This document shows, piece by piece, positions 1-64,000 of a stretch of 64,000 nucleotides of DNA. The stretch comes from an uncultured Verrucomicrobiae bacterium. GTDB lineage: Bacteria; Verrucomicrobiota; Verrucomicrobiia; Chthoniobacterales; JAFAMB01. Made by a program: the position numbers and the translations under genes. Location of the stretch: NCBI GenBank assembly GCA_963837955.1, contig CAWIPH010000001.1:448001-512000 (forward strand), written 5' to 3'. The notes beneath the pieces were generated by a model that did no database searches, was not told the DNA's origin, and was given only the letters and a program-made list of their open reading frames with translations. How positions within the stretch are numbered: the first letter of the stretch is position 1; each line of letters opens with the position of its first letter.

Positions 1-1
1 A

Positions 2-226
2 TTCCGGGTAGCAATCGGGGAAGGATTCTCGGCGAGGTTGCTTGGTGTAGAAACAGATAATCCGGATATTCGATTTGAAGTGAAGCCGATCACTCCCGGG
101 AAAGAACTGGAAGTGAGCGTAACGCCAAATGACACGAAACGCCCCCAAAGCGGTACGTTACTAATTAAGACAGATTACCCGCCCGAGAATCCGCAAACCT
201 ATTACGAGTACATTCGAGTGCAATAG
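2..226 (+). CDS. C-terminal part of a hypothetical protein (possibly DUF1573/Ig-like family), truncated by the window start
   Basis: Open frame from base 2 to TAG 224-226; beta-rich sequence ending TDYPPENPQTYYEYIRVQ; next ATG 1 nt downstream. Confidence 0.5.
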   Translation, partial: FRVAIGEGFSARLLGVETDNPDIRFEVKPITPGKELEVSVTPNDTKRPQSGTLLIKTDYPPENPQTYYEYIRVQ

Positions 227-227
227 G

Positions 228-644
228 ATGAAGGCAGGCGCGCAGGCTTTGCTTATTTTTCTCGCCGCCACCGCGTTCGCTGGCCTAACTGCGACCATCC
301 ACCCAAAGAGACCGAGCTTCCCCAATAGATCCTCCGAGCCTGGCGAAATCAGTCTGGAAGAGGTCCAAAATTGGAGAGAGCCCATGCTCTGGGTTGATGC
401 AAGGCCGGAATCGGATTACGAGGCGGAGCATGTACCGGGAGCCATTTCGCTGAATCCGGATAATTGGTCGGAACGGTTGCCCCATTTTCTTGATGGATGG
501 CGGCCCGCCGAGAAGGTGATCGTCTACTGCAGCGCAGCTAGTTGCGACACAGCCCGAGAAATTGCCGAGCGTCTTCGGCGAAGTGGCGTTGAGCCCGTCT
601 ATCATCTGAAAGGCGGATGGGAGAGCTGGAAGGCTAGCCGATGA
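228..644 (+). CDS. Rhodanese-like domain protein with N-terminal signal/anchor
   Basis: WVDARPESDYEAEHVPGAISL, active-site loop YCSAASC, LKGGWESW; stop overlaps next ATG (ATGA). Confidence 0.9.
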   Translation: MKAGAQALLIFLAATAFAGLTATIHPKRPSFPNRSSEPGEISLEEVQNWREPMLWVDARPESDYEAEHVPGAISLNPDNWSERLPHFLDGWRPAEKVIVYCSAASCDTAREIAERLRRSGVEPVYHLKGGWESWKASR

Positions 645-1090
645 GCGCCGAGGCCACAGGGTCCAATTCGCGAAACCGAATGCTCGAATGGGTATCGCTC
701 GGGTTTCGCATCCTGCTCGGGGGATTGTTTGTGTTGGCTGGCTGCCTGAAGATCCTCGACCCGGCAGCGTTCGCTCTGGAGATCGATAGATACCAATTGG
801 TTCCGTGGTGGGCTTGCGCACTTCTCGCGCTCTTTGTTCCTTCTTTGGAAATTTGCGTTGGACTAAGTCTGCTTTCCCCTTGGTTTGCGCGCGGAGCGGT
901 GGTTTGGGCCGGCATCCTGCTGACCCTCTTCAGCATCGCTTTGCTGACTGCCATGCTGCGAGGCTTGGGTATCGATTGTGGGTGCTTTGGTCGGGTCTGG
1001 CAATCAACTGGGACGTTTTGGCCACTCATCCGAAATTTAGTATTACTAGGAATAACTTTTTTTCTTTGGTGGCAACGTCGTCGCCCTTGA
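641..1090 (+). CDS. MauE/DoxX family membrane protein
   Basis: RILLGGLFVLAGCLKI, LEICVG, GIDCGCFG, LIRNL motifs; four hydrophobic segments. Confidence 0.85.
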   Translation: MSAEATGSNSRNRMLEWVSLGFRILLGGLFVLAGCLKILDPAAFALEIDRYQLVPWWACALLALFVPSLEICVGLSLLSPWFARGAVVWAGILLTLFSIALLTAMLRGLGIDCGCFGRVWQSTGTFWPLIRNLVLLGITFFLWWQRRRP

Positions 1091-1111
1091 GCTTTGCTCC
1101 CTGTTTCGCGC

Positions 1112-2206
1112 ATGGATTTTCCTTACCGTTGCTGGGTAGAAATTGAGACTGCCGCTTTGCGAGACAACGTCGAAGCGTTGCGGCGTTTTTTGGCGCCGGG
1201 CGTCAAAATTGCCGCCGTCATCAAAGCAGATGCGTACGGACACGGTCTGGAGGCGATTGCCCAACGAGTTGCGGATCAAGTCGATCTACTCAGTGTAGCA
1301 AATTTGGCCGAGGCAAAGCGCGTCCGAGGCGCTGGCGTGCATCTGCCGGTCATGATCCTCGCTCCGGCTTTGCCGGAAGAGCGTGCGGGAATCTCCGAAC
1401 AGAGATTCATCCCAACCGTTTCCACCGCAGAAGAGGCAGCCGGCTACGCTCCGGCCGTCAAAGGCGCTCCATTACCCATTCATTTCGTCATTGATACCGG
1501 TATGGGACGAATTGGACTCTGGGAGGAACAAGCGATTGTGGAGTTGCGATTGATTCAGACCATGAAGAATCTTCGCGTCGAAGCACTCTCGAGCCATTTG
1601 CCAGTCGCCGACGAAGATCCAGTTTACACGGCGCAACAACTCGAACGAGTGCGCGCTCAAATTGAGAAATTGTCACCGGCAAGTTCCACGGTCTTGAACA
1701 GCCCGGGGATCATTCGGTTTGGGTCGTTCGCGCGGCCCGGTGATGTCGTGCGCGCAGGGCTGGCCCTCTATGGGATTTCGCCTTTGCCAGAATTCCAAGC
1801 ACGCTTCCGGCCGGCGTTGACCTGGAAGACACGAGTCATTCTTGTGCGCGATGTAGGAGCGGGGCGCAGCATCAGCTACGGGCGCACCTTCATTACCGAA
1901 CGCCCCACCCGGGTCGCAACGCTGGCGGTTGGTTACGGCGACGGCTATCAACGACATTTATCGGGACGGGACGCCGATGTGCTTATTCGGGGCAAGCGCT
2001 GCCCGCTTCTTGGGCGAGTGACCATGGACCAAGTCATGGTCGACGTTTCGCATCTCGGCCAGTTAAACGTCGGTGAAGAAGTGATCCTGGTGGGCACTCA
2101 AGGGAATGAGACGGTCCTTGCCTCCGAGCTAGCCACGAAGGCGGGCACAATCCCCTGGGAAATATTTACCGGGATTACCAAGCGGGTCGAACGGGTCTAC
2201 CGGTAG
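1112..2206 (+). CDS. alr: Alanine racemase
   Basis: AVIKADAYGHG (PLP lysine), DTGMGRIG, ISYGRTF, GYGDG, GRVTMDQ. Confidence 0.97.
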   Translation: MDFPYRCWVEIETAALRDNVEALRRFLAPGVKIAAVIKADAYGHGLEAIAQRVADQVDLLSVANLAEAKRVRGAGVHLPVMILAPALPEERAGISEQRFIPTVSTAEEAAGYAPAVKGAPLPIHFVIDTGMGRIGLWEEQAIVELRLIQTMKNLRVEALSSHLPVADEDPVYTAQQLERVRAQIEKLSPASSTVLNSPGIIRFGSFARPGDVVRAGLALYGISPLPEFQARFRPALTWKTRVILVRDVGAGRSISYGRTFITERPTRVATLAVGYGDGYQRHLSGRDADVLIRGKRCPLLGRVTMDQVMVDVSHLGQLNVGEEVILVGTQGNETVLASELATKAGTIPWEIFTGITKRVERVYR

Positions 2207-2216
2207 CAGGGGGGAC

Positions 2217-2626
2217 GAGTTACAGGTTACAAGTTGCAGGTTGGTGGCGGCGACTGTCCTGCTACGTACAGCGCTGCTGAGTCAGAAATTACTGGTGCGG
2301 AGTGACCGTTTGCGCCAAATCACAAAACGCAGTCGCCATTGGTCGGGAGGGATCGCAGCCTGTCCGACATAGCTTTTTGATGCATCACGCTCAACCGTGC
2401 GCTTCTGCGACGTCGGATCCTCGCGATCCGCGGCGCACGAGGACGTGCGCCCTCCCCAATTGGTTCCTCCACGCAAGCGTCGTAAGCCGCATGCTTTCAG
2501 GCTACCAGTACAGTCGCCGCGCCCCTAACCGGATGGTTGGCGGTAGCGGCAGGAAAAGCGTTACAAATACTCGACGTGCGCTCAATCCGTTCCCGGCGCT
2601 CTCGGCGATGACGGCGTTCCCGGCGT
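2217..2626. repeat. Composite intergenic repeat: heptamer run, inverted GCGGCGACTGT pair (2247/2520), GGAG-type REP doublet (2345-2456) with a 61-bp insert, 9-mer run (2588-2626)
   Basis: REP doublet matches copies at 23856-24024 and 40165-40216; 9-mer CGTTCCCGG-type units recur near 22436, 26865 and 40277. Confidence 0.85.
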
Positions 2627-2627
2627 T

Positions 2628-2933
2628 CTACTCCATCCCTTCATTTGCCGATTGATTCTTCAAGGCGAGGGAACCGTACTTATCCGAGTTCTGCTGAAAC
2701 TTCTTCAGACAATCTTTGCAGCAGAACGCAATCGTCTTGCCTTGGTATTGGGCGTAGACCGGCTTCCCAACGTCACCGACCTTATCACCGGAAACCGGGC
2801 AGACTGAGTTAACCGCTTTGCCAGACGTTTGGGCGGATTGAGCTGCACTCGCACTCCCCGTCGGGCTAGGATCAGCCGCGAAAGCGCTGACGGTAAACGC
2901 TGCGACTAACATGGCTATCATTTGTTTCTTCAT
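2628..2933 (-). CDS. Secreted YHS/TRASH-like heavy-metal-binding protein
   Basis: Signal peptide; CPVSG and YQGKTIAFCCKDC motifs. Confidence 0.8.
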   Translation of the reverse strand: MKKQMIAMLVAAFTVSAFAADPSPTGSASAAQSAQTSGKAVNSVCPVSGDKVGDVGKPVYAQYQGKTIAFCCKDCLKKFQQNSDKYGSLALKNQSANEGME

Positions 2934-3082
2934 CGTTGATTACTGTTTCAGTTCGGTTTGTTAACTTGGCAATCTATTTAGACGAGTTGCGCGTCAAGAT
3001 ATTAGTCAGGTGTAGTGAACTCGATCGTCGTTCAAGCAAGATGCATCGACTCTTCCGATGCTTAAACCAGGATTTGGTCAGC

Positions 3083-4492
3083 TCAACCGCCGTGCTTCAT
3101 ATCCATGTGATCCATGTTCATTTTATCCATGGGCTTCTCGCTCTTCTCTGAACTCGGAACAAAGCCTAAATCGCGCTGCAACTCATCATTGCTGGCCAAG
3201 CTTGCCAACGTCCCTGGCGGATTCTCGTACCAGCCAGGGTCATCGTAACTCGTCAGGTTTTCTCGAACCTTCACGATCGTGAACAACCCCCCCATGTCAA
3301 TGTAGTCGTGCTTACCCTCCATGCCGACCATCGGAATACTGTTGCGCGGGACCGGCATGCCCATTTCGCCCATGTCAGCCATGCCGCTCTCGCCCATTGA
3401 CATATAACCGGGGAGTAATTTGCTTACTCTATTATCGAGCTTGCTTGGACGTACCCCGATGAGATTGGGTGCTTTATGCCCCATTTGATTCATGGCGTGA
3501 TGGGTCATATGGCAGTGCATCGCCCAATCGCCGGGATTGTCCGCAATGAATTCTACGGTCCGGGTTTGGCCGACGGCGACCAGGACCGTGGTCTCCGGCC
3601 ACTGCGCTGATTCTGGAATTTGTCCTCCGTCCGTTTCAGTGATCTTCCAGTGGACCCCGTGAATATGGATCGGATGATGCTCCATCGGGCTTAAATTCCC
3701 GAACCGGATTCTTACTCGATCTCCGTATTTGGCCACTAACGGGGCAGTACCTGGAAACGCGCGACCATTAAGTGTGAAGACATTGAAGTCCGTCATTTCG
3801 ATCGGGTTGGGCCGCATGGTGCCCACATCGATCCTCCACTCACTCGCCATGAGAGCGAAGTCTCGATCCGCCTTTGGACCAGTGGGATTTCGCGGATGAA
3901 TGATAAACATCCCCATCATTCCAAGCGCTATCTGGGTCATCTCGTCGGAATGAGAGTGGTACATGAATGTCCCGTGCTGCCTGAGCTTAAACTCGTATTT
4001 ATAGGTCTCGCCGGGTCCGATATTTTTCTGGCTCAGCCCAGCCACTCCATCCATACCCGATGGCACAAGCACACCGTGCCAGTGAACAGTGGTGTTCTCC
4101 GGAAGCCTGTTCGTCACGTACATGCGCACCTGATCCCCCTCCACCGCCTCAATGGTTGGGCCGTGAACCTGACCATTGAAGCCCCAGCAACGAGCGCGAA
4201 GTCCAGGTGCAAATTCGTGATCAACTTCTTCAGCGATTAGATGGAATACTTTGACGCCTCCCACCAATTTATAGGGCAGCGTGGATAAGTTTGGTGTGAT
4301 GACTGGAGTATAATCTTTGCCGGGTTCACCCGGAGGATAGTCCGCTTGATCAGATTGAGCGTTTCCCTTGATTTTCTCGGGATTTTCGAACGGCTGTCTA
4401 GCAGGCTCCGCTCCTTGTACGGTAGTAGCGCCGAGCGCAGCCGCGCCTGCAGTAACAACTGCGTTAGAGAAGAACTTGCGGCGAGATATCAT
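3083..4492 (-). CDS. Tat-exported multicopper oxidase (copper oxidase) with Met/His-rich segments
   Basis: SRRKFF twin-arginine signal; copper motifs HWHG, YHSH, HPIHIHG, HCHMTHH; tail MDKMNMDHMDMKHGG. Confidence 0.93.
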   Translation of the reverse strand: MISRRKFFSNAVVTAGAAALGATTVQGAEPARQPFENPEKIKGNAQSDQADYPPGEPGKDYTPVITPNLSTLPYKLVGGVKVFHLIAEEVDHEFAPGLRARCWGFNGQVHGPTIEAVEGDQVRMYVTNRLPENTTVHWHGVLVPSGMDGVAGLSQKNIGPGETYKYEFKLRQHGTFMYHSHSDEMTQIALGMMGMFIIHPRNPTGPKADRDFALMASEWRIDVGTMRPNPIEMTDFNVFTLNGRAFPGTAPLVAKYGDRVRIRFGNLSPMEHHPIHIHGVHWKITETDGGQIPESAQWPETTVLVAVGQTRTVEFIADNPGDWAMHCHMTHHAMNQMGHKAPNLIGVRPSKLDNRVSKLLPGYMSMGESGMADMGEMGMPVPRNSIPMVGMEGKHDYIDMGGLFTIVKVRENLTSYDDPGWYENPPGTLASLASNDELQRDLGFVPSSEKSEKPMDKMNMDHMDMKHGG

Positions 4493-4509
4493 AACTTTTT
4501 AATTCTTGG

Positions 4510-5940
4510 TTAATTGTTTTTGGCTGGCCTTGGCAGCCTTGCATTTATGACGGGTTGGGATTTGCCGTCTGTTGGTTGGCGCGGATTCAGGTTACCGCCC
4601 ACAGCTCGTTCGAGTTCCGCTCGTGTAATCCAGTAATCTCTGACTGCCTCAAGGTATTCGCGCTCGGTACGCGCCTCTTCGGCTTTTGTGCTAAAGAGTT
4701 CAAAATTATCAATCTCCATCGCGTTATATTGCATGAGACTTTCGTTGAGGATTCGACGCTGGCCCGGCAGAAGCTCGTCATGATAGAAACGAGCGATCTC
4801 CCTTTTGCTGGTGAGCTCGTCCCGCAGCTCTCTTATCTGAGAGCGAACGTCAACTGCCAGTGCTTCAAACTTGTCCTGTGACTGTCTTAGAGCCGCTTCA
4901 CCCCTGGCGATCCGCCCTTGCCCTTGATTGAAGATCGGTAACTCGATTGCGAACGTCGGACCAGTCCTGGTTTGCGAATCAGTTTCCCGTTCGCTATTGA
5001 ACCCGAAATCCAACGCACCCACGAGTCGGAGGCTTTTAGTCAGTCCGAGATTCTTAACCTGGCTTGTGACCTGGAGGTAGCCAGCCTGTAAGTCCAACCG
5101 TTGGGATATGGCCAAGCGTTCGAGCACTCTCATGGGAACGTCTGAACTCGGCACCTCGGGCAGTTCACCGGCGATTTGCCACTCTGTATCCGTGCCCCAC
5201 AATCCAAGCAGGCGATTGAACCTCTCACGATTTCGCCGGATTTCGGCGTCCGTTGAGGCGACATCCAGTCGGGAACGGCTGTAACTCTCTTGCTGCTGAG
5301 CCAGCGCCAAGTCAGTGATATTCCCAGCTTCGTGCTGTCGCTGGGCTAGATCCAGCGAAGCGGCGTTAGTATCTACGATCACCTTAAACCGCTTTAGGAG
5401 CTGCTGGGAGGCTTGCAGCGAATAGAAGGCGCTTTTGACCTTCGAAACCAGTTCGAGAGTTGCATCCGCTACCCGCAGAGCCGCAGCTTCCAGCTGAACT
5501 TTAGCAACCTGCTTTTTCAGCGGAATCATGATGATGCTTAAAAAGTCAATGGCCGCGCCATAGTCGATGTATGTGCCGGAGGGCGGCTTGTCCGGAATTC
5601 TTACTGCTAAATCGAACCTCGGATTCGGGAATGTTGCAGCCTCTATAAGGTCGGCGGTCGAAAGACCAATTTCCTCGAAAGTCGCCTGCAGCGATCGATT
5701 GTTTAACAGCGCAATCTGAACGGCGGTGTCGACTGTCAAAGGCTTGCGAAGAAGCTGGCGCACCTCTTGGAGAGCTTGTTCATGCGCTGCCTGATCCTCT
5801 TCCCAACGAACCGCTTTTCCCGTACGTTCCTGAACCGACTGCTGGACATCTTGAATCGCCTGCTCTTTCTCGCGGGCGAAACCCGACGGTAATGTCATCG
5901 CCAGAATTGATGAACAGGTCACAAACCTTGTAATGGTCAT
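4510..5940 (-). CDS. TolC-family outer-membrane protein (copper-resistance associated)
   Basis: LTVDTAVQIALLNNRSLQA, ELPIFNQGQG, ARAELERAVGG-type OEP repeats; directly upstream of the oxidase. Confidence 0.9.
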   Translation of the reverse strand: MTITRFVTCSSILAMTLPSGFAREKEQAIQDVQQSVQERTGKAVRWEEDQAAHEQALQEVRQLLRKPLTVDTAVQIALLNNRSLQATFEEIGLSTADLIEAATFPNPRFDLAVRIPDKPPSGTYIDYGAAIDFLSIIMIPLKKQVAKVQLEAAALRVADATLELVSKVKSAFYSLQASQQLLKRFKVIVDTNAASLDLAQRQHEAGNITDLALAQQQESYSRSRLDVASTDAEIRRNRERFNRLLGLWGTDTEWQIAGELPEVPSSDVPMRVLERLAISQRLDLQAGYLQVTSQVKNLGLTKSLRLVGALDFGFNSERETDSQTRTGPTFAIELPIFNQGQGRIARGEAALRQSQDKFEALAVDVRSQIRELRDELTSKREIARFYHDELLPGQRRILNESLMQYNAMEIDNFELFSTKAEEARTEREYLEAVRDYWITRAELERAVGGNLNPRQPTDGKSQPVINARLPRPAKNN

Positions 5941-5946
5941 GTGTTA

Positions 5947-6255
5947 TTAATTGTTAGGAGTCGGTGATGGTTGGGATTGTTCCTGGGGCATGTTCATGTC
6001 AGGCATCTGATCCATTTGCCCCGGTTGCAGGGTCTGAGTCGGCGACGCCTGCTGCTCCTGTTTGGCAACTTGTGCGAAAATCTGGCGAGTTTTCTTCGTA
6101 AGATCGTCGGCTCCAAGTGCGTTACGAAGGGGTCTTACAGCGGCTTGCGGCGCTGATGGACTTGCTGGGTCATCAGCTGTGAGCTGAGGTGAAGAAGTTG
6201 TTGCGCAGCCTACTAGGAGGCCCAAAGCGATTAACAGGATAGAATATCGATTCAT
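5947..6255 (-). CDS. Small lipoprotein with Met-rich C-terminus
   Basis: Lipobox LVGC; QMDQMPDMNMP; start shares base 6255 with the upstream stop. Confidence 0.75.
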   Translation of the reverse strand: MNRYSILLIALGLLVGCATTSSPQLTADDPASPSAPQAAVRPLRNALGADDLTKKTRQIFAQVAKQEQQASPTQTLQPGQMDQMPDMNMPQEQSQPSPTPNN

Positions 6256-6764
6256 TATTTGTCGTGGTGACCGGTTTCAGGGGATGGAGTTGGAGTTTCA
6301 CCCGGCCGAAATTCGGTATGCCTCACCTGGCCACCCGCCTGAGCGATGTAGATAGCGAGCCCCGAACAAACAATAGCGACCGCGAGAGTCGTTGCTGCCA
6401 ATGGCACACCCGCCCTCGGCCATTTGACTGGAATCAGAAGGCCGGCCAGAGCCAAAAACGCCAAGAAATAGAAAGCCCCTATTGTTTTTTCGGCTCGATC
6501 CATGTGTTCATCGAGCGCATCAGCTCCCGTGTCATCGGCCATGCGACGGACTGTCTTGTACGCCCTCTGCCCGGTCACAAAAACTGGGTACGCTGACACC
6601 CCGGCGATGAGCGTGAGGACCAACGCTGTGATCTGCGCAGCGCGGCTTCGAAGAAGCAATGCAATCGCCAGGGCTAACGCCCCAAGCATCGAGCCGTAAA
6701 TTGGGAGATGATTCAATATCACGTGGATGTATTCAGGCTTCTTAAGAAGATCTAATTCGGTCAT
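6255..6764 (-). CDS. DUF2231-like four-TM membrane protein
   Basis: HVILNHLPI, TG...H and GGQVRH motifs. Confidence 0.7.
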   Translation of the reverse strand: MTELDLLKKPEYIHVILNHLPIYGSMLGALALAIALLLRSRAAQITALVLTLIAGVSAYPVFVTGQRAYKTVRRMADDTGADALDEHMDRAEKTIGAFYFLAFLALAGLLIPVKWPRAGVPLAATTLAVAIVCSGLAIYIAQAGGQVRHTEFRPGETPTPSPETGHHDK

Positions 6765-6778
6765 AGGATGTTGATATT

Positions 6779-6912
6779 TGCTGAATCAGCAGTTTCAGAG
6801 GAATGGCAGCCGCCCAGCTGCGGAACGGATCTGGGTGCGAACTACTCAAAGCCAGTTTGAGAGTCCGACTAGACGGCGGTTTAGCCAGCCGCAGAAAACA
6901 GGCTAGCCGTCT
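6779..6912 (-). promoter_or_regulatory. Structured spacer between the leader ORF and the first operon gene
   Basis: AGACGGC/GCCGTCT and TAGCC/GGCTA pairings (6871-6912), CTCAAA/TTTGAG (6845-6861), TGCTGA/TCAGCA (6779-6791). Confidence 0.5.
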
Positions 6913-7344
6913 CTAAGAGAGGCCTGGAGGAGCGTTTTCGCGCAGAGAACGCTGGAGCACAATTTCGACGAACGAGCCAGCGGATGGAGGTCCAGTATCG
7001 TACTCCGTGCTCGGAAGAATACATCTTGGAGATTCTAACAAAACTAGATGACCGATAGCAAAGAGCTGAGTCCCGGCCAGAACGGGACTAAAAGAGATTT
7101 TCGCTTTGGCGACGCCAGCATGAGAACTCAAAAGCCCCTGACAACAGGCTAACATCCCAGGCTGACTAGGAGATTTGGTGTCACTTTTGGGGCAATGTGC
7201 CGGACAATGGGGAATTGGAACAGCCGTCTCGTGAGGGTGGGTCATAAGCCCTAGCAGACAGTGATTGCTAGCGGCAAACCAGGCGAGTACAGCCACCATC
7301 GCGACTGCTGCATTAAGAAATCTCGCCTTAGCCAACCAGTTCAT
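6913..7344 (-). CDS. CutF/CruR (DUF2946)-like leader protein, candidate metal-sensing arrest peptide
   Basis: Hydrophobic N-terminus, HCPAHC, CC, C-terminal TGPP...SLRENAPPGLS; first ORF of the copper operon. Confidence 0.65.
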   Translation of the reverse strand: MNWLAKARFLNAAVAMVAVLAWFAASNHCLLGLMTHPHETAVPIPHCPAHCPKSDTKSPSQPGMLACCQGLLSSHAGVAKAKISFSPVLAGTQLFAIGHLVLLESPRCILPSTEYDTGPPSAGSFVEIVLQRSLRENAPPGLS

Positions 7345-7471
7345 GACGACCCGTTGACCCTACTTTCCTGACCCCCATTTACAACTTAAAATGCCACAGC
7401 GCGTGAATTCAATTTGCTCCATGACCGAACTCATTCATTGGGAATCCACACCAACTGTGGTTTCTTGAAGA

Positions 7472-9589
7472 ATGAGCGGTCAACTATCAACGAATCGACT
7501 CGTTCACGAAAAATCTCCCTACCTGCTGCAACACGCCCATAATCCGGTCGACTGGTTCCCGTGGGGTGAAGAGGCATTCGACAAAGCGCGCGAAGAGAAT
7601 AAACCGATCTTTCTCTCGGTTGGTTACTCTACCTGCCACTGGTGCCACGTTATGGAGCATGAGTCGTTCGAAAATTCAGAGATAGCCGCGCTTTTGAATC
7701 GCCACTTCATCAGCATCAAGGTCGATCGGGAAGAACGCCCGGATGTTGATCGTGTTTATATGCTCTTTGTACAAAGCACAACCGGTTCAGGTGGTTGGCC
7801 GATGAGTGTATTTCTTACACCGCAACTTCAGCCGTTTCTTGGCGGTACCTACTATCCGCCCGAGGATCGTTACGGAAGGCCAGGATTTGGCACTTTGTTG
7901 GAACGTCTGGCCGGCATCTGGCAAGAGCATCAGGAAAAGGTCGTCGACCAAGGTCAACAATTCACCAATGCATTGAATGAGGCTTTGACCAAAAAGGTAT
8001 CGCAACCCGTTGGATCCTTGCGTCCGGAATGGCTGGATACCGCCTACCAGCAGATTGCTGCAGGATTCGATCCGGAAGAAGGGGGGTTCGGATCAGCGCC
8101 GAAGTTCCCGCGTCCGGCCGTGTTCCATTTTCTTTTACGATATTGGGCCCGAACGGGTTCTTCGTCCGCTTTGGACATGACGCTTTTCACACTGCGGAAA
8201 ATGGCAGCGGGCGGCATGTATGACCATCTCGGCGGCGGCTTTCACCGTTACTCGGTCGACGAGCGTTGGCACGTGCCGCACTTCGAGAAGATGCTGTACG
8301 ATCAGGCTCAACTTGTGTCCGTTTACACCGAGGCCTATCAGATCACTCGGGAGAATCGGTTTGCCGAGGTCGTAGAGAAAACTCTGGAGTATCTGGTCCG
8401 CGATCTAGCTGCTCCGGAAGGCGGATTCTATTCGGCCGAAGATGCGGATAGCTTGCCTTCCCAAACTGCGACCGAAAAAAAGGAAGGCGCGTTTTATGTC
8501 TGGACGGATTCGGAGATAAACACTGTCTTGTCAGCGGATGAATCACTAGTATTCCGCCGGACCTTTGGGGTGGAAAAGGGCGGGAATGTGCGTTCAGACA
8601 GCGACCCCCACCGGGAGCTGTCTGGCCAGAATGTCCTGTTTCTCCAAAATGATGCGGAGCTAGTGGCAAAGCTGACTGGGAAGACGCAGTCGGAGGTGGA
8701 AAACCTTCTGGCATCTGCTCAGAAGAAGCTTTTCCAGACGAGGGCACAGCGGCCTCGTCCGCATTTGGACGATAAAATCATCACCGCATGGAACGGTCTT
8801 TTGCTTTCGGCTTTAGCCCGAACCTACCAGGTTTTTCGGAACCCAATCCACCTTGAGCACGCTCAACGAACCGCAGGTTTTTTACGGAGCCGACTGCATA
8901 CCGAGCGCTTAATGCGCAGCTATCGCCAGGGACCGAGCGCCGTTCCTGGTTTTGCCGAGGATTACGCGTTTCTGATCCAAGGATTGCTCGATTTGTACGA
9001 AGCCGATTTCGATCATCAATGGTTGCAATGGGCCGTGGAACTCCAGACCGAGTTCGATGGACGGTTTGCTGATCCGAATGGCGGGTTCTTTAGTACCGAA
9101 GGTGATGCCACGGACATTCTCTTCCGTTTGAGAGATGATCACGACGGCGCGGAGCCATCGGCGAACTCGGTGGCAGCGATGAATCTGATCCGGCTAAGTC
9201 GCATCTTTGGTCGAGCCGACTACGAGTCCACTGCAACCCGTTTGATCAGCAGCTTTCAGGAAGTGCTCGACCGTCAGCCGGCCGCAATGCCGCAAATGCT
9301 AGGTGCGGTAGATGCGCTGCTCGCTGATCCGCTCCAAATCGTTATCGCGACGCGGAACCCGGTCGATGATGCGCTGCTACAGGCTGCTCAGACGGCCTAT
9401 CTGCCACGCCGAGTCTTGTTGTTGGCAGACGGCAAAGAGGGGTGGCTTGCTCAACAAGTTCCGGAGTTGGGCGGTATGGATCTGATCGACGGCCGGTCCG
9501 CCGCATACGTCTGTCGAAACTTCGCTTGTGAATTACCGATTACTGATCCTGACGCTTTAGCGGCAAAGTTGACAAAGCCGGTCTCGTGA
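7472..9589 (+). CDS. Thioredoxin-domain protein, YyaL/SSP411 (DUF255) family
   Basis: [47 protein letters not shown]. Confidence 0.95.
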
Positions 9590-9606
9590 TCCGGGGTGGA
9601 TTGGCC

Positions 9607-9750
9607 GGAGGGTGCGTCCCGCGGCCGCGGGACGCCCGGGAATAATCAAGCGCACACCGAGGAATCGAGGCAGTGATCCGTTGGGCTTCGACCTATCAAG
9701 GGCTATCCCCGGGAGCAGCAAGCTACTCCCCTCCGAAGTCGGCGGTCAGC
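9607..9750. repeat. Left copy of an inverted repeat starting with a GGAG-type palindrome
   Basis: Reverse complement matches 10246-10376 plus 10563-10575; palindrome GCGTCCCGCGGCCGCGGGACGC at 9614-9635. Confidence 0.9.
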
Positions 9751-9763
9751 CCCAACTAACCTG

Positions 9764-10180
9764 CTAATCCTTCAACTCTTCCCATGCGGTATTCCAGAAT
9801 GCCGGCAACCGTTGGACTTTCATCTCCGGTAGCTTCACCACCACCAACATCTGGCGGCAGGTAATCAGGACTTGGCCATCGCTGGGCCGTGTGATGGTAA
9901 AAGCACACCAAAACCGAGTTCGTTCGAATTTTTCCAACCAACCGCGTACGACCAAATCGTCCCAGAGCCGGGCTGGCCGCCGATAATCGATTTCCGTGCG
10001 GATGACGACCGGGCAGTCGCCTTGAAGCATACGTTCCCCCATTTCCCAACCAAGCTTTTCGGCCAAGAGAGATCGGTTGGTTTCAATGAACCGCAAGTAG
10101 GCAATGTTGTGTACCACGCCGCCGGCATCCGTATCGAAGAACATGACGCGAACGGAGGTCTCAAGGCTCGGTGCTTCCAT
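9764..10180 (-). CDS. Acyl-CoA thioesterase (4HBT/YbgC hotdog family)
   Basis: VRVMFFDTDAGGVVHNIAYLRFIE, IDYRRPA. Confidence 0.9.
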   Translation of the reverse strand: MEAPSLETSVRVMFFDTDAGGVVHNIAYLRFIETNRSLLAEKLGWEMGERMLQGDCPVVIRTEIDYRRPARLWDDLVVRGWLEKFERTRFWCAFTITRPSDGQVLITCRQMLVVVKLPEMKVQRLPAFWNTAWEELKD

Positions 10181-10245
10181 GGTGTCACCCAAGATACGCT
10201 TCGGTCAAAGCGCGGTGCTAGCAGAAACTCCTTCTTGCCCACGTC

Positions 10246-10575
10246 GCTGACCGCGACATCGGAGGGGAGTAGCTTGCTGCTCCCGGGAACAGCCCTTGAA
10301 TGGGTCGAAGCCCAACGGATCATTGGCCTCGATTCCTCGGTGTGCGCTTGATTATTCCGGGCGTCCCGCGGCCGCGCATACGCGTCAACATAAGAATGGT
10401 TTGCCTGCTCCATCGCCGGGAGGGCGCGCGTCCCCGCGCGCCGAGAAAACGATCTCTAACCTAGGGGAGGCAATTTAACCCTTGGTATACAAACGCGCTT
10501 GGGTCCGGCCACAACGGATCGCGGGGACGCGATCCCTCCCCGCGTTGGGTCTCGCGGCCGCGGGACGCACCCTCC
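10246..10575. repeat. Right inverted copy, interrupted by an insert (10377-10552) carrying the CATACGCGTCAACATAAG motif and a GGAG REP pair (10418-10443, 10515-10540)
   Basis: Direct comparison with 9607-9750; CGCGGCCGCG occurs at both 10367-10376 and 10553-10562. Confidence 0.85.
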
Positions 10576-10626
10576 GACGCTTGAACGACCAACCTGCAAC
10601 CTGCCAACCTGGAACTTGCCAACCTG

Positions 10627-11397
10627 CTAACCCTTCACCCGCAGCAGCCGTAACGCTGCGTCCGAAAAATCCATTGCGCCTTGCAAGAGTTCTCTGCCGA
10701 AAGAGAAAAAAGTCACATCGCGACTGGCCAGGATTAGCATGAGACTCAATCCCAGGAAGTTCATCAGATAGATCACCATCATGGAGAAAAACGTTCCATG
10801 CTCGACGAGATCGGTCTGACCGTTCCAGAGCATCCAGACGGTGAACGTCACATGGAACATCCAGGTAAAGCCAACTAACCCAAACAACCACCGATGGAGC
10901 GGCGCCAAGTCCCAAAACACGCCGATGCCGCCGTAAAAGGCGACAACCAGCAGGCTATAAATCGGGAAGAAATAGGGCGCGAGCGAGATCCAGAAATTGT
11001 TTGTATCGGTAATGATATGTCCGCCGTCACGACCTACGCGAAACCGCGTGACTCGACCGCCCATGATCCACACCCAAATCACGTGCGTCAGCTCATGGCC
11101 GAAGACGTACATCAGAAGAGGCTTCGGCAATCCGAAAAAAGTGATAAGCCAAAGAACCGCTCCCAGCGCGAAAAACCAAAACTCTTCCGACATCCAGAAG
11201 TCGTGATGAACTGTCGCCTGGGAAAAACAGGAAAAGAAGGCGCGCGTAAGGATCCAGGCCAGCGGGATTAGGAACAGTGCGATCAGCTGCTTTAGCCAGC
11301 GCACCGGCACAACTATCTCTCGACCCGTCTCCGAGATCTTCTCTGTAGCCGAAAGCCCTGATTGCAACTTCCGGCGTCTTCGGTTCGTCGCTGCCAC
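10627..11397 (-). CDS. Membrane protein, M50B-like metallopeptidase
   Basis: GHELTH (HExxH), LAPYFFP, later TD motif; multiple TM segments. Confidence 0.65.
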   Translation of the reverse strand: MAATNRRRRKLQSGLSATEKISETGREIVVPVRWLKQLIALFLIPLAWILTRAFFSCFSQATVHHDFWMSEEFWFFALGAVLWLITFFGLPKPLLMYVFGHELTHVIWVWIMGGRVTRFRVGRDGGHIITDTNNFWISLAPYFFPIYSLLVVAFYGGIGVFWDLAPLHRWLFGLVGFTWMFHVTFTVWMLWNGQTDLVEHGTFFSMMVIYLMNFLGLSLMLILASRDVTFFSFGRELLQGAMDFSDAALRLLRVKG

Positions 11398-11407
11398 AGA
11401 TGGAGGT

Positions 11408-11517
11408 TAGCGCGAAAAACTCACAAGAGAACACCAAAGCGGCGGCTTCATGTTGGACAAGTGAAACTGTGCGAAAAGCAGGCCGCTTTGCTGCTTTTTT
11501 GCGAGTTTTTCGCGCTA
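11408..11517. repeat. 110-bp imperfect palindrome filling the intergenic region after efp
   Basis: TAGCGCGAAAAACTCACAA pairs with TTGCGAGTTTTTCGCGCTA; inner CAAAGCGGC/GCCGCTTTG. Confidence 0.75.
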
Positions 11518-12072
11518 GGCTCTACCCATGTAAGCTCCGGTCCGAGTATCTATCCGAATAGATTCACCTTCTTTTATGAATAAAGGAACTTGAACCGACT
11601 TGCCCGTTTCCAGTTTAGCGGTTTTCTGCACGTTCGTAGCGCTGTCCCCCCGTACGCCCTCGGGTGCTTCGGAAACCTTTAGCGACACTGACGACGGGAG
11701 CTCGATTTCGACCGGTTTGCCTTCGGCATACAGCACCTCCACTCTCAGGTTCTCGGAAAAATACTCCTGCGCTTCTCCCACCAGTTGCGCGCTCAGCGTC
11801 TCGGTTTCGTAGTTTTCCGGATCCATAAAAACAAAGCCGTCCTGATCTTTGTAACTGAATTCCAGGTTACGCCGGGTGACATCTACTAGCTCGACGGTTT
11901 CGGTCGAGCTAAAGCGCACGTTACTTGATTTGCCAGTCCGAATGCTGCGGATAGTCGCCTGGACAAACGCGCGTAAATTACCTGGTGTCCGGTGCTGGAC
12001 ATCGAGCAAAACGGCGATGTCGCCATTATACCGAATTGCCATTCCTTTTCGAAGATCGTTTGCTGCTGCCAT
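11515..12072 (-). CDS. efp: Elongation factor P
   Basis: ANDLRKG, HRTPGNLRAFV, PEGVRGDSAT, VPLFIKEGE, DTRTG. Confidence 0.97.
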   Translation of the reverse strand: MAAANDLRKGMAIRYNGDIAVLLDVQHRTPGNLRAFVQATIRSIRTGKSSNVRFSSTETVELVDVTRRNLEFSYKDQDGFVFMDPENYETETLSAQLVGEAQEYFSENLRVEVLYAEGKPVEIELPSSVSLKVSEAPEGVRGDSATNVQKTAKLETGKSVQVPLFIKEGESIRIDTRTGAYMGRA

Positions 12073-12114
12073 AAACTGTCCCCCGGATTAAGTCTATCGC
12101 GGGAGAGGGTACGA

Positions 12115-13182
12115 TTACAGAAGCTTTACTTTCGTCAAATCTTGAGAATCAATAATTCCCACCGGCCGATTGGATTCGTCCACGACAATAAGATCGTCGA
12201 TTCGGTGTTGGTCGAGAATATTAAGTACTTCGACAGCCAAACGATCCGAACGAATCGTTATCGGATGTCTGACCATGTAACCGCCGACCGGTTCCTGAAC
12301 CATGGCAGGATGATCTTCAAACGCGCGCACGAAATCGCCATGGGTGAAAATCCCGGCCAAAGCGCCTGAACCGTCCACGACGACGGCAACTCCGGCACGA
12401 CACTGGTTCATCGCATGCAGCACAGCTAGCACGTCGGTGTCGGGCCTAACGGTTGGCATTCTGTCGCTGCCGCGCATGACATCAGTAACCCGTTGCAGCA
12501 ACGCGCGACCAAGTCTGCCGCCTGGATGGAATTTAGCGAAATCCTCTTTTTGAAAGCCGCGTACTTCCAATAGCACCATGGCCAAGGCGTCACCCAAAGC
12601 GAGCATGACCGTCGTGCTTGAAGTTGGTGTGAGGTTTAAGGGACAAGCCTCTTGTTCGACTGAGCAGTCCAAGGTCACATCGCTATGCTTGGCTAACGTG
12701 GAATTCACATTGCCGGTAAACGCAATGACCTGAACGTCGAACCTTTTCAACGCCGGCAATATATTCAGCAGTTCGGCTGTTTCCCCACTATAGCTCATTG
12801 CCAGAACCGAGTCCCCGGTGGCAACAATTCCGAGATCGCCGTGCAGTGCGTTCAGAGGATTCAATACCACCGCGGGCGACCCAGTGCTGGTTAGCGTGGC
12901 AGCAATCTTTTCTCCGATTTGGCCCGATTTACCGACGCCAAGGATTATGATCTTGCGACCTGCCTCCACCGTCTGGCGCAGAAGCTGGACTGCTTCGGAG
13001 AAACGGTTATCCAATCGCTCGGCTAGCTTCTGTAATTCATGGATCTCGATCTGCAAGACGCGTCGAGCTTGTTCGAGGTCGCCCGCACTTAGCTTGTCGA
13101 GGTCGCCTGCACCGAGCTTGTCGAGGTCGCCTGTGCCGAGCTTGCCGAGGTTGCCTGTGCCGAGCTTGTCGAGGTCATTCAT
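12115..13182 (-). CDS. kdsD: KpsF/GutQ arabinose-5-phosphate isomerase (SIS + CBS) with an N-terminal octapeptide repeat
   Basis: GVGKSGQIGEKIAATLTSTG, HGDLG, SYSGET, EACPLNLTPTSST, KFHPGG. Confidence 0.92.
   Translation of the reverse strand: MNDLDKLGTGNLGKLGTGDLDKLGAGDLDKLSAGDLEQARRVLQIEIHELQKLAERLDNRFSEAVQLLRQTVEAGRKIIILGVGKSGQIGEKIAATLTSTGSPAVVLNPLNALHGDLGIVATGDSVLAMSYSGETAELLNILPALKRFDVQVIAFTGNVNSTLAKHSDVTLDCSVEQEACPLNLTPTSSTTVMLALGDALAMVLLEVRGFQKEDFAKFHPGGRLGRALLQRVTDVMRGSDRMPTVRPDTDVLAVLHAMNQCRAGVAVVVDGSGALAGIFTHGDFVRAFEDHPAMVQEPVGGYMVRHPITIRSDRLAVEVLNILDQHRIDDLIVVDESNRPVGIIDSQDLTKVKLL
13081..13176 (-). repeat. Four 24-bp in-frame tandem repeats (DLDKLGTG-type)
   Basis: GACCTCGACAAGCTCGGCACAGGC-like units x4; core shared with 36295-36382. 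Confidence 0.9.
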
Positions 13183-13223
13183 ATCAAGCTTGCTGAGTTG
13201 TTATTTGGAGGGATGGAGTCCAA

Positions 13224-14273
13224 TCAACGGCGCCGAAAATGCCAGAAAGTGACCGCTACGCAAGCGAGCATCAGCAAGATGACAAGAGAGTAGGTGTCGT
13301 GCCATCGGCGCGTCAGCGCGGCCGAGGAACTATGGAAAAAGCTCATCGCGTACAACAACGCGATAGCGATGATTGGAAGGCAAACCGATGCGATCAACGT
13401 GAACGTCCGGATTGATGTGTTGGTCCGCGAGCTCAGACTTCCCAAGTATAGGTTCGACAGGTTCGTAGCAGCCAACGCCTCGGTTTGCAGTCGATCAATC
13501 ATTTCAAGCAAACGCAGACGGCCGGAGCGAAAAAAAGGTTTGGTGCGCTCTCCGATCGCCCCGCTTTGGTCCTGTTCCAATGCCCCCCAGGTTTCAAGCT
13601 GCGCGAAGCCGATTTGTCGGAGCGCATTTAGCGTTTTTTCGGTGCGGCTAATGAGCGGCAATAATTCTTGGCTTGGATCACGCAGGATAGCTTGCTCCAA
13701 TCTATCGCGCTGATCTGCCAGTTGGGCGATCGCAGCGGCATACGGCGCAAGGGTAGACTCAAAAATTGAGTAGACTAAATAGTCACTTCGCAGGAACCGC
13801 AGATGATTTCCGTTGTCGCGAACACGTTCTCGCAATGTTTGGAAAGGGTCGAGAGCGTTATTCGCCAGAAGAGTGATGACAACCTGATCCTGCAAGAAGA
13901 GGTGTAAGGGTTCAGTAACGAGTTCTCCGGCTGGCGAACTGCAAGCAATCTGGAGAACGATTGACAATTGTTTGTCGTGAGTTTCGATCCGTGAGCGGCC
14001 CGGATCGCTTTTGAATGTTTCCAAGGTGAGCGCGTGAAAACGAAATTGGGAAGCTAGGCGCTCCAGAGATTCCTCGTCTGGCCGTCCCTGGAAATGAAGC
14101 CAACGGATGCCAACGCCCTCCGAGGCATCCGCCACATTTTCCACCCGATCGAGCTGCTGCTCTGCGTGGGAATAAGCGTTGTATTCGATCAGCCGAACGA
14201 CATTCCCGGGTCCAAGACTTTCGACGGATTGGACCCAAGGATCTGCCCGTTCATGGGACAGCACACCGATCAT
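13224..14273 (-). CDS. Divergent CorA-family divalent cation transporter
   Basis: F.FH.LTLE, DYLVYSI, LYL..LSSRTN.SIRTFTLI; two C-terminal TMs; YAMSF where YGMNF is canonical. Confidence 0.8.
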   Translation of the reverse strand: MIGVLSHERADPWVQSVESLGPGNVVRLIEYNAYSHAEQQLDRVENVADASEGVGIRWLHFQGRPDEESLERLASQFRFHALTLETFKSDPGRSRIETHDKQLSIVLQIACSSPAGELVTEPLHLFLQDQVVITLLANNALDPFQTLRERVRDNGNHLRFLRSDYLVYSIFESTLAPYAAAIAQLADQRDRLEQAILRDPSQELLPLISRTEKTLNALRQIGFAQLETWGALEQDQSGAIGERTKPFFRSGRLRLLEMIDRLQTEALAATNLSNLYLGSLSSRTNTSIRTFTLIASVCLPIIAIALLYAMSFFHSSSAALTRRWHDTYSLVILLMLACVAVTFWHFRRR

Positions 14274-14298
14274 TCCTAGCCTATACCGTCACAGTCCA

Positions 14299-14502
14299 TC
14301 AACGTCTAGGTCCTTTCCAGAGCGCCGCATCGAGACAAGCGATGATGTGACCGAGCCATCCGAGCCAAATCAGCCACAAAAAGCTGCTAACGACGAAAAG
14401 GATGATGGCGGCAAGAATGCGACCCTGTACCAATTGACCGAGGCCAGGGATGAAAAAGCTGCAAATCGCAGCAAGTACGTTTCCGGTGGTACCTTGTCCC
14501 AT
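14299..14502 (-). CDS. Small membrane protein
   Basis: GNVLAAICSFFIPGLGQLVQGR; GAAGGAG ribosome-binding site upstream of the ATG. Confidence 0.75.
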   Translation of the reverse strand: MGQGTTGNVLAAICSFFIPGLGQLVQGRILAAIILFVVSSFLWLIWLGWLGHIIACLDAALWKGPRR

Positions 14503-14550
14503 AGTTGTCTCCTTCATGACCTAAATAACAATTACAATCGACTATTAGTT

Positions 14551-16029
14551 TCAATTGGGTTGAAGAATTAAAAAAGATCTTTGGCGATTCCTGGTCAGGC
14601 CGACGACGACCGGTTTTGCCGGATCAAGTTGGCTGGTGATCTGAGCAAAAGTCTGAGAATTAGGGGTCGGTTGTCGGTTCACCTCTTCGATCACATCTCC
14701 CAGGCGCAAGTCTTGTCCAGCCGAAGCATCCGGATCAACCTGGATAACGATTACCCCTTTGACGTACTCGGGGACATTGGCTTCGGTCCGCAGCCGCGGA
14801 CTTAAATCATTCACTTCGATTCCGGAGAAAGCCTTGCTCGAACTAGTGGGGGGACTGCTACTTTGGTTGTTTTGGCTAACCAGCTCGGCCGGTTGCTCGG
14901 CTACCTGAGCGGTCACCGACATCTTTTTGCCGTCGCGAGAAAGAGCAACCGTAAGATTCGAACCGATATCAGCTTCCGAAATCTGATTCCCCAGAGCGAC
15001 GGTATCCTTGATGTCGTGGTCATTGATCTTCTGAATGACATCGCCCCGGGTAATGCCTGCCTTTTCCGCAGGAGAACCCCGCGTTACATCAGTGACCAAG
15101 GCTCCGGTGCTGCCATCCAATCTAAATTGCTCGGCGATCTCTTTCGTCACCGGCTGAACGCTGACGCCGAGGTAGCCGCGCACAACCCGCCCTTTTTCCA
15201 CGAAATTCTTGAGCGCTCGCTTGACGACGTTGGCAGGAATGGCAAACCCGATGCCCTGATTCCCGCCAGACTCCGAATAGATCGCGGTGTTAATCCCGAC
15301 TGCTTCGCCCTTAATGTTGACTAACGGGCCACCCGAGTTTCCCGGATTGATAGCCGTATCGGTCTGGAAGAACTCCAGAGAGCTCTCGCTAATCGCTCGA
15401 CGATTCTTAGCACTGATGATTCCCTGGCTGACGCTCTCCTCAAGCCCAAAAGGATTACCGATCGCAAAAACTACTTGACCCACTTTCACCAAATCGGAGT
15501 TGGCCAGCGGCAAAGGGGTTAGTTGCGGTAAATCGATCTTTAGAACGGCTAAATCGAGTTGGCTATCGGTCCCAATGACTTTGGCTTTGGCCGTACGTCC
15601 ATCGTTCAATTCCACCACAATATCGTCCGTCCCATTCACGACATGGTTGTTCGTCACAATGTGACCTTCCTTCGAGACAATCACCCCAGAGCCGAGAGAG
15701 GTAACTTGCTGCTCGGTTGAGTCCTTCCGTTTGGAATGGCGTCCGCCGAAGAAATAGTCCAACGGATCCGACCATTGCCGCTGTACTGTCTTCATAGTGG
15801 TTATACTGACCACGCTAGGCACGACTGTTTCAGCGAGATGTTGGTATTCTTCGTTGAGTCGTTCCAGAATTGGCACCGACCCAAGATCGATCTGCGATTT
15901 GTCAGCCGGAGTAAATTTTTCGGTTTTCGTCTCGACCGGGCCGAACTGCTTGGCCTGCCAGACGTAAATCAAAGAAATGACAAGCGCTAGGAGGAGGACA
16001 AAAACGAGAAACTTGAGAAAGCTCTTCAT
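14551..16029 (-). CDS. HtrA/DegP (Do-family) serine protease with two PDZ domains
   Basis: GSGVIV, TNNHVV, DLAVLK, QTDTAINPGNSGGPL. Confidence 0.95.
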   Translation of the reverse strand: MKSFLKFLVFVLLLALVISLIYVWQAKQFGPVETKTEKFTPADKSQIDLGSVPILERLNEEYQHLAETVVPSVVSITTMKTVQRQWSDPLDYFFGGRHSKRKDSTEQQVTSLGSGVIVSKEGHIVTNNHVVNGTDDIVVELNDGRTAKAKVIGTDSQLDLAVLKIDLPQLTPLPLANSDLVKVGQVVFAIGNPFGLEESVSQGIISAKNRRAISESSLEFFQTDTAINPGNSGGPLVNIKGEAVGINTAIYSESGGNQGIGFAIPANVVKRALKNFVEKGRVVRGYLGVSVQPVTKEIAEQFRLDGSTGALVTDVTRGSPAEKAGITRGDVIQKINDHDIKDTVALGNQISEADIGSNLTVALSRDGKKMSVTAQVAEQPAELVSQNNQSSSPPTSSSKAFSGIEVNDLSPRLRTEANVPEYVKGVIVIQVDPDASAGQDLRLGDVIEEVNRQPTPNSQTFAQITSQLDPAKPVVVGLTRNRQRSFLILQPN

Positions 16030-16068
16030 GTTGAACCAACGGTTACTTCCTGCCTGCAAGGCGATGTA

Positions 16069-18111
16069 TTAATTAGCTAAATTCGCGGCCCTTTTACCAC
16101 TCTCGATTATCATACGACGAAAACAGGCGTTTGCAGGGGTTTGTAGGTCCGGGTCCTGGTCCAGAATGACGCGGGCAATGCCTCTCGCTTCATCGATTAG
16201 ATGTCCGTCTTTCAGCAGATCGGCTAAACGCAATGGCGGAAGCCCGCTCTGTTCAGTGCCGAGCAGATCTCCCGGACCACGAAACTGAAGATCGGCCTCC
16301 GCGATTTCAAATCCATTGTCGCTGTTCTCCAAGATTTTCAGTTTGGCCAACGGCACCGGGTCTTTACTGTCGGTCAGGAGCACACAATAGCTCTGATGGT
16401 TGCTGCGTCCGATTCGCCCCCGCAGTTGATGAAGTTGCGCCAGTCCAAAACGTTCGGCGTTTTCGATCAGCATGACGGTTGCATTTGGCACATCGACACC
16501 GACTTCGATGACGGTGGTCGAAATCAACACTTCGACCTGTCCCGAGCGAAATCGAGCCATTACCGATTCTTTCTCTTCTGGAGTCAGTCGCCCGTGCAGC
16601 AACCCGCAAGCGGCCGGGGCGAGAAGTTCACTCCACCGGGCGAATTCGGTGGTCGCCGCCTTGACGCTGAGAGACTCCGATTCCTCAATGACCGGATAGA
16701 TAATATAAATCTGACGGCCGGCTTTCAGGCGTTCCTTCAGAAACGCGGTCGCTTCCGGAATCTTAGCCGTGGATCTTACGCCGGTGATAACCGGGCGTCG
16801 ATCGGCCGGTTTCTCATCGAGAACCGAAACGTCGAGGTCGCCGTACAGCGTCATTGCCAAGGTTCGGGGGATCGGCGTGGCTGTCATTACCAGCAGGTCC
16901 GGTACTGGTTTCCTTTGCACTAGTTGGGCCCGTTGGAGGACGCCAAATTTATGCTGTTCATCAATCACAACCAATCCTAGGCGGGAAAAGGAGTCGGTAT
17001 CGTACAGCAAAGCGTGAGTGCCGACGACCGCGTCGGCTTCGCCTTCGAGAGGAAGGAACGTCTCTTCTTTTCGGACGCTGGTACGCAGCGCAAGCTTGAG
17101 ACCCAGAGGCTGGAGCCACTCCACCAGGCCGCGGTAATGCTGCTCGGCCAGGACCTGGGTCGGCGCCATGAGGGCGGCCTGGAATCCGGCCTCGATGACA
17201 GAGACCATAGCGGTCACGGCAACGAAGGTCTTGCCGGCGCCGACATCGCCTTGCAAAAGGCGTGCCATGGGTCGCGGGGCGGCCAGGTCGAGGCGAATCT
17301 CGTCCATCGTGCGAAGCTGCGCCTTGGTCGGCTGGAAGCTTAGCCGGCTGAGAAACTTCGAGAGGATCTTTCCGGTTCCGGCATGCGATTCTCCACCTCC
17401 GTCGAGCGCCGTCCGACGACGCTTTTCTACCACCAGTTGCATACCGACTAACTCGGCCAGGGCCAAAGTTTGGCGCGCTTTTTCCAGTTCATCCCACGTT
17501 CCAGGAAAATGCAGTTGCCGGAGAGCAGTTCGCAGCGAGGCGACGTAGCCCGGAAGAACCGGCCGATCCTGGATAACGTCCAACTCTTCAAGTCCTCGGT
17601 ACAGCAGCTCGCGCAACGCTCGCTGGCGCAAACCTTCGGTGAGCGGATATATCGGCGTGATCCGGTCGAGGTGAATCAGGTTCTCATCAGTCTCATCGAC
17701 AATCTCAAATTCCGGGTGGTCAAAATAGATGCGATTTCGCACGTCCTTTGGGCGACCGAAAAGAACGACTGTTTGACCCACCGCTAGCATGCGCTGGATA
17801 TAGTGTTGATTGAACCAGCGGCAGGTGATCCGACCGCTCAGCGCCGTATTGCTGCCTTCCTCTACCGTGGCCTCAACGATCTTCCTCCTGGCAAAATAAC
17901 GGGCCGTTACTTTGGTGATAATGCCCCGGATGCAGGTCGGAGTTTCGGAACTCGCACTTGGGAACCGGCCAAAACGAGAACGATCTTCGTGGCGCCGGGG
18001 ATAATGTTCGAGAAGGTCACGCCAGGTCTCGACTCCCAGGCGAGCCAATCCTCGTCCCAACGATGGGTTGACCCAGGGAAGCTCTCGAATAGGAGTTTCT
18101 AGAGGATCCAT
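16069..18111 (-). CDS. recG: ATP-dependent DNA helicase RecG
   Basis: LLQGDVGAGKT, DEQHKFGV, MTATPIPRTL, QLHQLRGRIGR, RGPGDLLGTEQSG. Confidence 0.97.
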   Translation of the reverse strand: MDPLETPIRELPWVNPSLGRGLARLGVETWRDLLEHYPRRHEDRSRFGRFPSASSETPTCIRGIITKVTARYFARRKIVEATVEEGSNTALSGRITCRWFNQHYIQRMLAVGQTVVLFGRPKDVRNRIYFDHPEFEIVDETDENLIHLDRITPIYPLTEGLRQRALRELLYRGLEELDVIQDRPVLPGYVASLRTALRQLHFPGTWDELEKARQTLALAELVGMQLVVEKRRRTALDGGGESHAGTGKILSKFLSRLSFQPTKAQLRTMDEIRLDLAAPRPMARLLQGDVGAGKTFVAVTAMVSVIEAGFQAALMAPTQVLAEQHYRGLVEWLQPLGLKLALRTSVRKEETFLPLEGEADAVVGTHALLYDTDSFSRLGLVVIDEQHKFGVLQRAQLVQRKPVPDLLVMTATPIPRTLAMTLYGDLDVSVLDEKPADRRPVITGVRSTAKIPEATAFLKERLKAGRQIYIIYPVIEESESLSVKAATTEFARWSELLAPAACGLLHGRLTPEEKESVMARFRSGQVEVLISTTVIEVGVDVPNATVMLIENAERFGLAQLHQLRGRIGRSNHQSYCVLLTDSKDPVPLAKLKILENSDNGFEIAEADLQFRGPGDLLGTEQSGLPPLRLADLLKDGHLIDEARGIARVILDQDPDLQTPANACFRRMIIESGKRAANLAN

Positions 18112-18122
18112 CGAACAGCTTC

Positions 18123-19826
18123 TTAATGGTCGCGGTGACAGCGAATTGCTTCGATCTGCAGTTGCAATTCGAGACGATCGCGGAACAGATTGGTTTCTAA
18201 GAAGAATGCGATATCCCAAGGTGGCGGCGGCAGCGGGACGTTTCCACCTCGAAAGTGGATAGCTCGTAGCAGCTTCCCGTCGTGCCGTACGCTGAATGCC
18301 CGATGTTTGTCTTTCAGAAGGCGCGATTCTCCGACCGGCTCAGCGCCCCGCAAACAGAGCAAGGGTGCAGGATTACCAATCCCGAATGGCTGGAGTCTTT
18401 CGTATCCAGTTAAGAACTCAAAGTCTAGTTCCCGTCCGGAGACTTCCGCGTCGATCATATATTTCGGAGTCAACAGATCGATTGACAGATTTTCTCGAGC
18501 CGTCGTCAAAAACATTTCCGTGAACAACGCCAATTGGTCGAACTGTAGTGTGACTCCTGCGGCCATCGCGTGGCCGCCAAATTGGGTCAAGACTGCGTTA
18601 CATTCCTCGAGGGCGCGCACGAGCGAAAATCCAGGGATGCTTCGGCCACTCCCTTTCCCGATTCCATCCTCGTCGAAGCCAATCACGATCGCTGGACGAT
18701 GGAAGTGTCGCATCAATCTCGATGCGACAATGCCAACTACGCCGGGATGCCAGCCGTGAGAGCCGACGACGATGGCTGCAGACTGGGGATCAAAACCGGT
18801 GGCTAAGAGCGCAAAGGCTTCATCTACTGTGGTTTGCTCGACCGCTTGCCTTTCCCGATTTTGCCGATCGAGCGATTCCGCCAGCCGGTCGGCTTCGGCT
18901 GGGTTCTCGGTCAGCAAGAGGTCTAGAGCCTCTTGGGCGACACCGAGGCGTCCTGCCGCGTTCAGTCGCGGGCCGAGCCGGAACGCGACTTCTTCGGCTT
19001 TCACCATTCCCTCGATCCCCGCTCGACGCATTAGAGCGCGCAAACCAACCCATCGGCTGGCCCAGAGTTGTTTGAGCCCGTGAGAGGCCAGCGTGCGGTT
19101 TTCCCCGATCAATGGCGCTAGATCCGCTACGGTTCCCACGGCGACCAAGTCCAGGAAATGCTTCAGGTCAACTTCGGGTAGTCTCCGCTGTTTGAGTAGC
19201 CCATGGCAAAGCTTAAAGACCAGTCCCACCGTGCAAAGATAATGGAAGCTCGGACCGATCTTTGGATTGATCAGGGCCCGGCATTTGGGAAGCTGCGATT
19301 TCGGTTCATGATGGTCAACGACGATGACGTCCGTTCCCTGAGCCTCGATGGCGGCGACTTGCTCCAATGAAGTCGTTCCACAATCGAGCGCAATAAAGAG
19401 CTCCGGCTGATAAAGCTCGAGGCAGCGATTTACCCCTTCGGCGGACAGCCCATAACCTTCATCAATCCGATGGGGAAGAAACTGCGTCGGTTCGGCTCCA
19501 TACGATCGCAAGATTCGCGTAAGCATCGCGACGGACGTCACGCCATCCACATCGTAATCTCCGTAAAGTACGATCTTCTGCCCGCGGTCGATCGCCCCAA
19601 AGATTCGATCTACTGCTTCTCGTATGCCCGGCAAGAGAAAAGGGTCGGTCAAATCCTGGAGCTTGGGGTGGAGAAATCTTCTTGCTTCGGCGACCTCGCC
19701 AAACCCGGCTTTGACTAGAAGTCCCGAGAGAGAGGCAGGAAGTTGAAGCTCCCGGCTCAAGAGAAGAACGCTAGCGTCAACATCGCGTGCGGGAAAATGC
19801 CAGACGCGATCCAAGTTTGTGCTCAT
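18123..19826 (-). CDS. recJ: Single-stranded DNA exonuclease RecJ
   Basis: YGDYDVDG, DCGT, DHH, GTVAD, PRLNAAGRL, GGHAMAAG. Confidence 0.97.
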   Translation of the reverse strand: MSTNLDRVWHFPARDVDASVLLLSRELQLPASLSGLLVKAGFGEVAEARRFLHPKLQDLTDPFLLPGIREAVDRIFGAIDRGQKIVLYGDYDVDGVTSVAMLTRILRSYGAEPTQFLPHRIDEGYGLSAEGVNRCLELYQPELFIALDCGTTSLEQVAAIEAQGTDVIVVDHHEPKSQLPKCRALINPKIGPSFHYLCTVGLVFKLCHGLLKQRRLPEVDLKHFLDLVAVGTVADLAPLIGENRTLASHGLKQLWASRWVGLRALMRRAGIEGMVKAEEVAFRLGPRLNAAGRLGVAQEALDLLLTENPAEADRLAESLDRQNRERQAVEQTTVDEAFALLATGFDPQSAAIVVGSHGWHPGVVGIVASRLMRHFHRPAIVIGFDEDGIGKGSGRSIPGFSLVRALEECNAVLTQFGGHAMAAGVTLQFDQLALFTEMFLTTARENLSIDLLTPKYMIDAEVSGRELDFEFLTGYERLQPFGIGNPAPLLCLRGAEPVGESRLLKDKHRAFSVRHDGKLLRAIHFRGGNVPLPPPPWDIAFFLETNLFRDRLELQLQIEAIRCHRDH

Positions 19827-19856
19827 CTTCGGAACACTGCGAAAGATAAATTCACT

Positions 19857-20636
19857 TTACGTCAGCGTTTGTTCATCGGGCGGACGGATAAGGAGACCGT
19901 GCTCGGCCAGAAAGCGCTTCACGTCCGCGACGGTGAACTCTCCAAAGTGGAAGATACTGGCTGCTAAAACTGCATCGGCTTTGCCCTCGCGCAGGACGGA
20001 TTCCAGATGAGCTAGGGTCCCGGCTCCGCCACTGGCAATCACGGGAATGCCGATCGCCGTGCTAACGGCGGACGTGAGCTCCAGGTCGTAGCCATCTTTT
20101 GTTCCGTCCGCATCCATACTCGTCAACAGAATCTCACCTGCGCCGAGAGCCTCTACCTTTTTTGCCCATTCAATTGCATCGAGTGACGTCGGATGACGCC
20201 CACCATGGGTAAACACGCGCCAGGTACCGTTATTTTCCCTTTTCGCATCTATTGCGACTACAATACACTGCACGCCAAACGTCTCGGCCGCTTCTGAGAT
20301 AAGTTCCGGACGCTGGATAGCCGCAGTGTTGATACTTACTTTGTCAGCGCCGGCCAACAACATATCCCGCACGTCGGAAACACTTCGAATGCCGCCTCCG
20401 ACCGTCAACGGCATGAAACATTCGTTTGCTGTGCGTTCCACGACGTCGATCATGGTTTTCCGGTGATCAGAGGATGCCGTGATGTCGAGGAACACCAGTT
20501 CGTCCGCTCCTTGCCGGTTGTACTCTTTGGCGCATTCCACCGGGTCGCCCGCATCGCGCAATTGCAGGAAACGGGTTCCTTTGACGACCCGCCCTTCGGT
20601 TACGTCGAGGCATGGAATAATGCGTTTGGCGAGCAT
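19857..20636 (-). CDS. hisF: Imidazole glycerol phosphate synthase cyclase subunit
   Basis: [40 protein letters not shown]. Confidence 0.98.
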
Positions 20637-20702
20637 GTAAGCGAAGCTAACTTAAAATTTGGGCCAACAATCCGCAACAGATACGGAACGACAACCCCGC
20701 GC

Positions 20703-20856
20703 GGGTAGGGCGATACAGTCCGGCAAAAGCCGCGTTTGATAGGACGCCCGTATGTGCCGGACTGCGAGCCTTTGCGGCGGCTGTGCACTTTCGGCGCTTG
20801 TTGTTGGCTCACACACCTCATCTCGCTGTCGCTCAACGTCGTGTATCGCCCTACCC
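20703..20856. repeat. REPIN/MITE-like element with perfect 15-bp terminal inverted repeats (GTAG family)
   Basis: GGGTAGGGCGATACA (20703-20717) and TGTATCGCCCTACCC (20842-20856). Confidence 0.85.
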
Positions 20857-20857
20857 A

Positions 20858-21748
20858 TCATGCCGGCCTCTTGTTCACCGCTAAAAATCTCACATTTCGC
20901 TGTAACGTATCGAACAACAGGTCTCGGAGAAGGTTGACGAGCGGTGACTTTTCGTTCTCTCGCGAAATCAAATACAAATGAATGAGCGGAAGCGCCTTCA
21001 ATCCGGTTAGCCGGTTGTTCATGGTTAATCCTTTCGGAACGCCCAGCGGCGTCCGAACCGTAATGCCTAACCCGGCTTCCACTGCAGCCCAGGTACCGGA
21101 GAGGCTCGGACTTGTGAAAGTTCGCCGCCATGCCCGGTTTCCCAAATTCTCCAGAGCAGTCGCGCGAAAAGCGCATGGCGCTTCGAATAGAACAAGCTTT
21201 AGCTCTTCATCTGGTTGAGGCGGATGTTTCCAGATCCAAACCATTGGCAGTTTCCCGACTGGTTGTGCGGTAAAGCCGTTGCCCGGATGCGCGAAGCCGA
21301 ACATGATGGCCAAATCAAGGCCTCGTCGCTGGAGCGCGCTGAGGAGGTCGGTCGAACGCTCGACGCGGACCTCCATCTCGACTGCGGGATGGGCGCGACT
21401 AAACGATGCTAGAGCGGAAGGAAGGATCGTTTCGGCGAAATCCTGCAACATACCGAGCCGGATCTTGCCACGCACCTTCAGGCCCGCGACGGCTTGAACT
21501 GCTTCATCATTCAGAGCGAGCAGACGTCGGGCGTACTCTAGAAGAGCAAATCCACTTTCGGTTAATTGGATGCTGCGGCCGGCTTTCTCGAACAGTTCGA
21601 TGCCAGCCAAATCTTCGAGACGTCTCATTTGCAAACTTACCGCTGACTGGGTTCTGCCGACCGAACGCGCGGCATCCCGAAAACTTCCCTGGTCGTGTGC
21701 CAAGATCAGCGTGCGCAGAAGATCAAGATCAAACAAGGGCAGATTCAT
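20858..21748 (-). CDS. LysR-family transcriptional regulator
   Basis: DLDLLRT, SFRDAARSVGRTQSAVSLQMRRLE HTH. Confidence 0.95.
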   Translation of the reverse strand: MNLPLFDLDLLRTLILAHDQGSFRDAARSVGRTQSAVSLQMRRLEDLAGIELFEKAGRSIQLTESGFALLEYARRLLALNDEAVQAVAGLKVRGKIRLGMLQDFAETILPSALASFSRAHPAVEMEVRVERSTDLLSALQRRGLDLAIMFGFAHPGNGFTAQPVGKLPMVWIWKHPPQPDEELKLVLFEAPCAFRATALENLGNRAWRRTFTSPSLSGTWAAVEAGLGITVRTPLGVPKGLTMNNRLTGLKALPLIHLYLISRENEKSPLVNLLRDLLFDTLQRNVRFLAVNKRPA

Positions 21749-21823
21749 AGATGAGAAAAATTAAAGTATGATGCATAATAAATCAAAATTGATAAAGCAA
21801 TAGTGCAAGCGTTTCTTAGCACC

Positions 21824-22408
21824 ATGAGCTATCCAAATTTTTCTAATGCGGTTCTGATGCAGTACGAGACACCGTTGCCGGATGATTTCGATATGGATGG
21901 TGTCCGCAGGCGGGTTCAGGAAAAGGCGGCATTGTTTGATCAAATGCCCGGTCTGCTTGTGAAATTCTATGCTGTGAATGAAGTATCCAGCGCTACTTCA
22001 AACGAATATTCCTCGATTTACCTCTGGTCGGGCCCCAAGTTCCTGACAGGTTTCTTCACGGGCGACTTTTTCGAAAACTATGCGAACGCTTTTGGGCGGC
22101 CGACTCCGCGATGGGCGTTAGTGGACCGGGTAGACGGGGATATAAACCAGCTGCAACGGGCACGAACAGCAATTCGCCAGACAATCGGGATCCCGCGCAA
22201 AACGCACATTGGCCAGTTTGTGAAGACTTGGGAAAAGCGACAGGATTCATCGAATCTGCTGGCCCGAGTATTCGCCATTGATCCTGCGCGTTGGGAGGTG
22301 GTCGACTTTCAGTTCACAGCCGAACGCGTTGCTCACCCGGTGGGAGTGAATGCGCATCTGTACGACATCGCGCACGTATCGCTGCCTGGGGCTACGCATG
22401 ACAAATGA
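21824..22408 (+). CDS. DUF4865-family protein, divergent from LysR
   Basis: MQYETPLPDDFDMDGVRRRV...FDQMPGLLVKFY, NEYSSIYLW, FGRP. Confidence 0.75.
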   Translation: MSYPNFSNAVLMQYETPLPDDFDMDGVRRRVQEKAALFDQMPGLLVKFYAVNEVSSATSNEYSSIYLWSGPKFLTGFFTGDFFENYANAFGRPTPRWALVDRVDGDINQLQRARTAIRQTIGIPRKTHIGQFVKTWEKRQDSSNLLARVFAIDPARWEVVDFQFTAERVAHPVGVNAHLYDIAHVSLPGATHDK

Positions 22409-22486
22409 CAAATGACAAAAGGGAGCCTCTCCTCTTCCGGCGTTCCCGGCGCTGTCGGCGTTGTCGGCGCTACCGGCGTTTCCCAA

Positions 22487-23752
22487 CTAGGGGAACAATC
22501 CAAAATCTTGGCGGGCTTTCAGGACGCGCTCGACCGCCGTCGCTAAGGCAGAGATACGATGCGGAATCCGCTGTTGCTTGGATCTTCGCGTTACTGTCAC
22601 AAAGGCTTGTTCCATCGTTCTTTGCAGCCGATCGAGAATTTCGCTTCGGCTCCAGAAAAAACTTTGCAGCCCTTGCACCCATTCAAAGTAAGAAACCACG
22701 ACACCACCTGCGTTACATAAGATATCCGGGATGACGAAAATCTCGTTCCAGCGATCAAAAAGTATACTGTCCGCCTCAGTGGTCGTCGGCCCGTTGGCCG
22801 CTTCTGCTAGAATGCGACACTGTAGTTTCCCAGCATTCTTTCCATGGATGACACCGCTCACCGCGGCGGGCACCAGTACGTCGCAAGGCAAAGTCAATAG
22901 ATCGTCCCGGCTAATCGGCTCGGCGCCATCAAAATTTCGCAGATCTCCGTTTTCGAGAACATGGCTCTGAGCTCTCCAGATATCGATGCCGCTCTTGTCG
23001 TAGTAAGAGCCGTAGGCATCGCCGAGCCCGACGATTTTCATTCCGTTCCGGTAAGCCAGCCCATGCGCGACGACCGATCCTACATTCCCAAATCCTTGAA
23101 TAACCGCGGTACGGCCCGGCAACTTCAATTTTATTAAATCGGCTGCGCGTTCAATCAGGTAGACTACGCCGAAGCCGGTGGCTTCCCGGCGACCGGTGGT
23201 TCCTCCGATACTCACCGGCTTTCCGGTCACAATGCCAGGTTCCGAGTATCCGAGGTACGATGAATAAGTGTCCATGAACCACGCCATGACCCGTTCATCC
23301 GTCCCCATGTCCGGACCCATGATGTCCGTCTTAGGACCAACAAACGGGATCATTTCTTGCATGTAGCGTCGAGAAACCCTCTCGAGTTCAAACAGGCTCA
23401 ACTGGGTGGGATCAATGCGTACTCCTCCTTTGGCACCGCCATACGGAAGGCCGGCCAGCGCGCATTTCCAGCTCATCCAGATCGCTAAGGCTGCAACCTC
23501 CCCCATCGTAACCGTCGGAGCGAATCGGATCCCACCTTTGGTTGGTCCCATCGCGAGATGATGCTGCACCCGATATCCTTCAAAGACCTGAATTGATCCG
23601 TCGTCCATTTTGACTGGCAACGAGACCGCAATAGATCGTTTTGGCCAGAAAAGGGGTTCGCGAACACTCTGGGGAATATCGAGGTGCTTAGCGATCAGCT
23701 CGAACTGCTTCAATGCGATACTGAAGGCCGGATCATCGAAGAAGTGGTCCAT
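22487..23752 (-). CDS. gdhA: Glu/Leu/Phe/Val dehydrogenase (glutamate dehydrogenase)
   Basis: GPTKGGIRF, LPYGGAKGG, VTGKP, IQGFGNVG, EAANGP, NAGGVVVSYFEW. Confidence 0.9.
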   Translation of the reverse strand: MDHFFDDPAFSIALKQFELIAKHLDIPQSVREPLFWPKRSIAVSLPVKMDDGSIQVFEGYRVQHHLAMGPTKGGIRFAPTVTMGEVAALAIWMSWKCALAGLPYGGAKGGVRIDPTQLSLFELERVSRRYMQEMIPFVGPKTDIMGPDMGTDERVMAWFMDTYSSYLGYSEPGIVTGKPVSIGGTTGRREATGFGVVYLIERAADLIKLKLPGRTAVIQGFGNVGSVVAHGLAYRNGMKIVGLGDAYGSYYDKSGIDIWRAQSHVLENGDLRNFDGAEPISRDDLLTLPCDVLVPAAVSGVIHGKNAGKLQCRILAEAANGPTTTEADSILFDRWNEIFVIPDILCNAGGVVVSYFEWVQGLQSFFWSRSEILDRLQRTMEQAFVTVTRRSKQQRIPHRISALATAVERVLKARQDFGLFP

Positions 23753-23855
23753 CGATCTGTCGGAGGGAAAACGGGGAGGATTAGGGGTTAGAATCTAGGA
23801 GTTAGAATAAAGTATCAAGCGTCAAGAAGCTAACCACGGGGTTAAAATCCCGGGC

Positions 23856-24049
23856 GGGAGGGATCGCAGCCTGTCCGACATAGCTTTTGACGCATCACGC
23901 TCAACCGTGCGCTTCTGCGACGTCGGATCCTCGCGATCCGGCGGCGTACGAGGATCCGACGTCGCGCTCAAACATTCTGCAGCAGGCATCCAAAGGCTAT
24001 GTCGGACAGGCTGTGCGCCCTCCCCGCACCCTTCGGGGCAGAGAACCAG
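23856..24049. repeat. GGAG-type REP doublet with inserts in both arms, followed by GGGGCAGAGAACCAG
   Basis: Left arm nearly identical to 2345-2430; right arm carries an inverted related insert. Confidence 0.9.
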
Positions 24050-24084
24050 AAAAGCCAATAGCCAATGTCCAATCGCCAAGAAGG

Positions 24085-25254
24085 TTAACCGTTCTCCCAC
24101 ACCTTCCGGTATAGTTCTTCGATCTCTTCTGAGGTCGGCACGCGCGGATTGTTTGCCGGCGAACCGGAAGCCAGTGCCTGTTTAGCCATCGTTGGCAGAC
24201 TTCCGAACCAATCTTGTTCAGGGATTCCGTATCCGCGCGGTGTTGGTACCTTTAGCCGCTGATTCAGCTCTCTTAGACCGTGAACCAGAGCGGCGGTCGC
24301 AGGATCATCTTCTGCTTCGTTCGGGACAAGAACCATAGCGCGCGCGCAATCGGCATAGCGCTTCTTAGCTGCCCCAATTGAAAACGCCGTCACGGTGGGC
24401 AAAAGCATGGCGTTAGATAGTCCGTGTGGCACGTGGAACTTGGCTCCGATTGGCCTGCTCATGCCGTGCACCAGCGCTACACTCGAATTCGAGAACGCGA
24501 TTCCGGCCTGGGTCGCTGCCTGCATCATAGCTTCCCGTGAGGCTCGATTTTCCGGCTCAAAACAGGCTATCGGTAGGTGCCGCCAGATCGCCTTCATGGC
24601 TGTGAGAGCAAATCCATCAGCAAACGGATTAGCCAACTTGCTGACGTACGCTTCGATCGCGTGGGTCAACGAGTCAACGCCGGTGTCAGCTGTCAATCGC
24701 ATCGGTTTGCTTAGGGTCAACTCGTAGTCCACGATCGCCGCCGTTGGCAGGTAAGCCAGTCCGATGCAGAGCATCTTTTCGCCACTCTCTTCGTCAGTCA
24801 CAATAGTGAATCGAGTCGCATCGGACCCAGTCCCCGCCGTCGTCGGAATCGCGATAATCGGGAGACCTGAGACATCCTGTTGATGCGGCGTTTTGTAATC
24901 ACGCATTTTGCCGCCGTGCACTCCGAGCGTTGCTACCGCTTTTGCGGTGTCGATTGAACTGCCTCCGCCTAGTCCGATTACGCAATCGTAAGTTCCAGCC
25001 TGTAAAGCCTGCAGCCCCGACTCGACTGAAGAGGTTGTCGGATCCGGCACACTCCCGGAGAATATGCCGGCGCCGCTGATACCCGATCCCTTAAGGATCT
25101 CGCCCAAGCGATCAGCCAATCCCTGCTTCGCAAAGAAAGCATCAGTCACGACGAGCGGAGCGTGCAGCCCGAGCATTTGCAAAACCTGACCTGTTTCCCT
25201 AAACGCTCCGCCTCCGATTCGAAGTATCCGCGGTAAAGCGATTTTTGCGATCAT
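24085..25254 (-). CDS. Iron-containing alcohol dehydrogenase
   Basis: GLGGGSSIDTAK, IPTTAGTGSD, DSLTHAIEAY, HGMS, HGLSNA; start MIAKIALPR. Confidence 0.95.
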   Translation of the reverse strand: MIAKIALPRILRIGGGAFRETGQVLQMLGLHAPLVVTDAFFAKQGLADRLGEILKGSGISGAGIFSGSVPDPTTSSVESGLQALQAGTYDCVIGLGGGSSIDTAKAVATLGVHGGKMRDYKTPHQQDVSGLPIIAIPTTAGTGSDATRFTIVTDEESGEKMLCIGLAYLPTAAIVDYELTLSKPMRLTADTGVDSLTHAIEAYVSKLANPFADGFALTAMKAIWRHLPIACFEPENRASREAMMQAATQAGIAFSNSSVALVHGMSRPIGAKFHVPHGLSNAMLLPTVTAFSIGAAKKRYADCARAMVLVPNEAEDDPATAALVHGLRELNQRLKVPTPRGYGIPEQDWFGSLPTMAKQALASGSPANNPRVPTSEEIEELYRKVWENG

Positions 25255-25309
25255 GAGGTTGGGGTGGAGGAGGCAACCTGCAACTTGTAACTTGCTAACT
25301 TGTAACCTG

Positions 25310-26374
25310 TTACTGGATATACGGTCCAAGCAAGGAGAGATCAGCCGGGCTGAGTCGCTCCTTGGCGGTTTTGGCTTGATGCCAGTAGGGATAGAGTAAT
25401 AGCGGTGCGCTGACCTTATCGAGCCGAACTCGTTCCTCGGGTGAGAGCCGCACGTTAGCAGCAGCGAGGTTATCGGCCAACTGCTCTTCGGTGCGAGCAC
25501 CAATGATAAGAGAGGTCACTCCGGGACGGCCCAGCAGGTAGGCCAAAGCGATTTGAGCTGCGGAGACCTTGTGCGTCTCCCCAAGTTCGAGCAGCAAATC
25601 AATGATGTTGTAGAGCTGTTCTTCGTTGTAAATGGGAGGTTCGCCCCAGTTGTTGAAATGACGTGACCCTTCCGGGGTTTTTTGGCCACGGCGATATTTG
25701 CCAGATAAAAGCCCACCAGCCAAAGGGCTCCAAACCAGGATCCCAAGGCCTTGATCCAACGTGATTGGGACGAGCTCGTATTCGGCATCCCGAGCTTGCA
25801 ACGAGTAATAGATCTGCTGGCTCACGAACCGCGCGTAATTTCGGCGATCGGAGACCGCGAGCGCTTTCATCAAATGCCACCCGGAGTAGTTTGAACAGCC
25901 GATGTAGCGGACTTTTCCCGACCGGACAAGGGTATCGAGCGTCTCTAACGTTTCTTCGAGTGGTGTTTCTCCGTCCCATTCATGTATTTGGTAGAGATCG
26001 ATGTGATCGGTCCGGAGCCGGCGCAGGCTATCTTCGCATTCTTTGATGATATGATAACGCGAGGCGCCGCCTTCGTTCGGACCATCGCGCATGACCATCC
26101 TGAACTTGGTGGCAATCAGCACTTCATCGCGACGACCTTCCAAAACTTGACCAAGAATGTCTTCGGATACGCCATGGGAGTAGATATTGGCCGTATCGAA
26201 TAGGTTGACACCTGCCTCCAGGCAGAGGTCCACTTGACGGCGCGCGCCCTTTACGTCCGTTGCGCCGACTTTGCTGAAGAACGTCTGGCCACCGAAGGTC
26301 ATGGTGCCCAGGCTAAGCACCGAAACACGAAGACCGGATTGTCCGAGTTGACGATATTCCATATGGGAACCCAT
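25310..26374 (-). CDS. Aldo/keto reductase
   Basis: LGQSGLRVSVLSLGTMTFG, DTANIY, SLRRLRTDHIDLYQIH, WSPLAGG. Confidence 0.95.
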   Translation of the reverse strand: MGSHMEYRQLGQSGLRVSVLSLGTMTFGGQTFFSKVGATDVKGARRQVDLCLEAGVNLFDTANIYSHGVSEDILGQVLEGRRDEVLIATKFRMVMRDGPNEGGASRYHIIKECEDSLRRLRTDHIDLYQIHEWDGETPLEETLETLDTLVRSGKVRYIGCSNYSGWHLMKALAVSDRRNYARFVSQQIYYSLQARDAEYELVPITLDQGLGILVWSPLAGGLLSGKYRRGQKTPEGSRHFNNWGEPPIYNEEQLYNIIDLLLELGETHKVSAAQIALAYLLGRPGVTSLIIGARTEEQLADNLAAANVRLSPEERVRLDKVSAPLLLYPYWHQAKTAKERLSPADLSLLGPYIQ

Positions 26375-26379
26375 ATATC

Positions 26380-26403
26380 ACCGTTTGGCTGTCGCCAAAC
26401 GGT
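26380..26403. repeat. Short dispersed hairpin ACCGTTTGGC-TGTC-GCCAAACGGT (related copy at 49204-49229)
   Basis: Perfect 10-bp stem; near-identical inverted copy elsewhere in the window. Confidence 0.6.
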
Positions 26404-26486
26404 ATGACAGATAGCAAATAGCAGATAGCAGATGCCCAAAACGTCGGATCATTCCGCGAAGCTGTAACTTGCAACCTGTAACCCAA

Positions 26487-26834
26487 ATGAATCCATTATT
26501 AGCGAAAATTCGGGAACAACTGCCGAATGAGACCGCACCTGTTGGGCTAGTGGTGCGCGGCGAAGTCCTGGAGGACCAATTGTCCGCCTTCATCAAACTA
26601 GCTCGAGCGACGGAAGAGAGTACACAAAAGGAGCGAGGAAATCTTTTCTACCGATTCTTCTTCAGCCCCAAAGATCCTCTCGAGTATGTGTTACTTGAAA
26701 CCTGGGAAAACTTCCCTGCGCTCGCCGCCCATTTCGAGACGGCGCATTTCAAGCAATTCGCTCAAGGCACCGAGTCACTCACCGGAGAACGATTTTCGAT
26801 CGAGGTACTCTTGAGTCCAGGAGCTAAGGGCTAG
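26487..26834 (+). CDS. Putative quinol monooxygenase (ABM domain)
   Basis: TQKERGNLFYRF, YVLLETWENFPALAAHFETAHFK. Confidence 0.85.
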   Translation: MNPLLAKIREQLPNETAPVGLVVRGEVLEDQLSAFIKLARATEESTQKERGNLFYRFFFSPKDPLEYVLLETWENFPALAAHFETAHFKQFAQGTESLTGERFSIEVLLSPGAKG

Positions 26835-26963
26835 GAGCCAACAAGTCAAAGGGACCGTCCGCCCGTTGTCTGCGTTCCCGCCGTTCCCGGCGCTATCGGC
26901 GTTCCCGGCGTTGTCCGACTTCGCTCCGTCGTTTGAACTCCGGCAGCCTCAATCTTCAACCTG

Positions 26964-27737
26964 CTACGTAGCCCCCAACGGCTCCATCCGTGCGACCAAC
27001 ATGGGTTCGATGAAACTCAACAGGTTCTTGTCATCGAATTCCGGCTCCAGCCACTTGGCTACTTCCGGACCGGCTGCTCGGATGTGTTGTCGTAGTTGGG
27101 CGATGCGTTCAGCGTTACAGCCGGCCTGAGCTGTCCACCAATCAAACTGCAAACGATAGGGAACGATCTGGTCTTTGATCCAAGAAAATCCGGTATCCCG
27201 AGCCAGTTCCCGCCATTGCGAAACGGTCCGCTGCAGGAAATGGGATGGGTCACGAGTGCGTTCCCAATAATCAATCCAATCGGAGACTTCCGCGGCTGGA
27301 CTAATCTGATCGACAAGAATGAACCGTCCGCTGCGGGTCAAAACTCGATGGACCTCGGATAGAAATTTCGCCGCATCATGAAAATGATGGGGAGCATGTC
27401 GAGAAACAACCAGCGAGAAGGCACCGGAATCGAAAGGCAACGCCTCGGCCGCTGCTTCCTGAAAGAGGATGTTCGTCTTCCCCTCGGCCTGAGCTCGCAA
27501 TCTACCTTGTTCGAGCATGCGCGGGGCGATGTCGATTGCGATTACTGATTGGACGGAATCTGCTAGGGCGAAAGCCGTATTGCCGGGGCCGGTAGCCACG
27601 TCTAACACCAAGTCAGACGCTTTCGGCTCAGCAAGCTCCAGCAAAACTGGCAAGCTAGCGCCGGCCCGGTGAACCTGACTTTGCGAATAGCGTTCCGCTA
27701 AGGGGTCGAACTGGTTTCGACTGGAAGAAATCTGCAT
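26964..27737 (-). CDS. Class I SAM-dependent methyltransferase
   Basis: VLDVATGPGNT, AEALPF, APHHF, RDPSH. Confidence 0.92.
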   Translation of the reverse strand: MQISSSRNQFDPLAERYSQSQVHRAGASLPVLLELAEPKASDLVLDVATGPGNTAFALADSVQSVIAIDIAPRMLEQGRLRAQAEGKTNILFQEAAAEALPFDSGAFSLVVSRHAPHHFHDAAKFLSEVHRVLTRSGRFILVDQISPAAEVSDWIDYWERTRDPSHFLQRTVSQWRELARDTGFSWIKDQIVPYRLQFDWWTAQAGCNAERIAQLRQHIRAAGPEVAKWLEPEFDDKNLLSFIEPMLVARMEPLGAT

Positions 27738-28200
27738 TGCCAGAAAAATGGTTCAGTTGCAACGTCTAGCAATTGTTTGTTCTACTGCTCTTAAGGCCGG
27801 CCGCATTCGGGAGTTGTGGCCCATCCAAAAATTCATTGGGCAGGATCAATGGATTTTGTCATTCCGTGAACTAGATGCAGATCGAATGGCGATCCGGCAA
27901 TTGGCAGAACTATTGATGCGGTGAGAATGGAAGCGCCGTTAGTGTCGCTGGAGCTACGGTCCCCCGACTATGGAGCGTTTGAGAATACTGTAGAAGGGGC
28001 CTGAATACTCAGGTGGCCTGCGGTCGCGGTTGAGGGCGACCTGCGCTACCGGCTCCTGACTCCTAAATCCGATATGCCATGCTCCGTCTTTGACATTCCT
28101 CTTCCCAGTGTTTCCCGGTTTCCCGATCGCTGACATTAGTTTACGAACGAGAGCGTCCCAAGGACAATCGAACGACTGATTTATGTAAGGGTGGAATTTC

Positions 28201-28251
28201 ATGTTGGCAGGATCCACATTAAAATGCACTATATGTTGCGCGTGTCAACAT
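28201..28251. promoter_or_regulatory. Two candidate TetR operators
   Basis: Imperfect inverted repeats ATGTTGGCAGGATCCACAT (28201-28219) and ATGTTGCGCGTGTCAACAT (28233-28251) just upstream of the TetR start. Confidence 0.6.
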
Positions 28252-28271
28252 GATATGCTCCTTTCTTGCCA

Positions 28272-28886
28272 ATGAAGACGGAGCGACCCTATCACCACGG
28301 CAATCTCAAGCAGACCCTCCTCGATGCCGCTCTCGCGCTGATCAGTGAGGTCGGTCCCCAAGCCTTTACCTTGCGCGAAGTAGCTCGCCGGGCCGGAGTC
28401 TCTCATAACGCGCCCTATCGCCATTTCCGCGACAAAGACGAACTCCTCGCGGTCGTGGCCGTAGAAGGCTTCGAACGGTTGACCGCGGCTATGAAACGTT
28501 CGGCGGCTCGCGGCTCGAGCGCCGAAGAGCGGCTCAGGCTTTGCGCACGCGGCTATGTCAGTTTCGCGTTACGTTGGCCGCAGCATTTCCTGGTTATGTT
28601 CGATCTGCCATCCTCGCGAGACAAATACCCGGAATACACCGGAGCGGGAGATGAAGCGTTTGCAACATTGTTAACGCTCATTGTCGAGTGTCAAAAAACC
28701 GGAGTGTTGTCAGCGGGAGATCCTGAACCGTTAGCCTTCATGGCTTGGTCCATGGTACACGGGATATCGAAACTAGCGGCAAGTAATCATTTGCCATTTG
28801 CTTCCGCAGCCGTTCTCGATTTCGCGGACCACGCTTCGCATGTAATGATGCTCGGGATGACCGCAGCGACTAGGAGTCGGAGTTAG
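28272..28886 (+). CDS. TetR/AcrR-family regulator (WHG-type C-terminal domain)
   Basis: YHHGNLKQTLL, TLREVARRAGVSHNAPYRHF, WSMVHG. Confidence 0.95.
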   Translation: MKTERPYHHGNLKQTLLDAALALISEVGPQAFTLREVARRAGVSHNAPYRHFRDKDELLAVVAVEGFERLTAAMKRSAARGSSAEERLRLCARGYVSFALRWPQHFLVMFDLPSSRDKYPEYTGAGDEAFATLLTLIVECQKTGVLSAGDPEPLAFMAWSMVHGISKLAASNHLPFASAAVLDFADHASHVMMLGMTAATRSRS

Positions 28887-28947
28887 TAATCACTAGTCGG
28901 CGCTCCGCCGTGATCAGCGAATGGTGAAATGTAGGAGTCGGCGTGAT

Positions 28948-28989
28948 GGTAGGGCGAAACAGATCCAGCGACAGCAGGATCTGTGAGCC
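28948..28989. repeat. GTAG-type REP with nested hairpin (second copy at 37653-37694)
   Basis: GGTAGGGCGAAAC-AGATCC...GGATCT-GTGAGCC in both copies. Confidence 0.8.
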
Positions 28990-29076
28990 GTGGGCGGCGA
29001 ACAGTGAACCCGTAAGCCCAAGCCTCCGATCACTAATCACTTATCACCGATCACTTGCTCCCCAATCACCAGTCGA

Positions 29077-30411
29077 TCATGCCGGCGCTTTGACTGCGCG
29101 AGCTTGTGGCGGCGTTGCGGTGCTAAGCCGCGAGGCTAACCACAGTCCGAGGATTGCCCAGCCCAGGTAGATCCAGCCAACCGTCCCGAAGCCAATGAGT
29201 TTGTGATCGGCGCCGTCGTGAATGAACCACGCGGCCATCGTTGCCGCCAGAGCCGCACCGAACTGTGCTACGGACGAGTTAATGCTCATAAAGCCGCCGC
29301 GATGTTCTGGTTCCACGCTGCTGGTAATCATCGCCATCGCCGGAACAAATCGACCGGTCATCGAGATCATAAACAGGGTCGTAACAGCCACAGCAACCGG
29401 GGCCGGAACTACCGGCAAATGCGTCGTCAGAAGTGACACCACCATGGAGCAGATCATCATGATGCTAAAAATTCTCATTCGACCATATCGATCGGCTAAC
29501 CGACCGACGCCATTCATCGTGAATAGGGTAGCGCCTCCGCCGATCAAATAAACCCAACGAAGCTCTCCGCTATTCAACTGCACGTTGGAGACCAAGTAGT
29601 TGGCCAGATCGGGAATAATCATGAAGCCGCCCAAAGTAATCACGGTCATCAACGCTAAGGCGCGAAGATGATTGCGGTTAGCCAGGATCCTCCAAAATCG
29701 GCGGATTGGTGTCTCGGAACGACTGGCCTCCAGATGCGCGCCGACTTTCGGTAACCGGACAATAGCGAAAATCCAAACGATTCCACTCAGGCCAGCCAAG
29801 AAGAGAAAAGGAAAATGCCAACCGAGTTTGTCCGCGAAATAGAGGCCCAAAGGTACGCCGGCCACCTGGGCAACTGAAAACGCAGACATCACCGTGCCCA
29901 CGGCGGATGCGCGGCGCGCGTCCGGCACAAGATCACCGACCATTGCCAGGCTAATGCCACCGACAATGCCGCCGAAAAAACCTGCGAGCGCGCGGGCGAA
30001 CACAAGCGTTTCATACGTCGGAGCGAGTGCGCAGAGCAATGTACCGATGGCGAATCCAGCGTACATCATAAGCAGCGCGGTCTTCCGATCGAATCGATCC
30101 AGATAGAATGCCGCAGCCAGTCCAGAGAATCCCGCTGCACCGGCATAAGCCGATACCGCGAGATTAAAAGCGGGCGTATTGATAGCAAAGACCCGCATCA
30201 ACTGCGGCCCAAGCGGCATCATAATAACGAAATCGACTGCAACTGTGAACTGTACTGCCGCTAGCATCAGAAGCAGAAGCCACTCATCCAATGGTCGCCG
30301 TGGCGAATCGTCAAATGGTGGCGCGGGCCGCGCGGCCTGCTGTTGAGATTGCGAAGTGCGTGGCGACGTAATCAAGACGGCCACTCTCGTTGGGGTTAGG
30401 CTTGTCGTCAA
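29077..30411 (-). CDS. MFS transporter (start uncertain)
   Basis: DFVIMMPLGPQL, LDRFDRK, GRLADRYGR; about 12 hydrophobic segments. Confidence 0.92.
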   Translation of the reverse strand: MTTSLTPTRVAVLITSPRTSQSQQQAARPAPPFDDSPRRPLDEWLLLLMLAAVQFTVAVDFVIMMPLGPQLMRVFAINTPAFNLAVSAYAGAAGFSGLAAAFYLDRFDRKTALLMMYAGFAIGTLLCALAPTYETLVFARALAGFFGGIVGGISLAMVGDLVPDARRASAVGTVMSAFSVAQVAGVPLGLYFADKLGWHFPFLFLAGLSGIVWIFAIVRLPKVGAHLEASRSETPIRRFWRILANRNHLRALALMTVITLGGFMIIPDLANYLVSNVQLNSGELRWVYLIGGGATLFTMNGVGRLADRYGRMRIFSIMMICSMVVSLLTTHLPVVPAPVAVAVTTLFMISMTGRFVPAMAMITSSVEPEHRGGFMSINSSVAQFGAALAATMAAWFIHDGADHKLIGFGTVGWIYLGWAILGLWLASRLSTATPPQARAVKAPA

Positions 30412-30447
30412 AGGGCCCGTGGCTTACCATCGAAAGCCGAATGAGAA

Positions 30448-31017
30448 ATGCGGATGAAACGCGCTGAATTTCGCGACGTATTGTCGACCCTCGACCTTTC
30501 CGGCCGGCCGCAGGAAGTTTCTTATCGTGAGCAAATGATCGAGCTGCTGGATTCGTGCCCGAACTGCTTCCAGCGTGATGCTTTTCCAGCCCATTTTACC
30601 GGGAGCGCGTTCGTGGTCAGCGCAGACGGGGCCCGCGGTCTATTACATCATCATCGAAAACTCGATCGCTGGCTCCAATTTGGCGGCCATTGCGATGGTG
30701 AGGAAGATGTGCTTTCTGTGGCCCAGCGTGAAGCCTGCGAGGAGTCCGGGATCAATGGCCTGGTCGTTGCGTCCGTCCGTCCTTTCGATCTCGACATCCA
30801 CGAGATTCCGGCCTTTGGAAATGAGCCCGCGCATCTGCACTACGACGTTCGATACGTTCTCATTGCTCCGGAACATGCGGAGATTCAAACCAGTCCGGAG
30901 AGCAAGGAACTGCGCTGGTTTGAGCCCGGCGAGATGGGGAGTTGGCCTCTCGACCCGGGGCTGCGGCGCCTGATTGAAAAATGGCAAGCGCTTTTGGCCA
31001 GGCGCTCGCACAGTTAA
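30448..31017 (+). CDS. NUDIX hydrolase
   Basis: HFTGSAFVV, WLQFGGHCDGE...AQREACEESG Nudix box, HYDVRY. Confidence 0.92.
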   Translation: MRMKRAEFRDVLSTLDLSGRPQEVSYREQMIELLDSCPNCFQRDAFPAHFTGSAFVVSADGARGLLHHHRKLDRWLQFGGHCDGEEDVLSVAQREACEESGINGLVVASVRPFDLDIHEIPAFGNEPAHLHYDVRYVLIAPEHAEIQTSPESKELRWFEPGEMGSWPLDPGLRRLIEKWQALLARRSHS

Positions 31018-31132
31018 GCGAAGGCAGTGACGCTATCCTGTTTCCGGTTTGAGGTAGCGCACGCGATCATGTAAATCTGCAAGCATTCCCAATTCTTAAT
31101 AACAATGACAGGGCGGGTAGGGCGAAACCCGA

Positions 31133-31192
31133 CGCCATTTGCGGCAGAAGAAAGAGTTCGTCCCGGCCTTTGGCGATGAGCAACGGATCCAT
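31133..31192 (-). pseudogene. 20-codon 5' stub of a YjgR/DUF853 (HerA-like ATPase) gene, ending at a GTAG REP (31115-31132)
   Basis: MDPLLIAKGRDELFLLPQMA resembles the YjgR N-terminus; the expected NRHGL...GATGTGKT is absent. Confidence 0.65.
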
Positions 31193-31318
31193 AGGTACGG
31201 CAAATATCGTAGCTGGAATCAAGGAATCAGGAAACAGGAAAGGGGGAGTGGAAATCTGGAATCCGGAACTTGAAAAACAGAGGCTAGGAGCCAGCATTCA
31301 GGATTTTAGGAGAGGAGT

Positions 31319-31544
31319 CGTCCCGGAGGGACTCAATGAAAGTAGCCCAGTACGAAGTGCTGGGTGGTGTAAAAAAAACCACCCGTCCCGGACGGGACGA
31401 TCGAAGCCTCCTTACGCTGGTGAAGCCGCATACGAGACGACCAAGAGCCAAAACACTTCGATCGTCCCTCCGGGACGGACGTCTCTTTTTGCATCATTTC
31501 CCAGCACTTCGTACTGGGCTACTTTCATTGGATCCCTCCGGGAT
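31319..31544. repeat. Long palindromic CGTC-type element (second copy at 59840-60051)
   Basis: TCCCGGAGGGA...AAAGTAGCCCAGTACGAAGTGCTGGG pairs with CCCAGCACTTCGTACTGGGCTACTTT...TCCCTCCGGGA; inner GGGACGATCGAAG/CTTCGATCGTCCC. Confidence 0.9.
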
Positions 31545-31859
31545 CGATTGGTTCAACGTTTCTGCATCTCCCGGGAACACGTGCGATCCCAATCGCGAGC
31601 CCTTATGTTGACGCGCATGCTCAGATGCCGTGCATCATGCAAGAAGGTCGGGGCTAGATGCGCTAAAATCCAGGGCAGCGGGAATACGCCACCTAAAAAC
31701 TAGTCTAGAATTTAACAGGGCGATGCAGCCAGCAGGGGAACCGTGGACTGTTAGCTGCCCCGAGGACATGAGTCCGCCGGCACCGTCCTTGCGTACATTA
31801 AATACGCAGTTTAGTTCATCTCTACCTATTTTACCCTTATCTCCAAAAAACTTACTCCT

Positions 31860-32459
31860 ATGAAATTCTTCTGCTCCGCTGCGCTCCTCTGTTATTTGGC
31901 CTTTCCGCTCTGCCTCTCGGCGAAAGAAACAGCTGAGACCAACGGGAAATTATCGATCGGCGATCGGATCCCAGCGGTCGCGGCGACGGATCAAGATGGT
32001 AAGACCGTGAATCTGGCCGAAGCCGCGAAGACTGGGTACACGCTCGTCTACTTCTATCCGAAAGCGATGACCGCTGGTTGCACCGCGCAGGCTTGCAGCC
32101 TCCGCGACGCGTATCAGGACCTGCAGCAAAAAGGAGTCAAGATTTATGGGGTTAGTGCGGATGCCGTGGACAGTCAGAAACAATTCCAGTCGAAAGAACA
32201 ATTGCCGTTTGAGCTGCTATCGGACACCGATCATAAGGTTACCTCTGCCTTCGGCGTACCGCTCATACAGAGCACTTTTGCAACACGACAAGCATACCTC
32301 TTCAAAGATGGCCGGCTGGTTTGGCTGGACACCAAGGCGTCCACCGACAAGCAGGCGGCTGACGTTCTGGCCGTCCTTTCCAGCAAGACACGCGAGACAG
32401 TGGACGCGGGGAACAAGGCGAACACTGGAGCTCAAAAGACGAAAGCAGCAAGCCAATAG
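31860..32459 (+). CDS. bcp: Peroxiredoxin (BCP/PrxQ) with signal peptide
   Basis: LVYFYPKAMTAGCTAQACSLRD, GVSAD, LPFELLSD. Confidence 0.88.
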   Translation: MKFFCSAALLCYLAFPLCLSAKETAETNGKLSIGDRIPAVAATDQDGKTVNLAEAAKTGYTLVYFYPKAMTAGCTAQACSLRDAYQDLQQKGVKIYGVSADAVDSQKQFQSKEQLPFELLSDTDHKVTSAFGVPLIQSTFATRQAYLFKDGRLVWLDTKASTDKQAADVLAVLSSKTRETVDAGNKANTGAQKTKAASQ

Positions 32460-32667
32460 CAAAAGACTTGTGGTCGCTCTTGCTTGGACTCGATTTTTCG
32501 GATCCCGCTCGAATCGTGCGGGGGCGCCGCAAGCGGACGCCCCTCCGCCTGGCGAGTTCCTCGACGCATTCCTTCGTGGATTTTGCTTGTCACGCAAAAC
32601 TCGACTCGCCCTATTGCGGAATCGTGTTTATGGTCTCCGCCGTATGTGTTGTCGCTCGGGCAGGCTG

Positions 32668-33234
32668 TTGAGGCACCAAAAACATCAACTTATTCCGTTT
32701 TTTTTGCTGAGCCTGTTTCCGGCGATTTGGATGCAGGCCGAAGATTTAACGACCGCTACCGGTCATACGTTCCACAACGTCCAAGTTACTAGCCGAAGCA
32801 CCACGACCTTAGTCATTCAAAGTAACGAGGGCCAGGCGGTGGTGCCCGTTTCCGACCTCAAGTCGTCCGACAAGGAACGGTTCTCAAAAGACCTAACCAA
32901 AGCGATTGAGCTTCCGGCACTTACGGTTCTTGGTGAGCAGAAACCTGATTTCACTAAAGCGCCGCCGGAGTCGCGAATCGAGAATATCGCTGACAAAGAG
33001 TTCCGTCGACAGGCTCAGGAGAAGAAGGATAAGGCAGAAGATAAGGCGCTCCATCCGCAGTATAAGCCGTATGAAATTATTAGCGGCGTCGGTCTGGGCG
33101 TCGGGGCAGCCAATATCACGAGCGATAACGCAACGAAACCGTCTTATCTAACGCCGGAATATCAGGGCTTGGCGCCTTCGATCGTGGAGAAACAGTTGAA
33201 GGTTTTTGCGGATGCGATCGAAAAAGGGCAGTGA
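32668..33234 (+). CDS. Hypothetical secreted protein (start uncertain, 32644 or 32668)
   Basis: Signal-like segment, then AEDLTTATGHTFHNVQV...; the 5' part of the long ORF overlaps bcp and is probably not coding. Confidence 0.6.
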   Translation: MRHQKHQLIPFFLLSLFPAIWMQAEDLTTATGHTFHNVQVTSRSTTTLVIQSNEGQAVVPVSDLKSSDKERFSKDLTKAIELPALTVLGEQKPDFTKAPPESRIENIADKEFRRQAQEKKDKAEDKALHPQYKPYEIISGVGLGVGAANITSDNATKPSYLTPEYQGLAPSIVEKQLKVFADAIEKGQ

Positions 33235-33332
33235 TCGCTGCGCGGTGATGACAAACAGGAGATAACGAATTTTGGCTGTTGGCTATTTCTTTGCGAGGAT
33301 CGCGCTTTACTCAGATTTGATGCTTTAGCTAT

Positions 33333-33956
33333 GTGCGTGACGTGTCCGATTTTTCGTCAGAACTGACTAGTCTACATCCCTTCTTCACGCTGCTAGGTGG
33401 AGCGGCCGCCACCTTCGTCGGCCTCCTCTTCATCGCGGTAACTTGGAACCCGTACCTCCTGGCCTCCCAAGCCGACCCCCGACTTCTTCGTGTCGTGGTG
33501 AACGCTTTTCGGGATCTACTGTTTATACTCATTTTGTCACTTTTGCTCCTTTTGCCGCTTAACAGTGCCAAGGAAGTGGGCCAAGGGTTAATTTATCCTT
33601 CTGCGGTATTTCTAATGCTTTTGCTGGTCGGCGTTTTCCGCAATCCCGGTGGCGAGTCGCAAATTAGCCAGTCGCGCCGGATCCGGTTTCACGCGGTGAG
33701 CGGGCTGGTCTATGTCGCGAGCTTCATTGCGGCAATCCTTTTGCTGTTCCAGGGAGAAAGGCGTCCCGGTTCCATCGATTTCTCTATCAGCCTCCTCATC
33801 AATGCTTCGTTTCTGGGTCTGTTCTCTGCGATTCAGGTCGCCTGGTACGTTTTAATCACGGCTCGCAAAAATGAATTGTCCGCGTCGTCTGAGCTGAGTT
33901 CCGCGAACACGGAGAATAGTGAACCAGGAACGACAAACCGTGGAGTCTTACAGTGA
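33333..33956 (+). CDS. Hypothetical membrane protein
   Basis: FFTLLGGAAATFVGLLFIAV; five hydrophobic segments; GTGA overlap with the next gene. Confidence 0.7.
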   Translation: MRDVSDFSSELTSLHPFFTLLGGAAATFVGLLFIAVTWNPYLLASQADPRLLRVVVNAFRDLLFILILSLLLLLPLNSAKEVGQGLIYPSAVFLMLLLVGVFRNPGGESQISQSRRIRFHAVSGLVYVASFIAAILLLFQGERRPGSIDFSISLLINASFLGLFSAIQVAWYVLITARKNELSASSELSSANTENSEPGTTNRGVLQ

Positions 33957-34756
33957 AGCCTAGCGTCGAACGATTTATGGGGTTTGCGGAGGTCTACGAT
34001 AAAGTGCGGCCTTCGCCACCCGAAGCAATTGCCGACTTCCTGTTGCACCTCGCAAAAATGGAAATAGCCGAGCGCGTCGTCGATCTCGGATCCGGCAGTG
34101 GCTTATCCATGGTGATGTGGGTAGGGAGAACTCGCTCGATCGTTGGAGTGGAGCCGTCTCACGACATGCGGCGAGAAGCGGAAAGACGCTGTTCTACCGT
34201 TTTCCCATCGGACTCAGTTGAGTGGATTAGTGCGGAGGCAGATGCTACGCAGATCCCCGCGCAGACCGTCGATGTTGCCACCGCGTCGCAGTCGTTCCAT
34301 TGGATGAATCCCGAGACGACGCTTCCGGAAGTAGCGCGTATCCTCCGCCCGGGAGGAATTTTCGCAGCAATCGACTGCGATTGGCCGCCATCAATTTTGC
34401 CAGAGCTGGAGGTGGCATACAATAAGTGTGTAGCAAAGGCCGATGACCCGAAATATGCGGGTGTGCGATTGGCTCGAGTCAAAGCGTGGCCGAAACACGA
34501 ACATCTCGAAAGCATCCGGCGTAGCGGCTGTTTCCGAATGGCGAAAGAATCCACCTTTCACAAAATAGAAATTGGCACCGCGGAGCGGCTAGTTGGTCTG
34601 GCGAAAAGCCAGGGAGGTGTGGCGGCGTTACTGAAAGCAGGTGTAAGCGAGGAAGAGGTCGGTCTCATTGAGCTGCAGGAAATAGCGCAACGCGAGTTAG
34701 GCGATGGCCCGCTTACATGGTTTTGGAGTTATCGCGTGCGGATTGGAGTGAAGTGA
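33953..34756 (+). CDS. Class I SAM-dependent methyltransferase
   Basis: YDKVRPSPP, VVDLGSGSG, QSFHWM, RILRPGG. Confidence 0.92.
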   Translation: MKPSVERFMGFAEVYDKVRPSPPEAIADFLLHLAKMEIAERVVDLGSGSGLSMVMWVGRTRSIVGVEPSHDMRREAERRCSTVFPSDSVEWISAEADATQIPAQTVDVATASQSFHWMNPETTLPEVARILRPGGIFAAIDCDWPPSILPELEVAYNKCVAKADDPKYAGVRLARVKAWPKHEHLESIRRSGCFRMAKESTFHKIEIGTAERLVGLAKSQGGVAALLKAGVSEEEVGLIELQEIAQRELGDGPLTWFWSYRVRIGVK

Positions 34757-34848
34757 ATGCGAGGGCGGAATTTAGAATTTGGAATGTGGAATACAGAATT
34801 GGGGAGCCGGTAGGGATTAGTAAAGCGTGAGCCGCTAACTGCTAACCT

Positions 34849-35175
34849 TCAACCTTTTCGCCGTCGTGAACGGTGGCGCTCTTCCAAATGCAAATTGAAT
34901 TCGACCTGTCTGGCCTGCAGTCGATCTCGGAGTTCTTGGCGCTTTCCGGGATCGGTACAAAAGTCGATCGACTGTTTTAAGGAATCGATCTCCTGAAGAA
35001 GGTTGACCTCGGGAGGCACGCATCCGGCGCTCCTGAGAAGCGCGTACCCCATCCGTTTTTCTTCCGGCCAGCGAAAGTACTCTTCGAGGTCCAATGGTTT
35101 GCCTTTTCCAGGAAGATGCTCTTCCCAAGTCTGGGCTACCCATTCATCAAGCATCTTTTCAATCGCTGAAGACAT
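34849..35175 (-). CDS. DUF1992-domain protein
   Basis: LPGKGKPLDL, RMGYALLRSAGCVPPEV. Confidence 0.85.
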   Translation of the reverse strand: MSSAIEKMLDEWVAQTWEEHLPGKGKPLDLEEYFRWPEEKRMGYALLRSAGCVPPEVNLLQEIDSLKQSIDFCTDPGKRQELRDRLQARQVEFNLHLEERHRSRRRKG

Positions 35176-35351
35176 GGGGTCTTATTTCCAACTACGATAA
35201 TGGTTTGAATGATAGATCCAAGATGACAAATCCTTCTTTGTCATCACCATTCGGCCGAAGGCATGAGCGGATCCTCTTTTCCAAGCGAGCCATCCGCAAC
35301 TCTATCCTGGAATGGGAAGTTGCCCGATGACATACTCGATAAGGTTTAGCA

Positions 35352-35795
35352 ATGGACTGGCTCAAATTTTCTGTCCTGGTCTTGACCGGATTATTCGCGG
35401 TTTACGAATACGCGATTGTCAGGAGGCTTCTGGTTTTGGAAAAAACCAATCCTGATATGGTGGACGGAAAGGGTCGCCATCCTCTGAGCACCCTGATTTA
35501 TGTCCTGCTACTTGGGACGGATGTATTCGCCACTGTGATCTATGCTCTCCGTTTTGAGAGTGGTGGGGTCGCCAATGCTACTGCCTGGGCCGCAGTTTTT
35601 TGCTTAGGGGTTTGCTTGGCTATCGCCATCTGGTGGATCCTTCCACTCCGCGACAGTCCGCCCACTGAAGATTTCCAGAATATTCCAGTGCCTGTTTCGC
35701 TTGAACAAACATTCCGAGCTGTTCAGATCACTTCGGCAGCCTTCTTCCTTCTCGGCTTCCTTTGCCTATGCGTCAGTGTCTCCGTATACACTTGA
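35352..35795 (+). CDS. Hypothetical membrane protein
   Basis: 147-aa ORF with four hydrophobic segments. Confidence 0.6.
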   Translation: MDWLKFSVLVLTGLFAVYEYAIVRRLLVLEKTNPDMVDGKGRHPLSTLIYVLLLGTDVFATVIYALRFESGGVANATAWAAVFCLGVCLAIAIWWILPLRDSPPTEDFQNIPVPVSLEQTFRAVQITSAAFFLLGFLCLCVSVSVYT

Positions 35796-35926
35796 TTAAC
35801 AGAGGAGTTCGAGAGTTACAGAACCGGTCCAGGAAACATAACAATTCCATTCTCACGTGCGTGATCACAACGCCCTTCTCCTACCCTATAACTCCTGAAC
35901 TCCCGAACTCCTGAGTTACTGCCTCA

Positions 35927-36085
35927 TCAAAGCCCGAGATGCAGTAAACCGTTCAACCCGATAATGATCAGGTAGACGGCGACGATGTAGGCCAACAAAC
36001 GGGGCATGATCAAAATTAAAATACCTGCCACCAGGGCAATAATAGGACCAATTTGAATCGAAATAAGTGCCGCTAGAATATCCAT
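35927..36085 (-). CDS. DUF3096-family small membrane protein
   Basis: PIIALVAGILILIMPRLLAYIVAVYLIIIG. Confidence 0.85.
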   Translation of the reverse strand: MDILAALISIQIGPIIALVAGILILIMPRLLAYIVAVYLIIIGLNGLLHLGL

Positions 36086-36294
36086 TGTTTTTTTTCTCCG
36101 AAATTTCGGGGGCGTCTTAGCAGAAGTATTCGGCTTAGACAAGCACGAGTGGAAGCGCCGGCAACGCCGAGAGCGCCGAAAGCGCAGATATATTGCATCC
36201 CCTCCTCACTTCCAGAGCTTGCGTTTTTGAGTCCGTACCGCTACCAGGAGAGGGCATCTGGCGTTTCAACATCGATGACCCAAACGAGCGCAGC

Positions 36295-36382
36295 ATGAAT
36301 ACCTCGGCTCGGTATAAATACCTCGACAGGCTCGGTATGAATATCTCGGCAAGCTCGACATGAACACCTCGATAAGCTCGGT
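36295..36382 (+). repeat. Tandem 23-bp repeats (one 19-bp unit and three 23-bp units) abutting the MFS start codon
   Basis: Units start at 36295, 36314, 36337, 36360; consensus ATGAAYACCTCGACAAGCTCGGT. Confidence 0.9.
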
Positions 36383-37657
36383 ATGAAAAACGATCTGACC
36401 GGCCACGCCCTTACGCCACTGAAGCTAGGGGTTTATAGTTTGGGGGCGTTGGCCATGAATCTGGCCAACCTCGTACTCACCGAATGGTTCTACGAGCGCT
36501 ATGTGGTTGGCGGCGTGATAAGCACAATCGTCTTCTCGATCATTATTTTGGCGGGGCGTATCACTGATGGCGTTTCAGATCCGTTTCTAGCCTATTGGAC
36601 TGATAGTACGCGAAGCCGCTGGGGTCGACGGATACCGTTTCTTCTTTTTGGCACGTTGCCCTTCGCGATCGTCTCGTTTCTCCTCTGGGTGCCCCCTCAA
36701 GACGCTAGCGAAGGGATCCGGATCGCTTACGCAGCCATTCTGGCTCAGGCTTATTTCTTACTTTACGGATTGGTGGTTACCCCTTATCTGGCGCTGCTTC
36801 CCGAGATCGCCGGCTCGACCAACGATCGTTTGAATCTCACCACCGGACAAGGTGTAGCAGCCCTGGTAGGTACGCTCTGTTTCGCGTTTGCTGGTTTGAT
36901 TGTGCAGCATGCAGGCTTTGTCGGTCTTGGTGTGATGGTAGGTGTGGCGATTTTGATTTCCTATTATCCGATTCCCTTTGTGATATCGGAGCGAGAACAC
37001 AGCGCTGGTGGGAAAGCGTCACTCAAGGTGCTATTCCAGTGGATCAGAGATGTGGTAGGAAACCCAACTTTCTTGCCGCTTCTTATTTCCACGTCGCTCT
37101 ACTGGTTCGCATTAAACCTGTTATTGATGTTGGTCCCGCGTTGGGTGCAGGTACAGCTGGGAATGGAGAAGGACGCCGTGACTTGGCTCATGTTGCCCTT
37201 TATCGCCGTGAATCTGGTAGCGTTCTTTCTATTTAATTGGTTAGCAAAACGGATCGGAAAGTATCGCAGCTTCCTTTGCGTATTTGCTTTGACCGTCCTG
37301 GTATTCGCATTAGTCGGCCTTTCCGATCGAATTCAGGTTGGGCTTCCTCCATTCGTCGTCGCCCAGTGTATTGTTGGATTGGCCGGCGTCCCGGTCGGAG
37401 GTTTTGGGGTCCTGGCGTTTGCTTTGCTGGCCGACGTGATCGATGAGGACAGCAATCGGCGCCGGCTCCATAGGGAGGCGATCTTTTTCGGAGTCCAAGC
37501 CATCTTTCAAAAGTCGACGATTGGTCTTTCGGCTGTAGCATTCGGCTGGCTGCAAACGCTTGGATCCAGCCAAAGTTTCCATGGGTGTGCCTATCTGGCT
37601 GCTGCGGTCTGCCTGGCCGGTCTGTTCGCTTTCGCCAGGTTTCCGATGAAAGGGTAG
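36383..37657 (+). CDS. MFS transporter, GPH/MFS_2 family
   Basis: GRITDGVSDPFLAYWTDSTRSRWGRRIPF, PYLALLPEI, LADVIDED...REAIFFG. Confidence 0.92.
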   Translation: MKNDLTGHALTPLKLGVYSLGALAMNLANLVLTEWFYERYVVGGVISTIVFSIIILAGRITDGVSDPFLAYWTDSTRSRWGRRIPFLLFGTLPFAIVSFLLWVPPQDASEGIRIAYAAILAQAYFLLYGLVVTPYLALLPEIAGSTNDRLNLTTGQGVAALVGTLCFAFAGLIVQHAGFVGLGVMVGVAILISYYPIPFVISEREHSAGGKASLKVLFQWIRDVVGNPTFLPLLISTSLYWFALNLLLMLVPRWVQVQLGMEKDAVTWLMLPFIAVNLVAFFLFNWLAKRIGKYRSFLCVFALTVLVFALVGLSDRIQVGLPPFVVAQCIVGLAGVPVGGFGVLAFALLADVIDEDSNRRRLHREAIFFGVQAIFQKSTIGLSAVAFGWLQTLGSSQSFHGCAYLAAAVCLAGLFAFARFPMKG

Positions 37658-37806
37658 GGTGAAACAGATCCGGCGAAGGCAGGATCTGTGAGCCTGGAGC
37701 AGCGGAGTAATGGAACGGTACCGGCTCCGCGCCGGTGCTCCGGAAATATTGGGGTAGCGGGATCCCGCAGCCGCGCGGGACCGCTACCAATACGCCAAAC
37801 GCGTCG

Positions 37807-40089
37807 TCAGTCCTTCGGTGCCAATTCAGCTAACAGCTTCTCGTACCGTGGATCTTTCCGAAGCGGTTCCCAATATGGATCACACTTTAGTTGGCCGTAG
37901 AAAACACCGTTTGGCACCTTGGTCAAAGAACTCAATTTCTCAAAGGCTAGGTCCAATTCATTGGCCCAGGCATAAACAACAGCTAGATTCAACTCCAAGC
38001 ACGGGCCGGCCAGCGCGTCCTTGGAGATCGGCAACAGTTCGACAGCACGTTTGGCTTCCGAGATGGCTACTTCTCTGTTGTTGAGCAGGGCATCCACCAC
38101 TGCCAACTGGCTAAGCAGTTTGGCATCTCCTTGTGACTTCTGGACCTTCTGGTTTAATTGTTCTCGCGTCTCAACAAAGCTGGCGTTTAAACCAGGTTGT
38201 TCTCCCTGGAGCCGGGCGAGGAGGATGGAATAACAACCGACCGGCACATTTATCTGTCCGTAAGCAAAGTCGCCTTCGTCGTCGCCGCCCTTCATCTTTT
38301 CGATCACTTCTTTCGCTTGCGGCCAATCACGATCAACCAAGGCGAACCCCAGTCGCAAAGAGAGCGCACCTCTGTCGTCGGCCATGGATGCCGGGAGCGT
38401 TGCGATCGCAGCCCGGACCGCGGTGTCATCTCCGGTCCTATAAAAGGTTACGAACAGTGGCTTTTGGGCCTTGAGTATCGGCTCGTCTGGACGGAGCTCG
38501 ATCAATCGGTCGAACATCTCCTCGGAGGCACGAAACTGACGTGTGAAACAAAGGGTAAAAGCCAACTCTTCAATGAAAACCGAATTGTGCGGATCCCGCG
38601 TGATTGCTTCGTTGAACTCCTGGATTGCTTTTTCGAATTGCCCCTGCCGCCGATCGATGAGCGCTTCGAGCGCGATCGTCTCGGCGTCGTTCGGAAGGCC
38701 GTGTCTGGCAATGGCTAGCTGTACTCGTGCCCGCTCATAATCATGATAGCCGCGGTAGAGGTGGTACGCGTACGTCCGATGAACCTCGGGCAGGTCCGGT
38801 TGCAAACCCAATGCGCTGTTTACCGCTGCATCTCCCAAGGCGCGTTGCTCTGGAGTTGGATCGTACAAGTAATAGAGGAGATCGTGCGCTTGTGCCAATG
38901 CACAGTAGGCGAGGACGAACTTTGGATCCAGCCGGACGGCTTGCTCCAGAAAATTGACAGCGTCGATCAGCGGTTTCTCGACATCTCCAAAGGTCATAGA
39001 AACGTGAACGCTTACCAGTAACTCCTTGGCCCGGAGGTAGAGATCGTAGGCCTCGAGATTCTCGGTTGGTTTCTTTTCGATACTCCGCTTTTCTTCCGGG
39101 GAAAGCGTTGCAGCTAGTTTGGTGGCGATGGTCTGAGCTACTTCGCTCTGGATCGCGAAAATGTCGGTGAGATCGCGATCAAAACTGTCGGCCCAGGTGG
39201 TCTTATCCTGGCGAGCGTCGATGAGTTCGGTGCTGACCCGAACCCGGTTTCCGTTCCGGCGCACGGTTCCTTCCAAGACATTGGCTACACCCAACGCATT
39301 AGCGATCTGGCGTAGATCGCGTTTCTCGTCGGCACGATATTGCATGACCGACGTGCGGCTGATAACCGTCAGTTGAGCAACCTTGGCCAGGTTGTTAAGG
39401 ATCTCATCCTGAACACCGTCAGCGAAATAAGTGTCGTCTTTATTCGCGCTGATGCTTTCGAAAGGCAGTACGGCGATGCTTTTTGCCGGAACAGCAATAG
39501 CCGAAGCGATCGAGTCATTCGCTTTGTGAGTGTTTGCGGCGAAGAACCAGAGAGCGCTGGCTATGATAGCGGCTGCACCGACCAGACAAGCCACGAGCAG
39601 CCAGCCTCTCCGCCTGGGTACCATTGCTCTTGGTGACTCCGGTTCCTTTTCAAGAGTGGACTTGCCGGCGACACCTTGATCTTTGCCATCCTCCAGCAAC
39701 CGTTTTATCCGCTCCGTTAAAACCGCGAGATGTGGCTGTAAGGGTGGGGTGCTCGCGTCCAGCCAATGGACGGTCTCCAAAAAATAGACAAGACTATCGC
39801 GGGGGACAACCGCCTCGGTCCGGAACGGAATCACTGCTAGACCCAGAGAGAAGGCTCTAGCCATTTCACGCCGAACGTGCTCCGAGTCGTTGGCGTGGGC
39901 GGAAAACACCAGAACGAAAACGCGGCAGCGGGTAATGCCCGCCATGATACCTTCGGTCCAATCGGATCCCACTTCGATGTCGCGAGGAGCGATCCAGCAC
40001 CGGATGCCGGCCGATTCCAGCTGCCTGCAAATAGCATCTGCAACCGCTTTGTCCTTGCTGGAATGGCTGATAAAGACCTTGGGCTCCAT
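37807..40089 (-). CDS. TIR domain - TM - TolB-N-like - TPR protein
   Basis: VFISHSSKD...WIAPRDI...SEHVRRE (TIR); one TM; KSIAVLPF...YFADGVQDEIL...VISRTSVMQY; TPR-like helical repeats. Confidence 0.9.
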   Translation of the reverse strand: MEPKVFISHSSKDKAVADAICRQLESAGIRCWIAPRDIEVGSDWTEGIMAGITRCRVFVLVFSAHANDSEHVRREMARAFSLGLAVIPFRTEAVVPRDSLVYFLETVHWLDASTPPLQPHLAVLTERIKRLLEDGKDQGVAGKSTLEKEPESPRAMVPRRRGWLLVACLVGAAAIIASALWFFAANTHKANDSIASAIAVPAKSIAVLPFESISANKDDTYFADGVQDEILNNLAKVAQLTVISRTSVMQYRADEKRDLRQIANALGVANVLEGTVRRNGNRVRVSTELIDARQDKTTWADSFDRDLTDIFAIQSEVAQTIATKLAATLSPEEKRSIEKKPTENLEAYDLYLRAKELLVSVHVSMTFGDVEKPLIDAVNFLEQAVRLDPKFVLAYCALAQAHDLLYYLYDPTPEQRALGDAAVNSALGLQPDLPEVHRTYAYHLYRGYHDYERARVQLAIARHGLPNDAETIALEALIDRRQGQFEKAIQEFNEAITRDPHNSVFIEELAFTLCFTRQFRASEEMFDRLIELRPDEPILKAQKPLFVTFYRTGDDTAVRAAIATLPASMADDRGALSLRLGFALVDRDWPQAKEVIEKMKGGDDEGDFAYGQINVPVGCYSILLARLQGEQPGLNASFVETREQLNQKVQKSQGDAKLLSQLAVVDALLNNREVAISEAKRAVELLPISKDALAGPCLELNLAVVYAWANELDLAFEKLSSLTKVPNGVFYGQLKCDPYWEPLRKDPRYEKLLAELAPKD

Positions 40090-40164
40090 ACGGTAGCAGG
40101 AGCGTTGTAGTCGATTCAGTGACCGATGGCGAGCGGAAGCGGCAGTGCAGAATCGATCCCGAAG

Positions 40165-40216
40165 GGGAGGGCGCACGTCCTCGTGCGCCGCGGATCGCGA
40201 GGACGCGATCCCTCCC
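40165..40216. repeat. Uninterrupted GGAG-type REP doublet
   Basis: GGGAGGGCGCACGTCCTCGTGCGCCG followed by CGGATCGCGAGGACGCGATCCCTCCC. Confidence 0.9.
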
Positions 40217-40322
40217 CCGGGGCAGAGAACCAGACTCCGTCTTTATGTTGACGCACATGGGACGGCCGAACGCAAGTTCCCGGCGTTCCCGGCGATGACG
40301 GCGTTCCCGGCGTTTTTCGTTC

Positions 40323-41648
40323 CTACCGTTCAGAGGGACTCAATTCGTAGACTGTGCCGCTGTAGTCGTCCGAGATGAACAATGACTTGCCTCCGGCCGC
40401 CGGTTTCACGTCCACAGGACGACCCCAAATCCGTTGCGATTGGTCGTCCAACCAACCGGTGACCAAGTCAGTCTGGTTACCGGGCCGCTGGCTGGTCCAC
40501 GGAAAGATGACCACCTTGTAACCGGTCTTTCGGCTTCGATCCCATGAACCGTGGTACGCGACTGCGGCGGAGTTCCGCAACCATTCCAGCAGCTTTGTCT
40601 CCTGCAAAAACGCCATCCCAAGCGGTGCTGAATGAGCCTGGATGCCCTTATCGCTAAGCGTGAACTTCGAATCCGGATATTTGCTCCAATCCGCATTGGT
40701 TTCGTAGTTCGGGTCGAGCGGCATATTATCCAAACCGCTCGGGCCGTCAGGGTCTGGTTCAGCGAACGGCCATCCGTAGTCCGCACCCGATTTAACATGG
40801 ATGAATGTGTCCGGAGGATGGTCATCGACGTAGCTCGTAATTCGTTTGCCGTAATCGTCAGAGCCGCTTCCTTTCCAGCTTCGGTGGAATGGAAACCGGA
40901 TCTCGTCACTTCCGTTGACCACTGCCCATAACGCGTTGGTGCCGGGAAGAAAACCGAGGCCTTCCGCGTTCCGAATGCCTTTCGCGAACAGGGACCGGTT
41001 TCCGCCATCCAGATCGTAACGGTAAATGGCACATCGAATCGGATCGCTGGTGGTGTCTCTCGGATCAGCATTGGTCGATGAAGCGATGTCCACGTAGAGA
41101 TGATGGTCTGGGCCAACCGCTAAGTTCTTCAATTCATGGCGATAGGCCCCGCGGAGTTCCGGGCTGCTCGTATCGGGCAGGTTCGGTACGATAACCTGTT
41201 TTTGGAGCAAGGCGTGTTTGTCGGAATCGTAGAGGAACCGGCTAATCTCGTTGGATTCACCGACGTACACGTAGGTCTTGCCTCCGATCGCGGTAAAAAC
41301 CATTCCATGCGGTTGCCGCAATCCGGAAACGGCGACCACCGGTAGAGTTGCATCAGAAGACGCAACTGAGACCCACCAAATCCTACCCCTCGAAGGCTGA
41401 GAAACGAGGAGACCACCATCCGGTGTGGAGGCGAGAAAGCGGGCCGCCGGAATCCGGGCGATGACTCGGATCTGAAAGCCATGCGGGACTTGCAGATACC
41501 GGTCCTGATCGAACGGGGAGGATCGAAGTGCAGCGGGAACGGCAACCTTCTCCGAGCCCAATTGGGTTTCCCCGTAGCTCGGTTGGAGCGCAACGAGAAA
41601 AAATGCTGGAGCAACGAAGATTAGAGCAAAAACAGCGAGCCTGTTCAT
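40323..41648 (-). CDS. Glucose/sorbosone dehydrogenase-like (PQQ-dependent sugar dehydrogenase family) protein
   Basis: Signal peptide; GLRQPHG, GIRNAEG, YGWP, AHSAPLG, HGSWDR, GRPVDV, ISDD. Confidence 0.88.
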   Translation of the reverse strand: MNRLAVFALIFVAPAFFLVALQPSYGETQLGSEKVAVPAALRSSPFDQDRYLQVPHGFQIRVIARIPAARFLASTPDGGLLVSQPSRGRIWWVSVASSDATLPVVAVSGLRQPHGMVFTAIGGKTYVYVGESNEISRFLYDSDKHALLQKQVIVPNLPDTSSPELRGAYRHELKNLAVGPDHHLYVDIASSTNADPRDTTSDPIRCAIYRYDLDGGNRSLFAKGIRNAEGLGFLPGTNALWAVVNGSDEIRFPFHRSWKGSGSDDYGKRITSYVDDHPPDTFIHVKSGADYGWPFAEPDPDGPSGLDNMPLDPNYETNADWSKYPDSKFTLSDKGIQAHSAPLGMAFLQETKLLEWLRNSAAVAYHGSWDRSRKTGYKVVIFPWTSQRPGNQTDLVTGWLDDQSQRIWGRPVDVKPAAGGKSLFISDDYSGTVYELSPSER

Positions 41649-41739
41649 GAGATCATTACTTAGCTGTGGTTGGAATAAGTCTTTCCGGATCGGGTCTACT
41701 TAATTGACAAACAATAACCCTGTTCGAACTGATAATTAT

Positions 41740-42192
41740 ATGTCCTTTGCGCAAGGTGCTCTGGGTTTTCGCGTTCTATTTTGTATTGTTCTGTCCTTTG
41801 CAGCGCACAGGTTGCTTGCGGCCGATCCATCGTCGGTCACTGGTCTTTGGAAAAACGAAGACGGCTCGTTCGAGGTTTACGAGGAGAACGGAAAACTGTC
41901 GGCCAAGATCGTCAGCTTACGCGAGCCGCTCACTCCGGAGGGGAAAGAAAAACTCGATATTCACAATCCGGACGCCAGCAAACACAGTCGTCCAATCATT
42001 GGCCTGGTTTTCATGACCGGATTTACTCCGGCCGGGTCCGGGAAATGGGAGAACGGGACAATTTACGATCCGAGGAACGGGAATATCTATTCCTGCAATA
42101 TGGAATTAGAGAGTACGAACACCCTTAAAGTACGGGGCTACGTCGGCATCTCGCTGATCGGGCGAACCGAAATCTGGAAAAGAGCGGAATGA
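41740..42192 (+). CDS. DUF2147-domain protein
   Basis: VTGLWK, D..NPD...SRPIIGL, GTIYDPRNGNIY, LKVRGYVG...GRTEIW. Confidence 0.9.
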   Translation: MSFAQGALGFRVLFCIVLSFAAHRLLAADPSSVTGLWKNEDGSFEVYEENGKLSAKIVSLREPLTPEGKEKLDIHNPDASKHSRPIIGLVFMTGFTPAGSGKWENGTIYDPRNGNIYSCNMELESTNTLKVRGYVGISLIGRTEIWKRAE

Positions 42193-42217
42193 GCTTCGAA
42201 TGAAATGGGTCATCGTC

Positions 42218-42619
42218 TCAATGCGGCGCGCGGCGCTTGACCACGATCTCACCATCCTGATCGCGTAGGATCAAAATGGTTTGATTGACCGAGATGACCT
42301 CTCGAAAAGTATCTCGCGCAGGCGTCCCTGTGGCCTCGGTGTGACTTATCAGAATTCCGTTGTGCACCCGCCAGGTTCCGGTCAAAACTAATTTGATGCG
42401 GTAACGGCCTTCGCTGATTTGTGCGGATGCCCCCAATGTGCCGTTGGACCGATATTCGACTGTGAGTGTCATCGGCCGTCCATCCAACATCTCCTGACTG
42501 ATCCATGCGCCCGGGATTTGAGACCGGATCATCTCGTCCGAAAGTTTTTCCGGTTCACTGGCTTTCGTCATACCGACCAGAAAGACGATCGTGCATACAA
42601 TCGGAAATACTGCTTTCAT
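42218..42619 (-). CDS. Hypothetical secreted protein
   Basis: Signal-like N-terminus; IPGAW and GTWRV beta-rich pattern. Confidence 0.6.
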   Translation of the reverse strand: MKAVFPIVCTIVFLVGMTKASEPEKLSDEMIRSQIPGAWISQEMLDGRPMTLTVEYRSNGTLGASAQISEGRYRIKLVLTGTWRVHNGILISHTEATGTPARDTFREVISVNQTILILRDQDGEIVVKRRAPH

Positions 42620-42768
42620 GGCCGAAGAAAATAACGGGATGAAGGGACCTTCAGTCGCCTCGGAATAGACCAACCTCGATGAAACACCAACTCGTTTCTT
42701 TAGCGAGTGCTTTCTTGAGCTGGGCGATCAGCGCGTTCGGCGGGCGGAATAGTCTCGGATGTTAACGG

Positions 42769-43242
42769 ATGCATGAGTGGCCTAACGCTCGTTTGGTTGC
42801 GATTGTGGCGGATACTCACGGACTCCTCCGTGAGTCCGTTCTCGATGCGCTCGGCGATGTGGATTTGATATTACACGCGGGCGATGTCGGACATCTGAAA
42901 GTGTTGGATCAGCTTCGCGAATGCGCTCCTGTCGTCGCGATCTGCGGCAACGTGGACGTCGAAACTCGCTCACTACCCGCAACAGAGATCGTCTGTATTC
43001 ACCAGCGACTCGTTTATCTGCTGCACAATCTTGGCGACCTGGACCTAAATCCGGCGGTTGCCGGTTTCGCCATGGTAGTTTCGGGTCACTCGCATAAGCC
43101 GCTTATTCGAAACAAGGATGGAATCTTGTATGTGAATCCTGGAAGTATCGGACCGCGCCGTTTCAAACTTCCGATTAGTTTCGCAGTAGCCGATTTTGGG
43201 CTCGAGCAAATCCAGGTGAGACTCCACGAGCTTGCGGGATGA
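42769..43242 (+). CDS. Metallophosphoesterase (YfcE/MJ0936 family)
   Basis: ADTHG, HAGD, GNVD, GHSH, NPGS. Confidence 0.92.
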   Translation: MHEWPNARLVAIVADTHGLLRESVLDALGDVDLILHAGDVGHLKVLDQLRECAPVVAICGNVDVETRSLPATEIVCIHQRLVYLLHNLGDLDLNPAVAGFAMVVSGHSHKPLIRNKDGILYVNPGSIGPRRFKLPISFAVADFGLEQIQVRLHELAG

Positions 43243-43247
43243 AATGC

Positions 43248-43434
43248 CGTAGCCTGATGCTTCAGCCTCAGGACTGCAGCGATTGTGAGAGGTGATCGGT
43301 GAAAGGTGGATGGTGAACGCATATCGGGAATCCCGCCACAAATCTCTCGCCACCCTATTTGACCATTCCTCTCACTAATCACCAATCACCTCTCACACAC
43401 GCCGTACTCCCTGAGCCAGGAGGATCAGGCTACG
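43248..43434. repeat. GTAG-type inverted pair (CGTAGCCTGAT/ATCAGGCTACG) enclosing inverted heptamer runs; related half at 54900-55027
   Basis: 43404-43433 is the near reverse complement of 54900-54928. Confidence 0.8.
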
Positions 43435-43483
43435 CCAATTTGACAAGGTGGTGTCAGCTCCGCAGTATCGCTGCATTCATTGT

Positions 43484-45613
43484 ATGAAATATTTTTGTCT
43501 CCGGGTCATCGCGATGAGCCTCCCAATTACCCTGTTCATCGCGCGTACGGCTCAAGCGGACGAAGGCTTTTGGCTGTTTAACGCTCCGCCCTTGAACCAA
43601 CTTCAAGAAAAATATCATTTCAAACCAGACCCGGCTTGGTTGGAGCATATCCAGAAGAGTACCGTGCGATTTTACGGGGAAGGCACGGGTTCGTTTGTGT
43701 CCCCAGACGGACTGGTGATCACCAATCACCACGTCGGGGCGGATTCTCTACAAAAGTTTGGCACTGCTGAACACAACTACATCCGAGATGGATTCTACGC
43801 TGCGACGCCGGCCGAAGAAAAGCGGTGTTATGATTTAGAGCTCAACGTACTGGAGTCGATCGAAGACGTTACCAGTCGAGTCAATGCAGCTGTTCTGCCG
43901 AGCGCTAATCCTGAGGAGGCTTTGGCAGCGCGGCGAAAGGCCATGGCCGAAATCGAGCAGGAGTCGACCAAGGCGACCGGGTTGCGCAGCGATGTGGTGA
44001 CCCTTTTCCAGGGCGGCAGTTATCAATTGTATCGGTACAAACAGTACACCGATGTTCGGCTCGTTTTCGCACCCGAGGGCGAGATAGCCTTTTTTGGCGG
44101 TGATCCGGATAACTTCGAGTATCCGCGGTACGACTTGGATATTTGTTTGTTCCGAGTGTACGAAAACAATCGACCGGTTCACCCTCAGCATTATCTGCGC
44201 TTCAATACCGACGGTCCGTCCGAGCATGATCTGGTTTTCGTTAGTGGACATCCGGCAAGAACCAACCGCATGCTTACGGTGGCCGCGCTCGAGGAGCGAC
44301 GAGATACCGTCATACCGACACTGTTGGCCGCGCTTTATCGGAGAGAAGTCCTGCTGACCTCTTACAGCGAGCGTTCGATAGAGAACGCTCGACGGGCTCG
44401 CGAAGATCTTCTGTACATACAGAATTCCAGAAAGGTCTACGATGGCGAGTTGGCCGGATTGCTCGATCCAGAAACCCTTGGGCGGATTTCTGAGAGAGAA
44501 AATGCGCTGAAATCGGCTGCGGCGAAAGATTCTCGATTTTCGAATATCACCGACTGCTATGCGCAAATTCAGAAGGTAGTTTCGTCAGACCCAGAGAATA
44601 CGGTGAAGTTTCTTTTCTTTGAGGATACTCACGTGAGATCCTCTGTGGTCGAGGGTGTTCAGGCTAAACCGCTAGGGTTCAACAGTTTCTTATTTCGACT
44701 TGCTCGGGGCTTGCTTCGCGCGACTCAAGAGCGACAAAAGCCTAACGAAAAACGTTTACCAGAATGTCGCGACTCTGCCCAATCGGCCCTTGAGGTGGGC
44801 TTATTTTCCGAGGCACCGATTTATGATGATCTCGAGATACTGACGCTGACCGATTCTCTGACCAGCCTGGTTTCCCAGTACGGAGTCGATGATCCGATCG
44901 TCCGGGATCTGCTGAAAGGGAAGTCCCCTCACGAGCGCGCTTATGAGTTGATAAAGAGCACGCGGCTGAAGGACGTCCAATTTCGCCGCCAGATCTACGA
45001 TGGAGGTGTTGCCGCCCTGAGCGCTGCCGCTGATCCGATGATCGAACTCGCGCAAACAGCCGAAGAGCCGGCTCGTCAGGCGCGACAGTTGGTGGAGGAA
45101 CAGGATGAAGTGGCAAGCCAAGCATACGCCCAAATCGCAAAAGCAAAACTTGCGCTGGACGGCGGCCAGCTCTCACCCGACGCGACGTTCACGTTACGAC
45201 TCTCTTATGGCCCTGTAGAGGGGTATGAGGAAGATGGCAAAGCAATCCCGGCGTTCACGGATTTCGGCGGATTGTATGAGCGTGCCGATCAGCACGAAAA
45301 TCATCCACCCTTCCAATTGCCGACTCGTTGGGCAGACAAACGGGCAGCGTTAGACCTGCATGCGCCCTTCAATTTCGTCAATACAGCAGACAGCGTCGGG
45401 GGTAACAGCGGTAGCCCGATGATTAACAAAAATGGAGAGTTTGTCGGAATTCTTTTTGACGGAAACATTCAAACATTGTCCTGGGATTATCTCTACTCGG
45501 ACAAGCAAGCTCGTGCCGTTGCGGTTGATTCTCGGGGAATTATCGAGGCGCTCGAGAAGGTCTATCAAGTTCCAGCGCTAGTTAGCGAGTTGACCGGGAA
45601 GAAGATGAATTAA
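43484..45613 (+). CDS. S46-family dipeptidyl peptidase
   Basis: ADEGFW, TNHH, FGGDPDNFEYPR, PDATFTLRLSYG, GGNSGSP, FDGN. Confidence 0.95.
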   Translation: MKYFCLRVIAMSLPITLFIARTAQADEGFWLFNAPPLNQLQEKYHFKPDPAWLEHIQKSTVRFYGEGTGSFVSPDGLVITNHHVGADSLQKFGTAEHNYIRDGFYAATPAEEKRCYDLELNVLESIEDVTSRVNAAVLPSANPEEALAARRKAMAEIEQESTKATGLRSDVVTLFQGGSYQLYRYKQYTDVRLVFAPEGEIAFFGGDPDNFEYPRYDLDICLFRVYENNRPVHPQHYLRFNTDGPSEHDLVFVSGHPARTNRMLTVAALEERRDTVIPTLLAALYRREVLLTSYSERSIENARRAREDLLYIQNSRKVYDGELAGLLDPETLGRISERENALKSAAAKDSRFSNITDCYAQIQKVVSSDPENTVKFLFFEDTHVRSSVVEGVQAKPLGFNSFLFRLARGLLRATQERQKPNEKRLPECRDSAQSALEVGLFSEAPIYDDLEILTLTDSLTSLVSQYGVDDPIVRDLLKGKSPHERAYELIKSTRLKDVQFRRQIYDGGVAALSAAADPMIELAQTAEEPARQARQLVEEQDEVASQAYAQIAKAKLALDGGQLSPDATFTLRLSYGPVEGYEEDGKAIPAFTDFGGLYERADQHENHPPFQLPTRWADKRAALDLHAPFNFVNTADSVGGNSGSPMINKNGEFVGILFDGNIQTLSWDYLYSDKQARAVAVDSRGIIEALEKVYQVPALVSELTGKKMN

Positions 45614-45687
45614 AGGTCGCTCAGAATACTGTAAGCCGGTTCCCCATTGAATGTGAGGCCATCGGCCGCGCAAAAACCTAATAGAAA

Positions 45688-46494
45688 ATGCCAGAATTGG
45701 CCGAAGTCGAGCAAAGCCGGCGTCTCTGGCAGGTGGGCCAAGGCGCCAAGGTTTTGGAAGTCGTTTTGGGCGACGCGAAGTCTCGAATATTTCGCAGCGC
45801 CCATCCGAAAGAGTTGGTGCGTGCGCTGACCGGACAAAAGCTGTTCGATTCCGAAGCGCGCGGCAAACAGATGGTATTTCGATTCGGTAATCGCGGTAAA
45901 TTATGGTTGGGGCTGCATTTAGGTATGACCGGCGAACTTCGGGTGGAAGAGCCGAATTATCGATTGTTGAAGCACGACCACCTTATTCTGCGCCAAGCGA
46001 GACGATCTCTCGTGTTTTCCGATCAGCGCCGATTCGGTCGAGTCCTTTTTGGGCAAAGCGAGGTCACACCCTCCTGGTGGGCCAAGCTTCCGCCATCCAT
46101 TTTGTCGGACCAATTTAAGCGGACTCTGGTAGCGGAGTTTTGCCGGCGGCGGAAAGGCTCACCGTTGAAAGTGCTTCTCTTAATGCAGGAGCGCTTTCCG
46201 GGTATCGGAAACTGGATGGCAGATGAAATTCTGTGGCGAGCGCGGCTCAACCCGAGGACTCCGTCCGGCACTCTTAGCGAATCGGAGATTACAACGCTTT
46301 ATCGCGTGACTCGCAGCGTGTGTGCAAACGCCATAAAGGAGATGGATAAGAATTGGGAATTTCCTAAGAGCTGGCTGTTTGCTCATCGATGGCAGAACGG
46401 TGGAAAATGCCCGCGCTGCCGTACTGGACTAGTGAGAGAGATGGTTGGAGGCCGGCGCACCTGTTGGTGTCCTAATTGCCAACCAATGCCATGA
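45688..46494 (+). CDS. Fpg/Nei-family DNA glycosylase
   Basis: MPELAEVE, RGK, HLGMTG, GIGNWMADEILW, zinc finger CPRC...CPNCQ. Confidence 0.93.
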   Translation: MPELAEVEQSRRLWQVGQGAKVLEVVLGDAKSRIFRSAHPKELVRALTGQKLFDSEARGKQMVFRFGNRGKLWLGLHLGMTGELRVEEPNYRLLKHDHLILRQARRSLVFSDQRRFGRVLFGQSEVTPSWWAKLPPSILSDQFKRTLVAEFCRRRKGSPLKVLLLMQERFPGIGNWMADEILWRARLNPRTPSGTLSESEITTLYRVTRSVCANAIKEMDKNWEFPKSWLFAHRWQNGGKCPRCRTGLVREMVGGRRTCWCPNCQPMP

Positions 46495-46994
46495 GCGGGC
46501 TCTCTGGTTATCACTCGATCCGGGCGTCGAGTATTGGTTGGTTTACCTACCTGGCGCTGGGCGCTTCCGGTTTGGCGCAAAATGGGAATACGGCAACCCT
46601 GACTCTGAGCAGAGAATTCAATGCTCCGTTCGCGCAGGTGTGGAAAGCGGGTAATACGAAGGCGGCCGAACTCGGGCCGATCGCGAATCAATTGCGGCGG
46701 GGTGGGGAGCTTTGGGTGCTTATCGACTATGGCGACGTAAGCATGGCCGACACTGCGATGAGACAGGTTGCCGACCTGCCTGAACCGTTGCCCGATTTTT
46801 CGCACGACGGCGGATGTTCGTTGCGCGTTAGGGTGCAGCAAAAGGGGAAGAAGACGAGCGTTGAAGTAAAAGCTTTCTTTGTTTTGCGGGCGAACCCGTT
46901 TGCCGCAGCTTATCTCTCTCTCGAAAGCAAAGGCACACTTGAAGCGCAGTTGCTCGACGCGATTGCCTCCGAAGTGATGATCCACAGCAAATAA
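46491..46994 (+). CDS. Hypothetical protein
   Basis: ATGA overlap with the glycosylase stop; signal-like segment. Confidence 0.5.
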   Translation: MSGLSGYHSIRASSIGWFTYLALGASGLAQNGNTATLTLSREFNAPFAQVWKAGNTKAAELGPIANQLRRGGELWVLIDYGDVSMADTAMRQVADLPEPLPDFSHDGGCSLRVRVQQKGKKTSVEVKAFFVLRANPFAAAYLSLESKGTLEAQLLDAIASEVMIHSK

Positions 46995-47093
46995 CCGGTG
47001 GAGTGAAGAAGTAGTGATTAGCTTAGTAACCGGTTAGAAGAGCAACTTTTTGGCACCAGCGCGGTGCGCGGTAGTGGCTCACCAGAACTCCCC

Positions 47094-47984
47094 TTATTGG
47101 CTGCTGATAAGCTCACCGTTGCTTGTTGCGAGCACACGACGCGCTTGCGCGGCGTCTCGGCCGGGCGGCGCGCCGAACATTCGACGGTACTCGCGGCTGA
47201 ACTGCGAGGCGCTTTCGTAGCCCACGTCGAAACTCACGCGGGCTGCGTCCACCTCTTGGGAAAGCAGCCTGCGGCGCGCCTCTTGCAAGCGGATGCGCTT
47301 CTGAAATTGGAGCGGACTCATGGCCGTCACCGCGCGAAAATGCCGGTGAAAAGAGGTCGCGCTCATGCTCGCGGTCCGGGCCAGCTCCTCTACCCGGATG
47401 GACTGGTCATAGCGTTCACGGATCAGGTTAATCGCGCGGCTGATCTGCGACAATTGGCTGCTGGGCAGAGCGAGCTGCCGGAGCATCTCTCCCCGCGGGC
47501 CGCACAGCAGACGGTAGAGGATTTCTCGTTCGATGAGCGGGGCCAGCACGGGGATGTCCCGCGGCCGATCCAGCAGCCTGAGCAGGCGCAGGAGCGGATC
47601 GAGCAGATCGCCATCCAGCGGATTGACCGCCATCGCCTTTGAGGCCGCGCGCTCTCCGTTGGAGGGCGGCATCTCCAGCAGCAGCGCGGCGAGCGTCGTG
47701 GGATCAAGAGAGAGAGTCACGGCCAGGCAAGGCGCTTCGATGATCTGTCCGCTGACTGGCAGATCGATGGAGGCGATCAGGTAAGAATTCGGATCGTAGC
47801 GAAACTCCTCGTGACCGAGGTAGATTCGTTTTCGGCCTCGTGCGATCACGCACAGCAGCGGGTAATACATGGCCGGCGACAACTCGGTGGTGACGCTCGA
47901 ACGGGACAAGTTCAGCCGCGGGACCGCCGTGGGGGTGACGTCACGGTGGCAGTGCCGGGTGATGAGGGCGCAGAGTTCGCTCAT
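47094..47984 (-). CDS. AraC-family regulator (AraC_N/YqhC type)
   Basis: YYPLLCVIARGRK, REILYRLL, FHRHFRAVTAMSPLQFQKRIRLQEARR, VGYESASQFSREY. Confidence 0.95.
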   Translation of the reverse strand: MSELCALITRHCHRDVTPTAVPRLNLSRSSVTTELSPAMYYPLLCVIARGRKRIYLGHEEFRYDPNSYLIASIDLPVSGQIIEAPCLAVTLSLDPTTLAALLLEMPPSNGERAASKAMAVNPLDGDLLDPLLRLLRLLDRPRDIPVLAPLIEREILYRLLCGPRGEMLRQLALPSSQLSQISRAINLIRERYDQSIRVEELARTASMSATSFHRHFRAVTAMSPLQFQKRIRLQEARRRLLSQEVDAARVSFDVGYESASQFSREYRRMFGAPPGRDAAQARRVLATSNGELISSQ

Positions 47985-48030
47985 GTTCCTGTCCCACCAG
48001 TCCTGCCTTTTAACCGGCGGGTCAATGGCG

Positions 48031-48067
48031 TGGTAGGTTTAGGCAAGAACTTGGCAGCAATGGTCTA
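48031..48067 (+). promoter_or_regulatory. Candidate AraC-type direct-repeat binding site
   Basis: TGGTAGGTTTAGGCAA and TGGCAGCAATGGTCTA, 21 nt apart, between the divergent araC and AKR genes. Confidence 0.4.
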
Positions 48068-48101
48068 CCCGCCAACTGCGCGGCCGGTCTAGGTTGGCGG
48101 C

Positions 48102-49181
48102 ATGAGCAATCTCTCCATGAACTACCAGCTTCTCGGCCGCAGCGGCCTGCGCGTTTCTGACCTTTGCCTCGGCACGATGACTTTCGGCGAAGACTGGGGC
48201 TGGGGCTCGGCCAAGGACGAGGCGCGCAAAATCTACGACACCTACCGCGAGGCGGGCGGCAACTTCATCGACACAGCCAACATCTATACCAACGGCTCCA
48301 GCGAAAAACTGGTCGGCGAGTTCATCGCCGGTCACCGGGAAGAGATGGTTCTGGCTACCAAGTACACCAACGCTGCTGTGGGCTTTACCGGTCAGCCCGG
48401 CGCGGACGCCAACGCCGGCGGCAACCAGCGCAAGAACATGGTCCAGGCCGTCGAGGCCAGCCTTAAGCGTCTCGGTACCGACTATATCGATCTCTACTGG
48501 CTGCACATCTGGGACCAGCTCACCCCTGTAGAGGAGGTCATGCGCGGCTTCGATGACCTCGTGCGTGCGGGCAAGGTGCTCTACGTCGGCATCTCAGACG
48601 CGCCGGCCTGGGTCGTGGCGAAATCCAACACTCTGGCCGAACTGCGCGGCTGGACCCCCTACGTAGGCTTGCAGATCGAATACAGCCTACTGGAGCGGAC
48701 GGTCGAGCGGGAACTCGTCCCGATGGCCCGGGACCAACACATGACCGTGCTGGCTTGGTCGCCCCTGCGCAACGGCGTGCTCACCGGCAAGTACCTGCCG
48801 GAAAACGTGAAACAATCCGCGGCGGAAGGCGCGCGGATGCACAGCGAGATGATGAAGGGGTTCGGTTCCGTGGAGGAGACGACCCACGCGACCGTCCGGG
48901 AGATCGTCGCCGTCGGCGAGGAACTGGGCGTCTCGGCGGCACAAGTCGCGCTCGCCTGGCTGCGCTGTCGTCCGGTCCCGGTAATTCCCATCATCGGCGC
49001 GCGCAAACTCTCCCAGCTCGAGGACAACATTCGCAGCCTGGACGTGACGCTTTCGCCGGCACAGCTCCAGCGACTGGACAAAGCCACTGCCGTGTCCAGT
49101 GGGTTCCCTCACCACTTCATGGAGTTGGAATCGGTCCGCGCCATTGTCTTTGGCGGCATGCGGGACCGGATCAAAGCCTGA
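48102..49181 (+). CDS. Aldo/keto reductase
   Basis: LGRSGLRVSDLCLGTMTFG, FIDTANIY, SLKRLGTDYIDLYWLH, WSPL. Confidence 0.95.
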   Translation: MSNLSMNYQLLGRSGLRVSDLCLGTMTFGEDWGWGSAKDEARKIYDTYREAGGNFIDTANIYTNGSSEKLVGEFIAGHREEMVLATKYTNAAVGFTGQPGADANAGGNQRKNMVQAVEASLKRLGTDYIDLYWLHIWDQLTPVEEVMRGFDDLVRAGKVLYVGISDAPAWVVAKSNTLAELRGWTPYVGLQIEYSLLERTVERELVPMARDQHMTVLAWSPLRNGVLTGKYLPENVKQSAAEGARMHSEMMKGFGSVEETTHATVREIVAVGEELGVSAAQVALAWLRCRPVPVIPIIGARKLSQLEDNIRSLDVTLSPAQLQRLDKATAVSSGFPHHFMELESVRAIVFGGMRDRIKA

Positions 49182-49229
49182 TTTGCCATCTGTCATCTGT
49201 CATCACCGTTCGGCGACAGCCGAACGGTG

Positions 49230-50000
49230 CTAGCTATCCCAGCGCTCGAAAACCTTTTCGCGCTGAAATGCTTCGGTGGCAAAAAACACACCTGCCCCCG
49301 CCAATACCAAGACGGTGCCAACGCAGACCAGCAGAATATACTGATTCAGGTATTCCAAGAGAGCGATCTGAGTTCCAAAAATGACCATGCTTGGCAAGGT
49401 CAATAGGCTAGCGAGCAGCCCACCCGTCTTCGGGTCACGGGAACGGACTGCTACGATCATCGCCAGTGAAGCATTTGCGAAAGCAGACACCGGCATCACC
49501 AGAAAAGCCTCGATCAGGAGCCGCGGCGAAAACATGAATCGGAGTAAATCTGGATGGTTCGAAATAAAGTAGGCGACACCCACATAAGCGCCCAAGTAGA
49601 GGTAACCTGCTATGAGCGGAAAAACCAAAGCGGCCAGAATCTTGCCTAGAATCAGATCATGCGTTTTTACCGGTGTGACCAAAAGTGGTTCCAGCGTTTT
49701 TGCTGATTTCTCGATAACCATTGTCTGCATGACCAATGATGCCGAGTAGAGCATCGGCAACATCAAGAGCAGAAAGGCTCTTGACCGGCTGAACCACTCG
49801 GCCGCCACAATATCTTCGGCAACTGCAGGCGAGCGAGTAGAGTTGGTGAAGTCGCCCCCAGAATGGTGTGAGATACTCCCCAACGAGATGACCGAGTAGA
49901 GAAGGATGAAACTTGGTGCAAAGAAAAATCTAAAGAGAAAGCGACGCGTTTTCCGCATTTCCAGCAGCTCTTTGCGCACAATAGTGAGCAGCGGATTCAT
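49230..50000 (-). CDS. ABC-2 type transporter permease
   Basis: IVRKELLE, IEKSAKTLEPLLVTPV...LILGK; about six TMs. Confidence 0.88.
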   Translation of the reverse strand: MNPLLTIVRKELLEMRKTRRFLFRFFFAPSFILLYSVISLGSISHHSGGDFTNSTRSPAVAEDIVAAEWFSRSRAFLLLMLPMLYSASLVMQTMVIEKSAKTLEPLLVTPVKTHDLILGKILAALVFPLIAGYLYLGAYVGVAYFISNHPDLLRFMFSPRLLIEAFLVMPVSAFANASLAMIVAVRSRDPKTGGLLASLLTLPSMVIFGTQIALLEYLNQYILLVCVGTVLVLAGAGVFFATEAFQREKVFERWDS

Positions 50001-50953
50001 TGGGTGCGAGCAAACTGCTCTCGATCTGCTGCCGCCGGGGAATCGACGAGCTCGAGATAGATCTCTTCCAGCGATTTCCGAGCAGGCTCCACCGCATAAA
50101 GCTCCGCACCGGCTTCCACCAAAGCCCGAATGAGTTTCGGCGTGTCTCTCTGTGGATCAACGAGATCTACCCGGAGCACGGATTCCACTGCAGTCGCTCG
50201 CTCGGCGTACCCCAGTCCTTGAACGATAGGCAGCCAAGGCTCAGCGGCGCTACAAAAACGAATCGTGACCACGTTGCCAGATAACTCGGAACGTATTTGC
50301 GATTGCGAACCTTCGAGAATTAACCGGGTCTTTAGAATCGCGATATGATCGCAGACGTCCTCCGCTTCCGCTAAATTGTGAGTCGTCAGAAAAATCGTTC
50401 TGCCGCTGGCTCGGAGCGATTTGACGAAATCGCGGAAGAAACGGGCTGTTGAAGGATCGAGACCGGAAGAGGGCTCGTCCAGGAATAGGACTTCGGGCTC
50501 GTGCGCGAGCGCTCGCACAATGGCGGTTTTTTGGCGCATGCCCTTGGAGAACGTTCCGACGGGTTTGTGCCGGTCTTCCCAGCATTCCAGGAGCTTCAGG
50601 TATTTCTCGATTTGAGATTGGGCGCTCTTCTCGGAAAGACCGTACAACCGTGCGAAAAAAAGAAGGTTCTGCCACGCGGTAAGCTGTTCATATAAACCCG
50701 GTGATTCCGTGAGGAATCCGATACGACGTCGCAGTTGATCCAAGTCACCACTCAACGGGCAGCCTGCCACGATTCCGGTTCCAGAACTCGGGGGCAATAG
50801 GCCTGCTAACATTCGCACCGTAGTGGTCTTGCCGGCGCCGTTCGGTCCGAGAAAGCCGAAAACTGTGGAACTCGGAACTTTGAGGGTAAGATCTTCTACC
50901 GCAATCTTCTGGCGGAACATGCGGGTCAGTGCCGTCGTCTCGATTGCGTGCAT
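49997..50953 (-). CDS. ABC transporter ATP-binding protein
   Basis: GPNGAGKTT, FSKGM, LFLDEP, TTH. Confidence 0.95.
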   Translation of the reverse strand: MHAIETTALTRMFRQKIAVEDLTLKVPSSTVFGFLGPNGAGKTTTVRMLAGLLPPSSGTGIVAGCPLSGDLDQLRRRIGFLTESPGLYEQLTAWQNLLFFARLYGLSEKSAQSQIEKYLKLLECWEDRHKPVGTFSKGMRQKTAIVRALAHEPEVLFLDEPSSGLDPSTARFFRDFVKSLRASGRTIFLTTHNLAEAEDVCDHIAILKTRLILEGSQSQIRSELSGNVVTIRFCSAAEPWLPIVQGLGYAERATAVESVLRVDLVDPQRDTPKLIRALVEAGAELYAVEPARKSLEEIYLELVDSPAAADREQFARTQ

Positions 50954-51065
50954 GGAATTGGTATCAATCCGAGATCGCTCGGTTAAAGCAATCGATTTGC
51001 CGAACAAACTACGCAGCCAATGCTGACGCAGCGCCCTCGAAGGCGAGGGATTTAATTATTATGAA

Positions 51066-51992
51066 TCATGCTAGATGCGTTTGAGCATCGTAATGGCTCA
51101 TTTCGCGGAAACGATCGTAACGGCCGCGGAGTTCTTCCCGGGTAAGGCTAGTCAGTCGATAAAGGCTGAATGATTCGACGCAGAAACTGGCGAGGATGGT
51201 GCCGTGAACGACGGCTCGCTTCAGATCTGTGAAATCGAACTTTGACCGGTTCAGGCTCGCCAAATAGCCGGTGAATCCGCCGGCAAACGTATCGCCAGCA
51301 CCGGTCGGATCTTTCACTTCCTCGAGAGGATAGGCTCCGCAGCTGAAGAACTCGTTGCGCGATAACAATAAACAGCCGTGCTCGCCCTTTTTGATCGCCA
51401 CATACTTCGGACCTAGATCGAGAATTTTTTTGGCGGCTTTGACCAAATTTTCTTCCTCCGTCAGCTGGCGCGCTTCGCCGTCGTTCAAGACCAACAAATC
51501 AATTCTGCCCAAAAGCTTGATCAATTCGGGCTGCGCTATGGTGATCCAAAGATCCATTGTATCGGCAACCACGAAGTCCGGTCGTTCGCTCTGATCGAGC
51601 ACGTGATTTTGCAGGTCTGGGCCGATGTTCCCTAACAGGATGATCGAAGCCGATCGGTAAGCCGCTGGCAAATTTGGACTGAACGTCTCGAAAACATTGA
51701 GTTCCGTATGCAACGTGCGCCGCTTGTTCATGTCGGCCTCATATTCGCCTGACCATCGAAATGTTTTACCTTCGACGACCTGAAGCCCGGTAAGATCAAT
51801 TTGGCGTTCGCGAAAGAGTTCGAGATGCTTTTTAGGGAAATCAGAGCCCACTATTCCGACCAGGTCTACCGGCTGAAAGAAACTGGCGCTTACGGCGGCG
51901 TATGAAGCGGATCCACCCAGAAGATCGGGATGTTCTTCGGTTTGAGTTTTAATGCTATCCAACGCGACGGACCCTACAATCAAGACGGACAT
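51066..51992 (-). CDS. PfkB-family carbohydrate kinase
   Basis: GSVALD, LGGSA, KKGEHG, DPTGAGDTFAGG. Confidence 0.95.
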   Translation of the reverse strand: MSVLIVGSVALDSIKTQTEEHPDLLGGSASYAAVSASFFQPVDLVGIVGSDFPKKHLELFRERQIDLTGLQVVEGKTFRWSGEYEADMNKRRTLHTELNVFETFSPNLPAAYRSASIILLGNIGPDLQNHVLDQSERPDFVVADTMDLWITIAQPELIKLLGRIDLLVLNDGEARQLTEEENLVKAAKKILDLGPKYVAIKKGEHGCLLLSRNEFFSCGAYPLEEVKDPTGAGDTFAGGFTGYLASLNRSKFDFTDLKRAVVHGTILASFCVESFSLYRLTSLTREELRGRYDRFREMSHYDAQTHLA

Positions 51993-52106
51993 TGCGGCAC
52001 ACAGTTGAGCAAAGAGAGTAAGTCTGCCAGCGGTTTTTTGGGAGGTGGGAGCTCTCGGCGCCGAAGGCGCGTTGCGCTATAGGCGGGAGATCAGAACCCC
52101 TGATTT

Positions 52107-52310
52107 GGTAGGGCGAAAACCTCGGCGCCCCACGGAAGCGATGTGATATGTGTGCTTAGCGCCGGGTTTGAGCCGGGCGTGCCACGAATTGCGTCGGTCG
52201 TTCTGGATGGGTCGCTATCGGCAAGAGGAGTGGGCGAGGTTACAATGGCCACGGGCAAAAACCGCGAACGGCTCAATCCCGCTGAGACGGAGTCGGGCTT
52301 TCGCCCTACC
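52107..52310. repeat. REPIN with GGTAGGGCGAAA/TTTCGCCCTACC ends
   Basis: Perfect 12-bp terminal inverted repeats; right part resembles 58238-58297. Confidence 0.85.
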
Positions 52311-52370
52311 GATCCTGGGCGCGTCGAATGCCAAACGGTTTCAGCGCGCGAGTAGCGCACTGCGGATCGC

Positions 52371-52991
52371 TTATAAAAACGCCTTAATCGCGCGTGTTCT
52401 AGCGTTGATATCGGGTGCCAAAAGCAGGTCCGAGACGATGCAAAGCCTTTCACCTCCTGCGTTCGTGACTTTGGTAAAATTCGTCTCTGTGATGCCACCG
52501 ATGCAGAATACCGGTATTTTCACGCTGTTTCGAAGTTTCTTAAGGTCACGTAGACCGATGGCTGGAACGTCGGGTTTTGTCTGGGTGGGAAAAATCGGAC
52601 CGAAACCGATGTAGTTGGCGCCTTCGGCTTCAGCGGCAAGCGCTTGCTCAATGGTGTGAGTCGATTTCCCGACAATGACCGATCGACCGGCAAGCTCGCG
52701 GGCTTGGGCGATAGAAGAGTCGACCTGACCGACGTGACAGCCTTCGGCGTTTACCTCACGCAAGAGCTGTGGGTGATCGTTGATGATCAACGGGACATTG
52801 GCCTCCTGGGTGATTCGCAACATGGTTTCCGCTAATCGACGGACCAGGTCGAGCGGGCTATTCTTTGCCCGCAGTTGCAGAAGATCGATACCACCGCGGA
52901 CAAGCTTCTGTGTGACGTCAGAGACGGCATCCGGCTGGACGTATCCGAGATCAACGATGCCGTACAAGAAACAATGATCGAGGGTATTCAC
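52371..52991 (-). CDS. thiE: Thiamine-phosphate synthase
   Basis: QLRAK, LIIND, HVGQ, GKSTH, GPIFPTQTK, IGGI. Confidence 0.95.
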   Translation of the reverse strand: MNTLDHCFLYGIVDLGYVQPDAVSDVTQKLVRGGIDLLQLRAKNSPLDLVRRLAETMLRITQEANVPLIINDHPQLLREVNAEGCHVGQVDSSIAQARELAGRSVIVGKSTHTIEQALAAEAEGANYIGFGPIFPTQTKPDVPAIGLRDLKKLRNSVKIPVFCIGGITETNFTKVTNAGGERLCIVSDLLLAPDINARTRAIKAFL

Positions 52992-52997
52992 AGAGAT

Positions 52998-54362
52998 TTA
53001 TCGCTTCATCTCAAGATGCTTCATTCCAATGATTTTTTCGACAAAGCCGGTATCGAAATCTCCCCGCAGGAAATCTGCGTTCTCCATAATCTTTGCTTGA
53101 AACGGAATCGTCGTCTTGATCCCGGTGATGAGGTATTCGCTAAGTGCTCGAGCCATCCGGCGGATCGCGCCAGTCCGGGTTGAACTCACGCAGATCAGCT
53201 TCGAAATCATGGAATCATAATAGGGAGGAATAGTATACCCGGAATAGATGTGCGAATCGATCCGGACTCCCCGTCCCCCTGGCGCGTAATAGAGTTCGAT
53301 TGTCCCGGGGGAGGGTTGAAAATTTGCATCAGGATCTTCTGCGTTGATTCGGCATTCGATCGCGTGACTTCGCGGTTGTGCATTCACGATATGTTCAGAC
53401 AGCGGTTCTCCGGCAGCGATTCTGATCTGTTCACGGACGAGGTCGCATCCATACGCCTCTTCCGTCACGGGGTGTTCGACCTGAATTCGCGTGTTCATTT
53501 CCAAGAAGTAGAAACTACCGGCTCGATCGACCAGATATTCCATAGTACCCGCGTTCTCGTAACCAACAGCCGCAGCGAGTTTCACGGAGCAATCGCCCAT
53601 TCTTTCTCGAAGATCGGCGTCAAGCAAAGGCGACGGGCATTCCTCGACAATCTTTTGGTTACGCCGCTGGATCGAACAATCCCGTTCTCCGAGATGGACT
53701 ATCCGACCGTGGCTGTCCCCCATAACTTGGAATTCAATGTGGTGAGGCCGCTCAATGAGTTTTTCAATGTAGACGGTGCTATTGCCGAACGCTTTCTCCG
53801 CCTCCGTCCGGGCAGCGTGGAAGCCCTGGATCAAGCTGCCGTCGTTGTGGGCCGGCCGCATTCCGCGACCGCCACCGCCCGCAACAGCTTTGATCATCAC
53901 GGGGTAACCGATTTTTTTCGCGATCTTTAGAGCTTGTTGCTCCGTTTCTATGACACCGTCGCTGCCCGGTGTAACCGGCACACCTGCTTTTCGGGCCTGT
54001 TCCCGAGCGGAGTTCTTGTCTCCCATAGCTCGGATGGCCCGGGCCGAAGGACCAATGAACTTGATATTGCAGCTGTTGCAGACGTCGGCAAAATGCGAAT
54101 TCTCAGCCAGAAAACCGTACCCCGGATGAATGGCGTCAACATCGGTAATTTCGGCGGCGCTAATTATGCGGTCGATCTTCAGATAACTTTCAGAGCTGGG
54201 TGCCTGTCCGACACAAACCGCCTCATCCGCGAGTTGGACATGCAAAGAATCGACGTCCGCCTCGGAGTAAATGGCAACCGTAGCAATCCCAAGTTCCTTA
54301 CAAGCCCGAATAATCCGCAATGCGATTTCGCCGCGATTAGCGATCAGAATTTTGTTGAACAC
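52998..54362 (-). CDS. accC: Acetyl-CoA carboxylase biotin carboxylase
   Basis: [38 protein letters not shown]. Confidence 0.97.
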
Positions 54363-54363
54363 G

Positions 54364-54840
54364 CTACTTCACTCGGAAAAGTGGTTGGCCGAACTGGACC
54401 GGAGTGCCGTTTTCTACCAACACTTCTACAATGATACCGCGCACTTCCGCCTTGATCTCGTTCATCACTTTCATGGCCTCGATGATACATACTACTGATT
54501 CTTCATTGATCTCTTGACCCGGCTGAACGTAGGGAGCCGAATCCGGCGAAGAAGCTCGATAAAACGTGCCAACCATCGGCGAGACAATCTCTTTAAGCTT
54601 CGATTTTTCTTCCCCGACCGCGCTTGATCCTGTGACATTTGCCGGAACGGACGCCATCGCGGTCGGCGGAATGGCCGCTGAGATGACGGGAGCTACCGGA
54701 CGATGCGCTTCTAGTTCAAGCTTGAATCCCTCGCGTTCCAGCTTGAAAACTGCGAGGTCGTTTTTTTTCATTAAGTCGATGATCGCTCTGATGTCGTCCA
54801 GATCCAAAGTGGGGTTCTCCTCGTTTCGATGGAGCGTCAT
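54364..54840 (-). CDS. accB: Biotin carboxyl carrier protein (start may be about 33 nt further in)
   Basis: [17 protein letters not shown] biotinylation motif. Confidence 0.95.
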
Positions 54841-55155
54841 GTTAGGCTGCGGTCGAGAGATCGCGCAAGTGAGTTTCTTTACGCCATTTAGGGGGGACAG
54901 TAGCCTGATCCTCCTGGCTCAGGGGTACAGCGAGTGAGAGGTGAGAAGTGACTGGTGAATGGTGGGCGATCTCTGCCGTCGATTCGTCGATAAGCGTCCA
55001 CCACCCTCTCATTAATCACTAGTCATCGGTATGCTCCCTGAGGGCTGGACGGTTTTCCGGGGTTGAAACCTCGGCTGTGCGCCCTCCCCCTCCGGGCAGA
55101 AGCCAGGCATCGGCCTTATGTTGACGCGCATGCGCCGCCGCGGGACCGGTACTGA

Positions 55156-55773
55156 ATGGATGATCACCACCAGTCGTTGAGCAAATTGGTCGAGGCGCTG
55201 CGTGGCTGCCACCGTTGCCCGCAGATGCAGTTTTCTCCTGTCAGCGGTGGACCGGTCTCCAGTCGAGTTATTTTAGTGGGGCAAGCTCCCGGATTTCGAG
55301 AACCGCAGGTGGGTCGACCTTTCGCTTGGACCGCTGGGAAGACATTATTCAAATGGTTTTCTGAAGTAGCTGACGTGGATGAGACCAACTTTAGGGCAAC
55401 TGTCTATATGGCTGCGGTGTGTCGTTGTTTTCCCGGTAAAACGGCAGCTGGCGACCGAGTTCCCTCCAGAGTGGAAATCGAAAACTGCTCTTCTTGGTTA
55501 GACGCCGAGATCAGCCTGCTCTCTCCCGGACTCGTGATCCCAGTGGGGAAACTGGCTATCGCCCAATTTATTCAACCAGTCTCCGCTCTCACCGAGATAA
55601 TCGGTCAAATGCGGCTGGTCGAGCGGGCGGGAAAACGTTTCGATGTTGTCCCATTACCACATCCGTCCGGTGCTTCTCCATGGCACCGTATTGAACCGGG
55701 GAAATCGCTCACCCGACGGGCGCTCGAGTTGATCCGGGACCATCCAGCATGGAAAAACCGGATTGCACGGTAG
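55156..55773 (+). CDS. Uracil-DNA glycosylase-family protein
   Basis: CHRC, GQAPG, CRCFPGK, LPHPSG. Confidence 0.9.
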   Translation: MDDHHQSLSKLVEALRGCHRCPQMQFSPVSGGPVSSRVILVGQAPGFREPQVGRPFAWTAGKTLFKWFSEVADVDETNFRATVYMAAVCRCFPGKTAAGDRVPSRVEIENCSSWLDAEISLLSPGLVIPVGKLAIAQFIQPVSALTEIIGQMRLVERAGKRFDVVPLPHPSGASPWHRIEPGKSLTRRALELIRDHPAWKNRIAR

Positions 55774-55780
55774 CAACACG

Positions 55781-55966
55781 AGGAAGCTGGGCAAAGCGGA
55801 GTATGGGTGGCAGCGATGTTCGTTTCATCACACGATCCGCTCTTTCGAAAGCGCTGAAGAGAAGGCCGCGTACATCTTACAGAATCCCGTTCGACGGGGG
55901 TTGGTCAAGAGAGCAGGGGATTGGCCATTCCGCGGCGAGATCTTTAGGGCCGAACGCTGGTGGTGA
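55781..55966 (+). pseudogene. C-terminal remnant of a REP-associated tyrosine transposase (RAYT, Y1/HUH family)
   Basis: WQRCSFHHTIRSFESAEEKAAYILQNPVRRGLVKRAGDWPF fits the RAYT pattern WQ..F.(D)H.IR...YI..NPV..GL....DWP; no HUH half. Confidence 0.85.
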
Positions 55967-55974
55967 GACGAGCC

Positions 55975-55999
55975 GGACCGGCGGGAGCCGGTCCCTACC
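55975..55999. repeat. GTAG-type REP next to the RAYT remnant
   Basis: GGACCGGC-GGGA-GCCGGTCC-CTACC. Confidence 0.8.
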
Positions 56000-56045
56000 A
56001 GCAAAGATCTGCTTGCTTTCTTTGCAGCCCAGCGAAGGAATGCAC

Positions 56046-56822
56046 ATGCACGATCTGTACGTTGAACCGCGGCTGCGGCCCATCGAGAGGGGCGCTCTGG
56101 TCGGCCGGATCGCTCTGGTTACTGGTGCTTCCCGAGGTATTGGGGCGGTTACAGCCCGGGTCTTAGCTCAAGCTGGGGCAGAGGTCATTTTGAATTACCG
56201 GAGCAAAGGATCTCGTGCCGAAAAGGTTGCCGCGGAGATCGTGACTGCCGGAGGGAAGGCTTCGGCGATTCAATGCGACATCACCGTTTCGCGTGAAGTC
56301 GACGCCATGTTGGAACAAATACGGCAAGAATTTGGTTCTTTGAACTTTCTGATCCTCAATGCAAGCGGGGGTCTGGAGAAGGACAAGGGCGAGGATTATT
56401 CCCTGCTTCTCAATCGCACGGCGCAAATTGATCTCCTTAAAAAAAGCGTGCCTCTATTGAAGCCGCATGGACGGACGGTTTTCGTTACTAGCCATCTGGC
56501 TCATTTTTACGGGAAGAAACCGGTCTACCCCGGCTACGAACCGGTGGCGATCGGCAAACAGGCGGGGGAGAAAGCACTTCGGGCAATGATCCCGCAGCTC
56601 GCCGACAACGAGATCTCGCTCATCATCGTGAGCGGGGACATGATCGAAGGCACAATTACCCCAAAGTTGTTGAACCGGACCAATCGGGGGTTAATCGAAT
56701 TTCGCCGCGAACAAGCTGGACGACTTCCGACGGTCGAAGAGTTCGGCCGGGCGATCGCCGAAGCTGCCGCAGACCCTGATCTCCGATCCGGCGCGACTGT
56801 GTACGTCGGCGGTACGGACTGA
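56046..56822 (+). CDS. SDR-family oxidoreductase
   Basis: ALVTGASRGIG, CDIT, LILNASGG, Y..V..GK; GAAGGA ribosome-binding site upstream. Confidence 0.9.
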   Translation: MHDLYVEPRLRPIERGALVGRIALVTGASRGIGAVTARVLAQAGAEVILNYRSKGSRAEKVAAEIVTAGGKASAIQCDITVSREVDAMLEQIRQEFGSLNFLILNASGGLEKDKGEDYSLLLNRTAQIDLLKKSVPLLKPHGRTVFVTSHLAHFYGKKPVYPGYEPVAIGKQAGEKALRAMIPQLADNEISLIIVSGDMIEGTITPKLLNRTNRGLIEFRREQAGRLPTVEEFGRAIAEAAADPDLRSGATVYVGGTD

Positions 56823-56831
56823 GAAAAGAAG

Positions 56832-57227
56832 CTCACGCCAAGACGCCAGGGAGAGAACAAAAAACTCACGCAAAGACGCGAAGACGCAAAGGAAAACAGG
56901 TTAAGAAAACCTCACGCAAAGACGCCAAGGCGCAAAGGGAGAGAAAGTACAGGATAGGCGTCGGTTCGCAGATTATAGGTAGGGCGAAAGCCTGATTCCG
57001 TCTAAGCGGGATCGGCTTGAGCCGTTGGTGTTTTTACCCAAAGGCCCGTTATCACGAACTCGCGAATCTCTTGTATCTTTCCTTCTTTGCGCCTTGGCGT
57101 CTTTGCGTGAGGTTTTCTTAGCCTGTTTCCCTTTGCGTCTTGGCGTCTTTGCGTGAGATCTGTTCTCTTCTTGTGCGTCTTCGTGTCTTTGCGTGAGTCT
57201 TTTGTTCTCTTTACGTCTTGGCGTGAG
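56832..57227. repeat. Palindromic composite: CACGCAAAGACGC-type arms around a core with a GTAG REP
   Basis: 56911-57111 is the near reverse complement of 58158-58365. Confidence 0.9.
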
Positions 57228-58101
57228 ATCGGTCTTCTTCGCTCAGGATTTTCCAGGTTGTCCTAACTGCCAGGCTGGTCGCTCGCACATTGTGGACGCG
57301 GAAAATGGAGGCGTTACTTTGCATGCCGGCGACGACGCATGCGATCGTACCGGCATCGCGATCTCTCGGATCTGGAAGCTCCAGCACTTCGCCGATCAAG
57401 GTCTTGCGCGAAACGGGGAGGAGGATAGGTCGCTCGAATTGGCCTAGTCGTCGCAGTTCGCGCAGAATCCTCAAATTGTCGCCTCGTTGCTTAGCAAAAT
57501 CGAGTCCGGGATCGATCACGATGGCTTCGCGGGCTAAGCCCGCTTTCTCAGCCAATGCCAGTTTGTCTGCAAAAAACTGTTCTAAGGTTCGCATGATGTC
57601 CGCGTACTGAACATTGGTATGCTTCTGCTTCGGCAAACCGATCGAATGCATGATCAGAAGCGCGACGCTATGACGCATGGCAATGCGGGCGTTCTCGTCG
57701 GTTGAGAGCGCGCTCATATCATTCAATAAATCTCCGCCCAAATTCAGCAGCGTGTCGGCAACTCGGGAACGCCAAGTATTCACGGAGAGAAGAGGCGGGA
57801 AAATCTGAGCCTCATCGATCGGATTCAACCCCTGATAGGATTCGGGGAACCGAACGATGAATGGAGCTACGCGATCGATTTCTTCCTGTTCGCTGATTTC
57901 CAGCCGATTCGTACGAGCGCTCTCGCCACCCACATCAATCAAGTCGGCTCCTTCGCTAACGAGCTCGCGCGCATGAAGGATTGCCTCGCTTATGTTCAGG
58001 GTGCCGTCTCCGGAAAACGAGTCATCGTTCAGATTCACAATGCCCATCACCAAAGGCCGGCGCGGGAACGCAATCTGTTTTTGTTTAGCTCGTAGAATCA
58101 T
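57211..58101 (-). CDS. folP: Dihydropteroate synthase
   Basis: MGIVNLNDDSFSGDG, IDVGGES, IDPG, SRK, FRVHNV. Confidence 0.95.
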   Translation of the reverse strand: MILRAKQKQIAFPRRPLVMGIVNLNDDSFSGDGTLNISEAILHARELVSEGADLIDVGGESARTNRLEISEQEEIDRVAPFIVRFPESYQGLNPIDEAQIFPPLLSVNTWRSRVADTLLNLGGDLLNDMSALSTDENARIAMRHSVALLIMHSIGLPKQKHTNVQYADIMRTLEQFFADKLALAEKAGLAREAIVIDPGLDFAKQRGDNLRILRELRRLGQFERPILLPVSRKTLIGEVLELPDPRDRDAGTIACVVAGMQSNASIFRVHNVRATSLAVRTTWKILSEEDRSHAKT

Positions 58102-58118
58102 CGGGAGGAGAGGAAAAA

Positions 58119-58395
58119 CTCACGCTAAGACGCGAAGAAAACAGGATACAGAAAAGTCTCACGCAAAGACGCGAAGACGCAAAGGAAGAGATACGAGAGA
58201 TACGAGAGATTCGCGAGTTCGTGATAACAGGCCTTTGGGTAAAACACCAACGGCTCAAACCGATCCCGCTCAGACGGAATCAGGCTTTCGCCCTACCTAT
58301 AATCTGCGAACCGACGCCTATCCTGTACCTTCCTCTCCCTTTGCGTCTTTGCGTCTTTGCGTGAGATCTCTCCTCTTCTTGTGCGTCTTTGCGTG
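58119..58395. repeat. Inverted second copy of the folP-flanking composite repeat
   Basis: Same arms and core as 56832-57227, opposite orientation. Confidence 0.9.
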
Positions 58396-58405
58396 GGCGT
58401 GACCG

Positions 58406-59206
58406 CTAAAGCGATACTTCGAACCGTTGACGCTGCTCGAATCTCACGACGGAGCGGTATCCAACTTCTGTCGCGAGTTTGCGCGCGAGAGCGAATCCTT
58501 CCGTGAGCTCCGCTGGAGAATGCGCGTCGGAATTGATTACGATTGGGACACCGGCTTGGGCGCCAAGCTCGAGAAATTCCGGAGCCGGGTACATTTCGTT
58601 TACGGGTTTGCGCAATCCGGCGGTGTTGATTTCGAATGCGATGCCATGTTTCTGGAGAGCTCTGATGGCCGGTTCGTAATAGCGGCGCAAGTCTCCGGAA
58701 GGGCGGTGACCAAACTTCTTTGGCAGATCTGGATGCGCGACAAAGTCAAACAATTCAGACTCGATGCATCGAATGTAGTTCTGCCAATACAGATCCCAAA
58801 TTTCTTCGACGGGCTGACTTTCGAAACGGGAAATATGCTTCGGGTTATCGACGTCCCAACCGGGACTGATATAATGAACGCTACCGATCAGGTAGTCCCA
58901 CTTTGTCTCATTCGCGAGCTTTTCGATCCACCACTCGAATCCCGAAAGATAGTCGCATTCGAGTCCGAGCCGGACAGGAACTCCTGACGATCGAACTTCA
59001 TCGACGAACTCGAAATATTTCGGCAGCTCCGAAAAGTCCATGCGCCAATCGTCGAACTTTTCGGGCATCGGGTTGTGATCAGCAAATCCAAGTTCCGATA
59101 AACCGGCCTGGATTGCGGCTGCTGCGAATTCCGCCGGTGTGCCGACAGCGTGATGGCACAGCGGAGTGTGTACATGGTAGTCGGTCACGACAGTGTTTCT
59201 ACTCAT
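58406..59206 (-). CDS. Histidinol-phosphatase, HisJ/PHP family
   Basis: DYHVHT, ADH, GLECDY, IGSVH, AHPD, EINTAG, NSDAH. Confidence 0.9.
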   Translation of the reverse strand: MSRNTVVTDYHVHTPLCHHAVGTPAEFAAAAIQAGLSELGFADHNPMPEKFDDWRMDFSELPKYFEFVDEVRSSGVPVRLGLECDYLSGFEWWIEKLANETKWDYLIGSVHYISPGWDVDNPKHISRFESQPVEEIWDLYWQNYIRCIESELFDFVAHPDLPKKFGHRPSGDLRRYYEPAIRALQKHGIAFEINTAGLRKPVNEMYPAPEFLELGAQAGVPIVINSDAHSPAELTEGFALARKLATEVGYRSVVRFEQRQRFEVSL

Positions 59207-59369
59207 TAGTAAGACCAAATGCGGCTTAAGGCTGGGAAAACCAGGATCGGAAAGGCCACAATTTTAACAAGTTCCCCCAGATTCAAAGATTTACTACTGC
59301 TGGTGAACTTGCGCAGGAGGCAAAATTGGATTGTCCGCGGATTTGATATTTTTTAGGCTTGGCGCTTGC

Positions 59370-59840
59370 ATGAAAAGATTTCCGCCGACGTTTTTGTTCT
59401 TGGCTCTCTTCCTGTTCGGTTGTGCGAATCCCCCCGGTTGGTCAGGCGGTGCCCGCAATATTGTATTGCTGATCTGCAAAATTAGCCCGGAACAACAAAA
59501 GGTGGCCGAGGCAAACATTCAGCATTATCAGGCGCGAAAACATCCCCCAACGACCAACCGCTACGTTGCGGTTGACACGCTGAGACCAAACAAAAAACAA
59601 ACTGAGACCTACGCCAAGAAAGTCGCTTCGGAAAAGCAGAAAGCCGACTGGAACAGGGAAAAGCTTTCTGATCGTTGGGTCGAGCCGGCCAAGCTAAAGT
59701 GTGTGATGGTGTTCGACACGGTCTCCAAAGAATTTGTCGGATCAGGATGTTACGTGGTTGGGGTGACATTGCAGCCTGGCGAGGTCGACACTTTCGAGAC
59801 ACACAGCGCCGAGTATATCGGGTCCGGAAAGTTCGAGTGA
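59370..59840 (+). CDS. Hypothetical lipoprotein
   Basis: Lipobox LFGC; RYVAVDT, VMVFDT...VG..CY. Confidence 0.7.
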   Translation: MKRFPPTFLFLALFLFGCANPPGWSGGARNIVLLICKISPEQQKVAEANIQHYQARKHPPTTNRYVAVDTLRPNKKQTETYAKKVASEKQKADWNREKLSDRWVEPAKLKCVMVFDTVSKEFVGSGCYVVGVTLQPGEVDTFETHSAEYIGSGKFE

Positions 59841-60051
59841 TGAAAGTAGAAGCCCAGTACGAAGTGCTGGGAAATGATGCAACAAAGATGTCCGTCCCGC
59901 CAGGGACGATCGAAACGTTGGGCTCCTGTCTCTCTCGTAAGCAGTCGTCGATCGGCGCTTTTTCTGAATGCCAACCCAGCACTTCGTACTGGGCTACTTT
60001 CAGTAGTCCCTTCCTCCTCCGCCCTCCTGGCTACGGTGGACAAGCCGGGAC
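59840..60051. repeat. Second copy of the CGTC-type palindrome, right end interrupted by a small hairpin repeat
   Basis: AGCCCAGTACGAAGTGCTGGG/CCCAGCACTTCGTACTGGGCT; GTCCC[TTCCTCCTCCGCC...GGCTACGGTGGACAAG]CCGGGAC. Confidence 0.85.
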
Positions 60052-60123
60052 ACTCCTCTTCGAGTATCTTTTCCGCTTGTAATCGACGGTATTCGCGTTC
60101 AACGGACAAGCTCCGGCTCATCA

Positions 60124-62715
60124 CTACGAGGCCACGAGGTTCACAATTCTATTCGGAACCACCACAACTTTGCGGACAGTTTTTCCGCTTAAGCTTTCTT
60201 GAACCTTTGCTGAAGCTCGCGCGAGCTTTTCCAAGCTTACGTCATCCAGATCTTTGGCCACGGTCATTTTACCGCGCAATTTCCCGTTCACCTGGATAAT
60301 CACTTCGACTTCGTCCTGTACCAGATACTCTTCGCTCCAGACAGGCCAGGGCTGCTCTGAGACTAGACCGTCGAAACCGGAGAAACGGGTACCCAACTGA
60401 TGCCAAATTTCTTCGGCGAGATGCGGAGCAAACGGGCTGAGCAGAATAAGCAACGTGCGAATGGCCTCCAACGGTCGCTGTTCAACGTTGGTAAACGCGT
60501 TTACGCAAATCATCATCTGCGATATTGCAGTATTAAACGCGAGCGCTTCGATGTCTTGCGTCACTTTCTTGATCGTGGCGTGCACTACTCTCCGTTGCTG
60601 CTGCGAGGGTTCGATCTCGGCGAGTAACGGCGAAGGGCGCCAATTGCCTTCCTGATTTTCCTCCATTGCTAGCCTCCAGACGCGCGCTAGAAATCGATAC
60701 ACTCCTTCGACTCCGCTCATGCTCCATGGCTTGGTAGCTTCGAGTGGACCCATGAACATTTCGTAAAGACGCAGAGAGTCGGCGCCATACTCGGCGATGA
60801 TTTCGTCTGGGGTTACGACATTGCCCCGGCTCTTCGACATTTTCTGATTATCCTGGCCGAGAATCATCCCCTGGTTTACCAACCGCTGAAAGGGCTCGAT
60901 GGTGGAAACGTGTCCGAGATCGTAGAGCACCTTGTGCCAGAAGCGAGCGTACAAAAGATGCAGCACGGCATGTTCGGTACCGCCGATGTATAAATCGACT
61001 CCGCCCGGTTTTCCTCCACCCATCCAATATTTTTCTGCCGCTTGATCAGTGAACCGGTCCTGGATGTGCGGTCCGATATAGCGGAGGTAGTACCAACAGG
61101 AGCCTGCCCATTGCGGCATCGTGTTCAGTTCGCGGACAGCACCGTCGGGAAGTTTCTTCCACTCGTCAGCTTTCGACAATGGCGGATCGATCGTTCCGGT
61201 CGGACGATAGTCTTGGAGCGGCGGTGGTACGACAGGTAGAGAGCTCTCATCCAGAGCTTCGTGGTGACCGCCTCGCCAGACGATGGGAAACGGCTCGCCC
61301 CAATAACGTTGGCGAGAAAACAACCAATCCCGCAACTTGTAGCTAATTGAGCGTTTGCCAGCGCCTTTTTCTTCCAGCCAATCAATAATTTTTTGCTTCG
61401 CGTCGGCCGTCGGAAGGCCGTTCAGAAAATCTGAGTTGATCGAAGTGCCTTCCCCGATGAAACAGCCTTCGACCGGCGTTAGTGGCTTAACGACCTCCCG
61501 GATTTCCAGCCCAAATTTTTGAGCAAACTCAAAATCTCGATCGTCATGGGCCGGCACAGCCATGATGGCGCCCGTTCCGTAGCCAGCCAATACGTAGTCT
61601 GCGATCCAGACAGGAAGCTTCTCACCGTTCACCGGGTTTTTTACGAATCCCCCGGTAAAAACTCCGGTCTTTTCTTTGGCCAAATCGGTCCGTTCAAGAT
61701 CCGATTTCGCGGCCACCTCCTGTTGATAAGCCTGAACAGCAGCCTTCTGCTCTTTCGACGTGAAAAGATCGACGAGGGGGTGTTCCGGCGAAAGCACAAT
61801 ATAGGTGGCACCGAACAGAGTGTCCGGCCGCGTGGTAAAGACCGTCACTTTCGCCTTCCGCCGAGGGATCGAAAAATAGACTTCCGCTCCCTCACTTCGG
61901 CCAATCCAATTGCGCTGCAGAGCCTTGATTGACTCCGGCCAGTCTAGTCCTTCCAGCTCGTCAATTAAACGATCCGCGTAGGCAGTGATCCGAAGCATCC
62001 ATTGACGCATCGGGCGACGGACGACAGGGAAACCGCCTCGCTCGCTCTTGCCGTCGATGACTTCCTCGTTGGCCAGCACTGTACCTAGTTCCGGACACCA
62101 GTTCACCGGTGCGTCAGATACGTAGGCAAGCCGATGTTCATCCAGGAACGCACGACGCTCCTCGACCGATTCGCCCGGGTGCGTCTCTTTTCGCTTTGCT
62201 TCCAGTTCTGCTATTGGTCTTGCCGCGCTCAGGTTTGGATCAAACCAGGAATTGTATAGCTGCAAGAAAATCCACTGAGTCCAACGGTAATATTCCGGAT
62301 CCGTTGTGTTAATCTCGCGTTGCCAGTCGTAACTAAAACCGATCTGCTGCAGCTGTTTTTTGAAACGGCTGACGTTTTGGACCGTCGCTACCGAAGGGTG
62401 TTGTCCGGTATTAATGGCAAACTGTTCGGCTGGCAGCCCAAAGGCATCCCACCCTATTGGATGGAGCACATTAAACCCTCGCATCCGTTTGTATCGGGCC
62501 AGAATGTCCGTTGCCGTGTAGCCTTCCGGGTGCCCGACATGAAGACCTTCCCCGCTGGGGTAGGGGAACATATCCATCACGAAAAATTTCGTTTTTTTCG
62601 GATCAAACGACAGGTCCCCCGGATTTGGCGCGTGGAAAGTTTGATGCTCTATCCAGTACCGCTGCCACTTCGGTTCAAATTCCGGAAATGGATATTGTTT
62701 TCGTCGGTCACTCAT
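60124..62715 (-). CDS. leuS: Leucine--tRNA ligase
   Basis: [33 protein letters not shown]. Confidence 0.98.
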
Positions 62716-62761
62716 TGTTTTGTGGCTCGGGGCGGAGCAACCTTGGGGTGCTCTCTTCACG

Positions 62762-63349
62762 ATGCAAACACTTTTCATCGCGACCAGGAATCGACACAAG
62801 ACCCAGGAGATCGGTCAAATGTTGGGATCGAACTGGAACGTTCGCGATCTCACCTCGCTTCCGCATGCCCCGATTGTTGAGGAAACTGGAGACTCGTTCG
62901 AAGCAAATGCTCGACTGAAAGCGGTTACAATTTCCAAAGAGGTTGTGGGTCTGGTGTTAGCCGACGATTCTGGTTTGGTAGTGGACGCGTTAAACGGTGC
63001 ACCTGGGGTTCGATCCCAGCGGTTTGCAGGCCCAGAGGCTTCGGATGGGGACAATCGATTCAAGTTGCTCAATTTACTGCGAAACTTTCCAGCTGGCACG
63101 CAATTCCAGGCCCGATTTAGCTGTGCGATGGTATTAGCGAGCCAGGGCGAATTGCTTGGTTCATTTCAGGGCGCAGTCGAAGGCGAGGTTATACCTGCGG
63201 AACGTGGCTATGGGGGATTTGGGTACGACCCGTTGTTCATTCCGAAAGGTTACCGGCAGACATTTGGTGAACTCCCGCCGGAGATCAAAAACAGCCTGAG
63301 CCATCGCGCCCGTGCACTCGCGCAGGTGTTGGAGTTCCTGCGGAGCTAG
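62762..63349 (+). CDS. rdgB: Non-canonical purine NTP pyrophosphatase (RdgB/HAM1)
   Basis: [35 protein letters not shown]. Confidence 0.96.
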
Positions 63350-63463
63350 CCGTCCGGTGTCGCCAATGGACTGCCTCGCCATACCGGCCTCGCGTTAATA
63401 CGCTGCTTTCGGAAGCAGCTACGGTTTGCCACCGATATCTGCTAGATTTCCGAGCTCTGATCC

Positions 63464-64000
63464 ATGGCTCGATGTTTCATAGCGCCCGAACTGATTCTCG
63501 ATTCGCGCCTGGCTCTTTTCCATAGCTCGGAGCGATGGCTGGCTGTTGCCGATCTTCATTACGGTTACGAGGTTAGCCAACGCCAGCGTGGGTTTCTGCT
63601 CCCGTTCTGGGGGATGCAGACAATTGAAGATCGATTACACGAGTTGGTGCGGGACTACGCCCCGACGGCGCTGATTCTTCTCGGAGACATTATCCATTCT
63701 GGCGTGGCTGAAGGCGAAGCAATGCGCTTCCTTGCCAATTTAGCGCTTCTCGGCCCGGAACTGTTGCTGATACGTGGAAATCATGATCGCGGTTTGCGCC
63801 AGCCTAAATTACAGAGCTCGGTTGCGCTTGGCCCTTATCTTTTCCATCACGGCCACCTACCCATGGATTGTGAGCCGCATATAGTTCAAATCGTCGGCCA
63901 TTTACATCCCAGTTGGTTGTTTTCCGATGGCGCCGGGAACCGTCTCCGCCTGCCGGCTCTCGTCCGAGTAACCAACCAAATTATTCTTCCAGCTTTTTCG
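63464..64000 (+). CDS. Metallophosphoesterase, PdeM/ICC-like (ligase-associated DNA damage response family); truncated by the window end
   Basis: My translation: ADLHYG, LLGDIIH, RGNHD, HHGH, GHLHP, ILPAFS. Confidence 0.85.
   Translation, partial: MARCFIAPELILDSRLALFHSSERWLAVADLHYGYEVSQRQRGFLLPFWGMQTIEDRLHELVRDYAPTALILLGDIIHSGVAEGEAMRFLANLALLGPELLLIRGNHDRGLRQPKLQSSVALGPYLFHHGHLPMDCEPHIVQIVGHLHPSWLFSDGAGNRLRLPALVRVTNQIILPAFS

Follow-up and report, generated by a model that had tools for sequence, protein, structure and literature searches.

We examined a 64,000-nt stretch of DNA from an uncultured Verrucomicrobiae bacterium (hereafter the window) and propose that ORF1, a 143-residue open reading frame at the head of a copper gene cluster, is probably (at roughly 60%) a nascent-peptide copper sensor of the CruR/CutF kind that would control the downstream genes in cis. 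The regulatory function is assigned purely by analogy and, given its 143 residues and conserved periplasmic positions, ORF1 could equally encode a stable protein. To our knowledge, only two systems, both proteobacterial, have been shown to place copper genes under the control of a nascent exported peptide, and they respond in opposite ways.

If the proposal holds, the principle would extend to another phylum, in a family that is large and has sharply defined motifs. The family would offer natural variants on the question of whether the first residue of RAPP-like motifs is fixed, since it carries His or Asn for Arg. It would also bear on how a periplasmic metal signal is relayed to the peptidyl-transferase centre (about 70 residues from the Cys pair to the stall, against 45 in CruR) and on how a stall is read out across a long gap, and would lead to corrected annotations for hundreds of "hypothetical proteins" heading copper operons in soil metagenomes. 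Judged from sequence, what looks new here is the NAPP variant and a family beyond DUF2946; HAPP arrest and the CruR/CutF principle were already known.

ORF1 heads a copper efflux and oxidation operon

ORF1 occupies positions 7344..6913 on the minus strand and matches no Pfam or NCBIfam family. It is a real and widely conserved gene, far beyond chance, because its family comprises 292 representative clusters at E ≤ 1e-3, nearly all of about 140 residues; 277 of 295 candidate homologues match at E ≤ 0.01. Behind it on the same strand, after a 148-nt gap, comes ORF2 (6255..6764), a 169-residue protein with four predicted transmembrane segments and no known family, which follows ORF1 in 10/15 loci. 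ORF3 (5947..6255), whose 102-residue sequence is lipoprotein-like with a Met-rich tail, is followed by an outer-membrane efflux protein (OEP) of the TolC/CusC type (4510..5940; PF02321, E = 3.1e-29) and by a multicopper oxidase of the CopA/CueO type (3083..4492; Cu-oxidase_3, E = 1e-41) that carries a twin-arginine N-terminus, ends in a Met/His-rich tail and scores 184.7 bits against TIGR01480, below the cut-off. An exported YHS-domain protein (2628..2933; PF04945, E = 1.4e-07) is the last gene of the cluster, and all of these genes lie on the minus strand.

To place this arrangement in context, we compared 15 related loci, all from the clade whose motif is NAPP, so that what follows describes the genomic context of that clade only. 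In 14 of the 15, ORF1 is the first gene, with copper efflux or oxidase genes following on the same strand; L010 is a remnant lacking an operon behind its ORF1 homologue. The same outer-membrane efflux protein lies downstream in 13/15 loci and the multicopper oxidase is seen in 10/15, with three further loci ending inside the efflux gene; L011 instead carries outer-membrane, CusB-like and RND genes in a CusCBA-like operon. No copper regulator is present anywhere in the 64-kb window, in agreement with the sequence-only reading, although one may lie outside it. The gene divergent from ORF1 encodes a thioredoxin-fold DUF255 protein.

A predicted exported peptide with invariant cysteines and a conserved C-terminus

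ORF1 shows every peptide feature that the sequence-only reading had listed: a signal-like N-terminus, HCPAHC, a CC pair, and a C-terminal TGPP followed by QRSLRENAPPGLS. Residues 1-26 (7267..7344, minus strand) form a predicted export signal or signal-anchor, in which K6 and R8 precede a hydrophobic run at residues 9-25 with its core reaching W22. Across the family, hydropathy peaks at residues 12-21 and a Lys or Arg occupies the n-region in 63 of 70 diverse members; the AF2 model of ORF1 predicts a helix at residues 2-26. That model is otherwise non-globular (pTM 0.35, mean pLDDT 69), consisting of isolated helices with low confidence at residues 28-68.

Residues 28-68 (7141..7263, minus strand) make up a presumed periplasmic Cys/His sensor region containing H28-C29, C47, H50 and C67-C68, with C47, H50 and C51 lying in the segment PHCPAHCPK. 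C29, C47, C67 and C68 are invariant in all 70 diverse members, and N27 and H28 are each kept in at least 94% of them. The wider family does not keep C51, the second Cys of CxxHC, and that motif is thus a clade-specific feature; neither CxxC nor CxxxC is conserved, the family cysteines being C29, C47 and the adjacent C67-C68. Residues 87-103 are moderately hydrophobic and predicted to be helical, with a KD value above 1.6 in only 40% of members. A search of PDB sequences with the family profile gave no matches at E ≤ 10.

The best-conserved stretch of ORF1 is a 25-residue block, residues 116-140 (6925..6999, minus strand), that ends in Ala-Pro-Pro and is followed by a three-residue tail; we regard it as a candidate arrest peptide. 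The majority-residue fraction averages 0.76 over this block, compared with 0.26 at residues 72-115 and 0.30 at residues 32-66. In the window the protein ends in NAPP (6936..6925), the tail and a stop codon at 6915..6913. The family alignment reveals a second strong di-proline motif, TGPP, at residues 117-120 (6985..6996, minus strand). G118, A138, P139 and P140 are invariant among the 70 diverse members, and P119 and P120 are present in 99% and 94%, respectively.

Of 343 proteins of family size, 330 carry a terminal xAPP, so that the conserved C-terminal motif on which the sequence-only reading depended does exist; the conserved CxxHC that it had also expected did not hold among the 70 diverse members. 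The tail after xAPP is three residues long in 278/330 and two to four residues long in 327/330, the spacing from GPP to xAPP is fixed in 306/330, and the distance from CC to xAPP is 69-70 residues in 241 of the 328 relatives having both. Codons for Ala-Pro-Pro vary synonymously across loci, and selection therefore acts on the peptide. When the window and 15 loci were searched for paralogues ending in [AG]PP, only ORF1 orthologues and a few spurious frames were recovered.

Most of the 330 motifs are HAPP (193) or NAPP (133), HAPP being the family majority and NAPP the form of the window's clade; among the 70 representatives, position 137 is His in 58, Asn in 9, another residue in 3 and never Arg. 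HAPP is a published arrest motif whose activity in vitro is weakened by H129A, and TGPP is a listed RAPP-like query motif (PMC10987492); this paper was the only one that our literature search found for HAPP as a ribosome arrest peptide, and the search found no published report of NAPP as a translation-arrest or nascent-peptide motif. Both APP and GPP are counted among the strong di-proline motifs, and stalling is enhanced by His at position -2 (PMC5811046). In ApcA, ApdA and ApdP, the Arg of RAPP could be replaced by none of the other 19 residues (PMC12992588). The Asn of the window, and the His of most of the family, at the position where RAPP has Arg therefore count against a CruR/CutF-like reading.

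Comparison with known leader peptides

The closest parallel to ORF1 is CruR (Bp2923) of Bordetella pertussis, a small exported protein of 145 residues that heads a copper-related operon, with RAPP at residues 139-142 and a 162-nt gap to the next gene (PMC9426467). The motif lies three residues before the end in both proteins, the gap is of similar size to that of ORF1 (148 nt), and CruR is likewise predicted to be poorly structured (PMC9426467). CruR is needed in cis and acts through Rho (PMC9426467), and when it arrests in vitro, the P site holds the third codon of the motif and the A site the fourth (PMC12992588). The two differ in that CruR has RAPP where the ORF1 family has NAPP or HAPP; that CruR places a CxxC 45 residues before the motif, whereas ORF1 places CC 69-70 residues before it and adds invariant cysteines at 29 and 47; that the CruR operon serves uptake and is switched off by copper, whereas ORF1 heads a detoxification operon; that the signal peptide of CruR is dispensable; and that ORF1 has no significant Pfam match.

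CutF, encoded in cutFOG of Rhodobacter capsulatus, resembles ORF1 in being an exported leader with cysteines that precedes the gene for a Tat-exported multicopper oxidase, and its mature part contains four cysteines, as many as are invariant in the ORF1 family. CutF undergoes copper-induced stalling during export (bioRxiv 10.1101/2025.02.05.636593) and acts in cis (PMC9973294; bioRxiv 10.1101/2025.02.05.636593); by analogy we propose the same mode of action for ORF1, with copper expected to induce the downstream genes as it does for CutF. With 143 residues, Pro-Pro at 139-140 of 143 and a gap of 148 nt, ORF1 agrees with the part of the operational definition of CutF-like proteins that concerns these features (Ozturk et al. 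2023, PMC9973294); the definition also calls for retrieval by iterative jackhmmer from CutF and for a Sec/SPI signal predicted by SignalP. Unlike ORF1, CutF has CxxxC, a PPP motif and a short gap across which the Shine-Dalgarno sequence of cutO is directly masked by a stem-loop; the gene behind the 148-nt gap of ORF1 encodes a membrane protein, and its start lacks a conserved stem. CopL of Xanthomonas and Stenotrophomonas, compared here by its description, is also a leader ORF required in cis for a copper-induced downstream copper oxidase, and is counted as CutF-like by the authors of PMC9973294.

The RQH peptides, such as uDF_RQH_Lachnospirales, share with ORF1 an N-terminal localisation signal and a C-terminal HAPP (PMC10987492), the latter present in 58 of the 70 ORF1-family representatives, and the RQH His contributes to arrest in vitro. 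They are monitors of protein export encoded ahead of secA, secDF or yidC, whereas ORF1 precedes metal efflux and oxidation genes, and they have no Cys motif in the published description. Their definition as R/Q/H-A/G-P-P does not cover the NAPP of the window, which has 0 occurrences among the query motifs of PMC10987492; the wider ORF1 family is mostly HAPP.

CruR and CutF are DUF2946 proteins in the sequence-only reading, and a DUF2946 search was among the checks that it had proposed. ORF1 does not match Pfam DUF2946 (PF11162) at E ≤ 1. Among its relatives the profile aligned with 5 of 148 representatives (E 0.31-9.5), the best reaching 12.2 bits against a gathering score of 23.7, and among the 70 diverse members it gave two matches, at E of at least 0.31. 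Of the features that characterize DUF2946, the ORF1 family shares the export signal (found in >95% of DUF2946 members and predicted at the N-terminus of ORF1), the placement of APP three residues before the stop that is also seen in CruR, and the position as first gene of a same-strand copper homeostasis operon (14/15 loci). It lacks the Cys motif (CxxC in CruR, CxxxC in CutF), the leading Arg of RAPP and the spacing of ~45 residues between Cys and motif, in place of which it has its own conserved 69-70. The view of ORF1 as a CutF/CruR analogue with a NAPP motif in a different phylum is thus sustained by comparison as regards the signal, cysteines, APP, operon, gap and placement in Verrucomicrobiota, and is not supported as regards DUF2946, CxxHC and the series of hairpins described below. 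Our literature search found no published link between Verrucomicrobi- names and DUF2946, and nothing relevant on DUF6769 or DUF8199.

RNA features around the ORF1 stop codon

We then examined the 148-nt intergenic region between ORF1 and ORF2 (6765..6912, minus strand), in which C outnumbers G and no Shine-Dalgarno sequence is obvious ahead of ORF2. A hairpin, H1 (6871..6912, minus strand), begins at the first base past the ORF1 stop, precisely where the sequence-only reading had placed it; its arms (6906-6912 and 6871-6877) are 7 nt each, 100% complementary and 28 nt apart. Among 5000 dinucleotide shuffles of the region, 964 contained a perfect inverted repeat of at least 7 nt at some position, but only 39 contained one starting within the first 3 nt, which makes the position of H1 unusual. 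Its outer stem is kept in 9/9 close loci with little covariation, and no U-tract follows it. We rejected the idea that H1 is a dispersed repeat, since its 12-nt start is unique within the window.

A second hairpin, H0 (6931..6953, minus strand), lies within the coding sequence at codons 131-138 and ends just before the Pro-Pro codons, with arms of 9 nt that are 89% complementary. Stems of 7-10 bp are predicted at this place in 12 of 14 loci, and are weaker in the window and in L001. The codon for R132 is CGT in all 14, though CGT accounts for only 18% of Arg codons.

The sequence-only reading saw further hairpins running up to the next start codon, and this did not hold up: the fold of 6740-6960 is no more stable than that of shuffled sequences (z = -0.36; 69 of 200 shuffles equal or better). 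Only 2 of 16 post-stop segments have z < -2. Consensus folding of the gap yields just three short stems with a covariation term of -0.34 to -0.45 kcal/mol, from sequences that are few and closely related. Rfam gives no match at E ≤ 1 in 6600-7600, which includes the intergenic region, and no conserved stem covers the ORF2 start. The gap between ORF1 and the next gene measures 132-422 nt in 14 loci. C/G exceeds 1 in 14 of 15 gap regions, compared with a coding-background median of about 1.0, and this excess is moderate, the best 78-nt windows falling within the top 0-19% of the coding background. Shuffle-level stability, sparse covariation and a moderate C/G excess all count against the CruR/CutF-like reading. 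Upstream of ORF1 there is a promoter-like block.

A proposed mechanism and its alternatives

In the mechanism that we propose, the N-terminus of ORF1 would bring the translating ribosome to the Sec translocon. With the ribosome at P139/P140, about 70 residues would separate C67-C68 from the peptidyl-transferase centre, a distance at which all four cysteines should reach the periplasm with residues 116-140 occupying the exit tunnel. If copper is absent, the ribosome would move through APP, helped by folding or disulfide formation, the pull of translocation and EF-P, and would terminate three codons on; with copper on the thiolates the pull would be lost and the ribosome would remain arrested, its front edge approximately at the stop codon, between H0 and H1. 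By altering what becomes of the downstream RNA, the arrested ribosome would then allow expression of the detoxification genes. The output would more likely be CruR-like, namely protection from Rho-type premature termination, but with arrest induced by copper as in CutF. We favour such protection over direct unmasking of a ribosome-binding site because the gap is 132-422 nt long, contains more C than G and shows no conserved stem over the ORF2 start.

It is unlikely that ORF1 is an ordinary stable envelope protein, anchored in the membrane and binding copper in the periplasm as an accessory to, or a chaperone for, the efflux and oxidase system, with its C-terminal tail serving as a protein-protein contact. 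In favour of this explanation, the putative tunnel segment contains none of the invariant Cys and His residues, members keep a length of about 140 residues, the motif lacks Arg, and CutF itself was at first proposed to be a chaperone (PMC9426467). Segment 87-103, being predicted helical, might serve as a second membrane helix, but its KD value exceeds 1.6 in only 40% of members. A stable protein would also have to accommodate a best-conserved block with two strong di-proline motifs that stops exactly three residues before the stop codon, a model that is non-globular (pTM 0.35), the lack of any similar solved structure in the PDB sequence search (0 matches at E ≤ 10) and a long gap behind ORF1 at every locus.

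Two further explanations appear still less probable to us. ORF1 might be a regulatory arrest peptide whose signal is the thiol-redox state of the envelope, the capacity of Sec translocation or a thiophilic metal other than copper, for example silver. In keeping with this, the four invariant cysteines might act as reporters of disulfide formation, the divergent neighbour has a thioredoxin fold, and L011 heads an RND operon of the CusCBA-like type, systems that also handle silver. RAPP-type peptides are, moreover, found upstream of DsbA and thioredoxin genes (PMC12992588). Yet the recurrence of one efflux protein in 13/15 loci, the multicopper oxidase visible in 10, the Met/His-rich tails and the YHS protein point to copper. 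It is similarly improbable that control lies with an unlinked transcription factor at the promoter of ORF1, with H1 as an mRNA-stabilising or processing element setting the ratio of ORF1 to downstream products. H1 has no U-tract and little covariation, a promoter-like block precedes ORF1, and our view is confined to 64 kb of the genome, all of which would suit such an arrangement; the absence of a copper regulator from the window speaks against it, and the invariant APP, its fixed distance to the stop and the conserved tunnel-length block would be left unexplained. Such a factor is in any case compatible with a nascent-peptide sensor rather than exclusive of it.

A more specific version of the nascent-peptide copper sensor joins these features, and we offer it tentatively, doubting that it holds in full. 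ORF1 would represent an Arg-independent, RAPP-like arrest class using His or Asn, with two strong di-proline sites, TGPP and [H/N]APP, exactly 20 residues apart and a stall site flanked by H0, whose end is at the codon for Ala, and by H1, whose first base follows the stop. In combination, these elements would amount to a two-stage copper switch that senses the periplasm and is restricted to soil Verrucomicrobiota.

Possible origin of the ORF1 family

DUF2946 is the sole family to recur more than twice among the weak matches of ORF1-family members, and the nearest named Atlas cluster carries DUF2946 on 23% of its members. We take these sequence-level signals as a lead towards remote kinship, not as membership. 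The ORF1 family may have arisen from a DUF2946 ancestor, in which case TGPP would be what is left of the original arrest site. Of the five weak PF11162 alignments, two stop at residues 119-120, which is likewise only a lead, and 48 residues separate C68 from T117 of TGPP in ORF1.

Conservation of ORF1, a candidate leader

ORF1, the first gene of the copper-detoxification operon (7344..6913, minus strand), encodes 143 residues with a basic, then hydrophobic N-terminus, a PHCPAHCPK motif, a CC pair (residues 67-68), TGPP (residues 117-120) and the C-terminus QRSLRENAPPGLS; all of these had been named in the sequence-only reading, and all were found. Its NAPP motif lies at 6936..6925 and its stop codon at 6915..6913, both on the minus strand. 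A word-indexed search returned 277 homologous proteins with E ≤ 0.01 among 295 candidates; the 120 matches listed share 54-100% identity with ORF1, and nearly all of those listed are 143 aa long. An exhaustive search of 1.84 billion representatives identified 292 at E ≤ 1e-3, of which 67 reach 1e-10 and 5 reach 1e-30; nearly all are 110-200 aa long. The family has no name in Pfam or NCBIfam. These comparisons indicate that ORF1 is a real gene of a large unnamed family. Among 15 related loci of the NAPP clade (L001-L015), 13 are assigned to Verrucomicrobiota (Verrucomicrobiae, Chthoniobacterales) and two are labelled only "bacterium".

We aligned 70 diverse family members with 25-62% identity to the window protein. 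C29, C47, C67, C68, G118, A138, P139 and P140 are invariant, and conservation is 90% or higher at W22, N27, H28, P119, P120, F125, E127, V129, L130 and S133. The majority-residue fraction reaches 0.76 over residues 116-140, 0.74 over 67-71 and 0.73 over 22-31, and is 0.30 over 32-66 and 0.26 over 72-115. The expected conservation of a terminal xAPP was borne out, with APP invariant in 70 of 70 members; the CxxHC motif proposed alongside it did not hold up, as C51 is not kept beyond close relatives.

Across family-sized proteins, 330 of 343 carry xAPP (HAPP in 193, NAPP in 133, others in 4), and the 13 without APP are mostly truncated. The motif is followed by three residues in 278 of the 330 and by two to four in 327; its distance from GPP is constant in 306 of the 330, and its distance from CC is 69-70 in 241 of the 328 proteins having both. 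Position 137 is mostly His (58 of 70 representatives; 9 have Asn and 3 another residue), and the NAPP of the window is thus the variant of one sub-clade in a family where HAPP predominates. Because the Ala-Pro-Pro codons vary synonymously across 14 loci, the constraint acts on the peptide. An AlphaFold2 model built from the 70-sequence alignment (mean pLDDT 69, pTM 0.35) predicts isolated helices (2-26, 28-35, 66-72, 87-101 and 125-137) without a compact fold.

Gene content of the operon and related loci

In the window, ORF1 is followed by a 148-nt gap, ORF2 (a 169-aa membrane protein of no family), ORF3 (5947-6255, minus strand; lipoprotein-like, with the Met-rich tail QMDQMPDMNMP), an outer-membrane efflux protein (OEP; PF02321, 3.1e-29), a multicopper oxidase with a twin-arginine N-terminus (MCO; 3083-4492, minus strand; Cu-oxidase_3, 1e-41) and a YHS protein. 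The MCO tail (MDKMNMDHMDMKHGG) is rich in Met, His and Asp, as is the C-terminus of ORF3; this composition is characteristic of Cu(I)-binding segments in the periplasm. A DUF255 thioredoxin-fold gene lies upstream of ORF1 in divergent orientation.

The same OEP lies downstream of the ORF1 orthologue at 13 of 15 loci, and the MCO is visible at 10, three more loci stopping inside the OEP. Most loci have ORF2 directly after ORF1, but L003, L012 and L013 go straight to ORF3, and L014 and L015 to the OEP; at 14 loci the gap before this next gene spans 132-422 nt, long in every case. In L011 (6001-12419), the ORF1 orthologue and ORF2 head not OEP and MCO but a CusCBA-type operon with a different OEP, a CusB-like fusion protein that joins HlyD_D23 to a heavy-metal-binding domain, and an RND pump of the AcrB family. 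L010 (6001-6441) retains a decayed copy of ORF1 that, because one base is lost at the usual stop, runs three codons further to a TAG in the hairpin. Its gap aligns with other loci only in the first part, up to a TTCCG block, and beyond the gap unrelated genes (a GFO/IDH/MocA oxidoreductase and an MFS transporter) replace the copper operon.

Upstream of ORF1, several relatives (the L001, L004-L008 and L010 regions) encode a small exported protein ending AFK(S/G)MH, and L006 (2594-5894) additionally a P-type ATPase split between two ORFs; neither is present in the window, where the divergent DUF255 gene takes their place. In L003, short tandem repeats (GTGAGAG units, then CGCCGAA units) occupy ~5840-5960, upstream of the orthologue. 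A promoter-like block in the window (7357-7384, minus strand; TTGTAA, 16 nt, TAGGGT) stops 13 nt short of the ORF1 start and is absent from the output of a consensus promoter scan; L001, L002, L003 and L009 have comparable blocks, and other loci have TTGAGA instead.

RNA elements around the ORF1 stop codon

The hairpin directly after the ORF1 stop (H1, 6912..6871) was recovered as an inverted repeat at exactly the coordinates first proposed, starting at the first base after the stop; its 7-nt arms (6906-6912 and 6871-6877) are perfectly complementary and 28 nt apart. Of 5000 dinucleotide shuffles of the 148-nt gap, 964 produced a perfect repeat of this size somewhere, and only 39 had one in the gap's first three bases. 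All 9 of the 9 close loci retain the outer stem (GACGGC/GCCGTC), mostly without change and with a few G-U replacements, and the inner stem has two to three compensatory changes. More distant loci are also predicted to form a hairpin 0-6 nt from the stop, as is usual for short GC-rich segments, and z falls below -2 for only 2 of 16 post-stop segments. With no U-tract behind it, H1 does not qualify as a classical intrinsic terminator. Further hairpins suggested for the gap found no support from folding: the 221-nt region has z = -0.36, and 69 of 200 shuffles fold equally well or better. Rfam has no match for the ORF1 and gap RNA region.

A second hairpin, H0 (6953..6931, minus strand), lies within the ORF1 coding sequence, with its end at the Ala138 codon. 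Folding predicts 7-10 pairs for H0 in 12 of 14 loci (L002-L009, L011-L014), and a weaker form for the window and L001. In the 5' arm of H0, all 14 of 14 loci encode R132 by CGT, and 11 of 14 encode S133 by TCT; these codons make up 18% of Arg and 13% of Ser codons, respectively, in window genes. Retention of such rare codons suggests an RNA-level constraint adjoining the Pro-Pro codons.

C outnumbers G in 14 of 15 gaps (ratio 1.10-1.51; 1.00 in L009; coding-strand median ~1.0), and the best 78-nt C-over-G windows of the gaps reach no more than the top 0-19% of background. No conserved stem covering the ORF2 start was found.

Comparison with CruR and CutF

One study describes Bordetella CruR as a 145-aa exported protein with a CxxC and, three residues from its end, RAPP, followed by a 162-nt gap; arrest at RAPP shields the transcript from Rho, and copper relieves it (PMC9426467). 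A later paper reports this arrest in vitro, with the P site on the third codon of the motif (PMC12992588). For Rhodobacter CutF, copper on periplasmic nascent-chain cysteines is described as lengthening a PPP stall, overriding EF-P, whereupon the ribosome melts a stem-loop over the cutO ribosome-binding site (bioRxiv 10.1101/2025.02.05.636593; PMC9973294). ORF1 closely matches this architecture: it is of similar size, has an export signal and cysteines and heads a copper operon, and it shares with CruR the long gap and the distance of xAPP from the stop. Its Cys-to-motif spacing is ~70 residues, against 45 in CruR, and it lacks the CxxC or CxxxC and the motif Arg expected of the DUF2946 family.

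The HMM search proposed for DUF2946 gave no match for the window protein. Sub-threshold matches occur in 2 of 70 and 5 of 148 family members (best 12.2 bits against a cut-off of 23.7), and DUF2946 alone recurs more than twice among the family's weak Pfam matches. The nearest named neighbour in a language-model atlas is a Verrucomicrobiota cluster with DUF2946 on 23% of members (score 0.95, only 135 shared features), adjoining DUF6769 (Bacteroidota) and DUF8199 (Myxococcota). Remote kinship with DUF2946 is possible. By the definition of CutF-like proteins in PMC9973294, whose text does not name Verrucomicrobiota, ORF1 has the length, a PP within 15 residues of its end and a same-strand neighbour within 1000 nt; our literature search found no pairing of this phylum with DUF2946. 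At the least, the family is built like CruR and CutF, and perhaps it works like them.

The absence of Arg counts against arrest at the candidate motif of ORF1, as no residue could replace the RAPP Arg in ApcA, ApdA or ApdP (PMC12992588). This objection is mitigated by a report that HAPP and QAPP peptides arrest and that mutating their His or Gln weakens arrest, which also has TGPP among its RAPP-like query motifs (PMC10987492), and by the class of APP and GPP as strong di-proline contexts, with H at position -2 enhancing stalling (PMC5811046). NAPP does not appear in PMC10987492 or PMC12992588, and an Asn in first position is a variant not described for RAPP-like arrest motifs in the literature searched.

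A putative nascent-peptide copper sensor

By analogy with these systems, ORF1 is probably a CruR/CutF-like nascent-peptide copper sensor (probability about 0.6). The original observation was confirmed by the ORF1 features and the H1 repeat; its CutF/CruR-like interpretation is partly supported, by the architecture but not as to DUF2946, a conserved CxxHC or the further hairpins. With P139 in the P site (first base 6930), a footprint of ~15-16 nt downstream would end at the stop codon, just before H1, and the 3' arm of H0 would lie inside the ribosome. The ~70 residues from C67/C68 to the catalytic centre should span tunnel and translocon, which favours periplasmic sensing as in CutF over the 45-residue spacing of CruR. 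Since the operon serves copper detoxification, the stall should be prolonged by copper. As to output, the long C-rich gap and the lack of a conserved ORF2-start stem favour shielding of the transcript from premature termination over direct exposure of a ribosome-binding site.

The absence of a DNA-binding regulator, which the proposed sensor would explain, holds for copper regulators: no MerR/CueR, CsoR, CopY or two-component copper regulator is encoded within the 64-kb window, whose sole regulators are of LysR, TetR and AraC types, at least 13 kb distant. An elongation factor P gene (11515-12072, minus strand; EFP_N, EFP and Elong-fact-P_C domains) is located 4.2 kb away from ORF1. CutF control depends on EF-P, the factor that resolves Pro-Pro stalls; the nearness of its gene here is probably coincidence. 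Elsewhere in the window, a 789-aa protein (37807-40176, minus strand) combines an N-terminal TIR domain (TIR_2, 9.4e-24) with TPR repeats and may have a defence or signalling role unrelated to ORF1.
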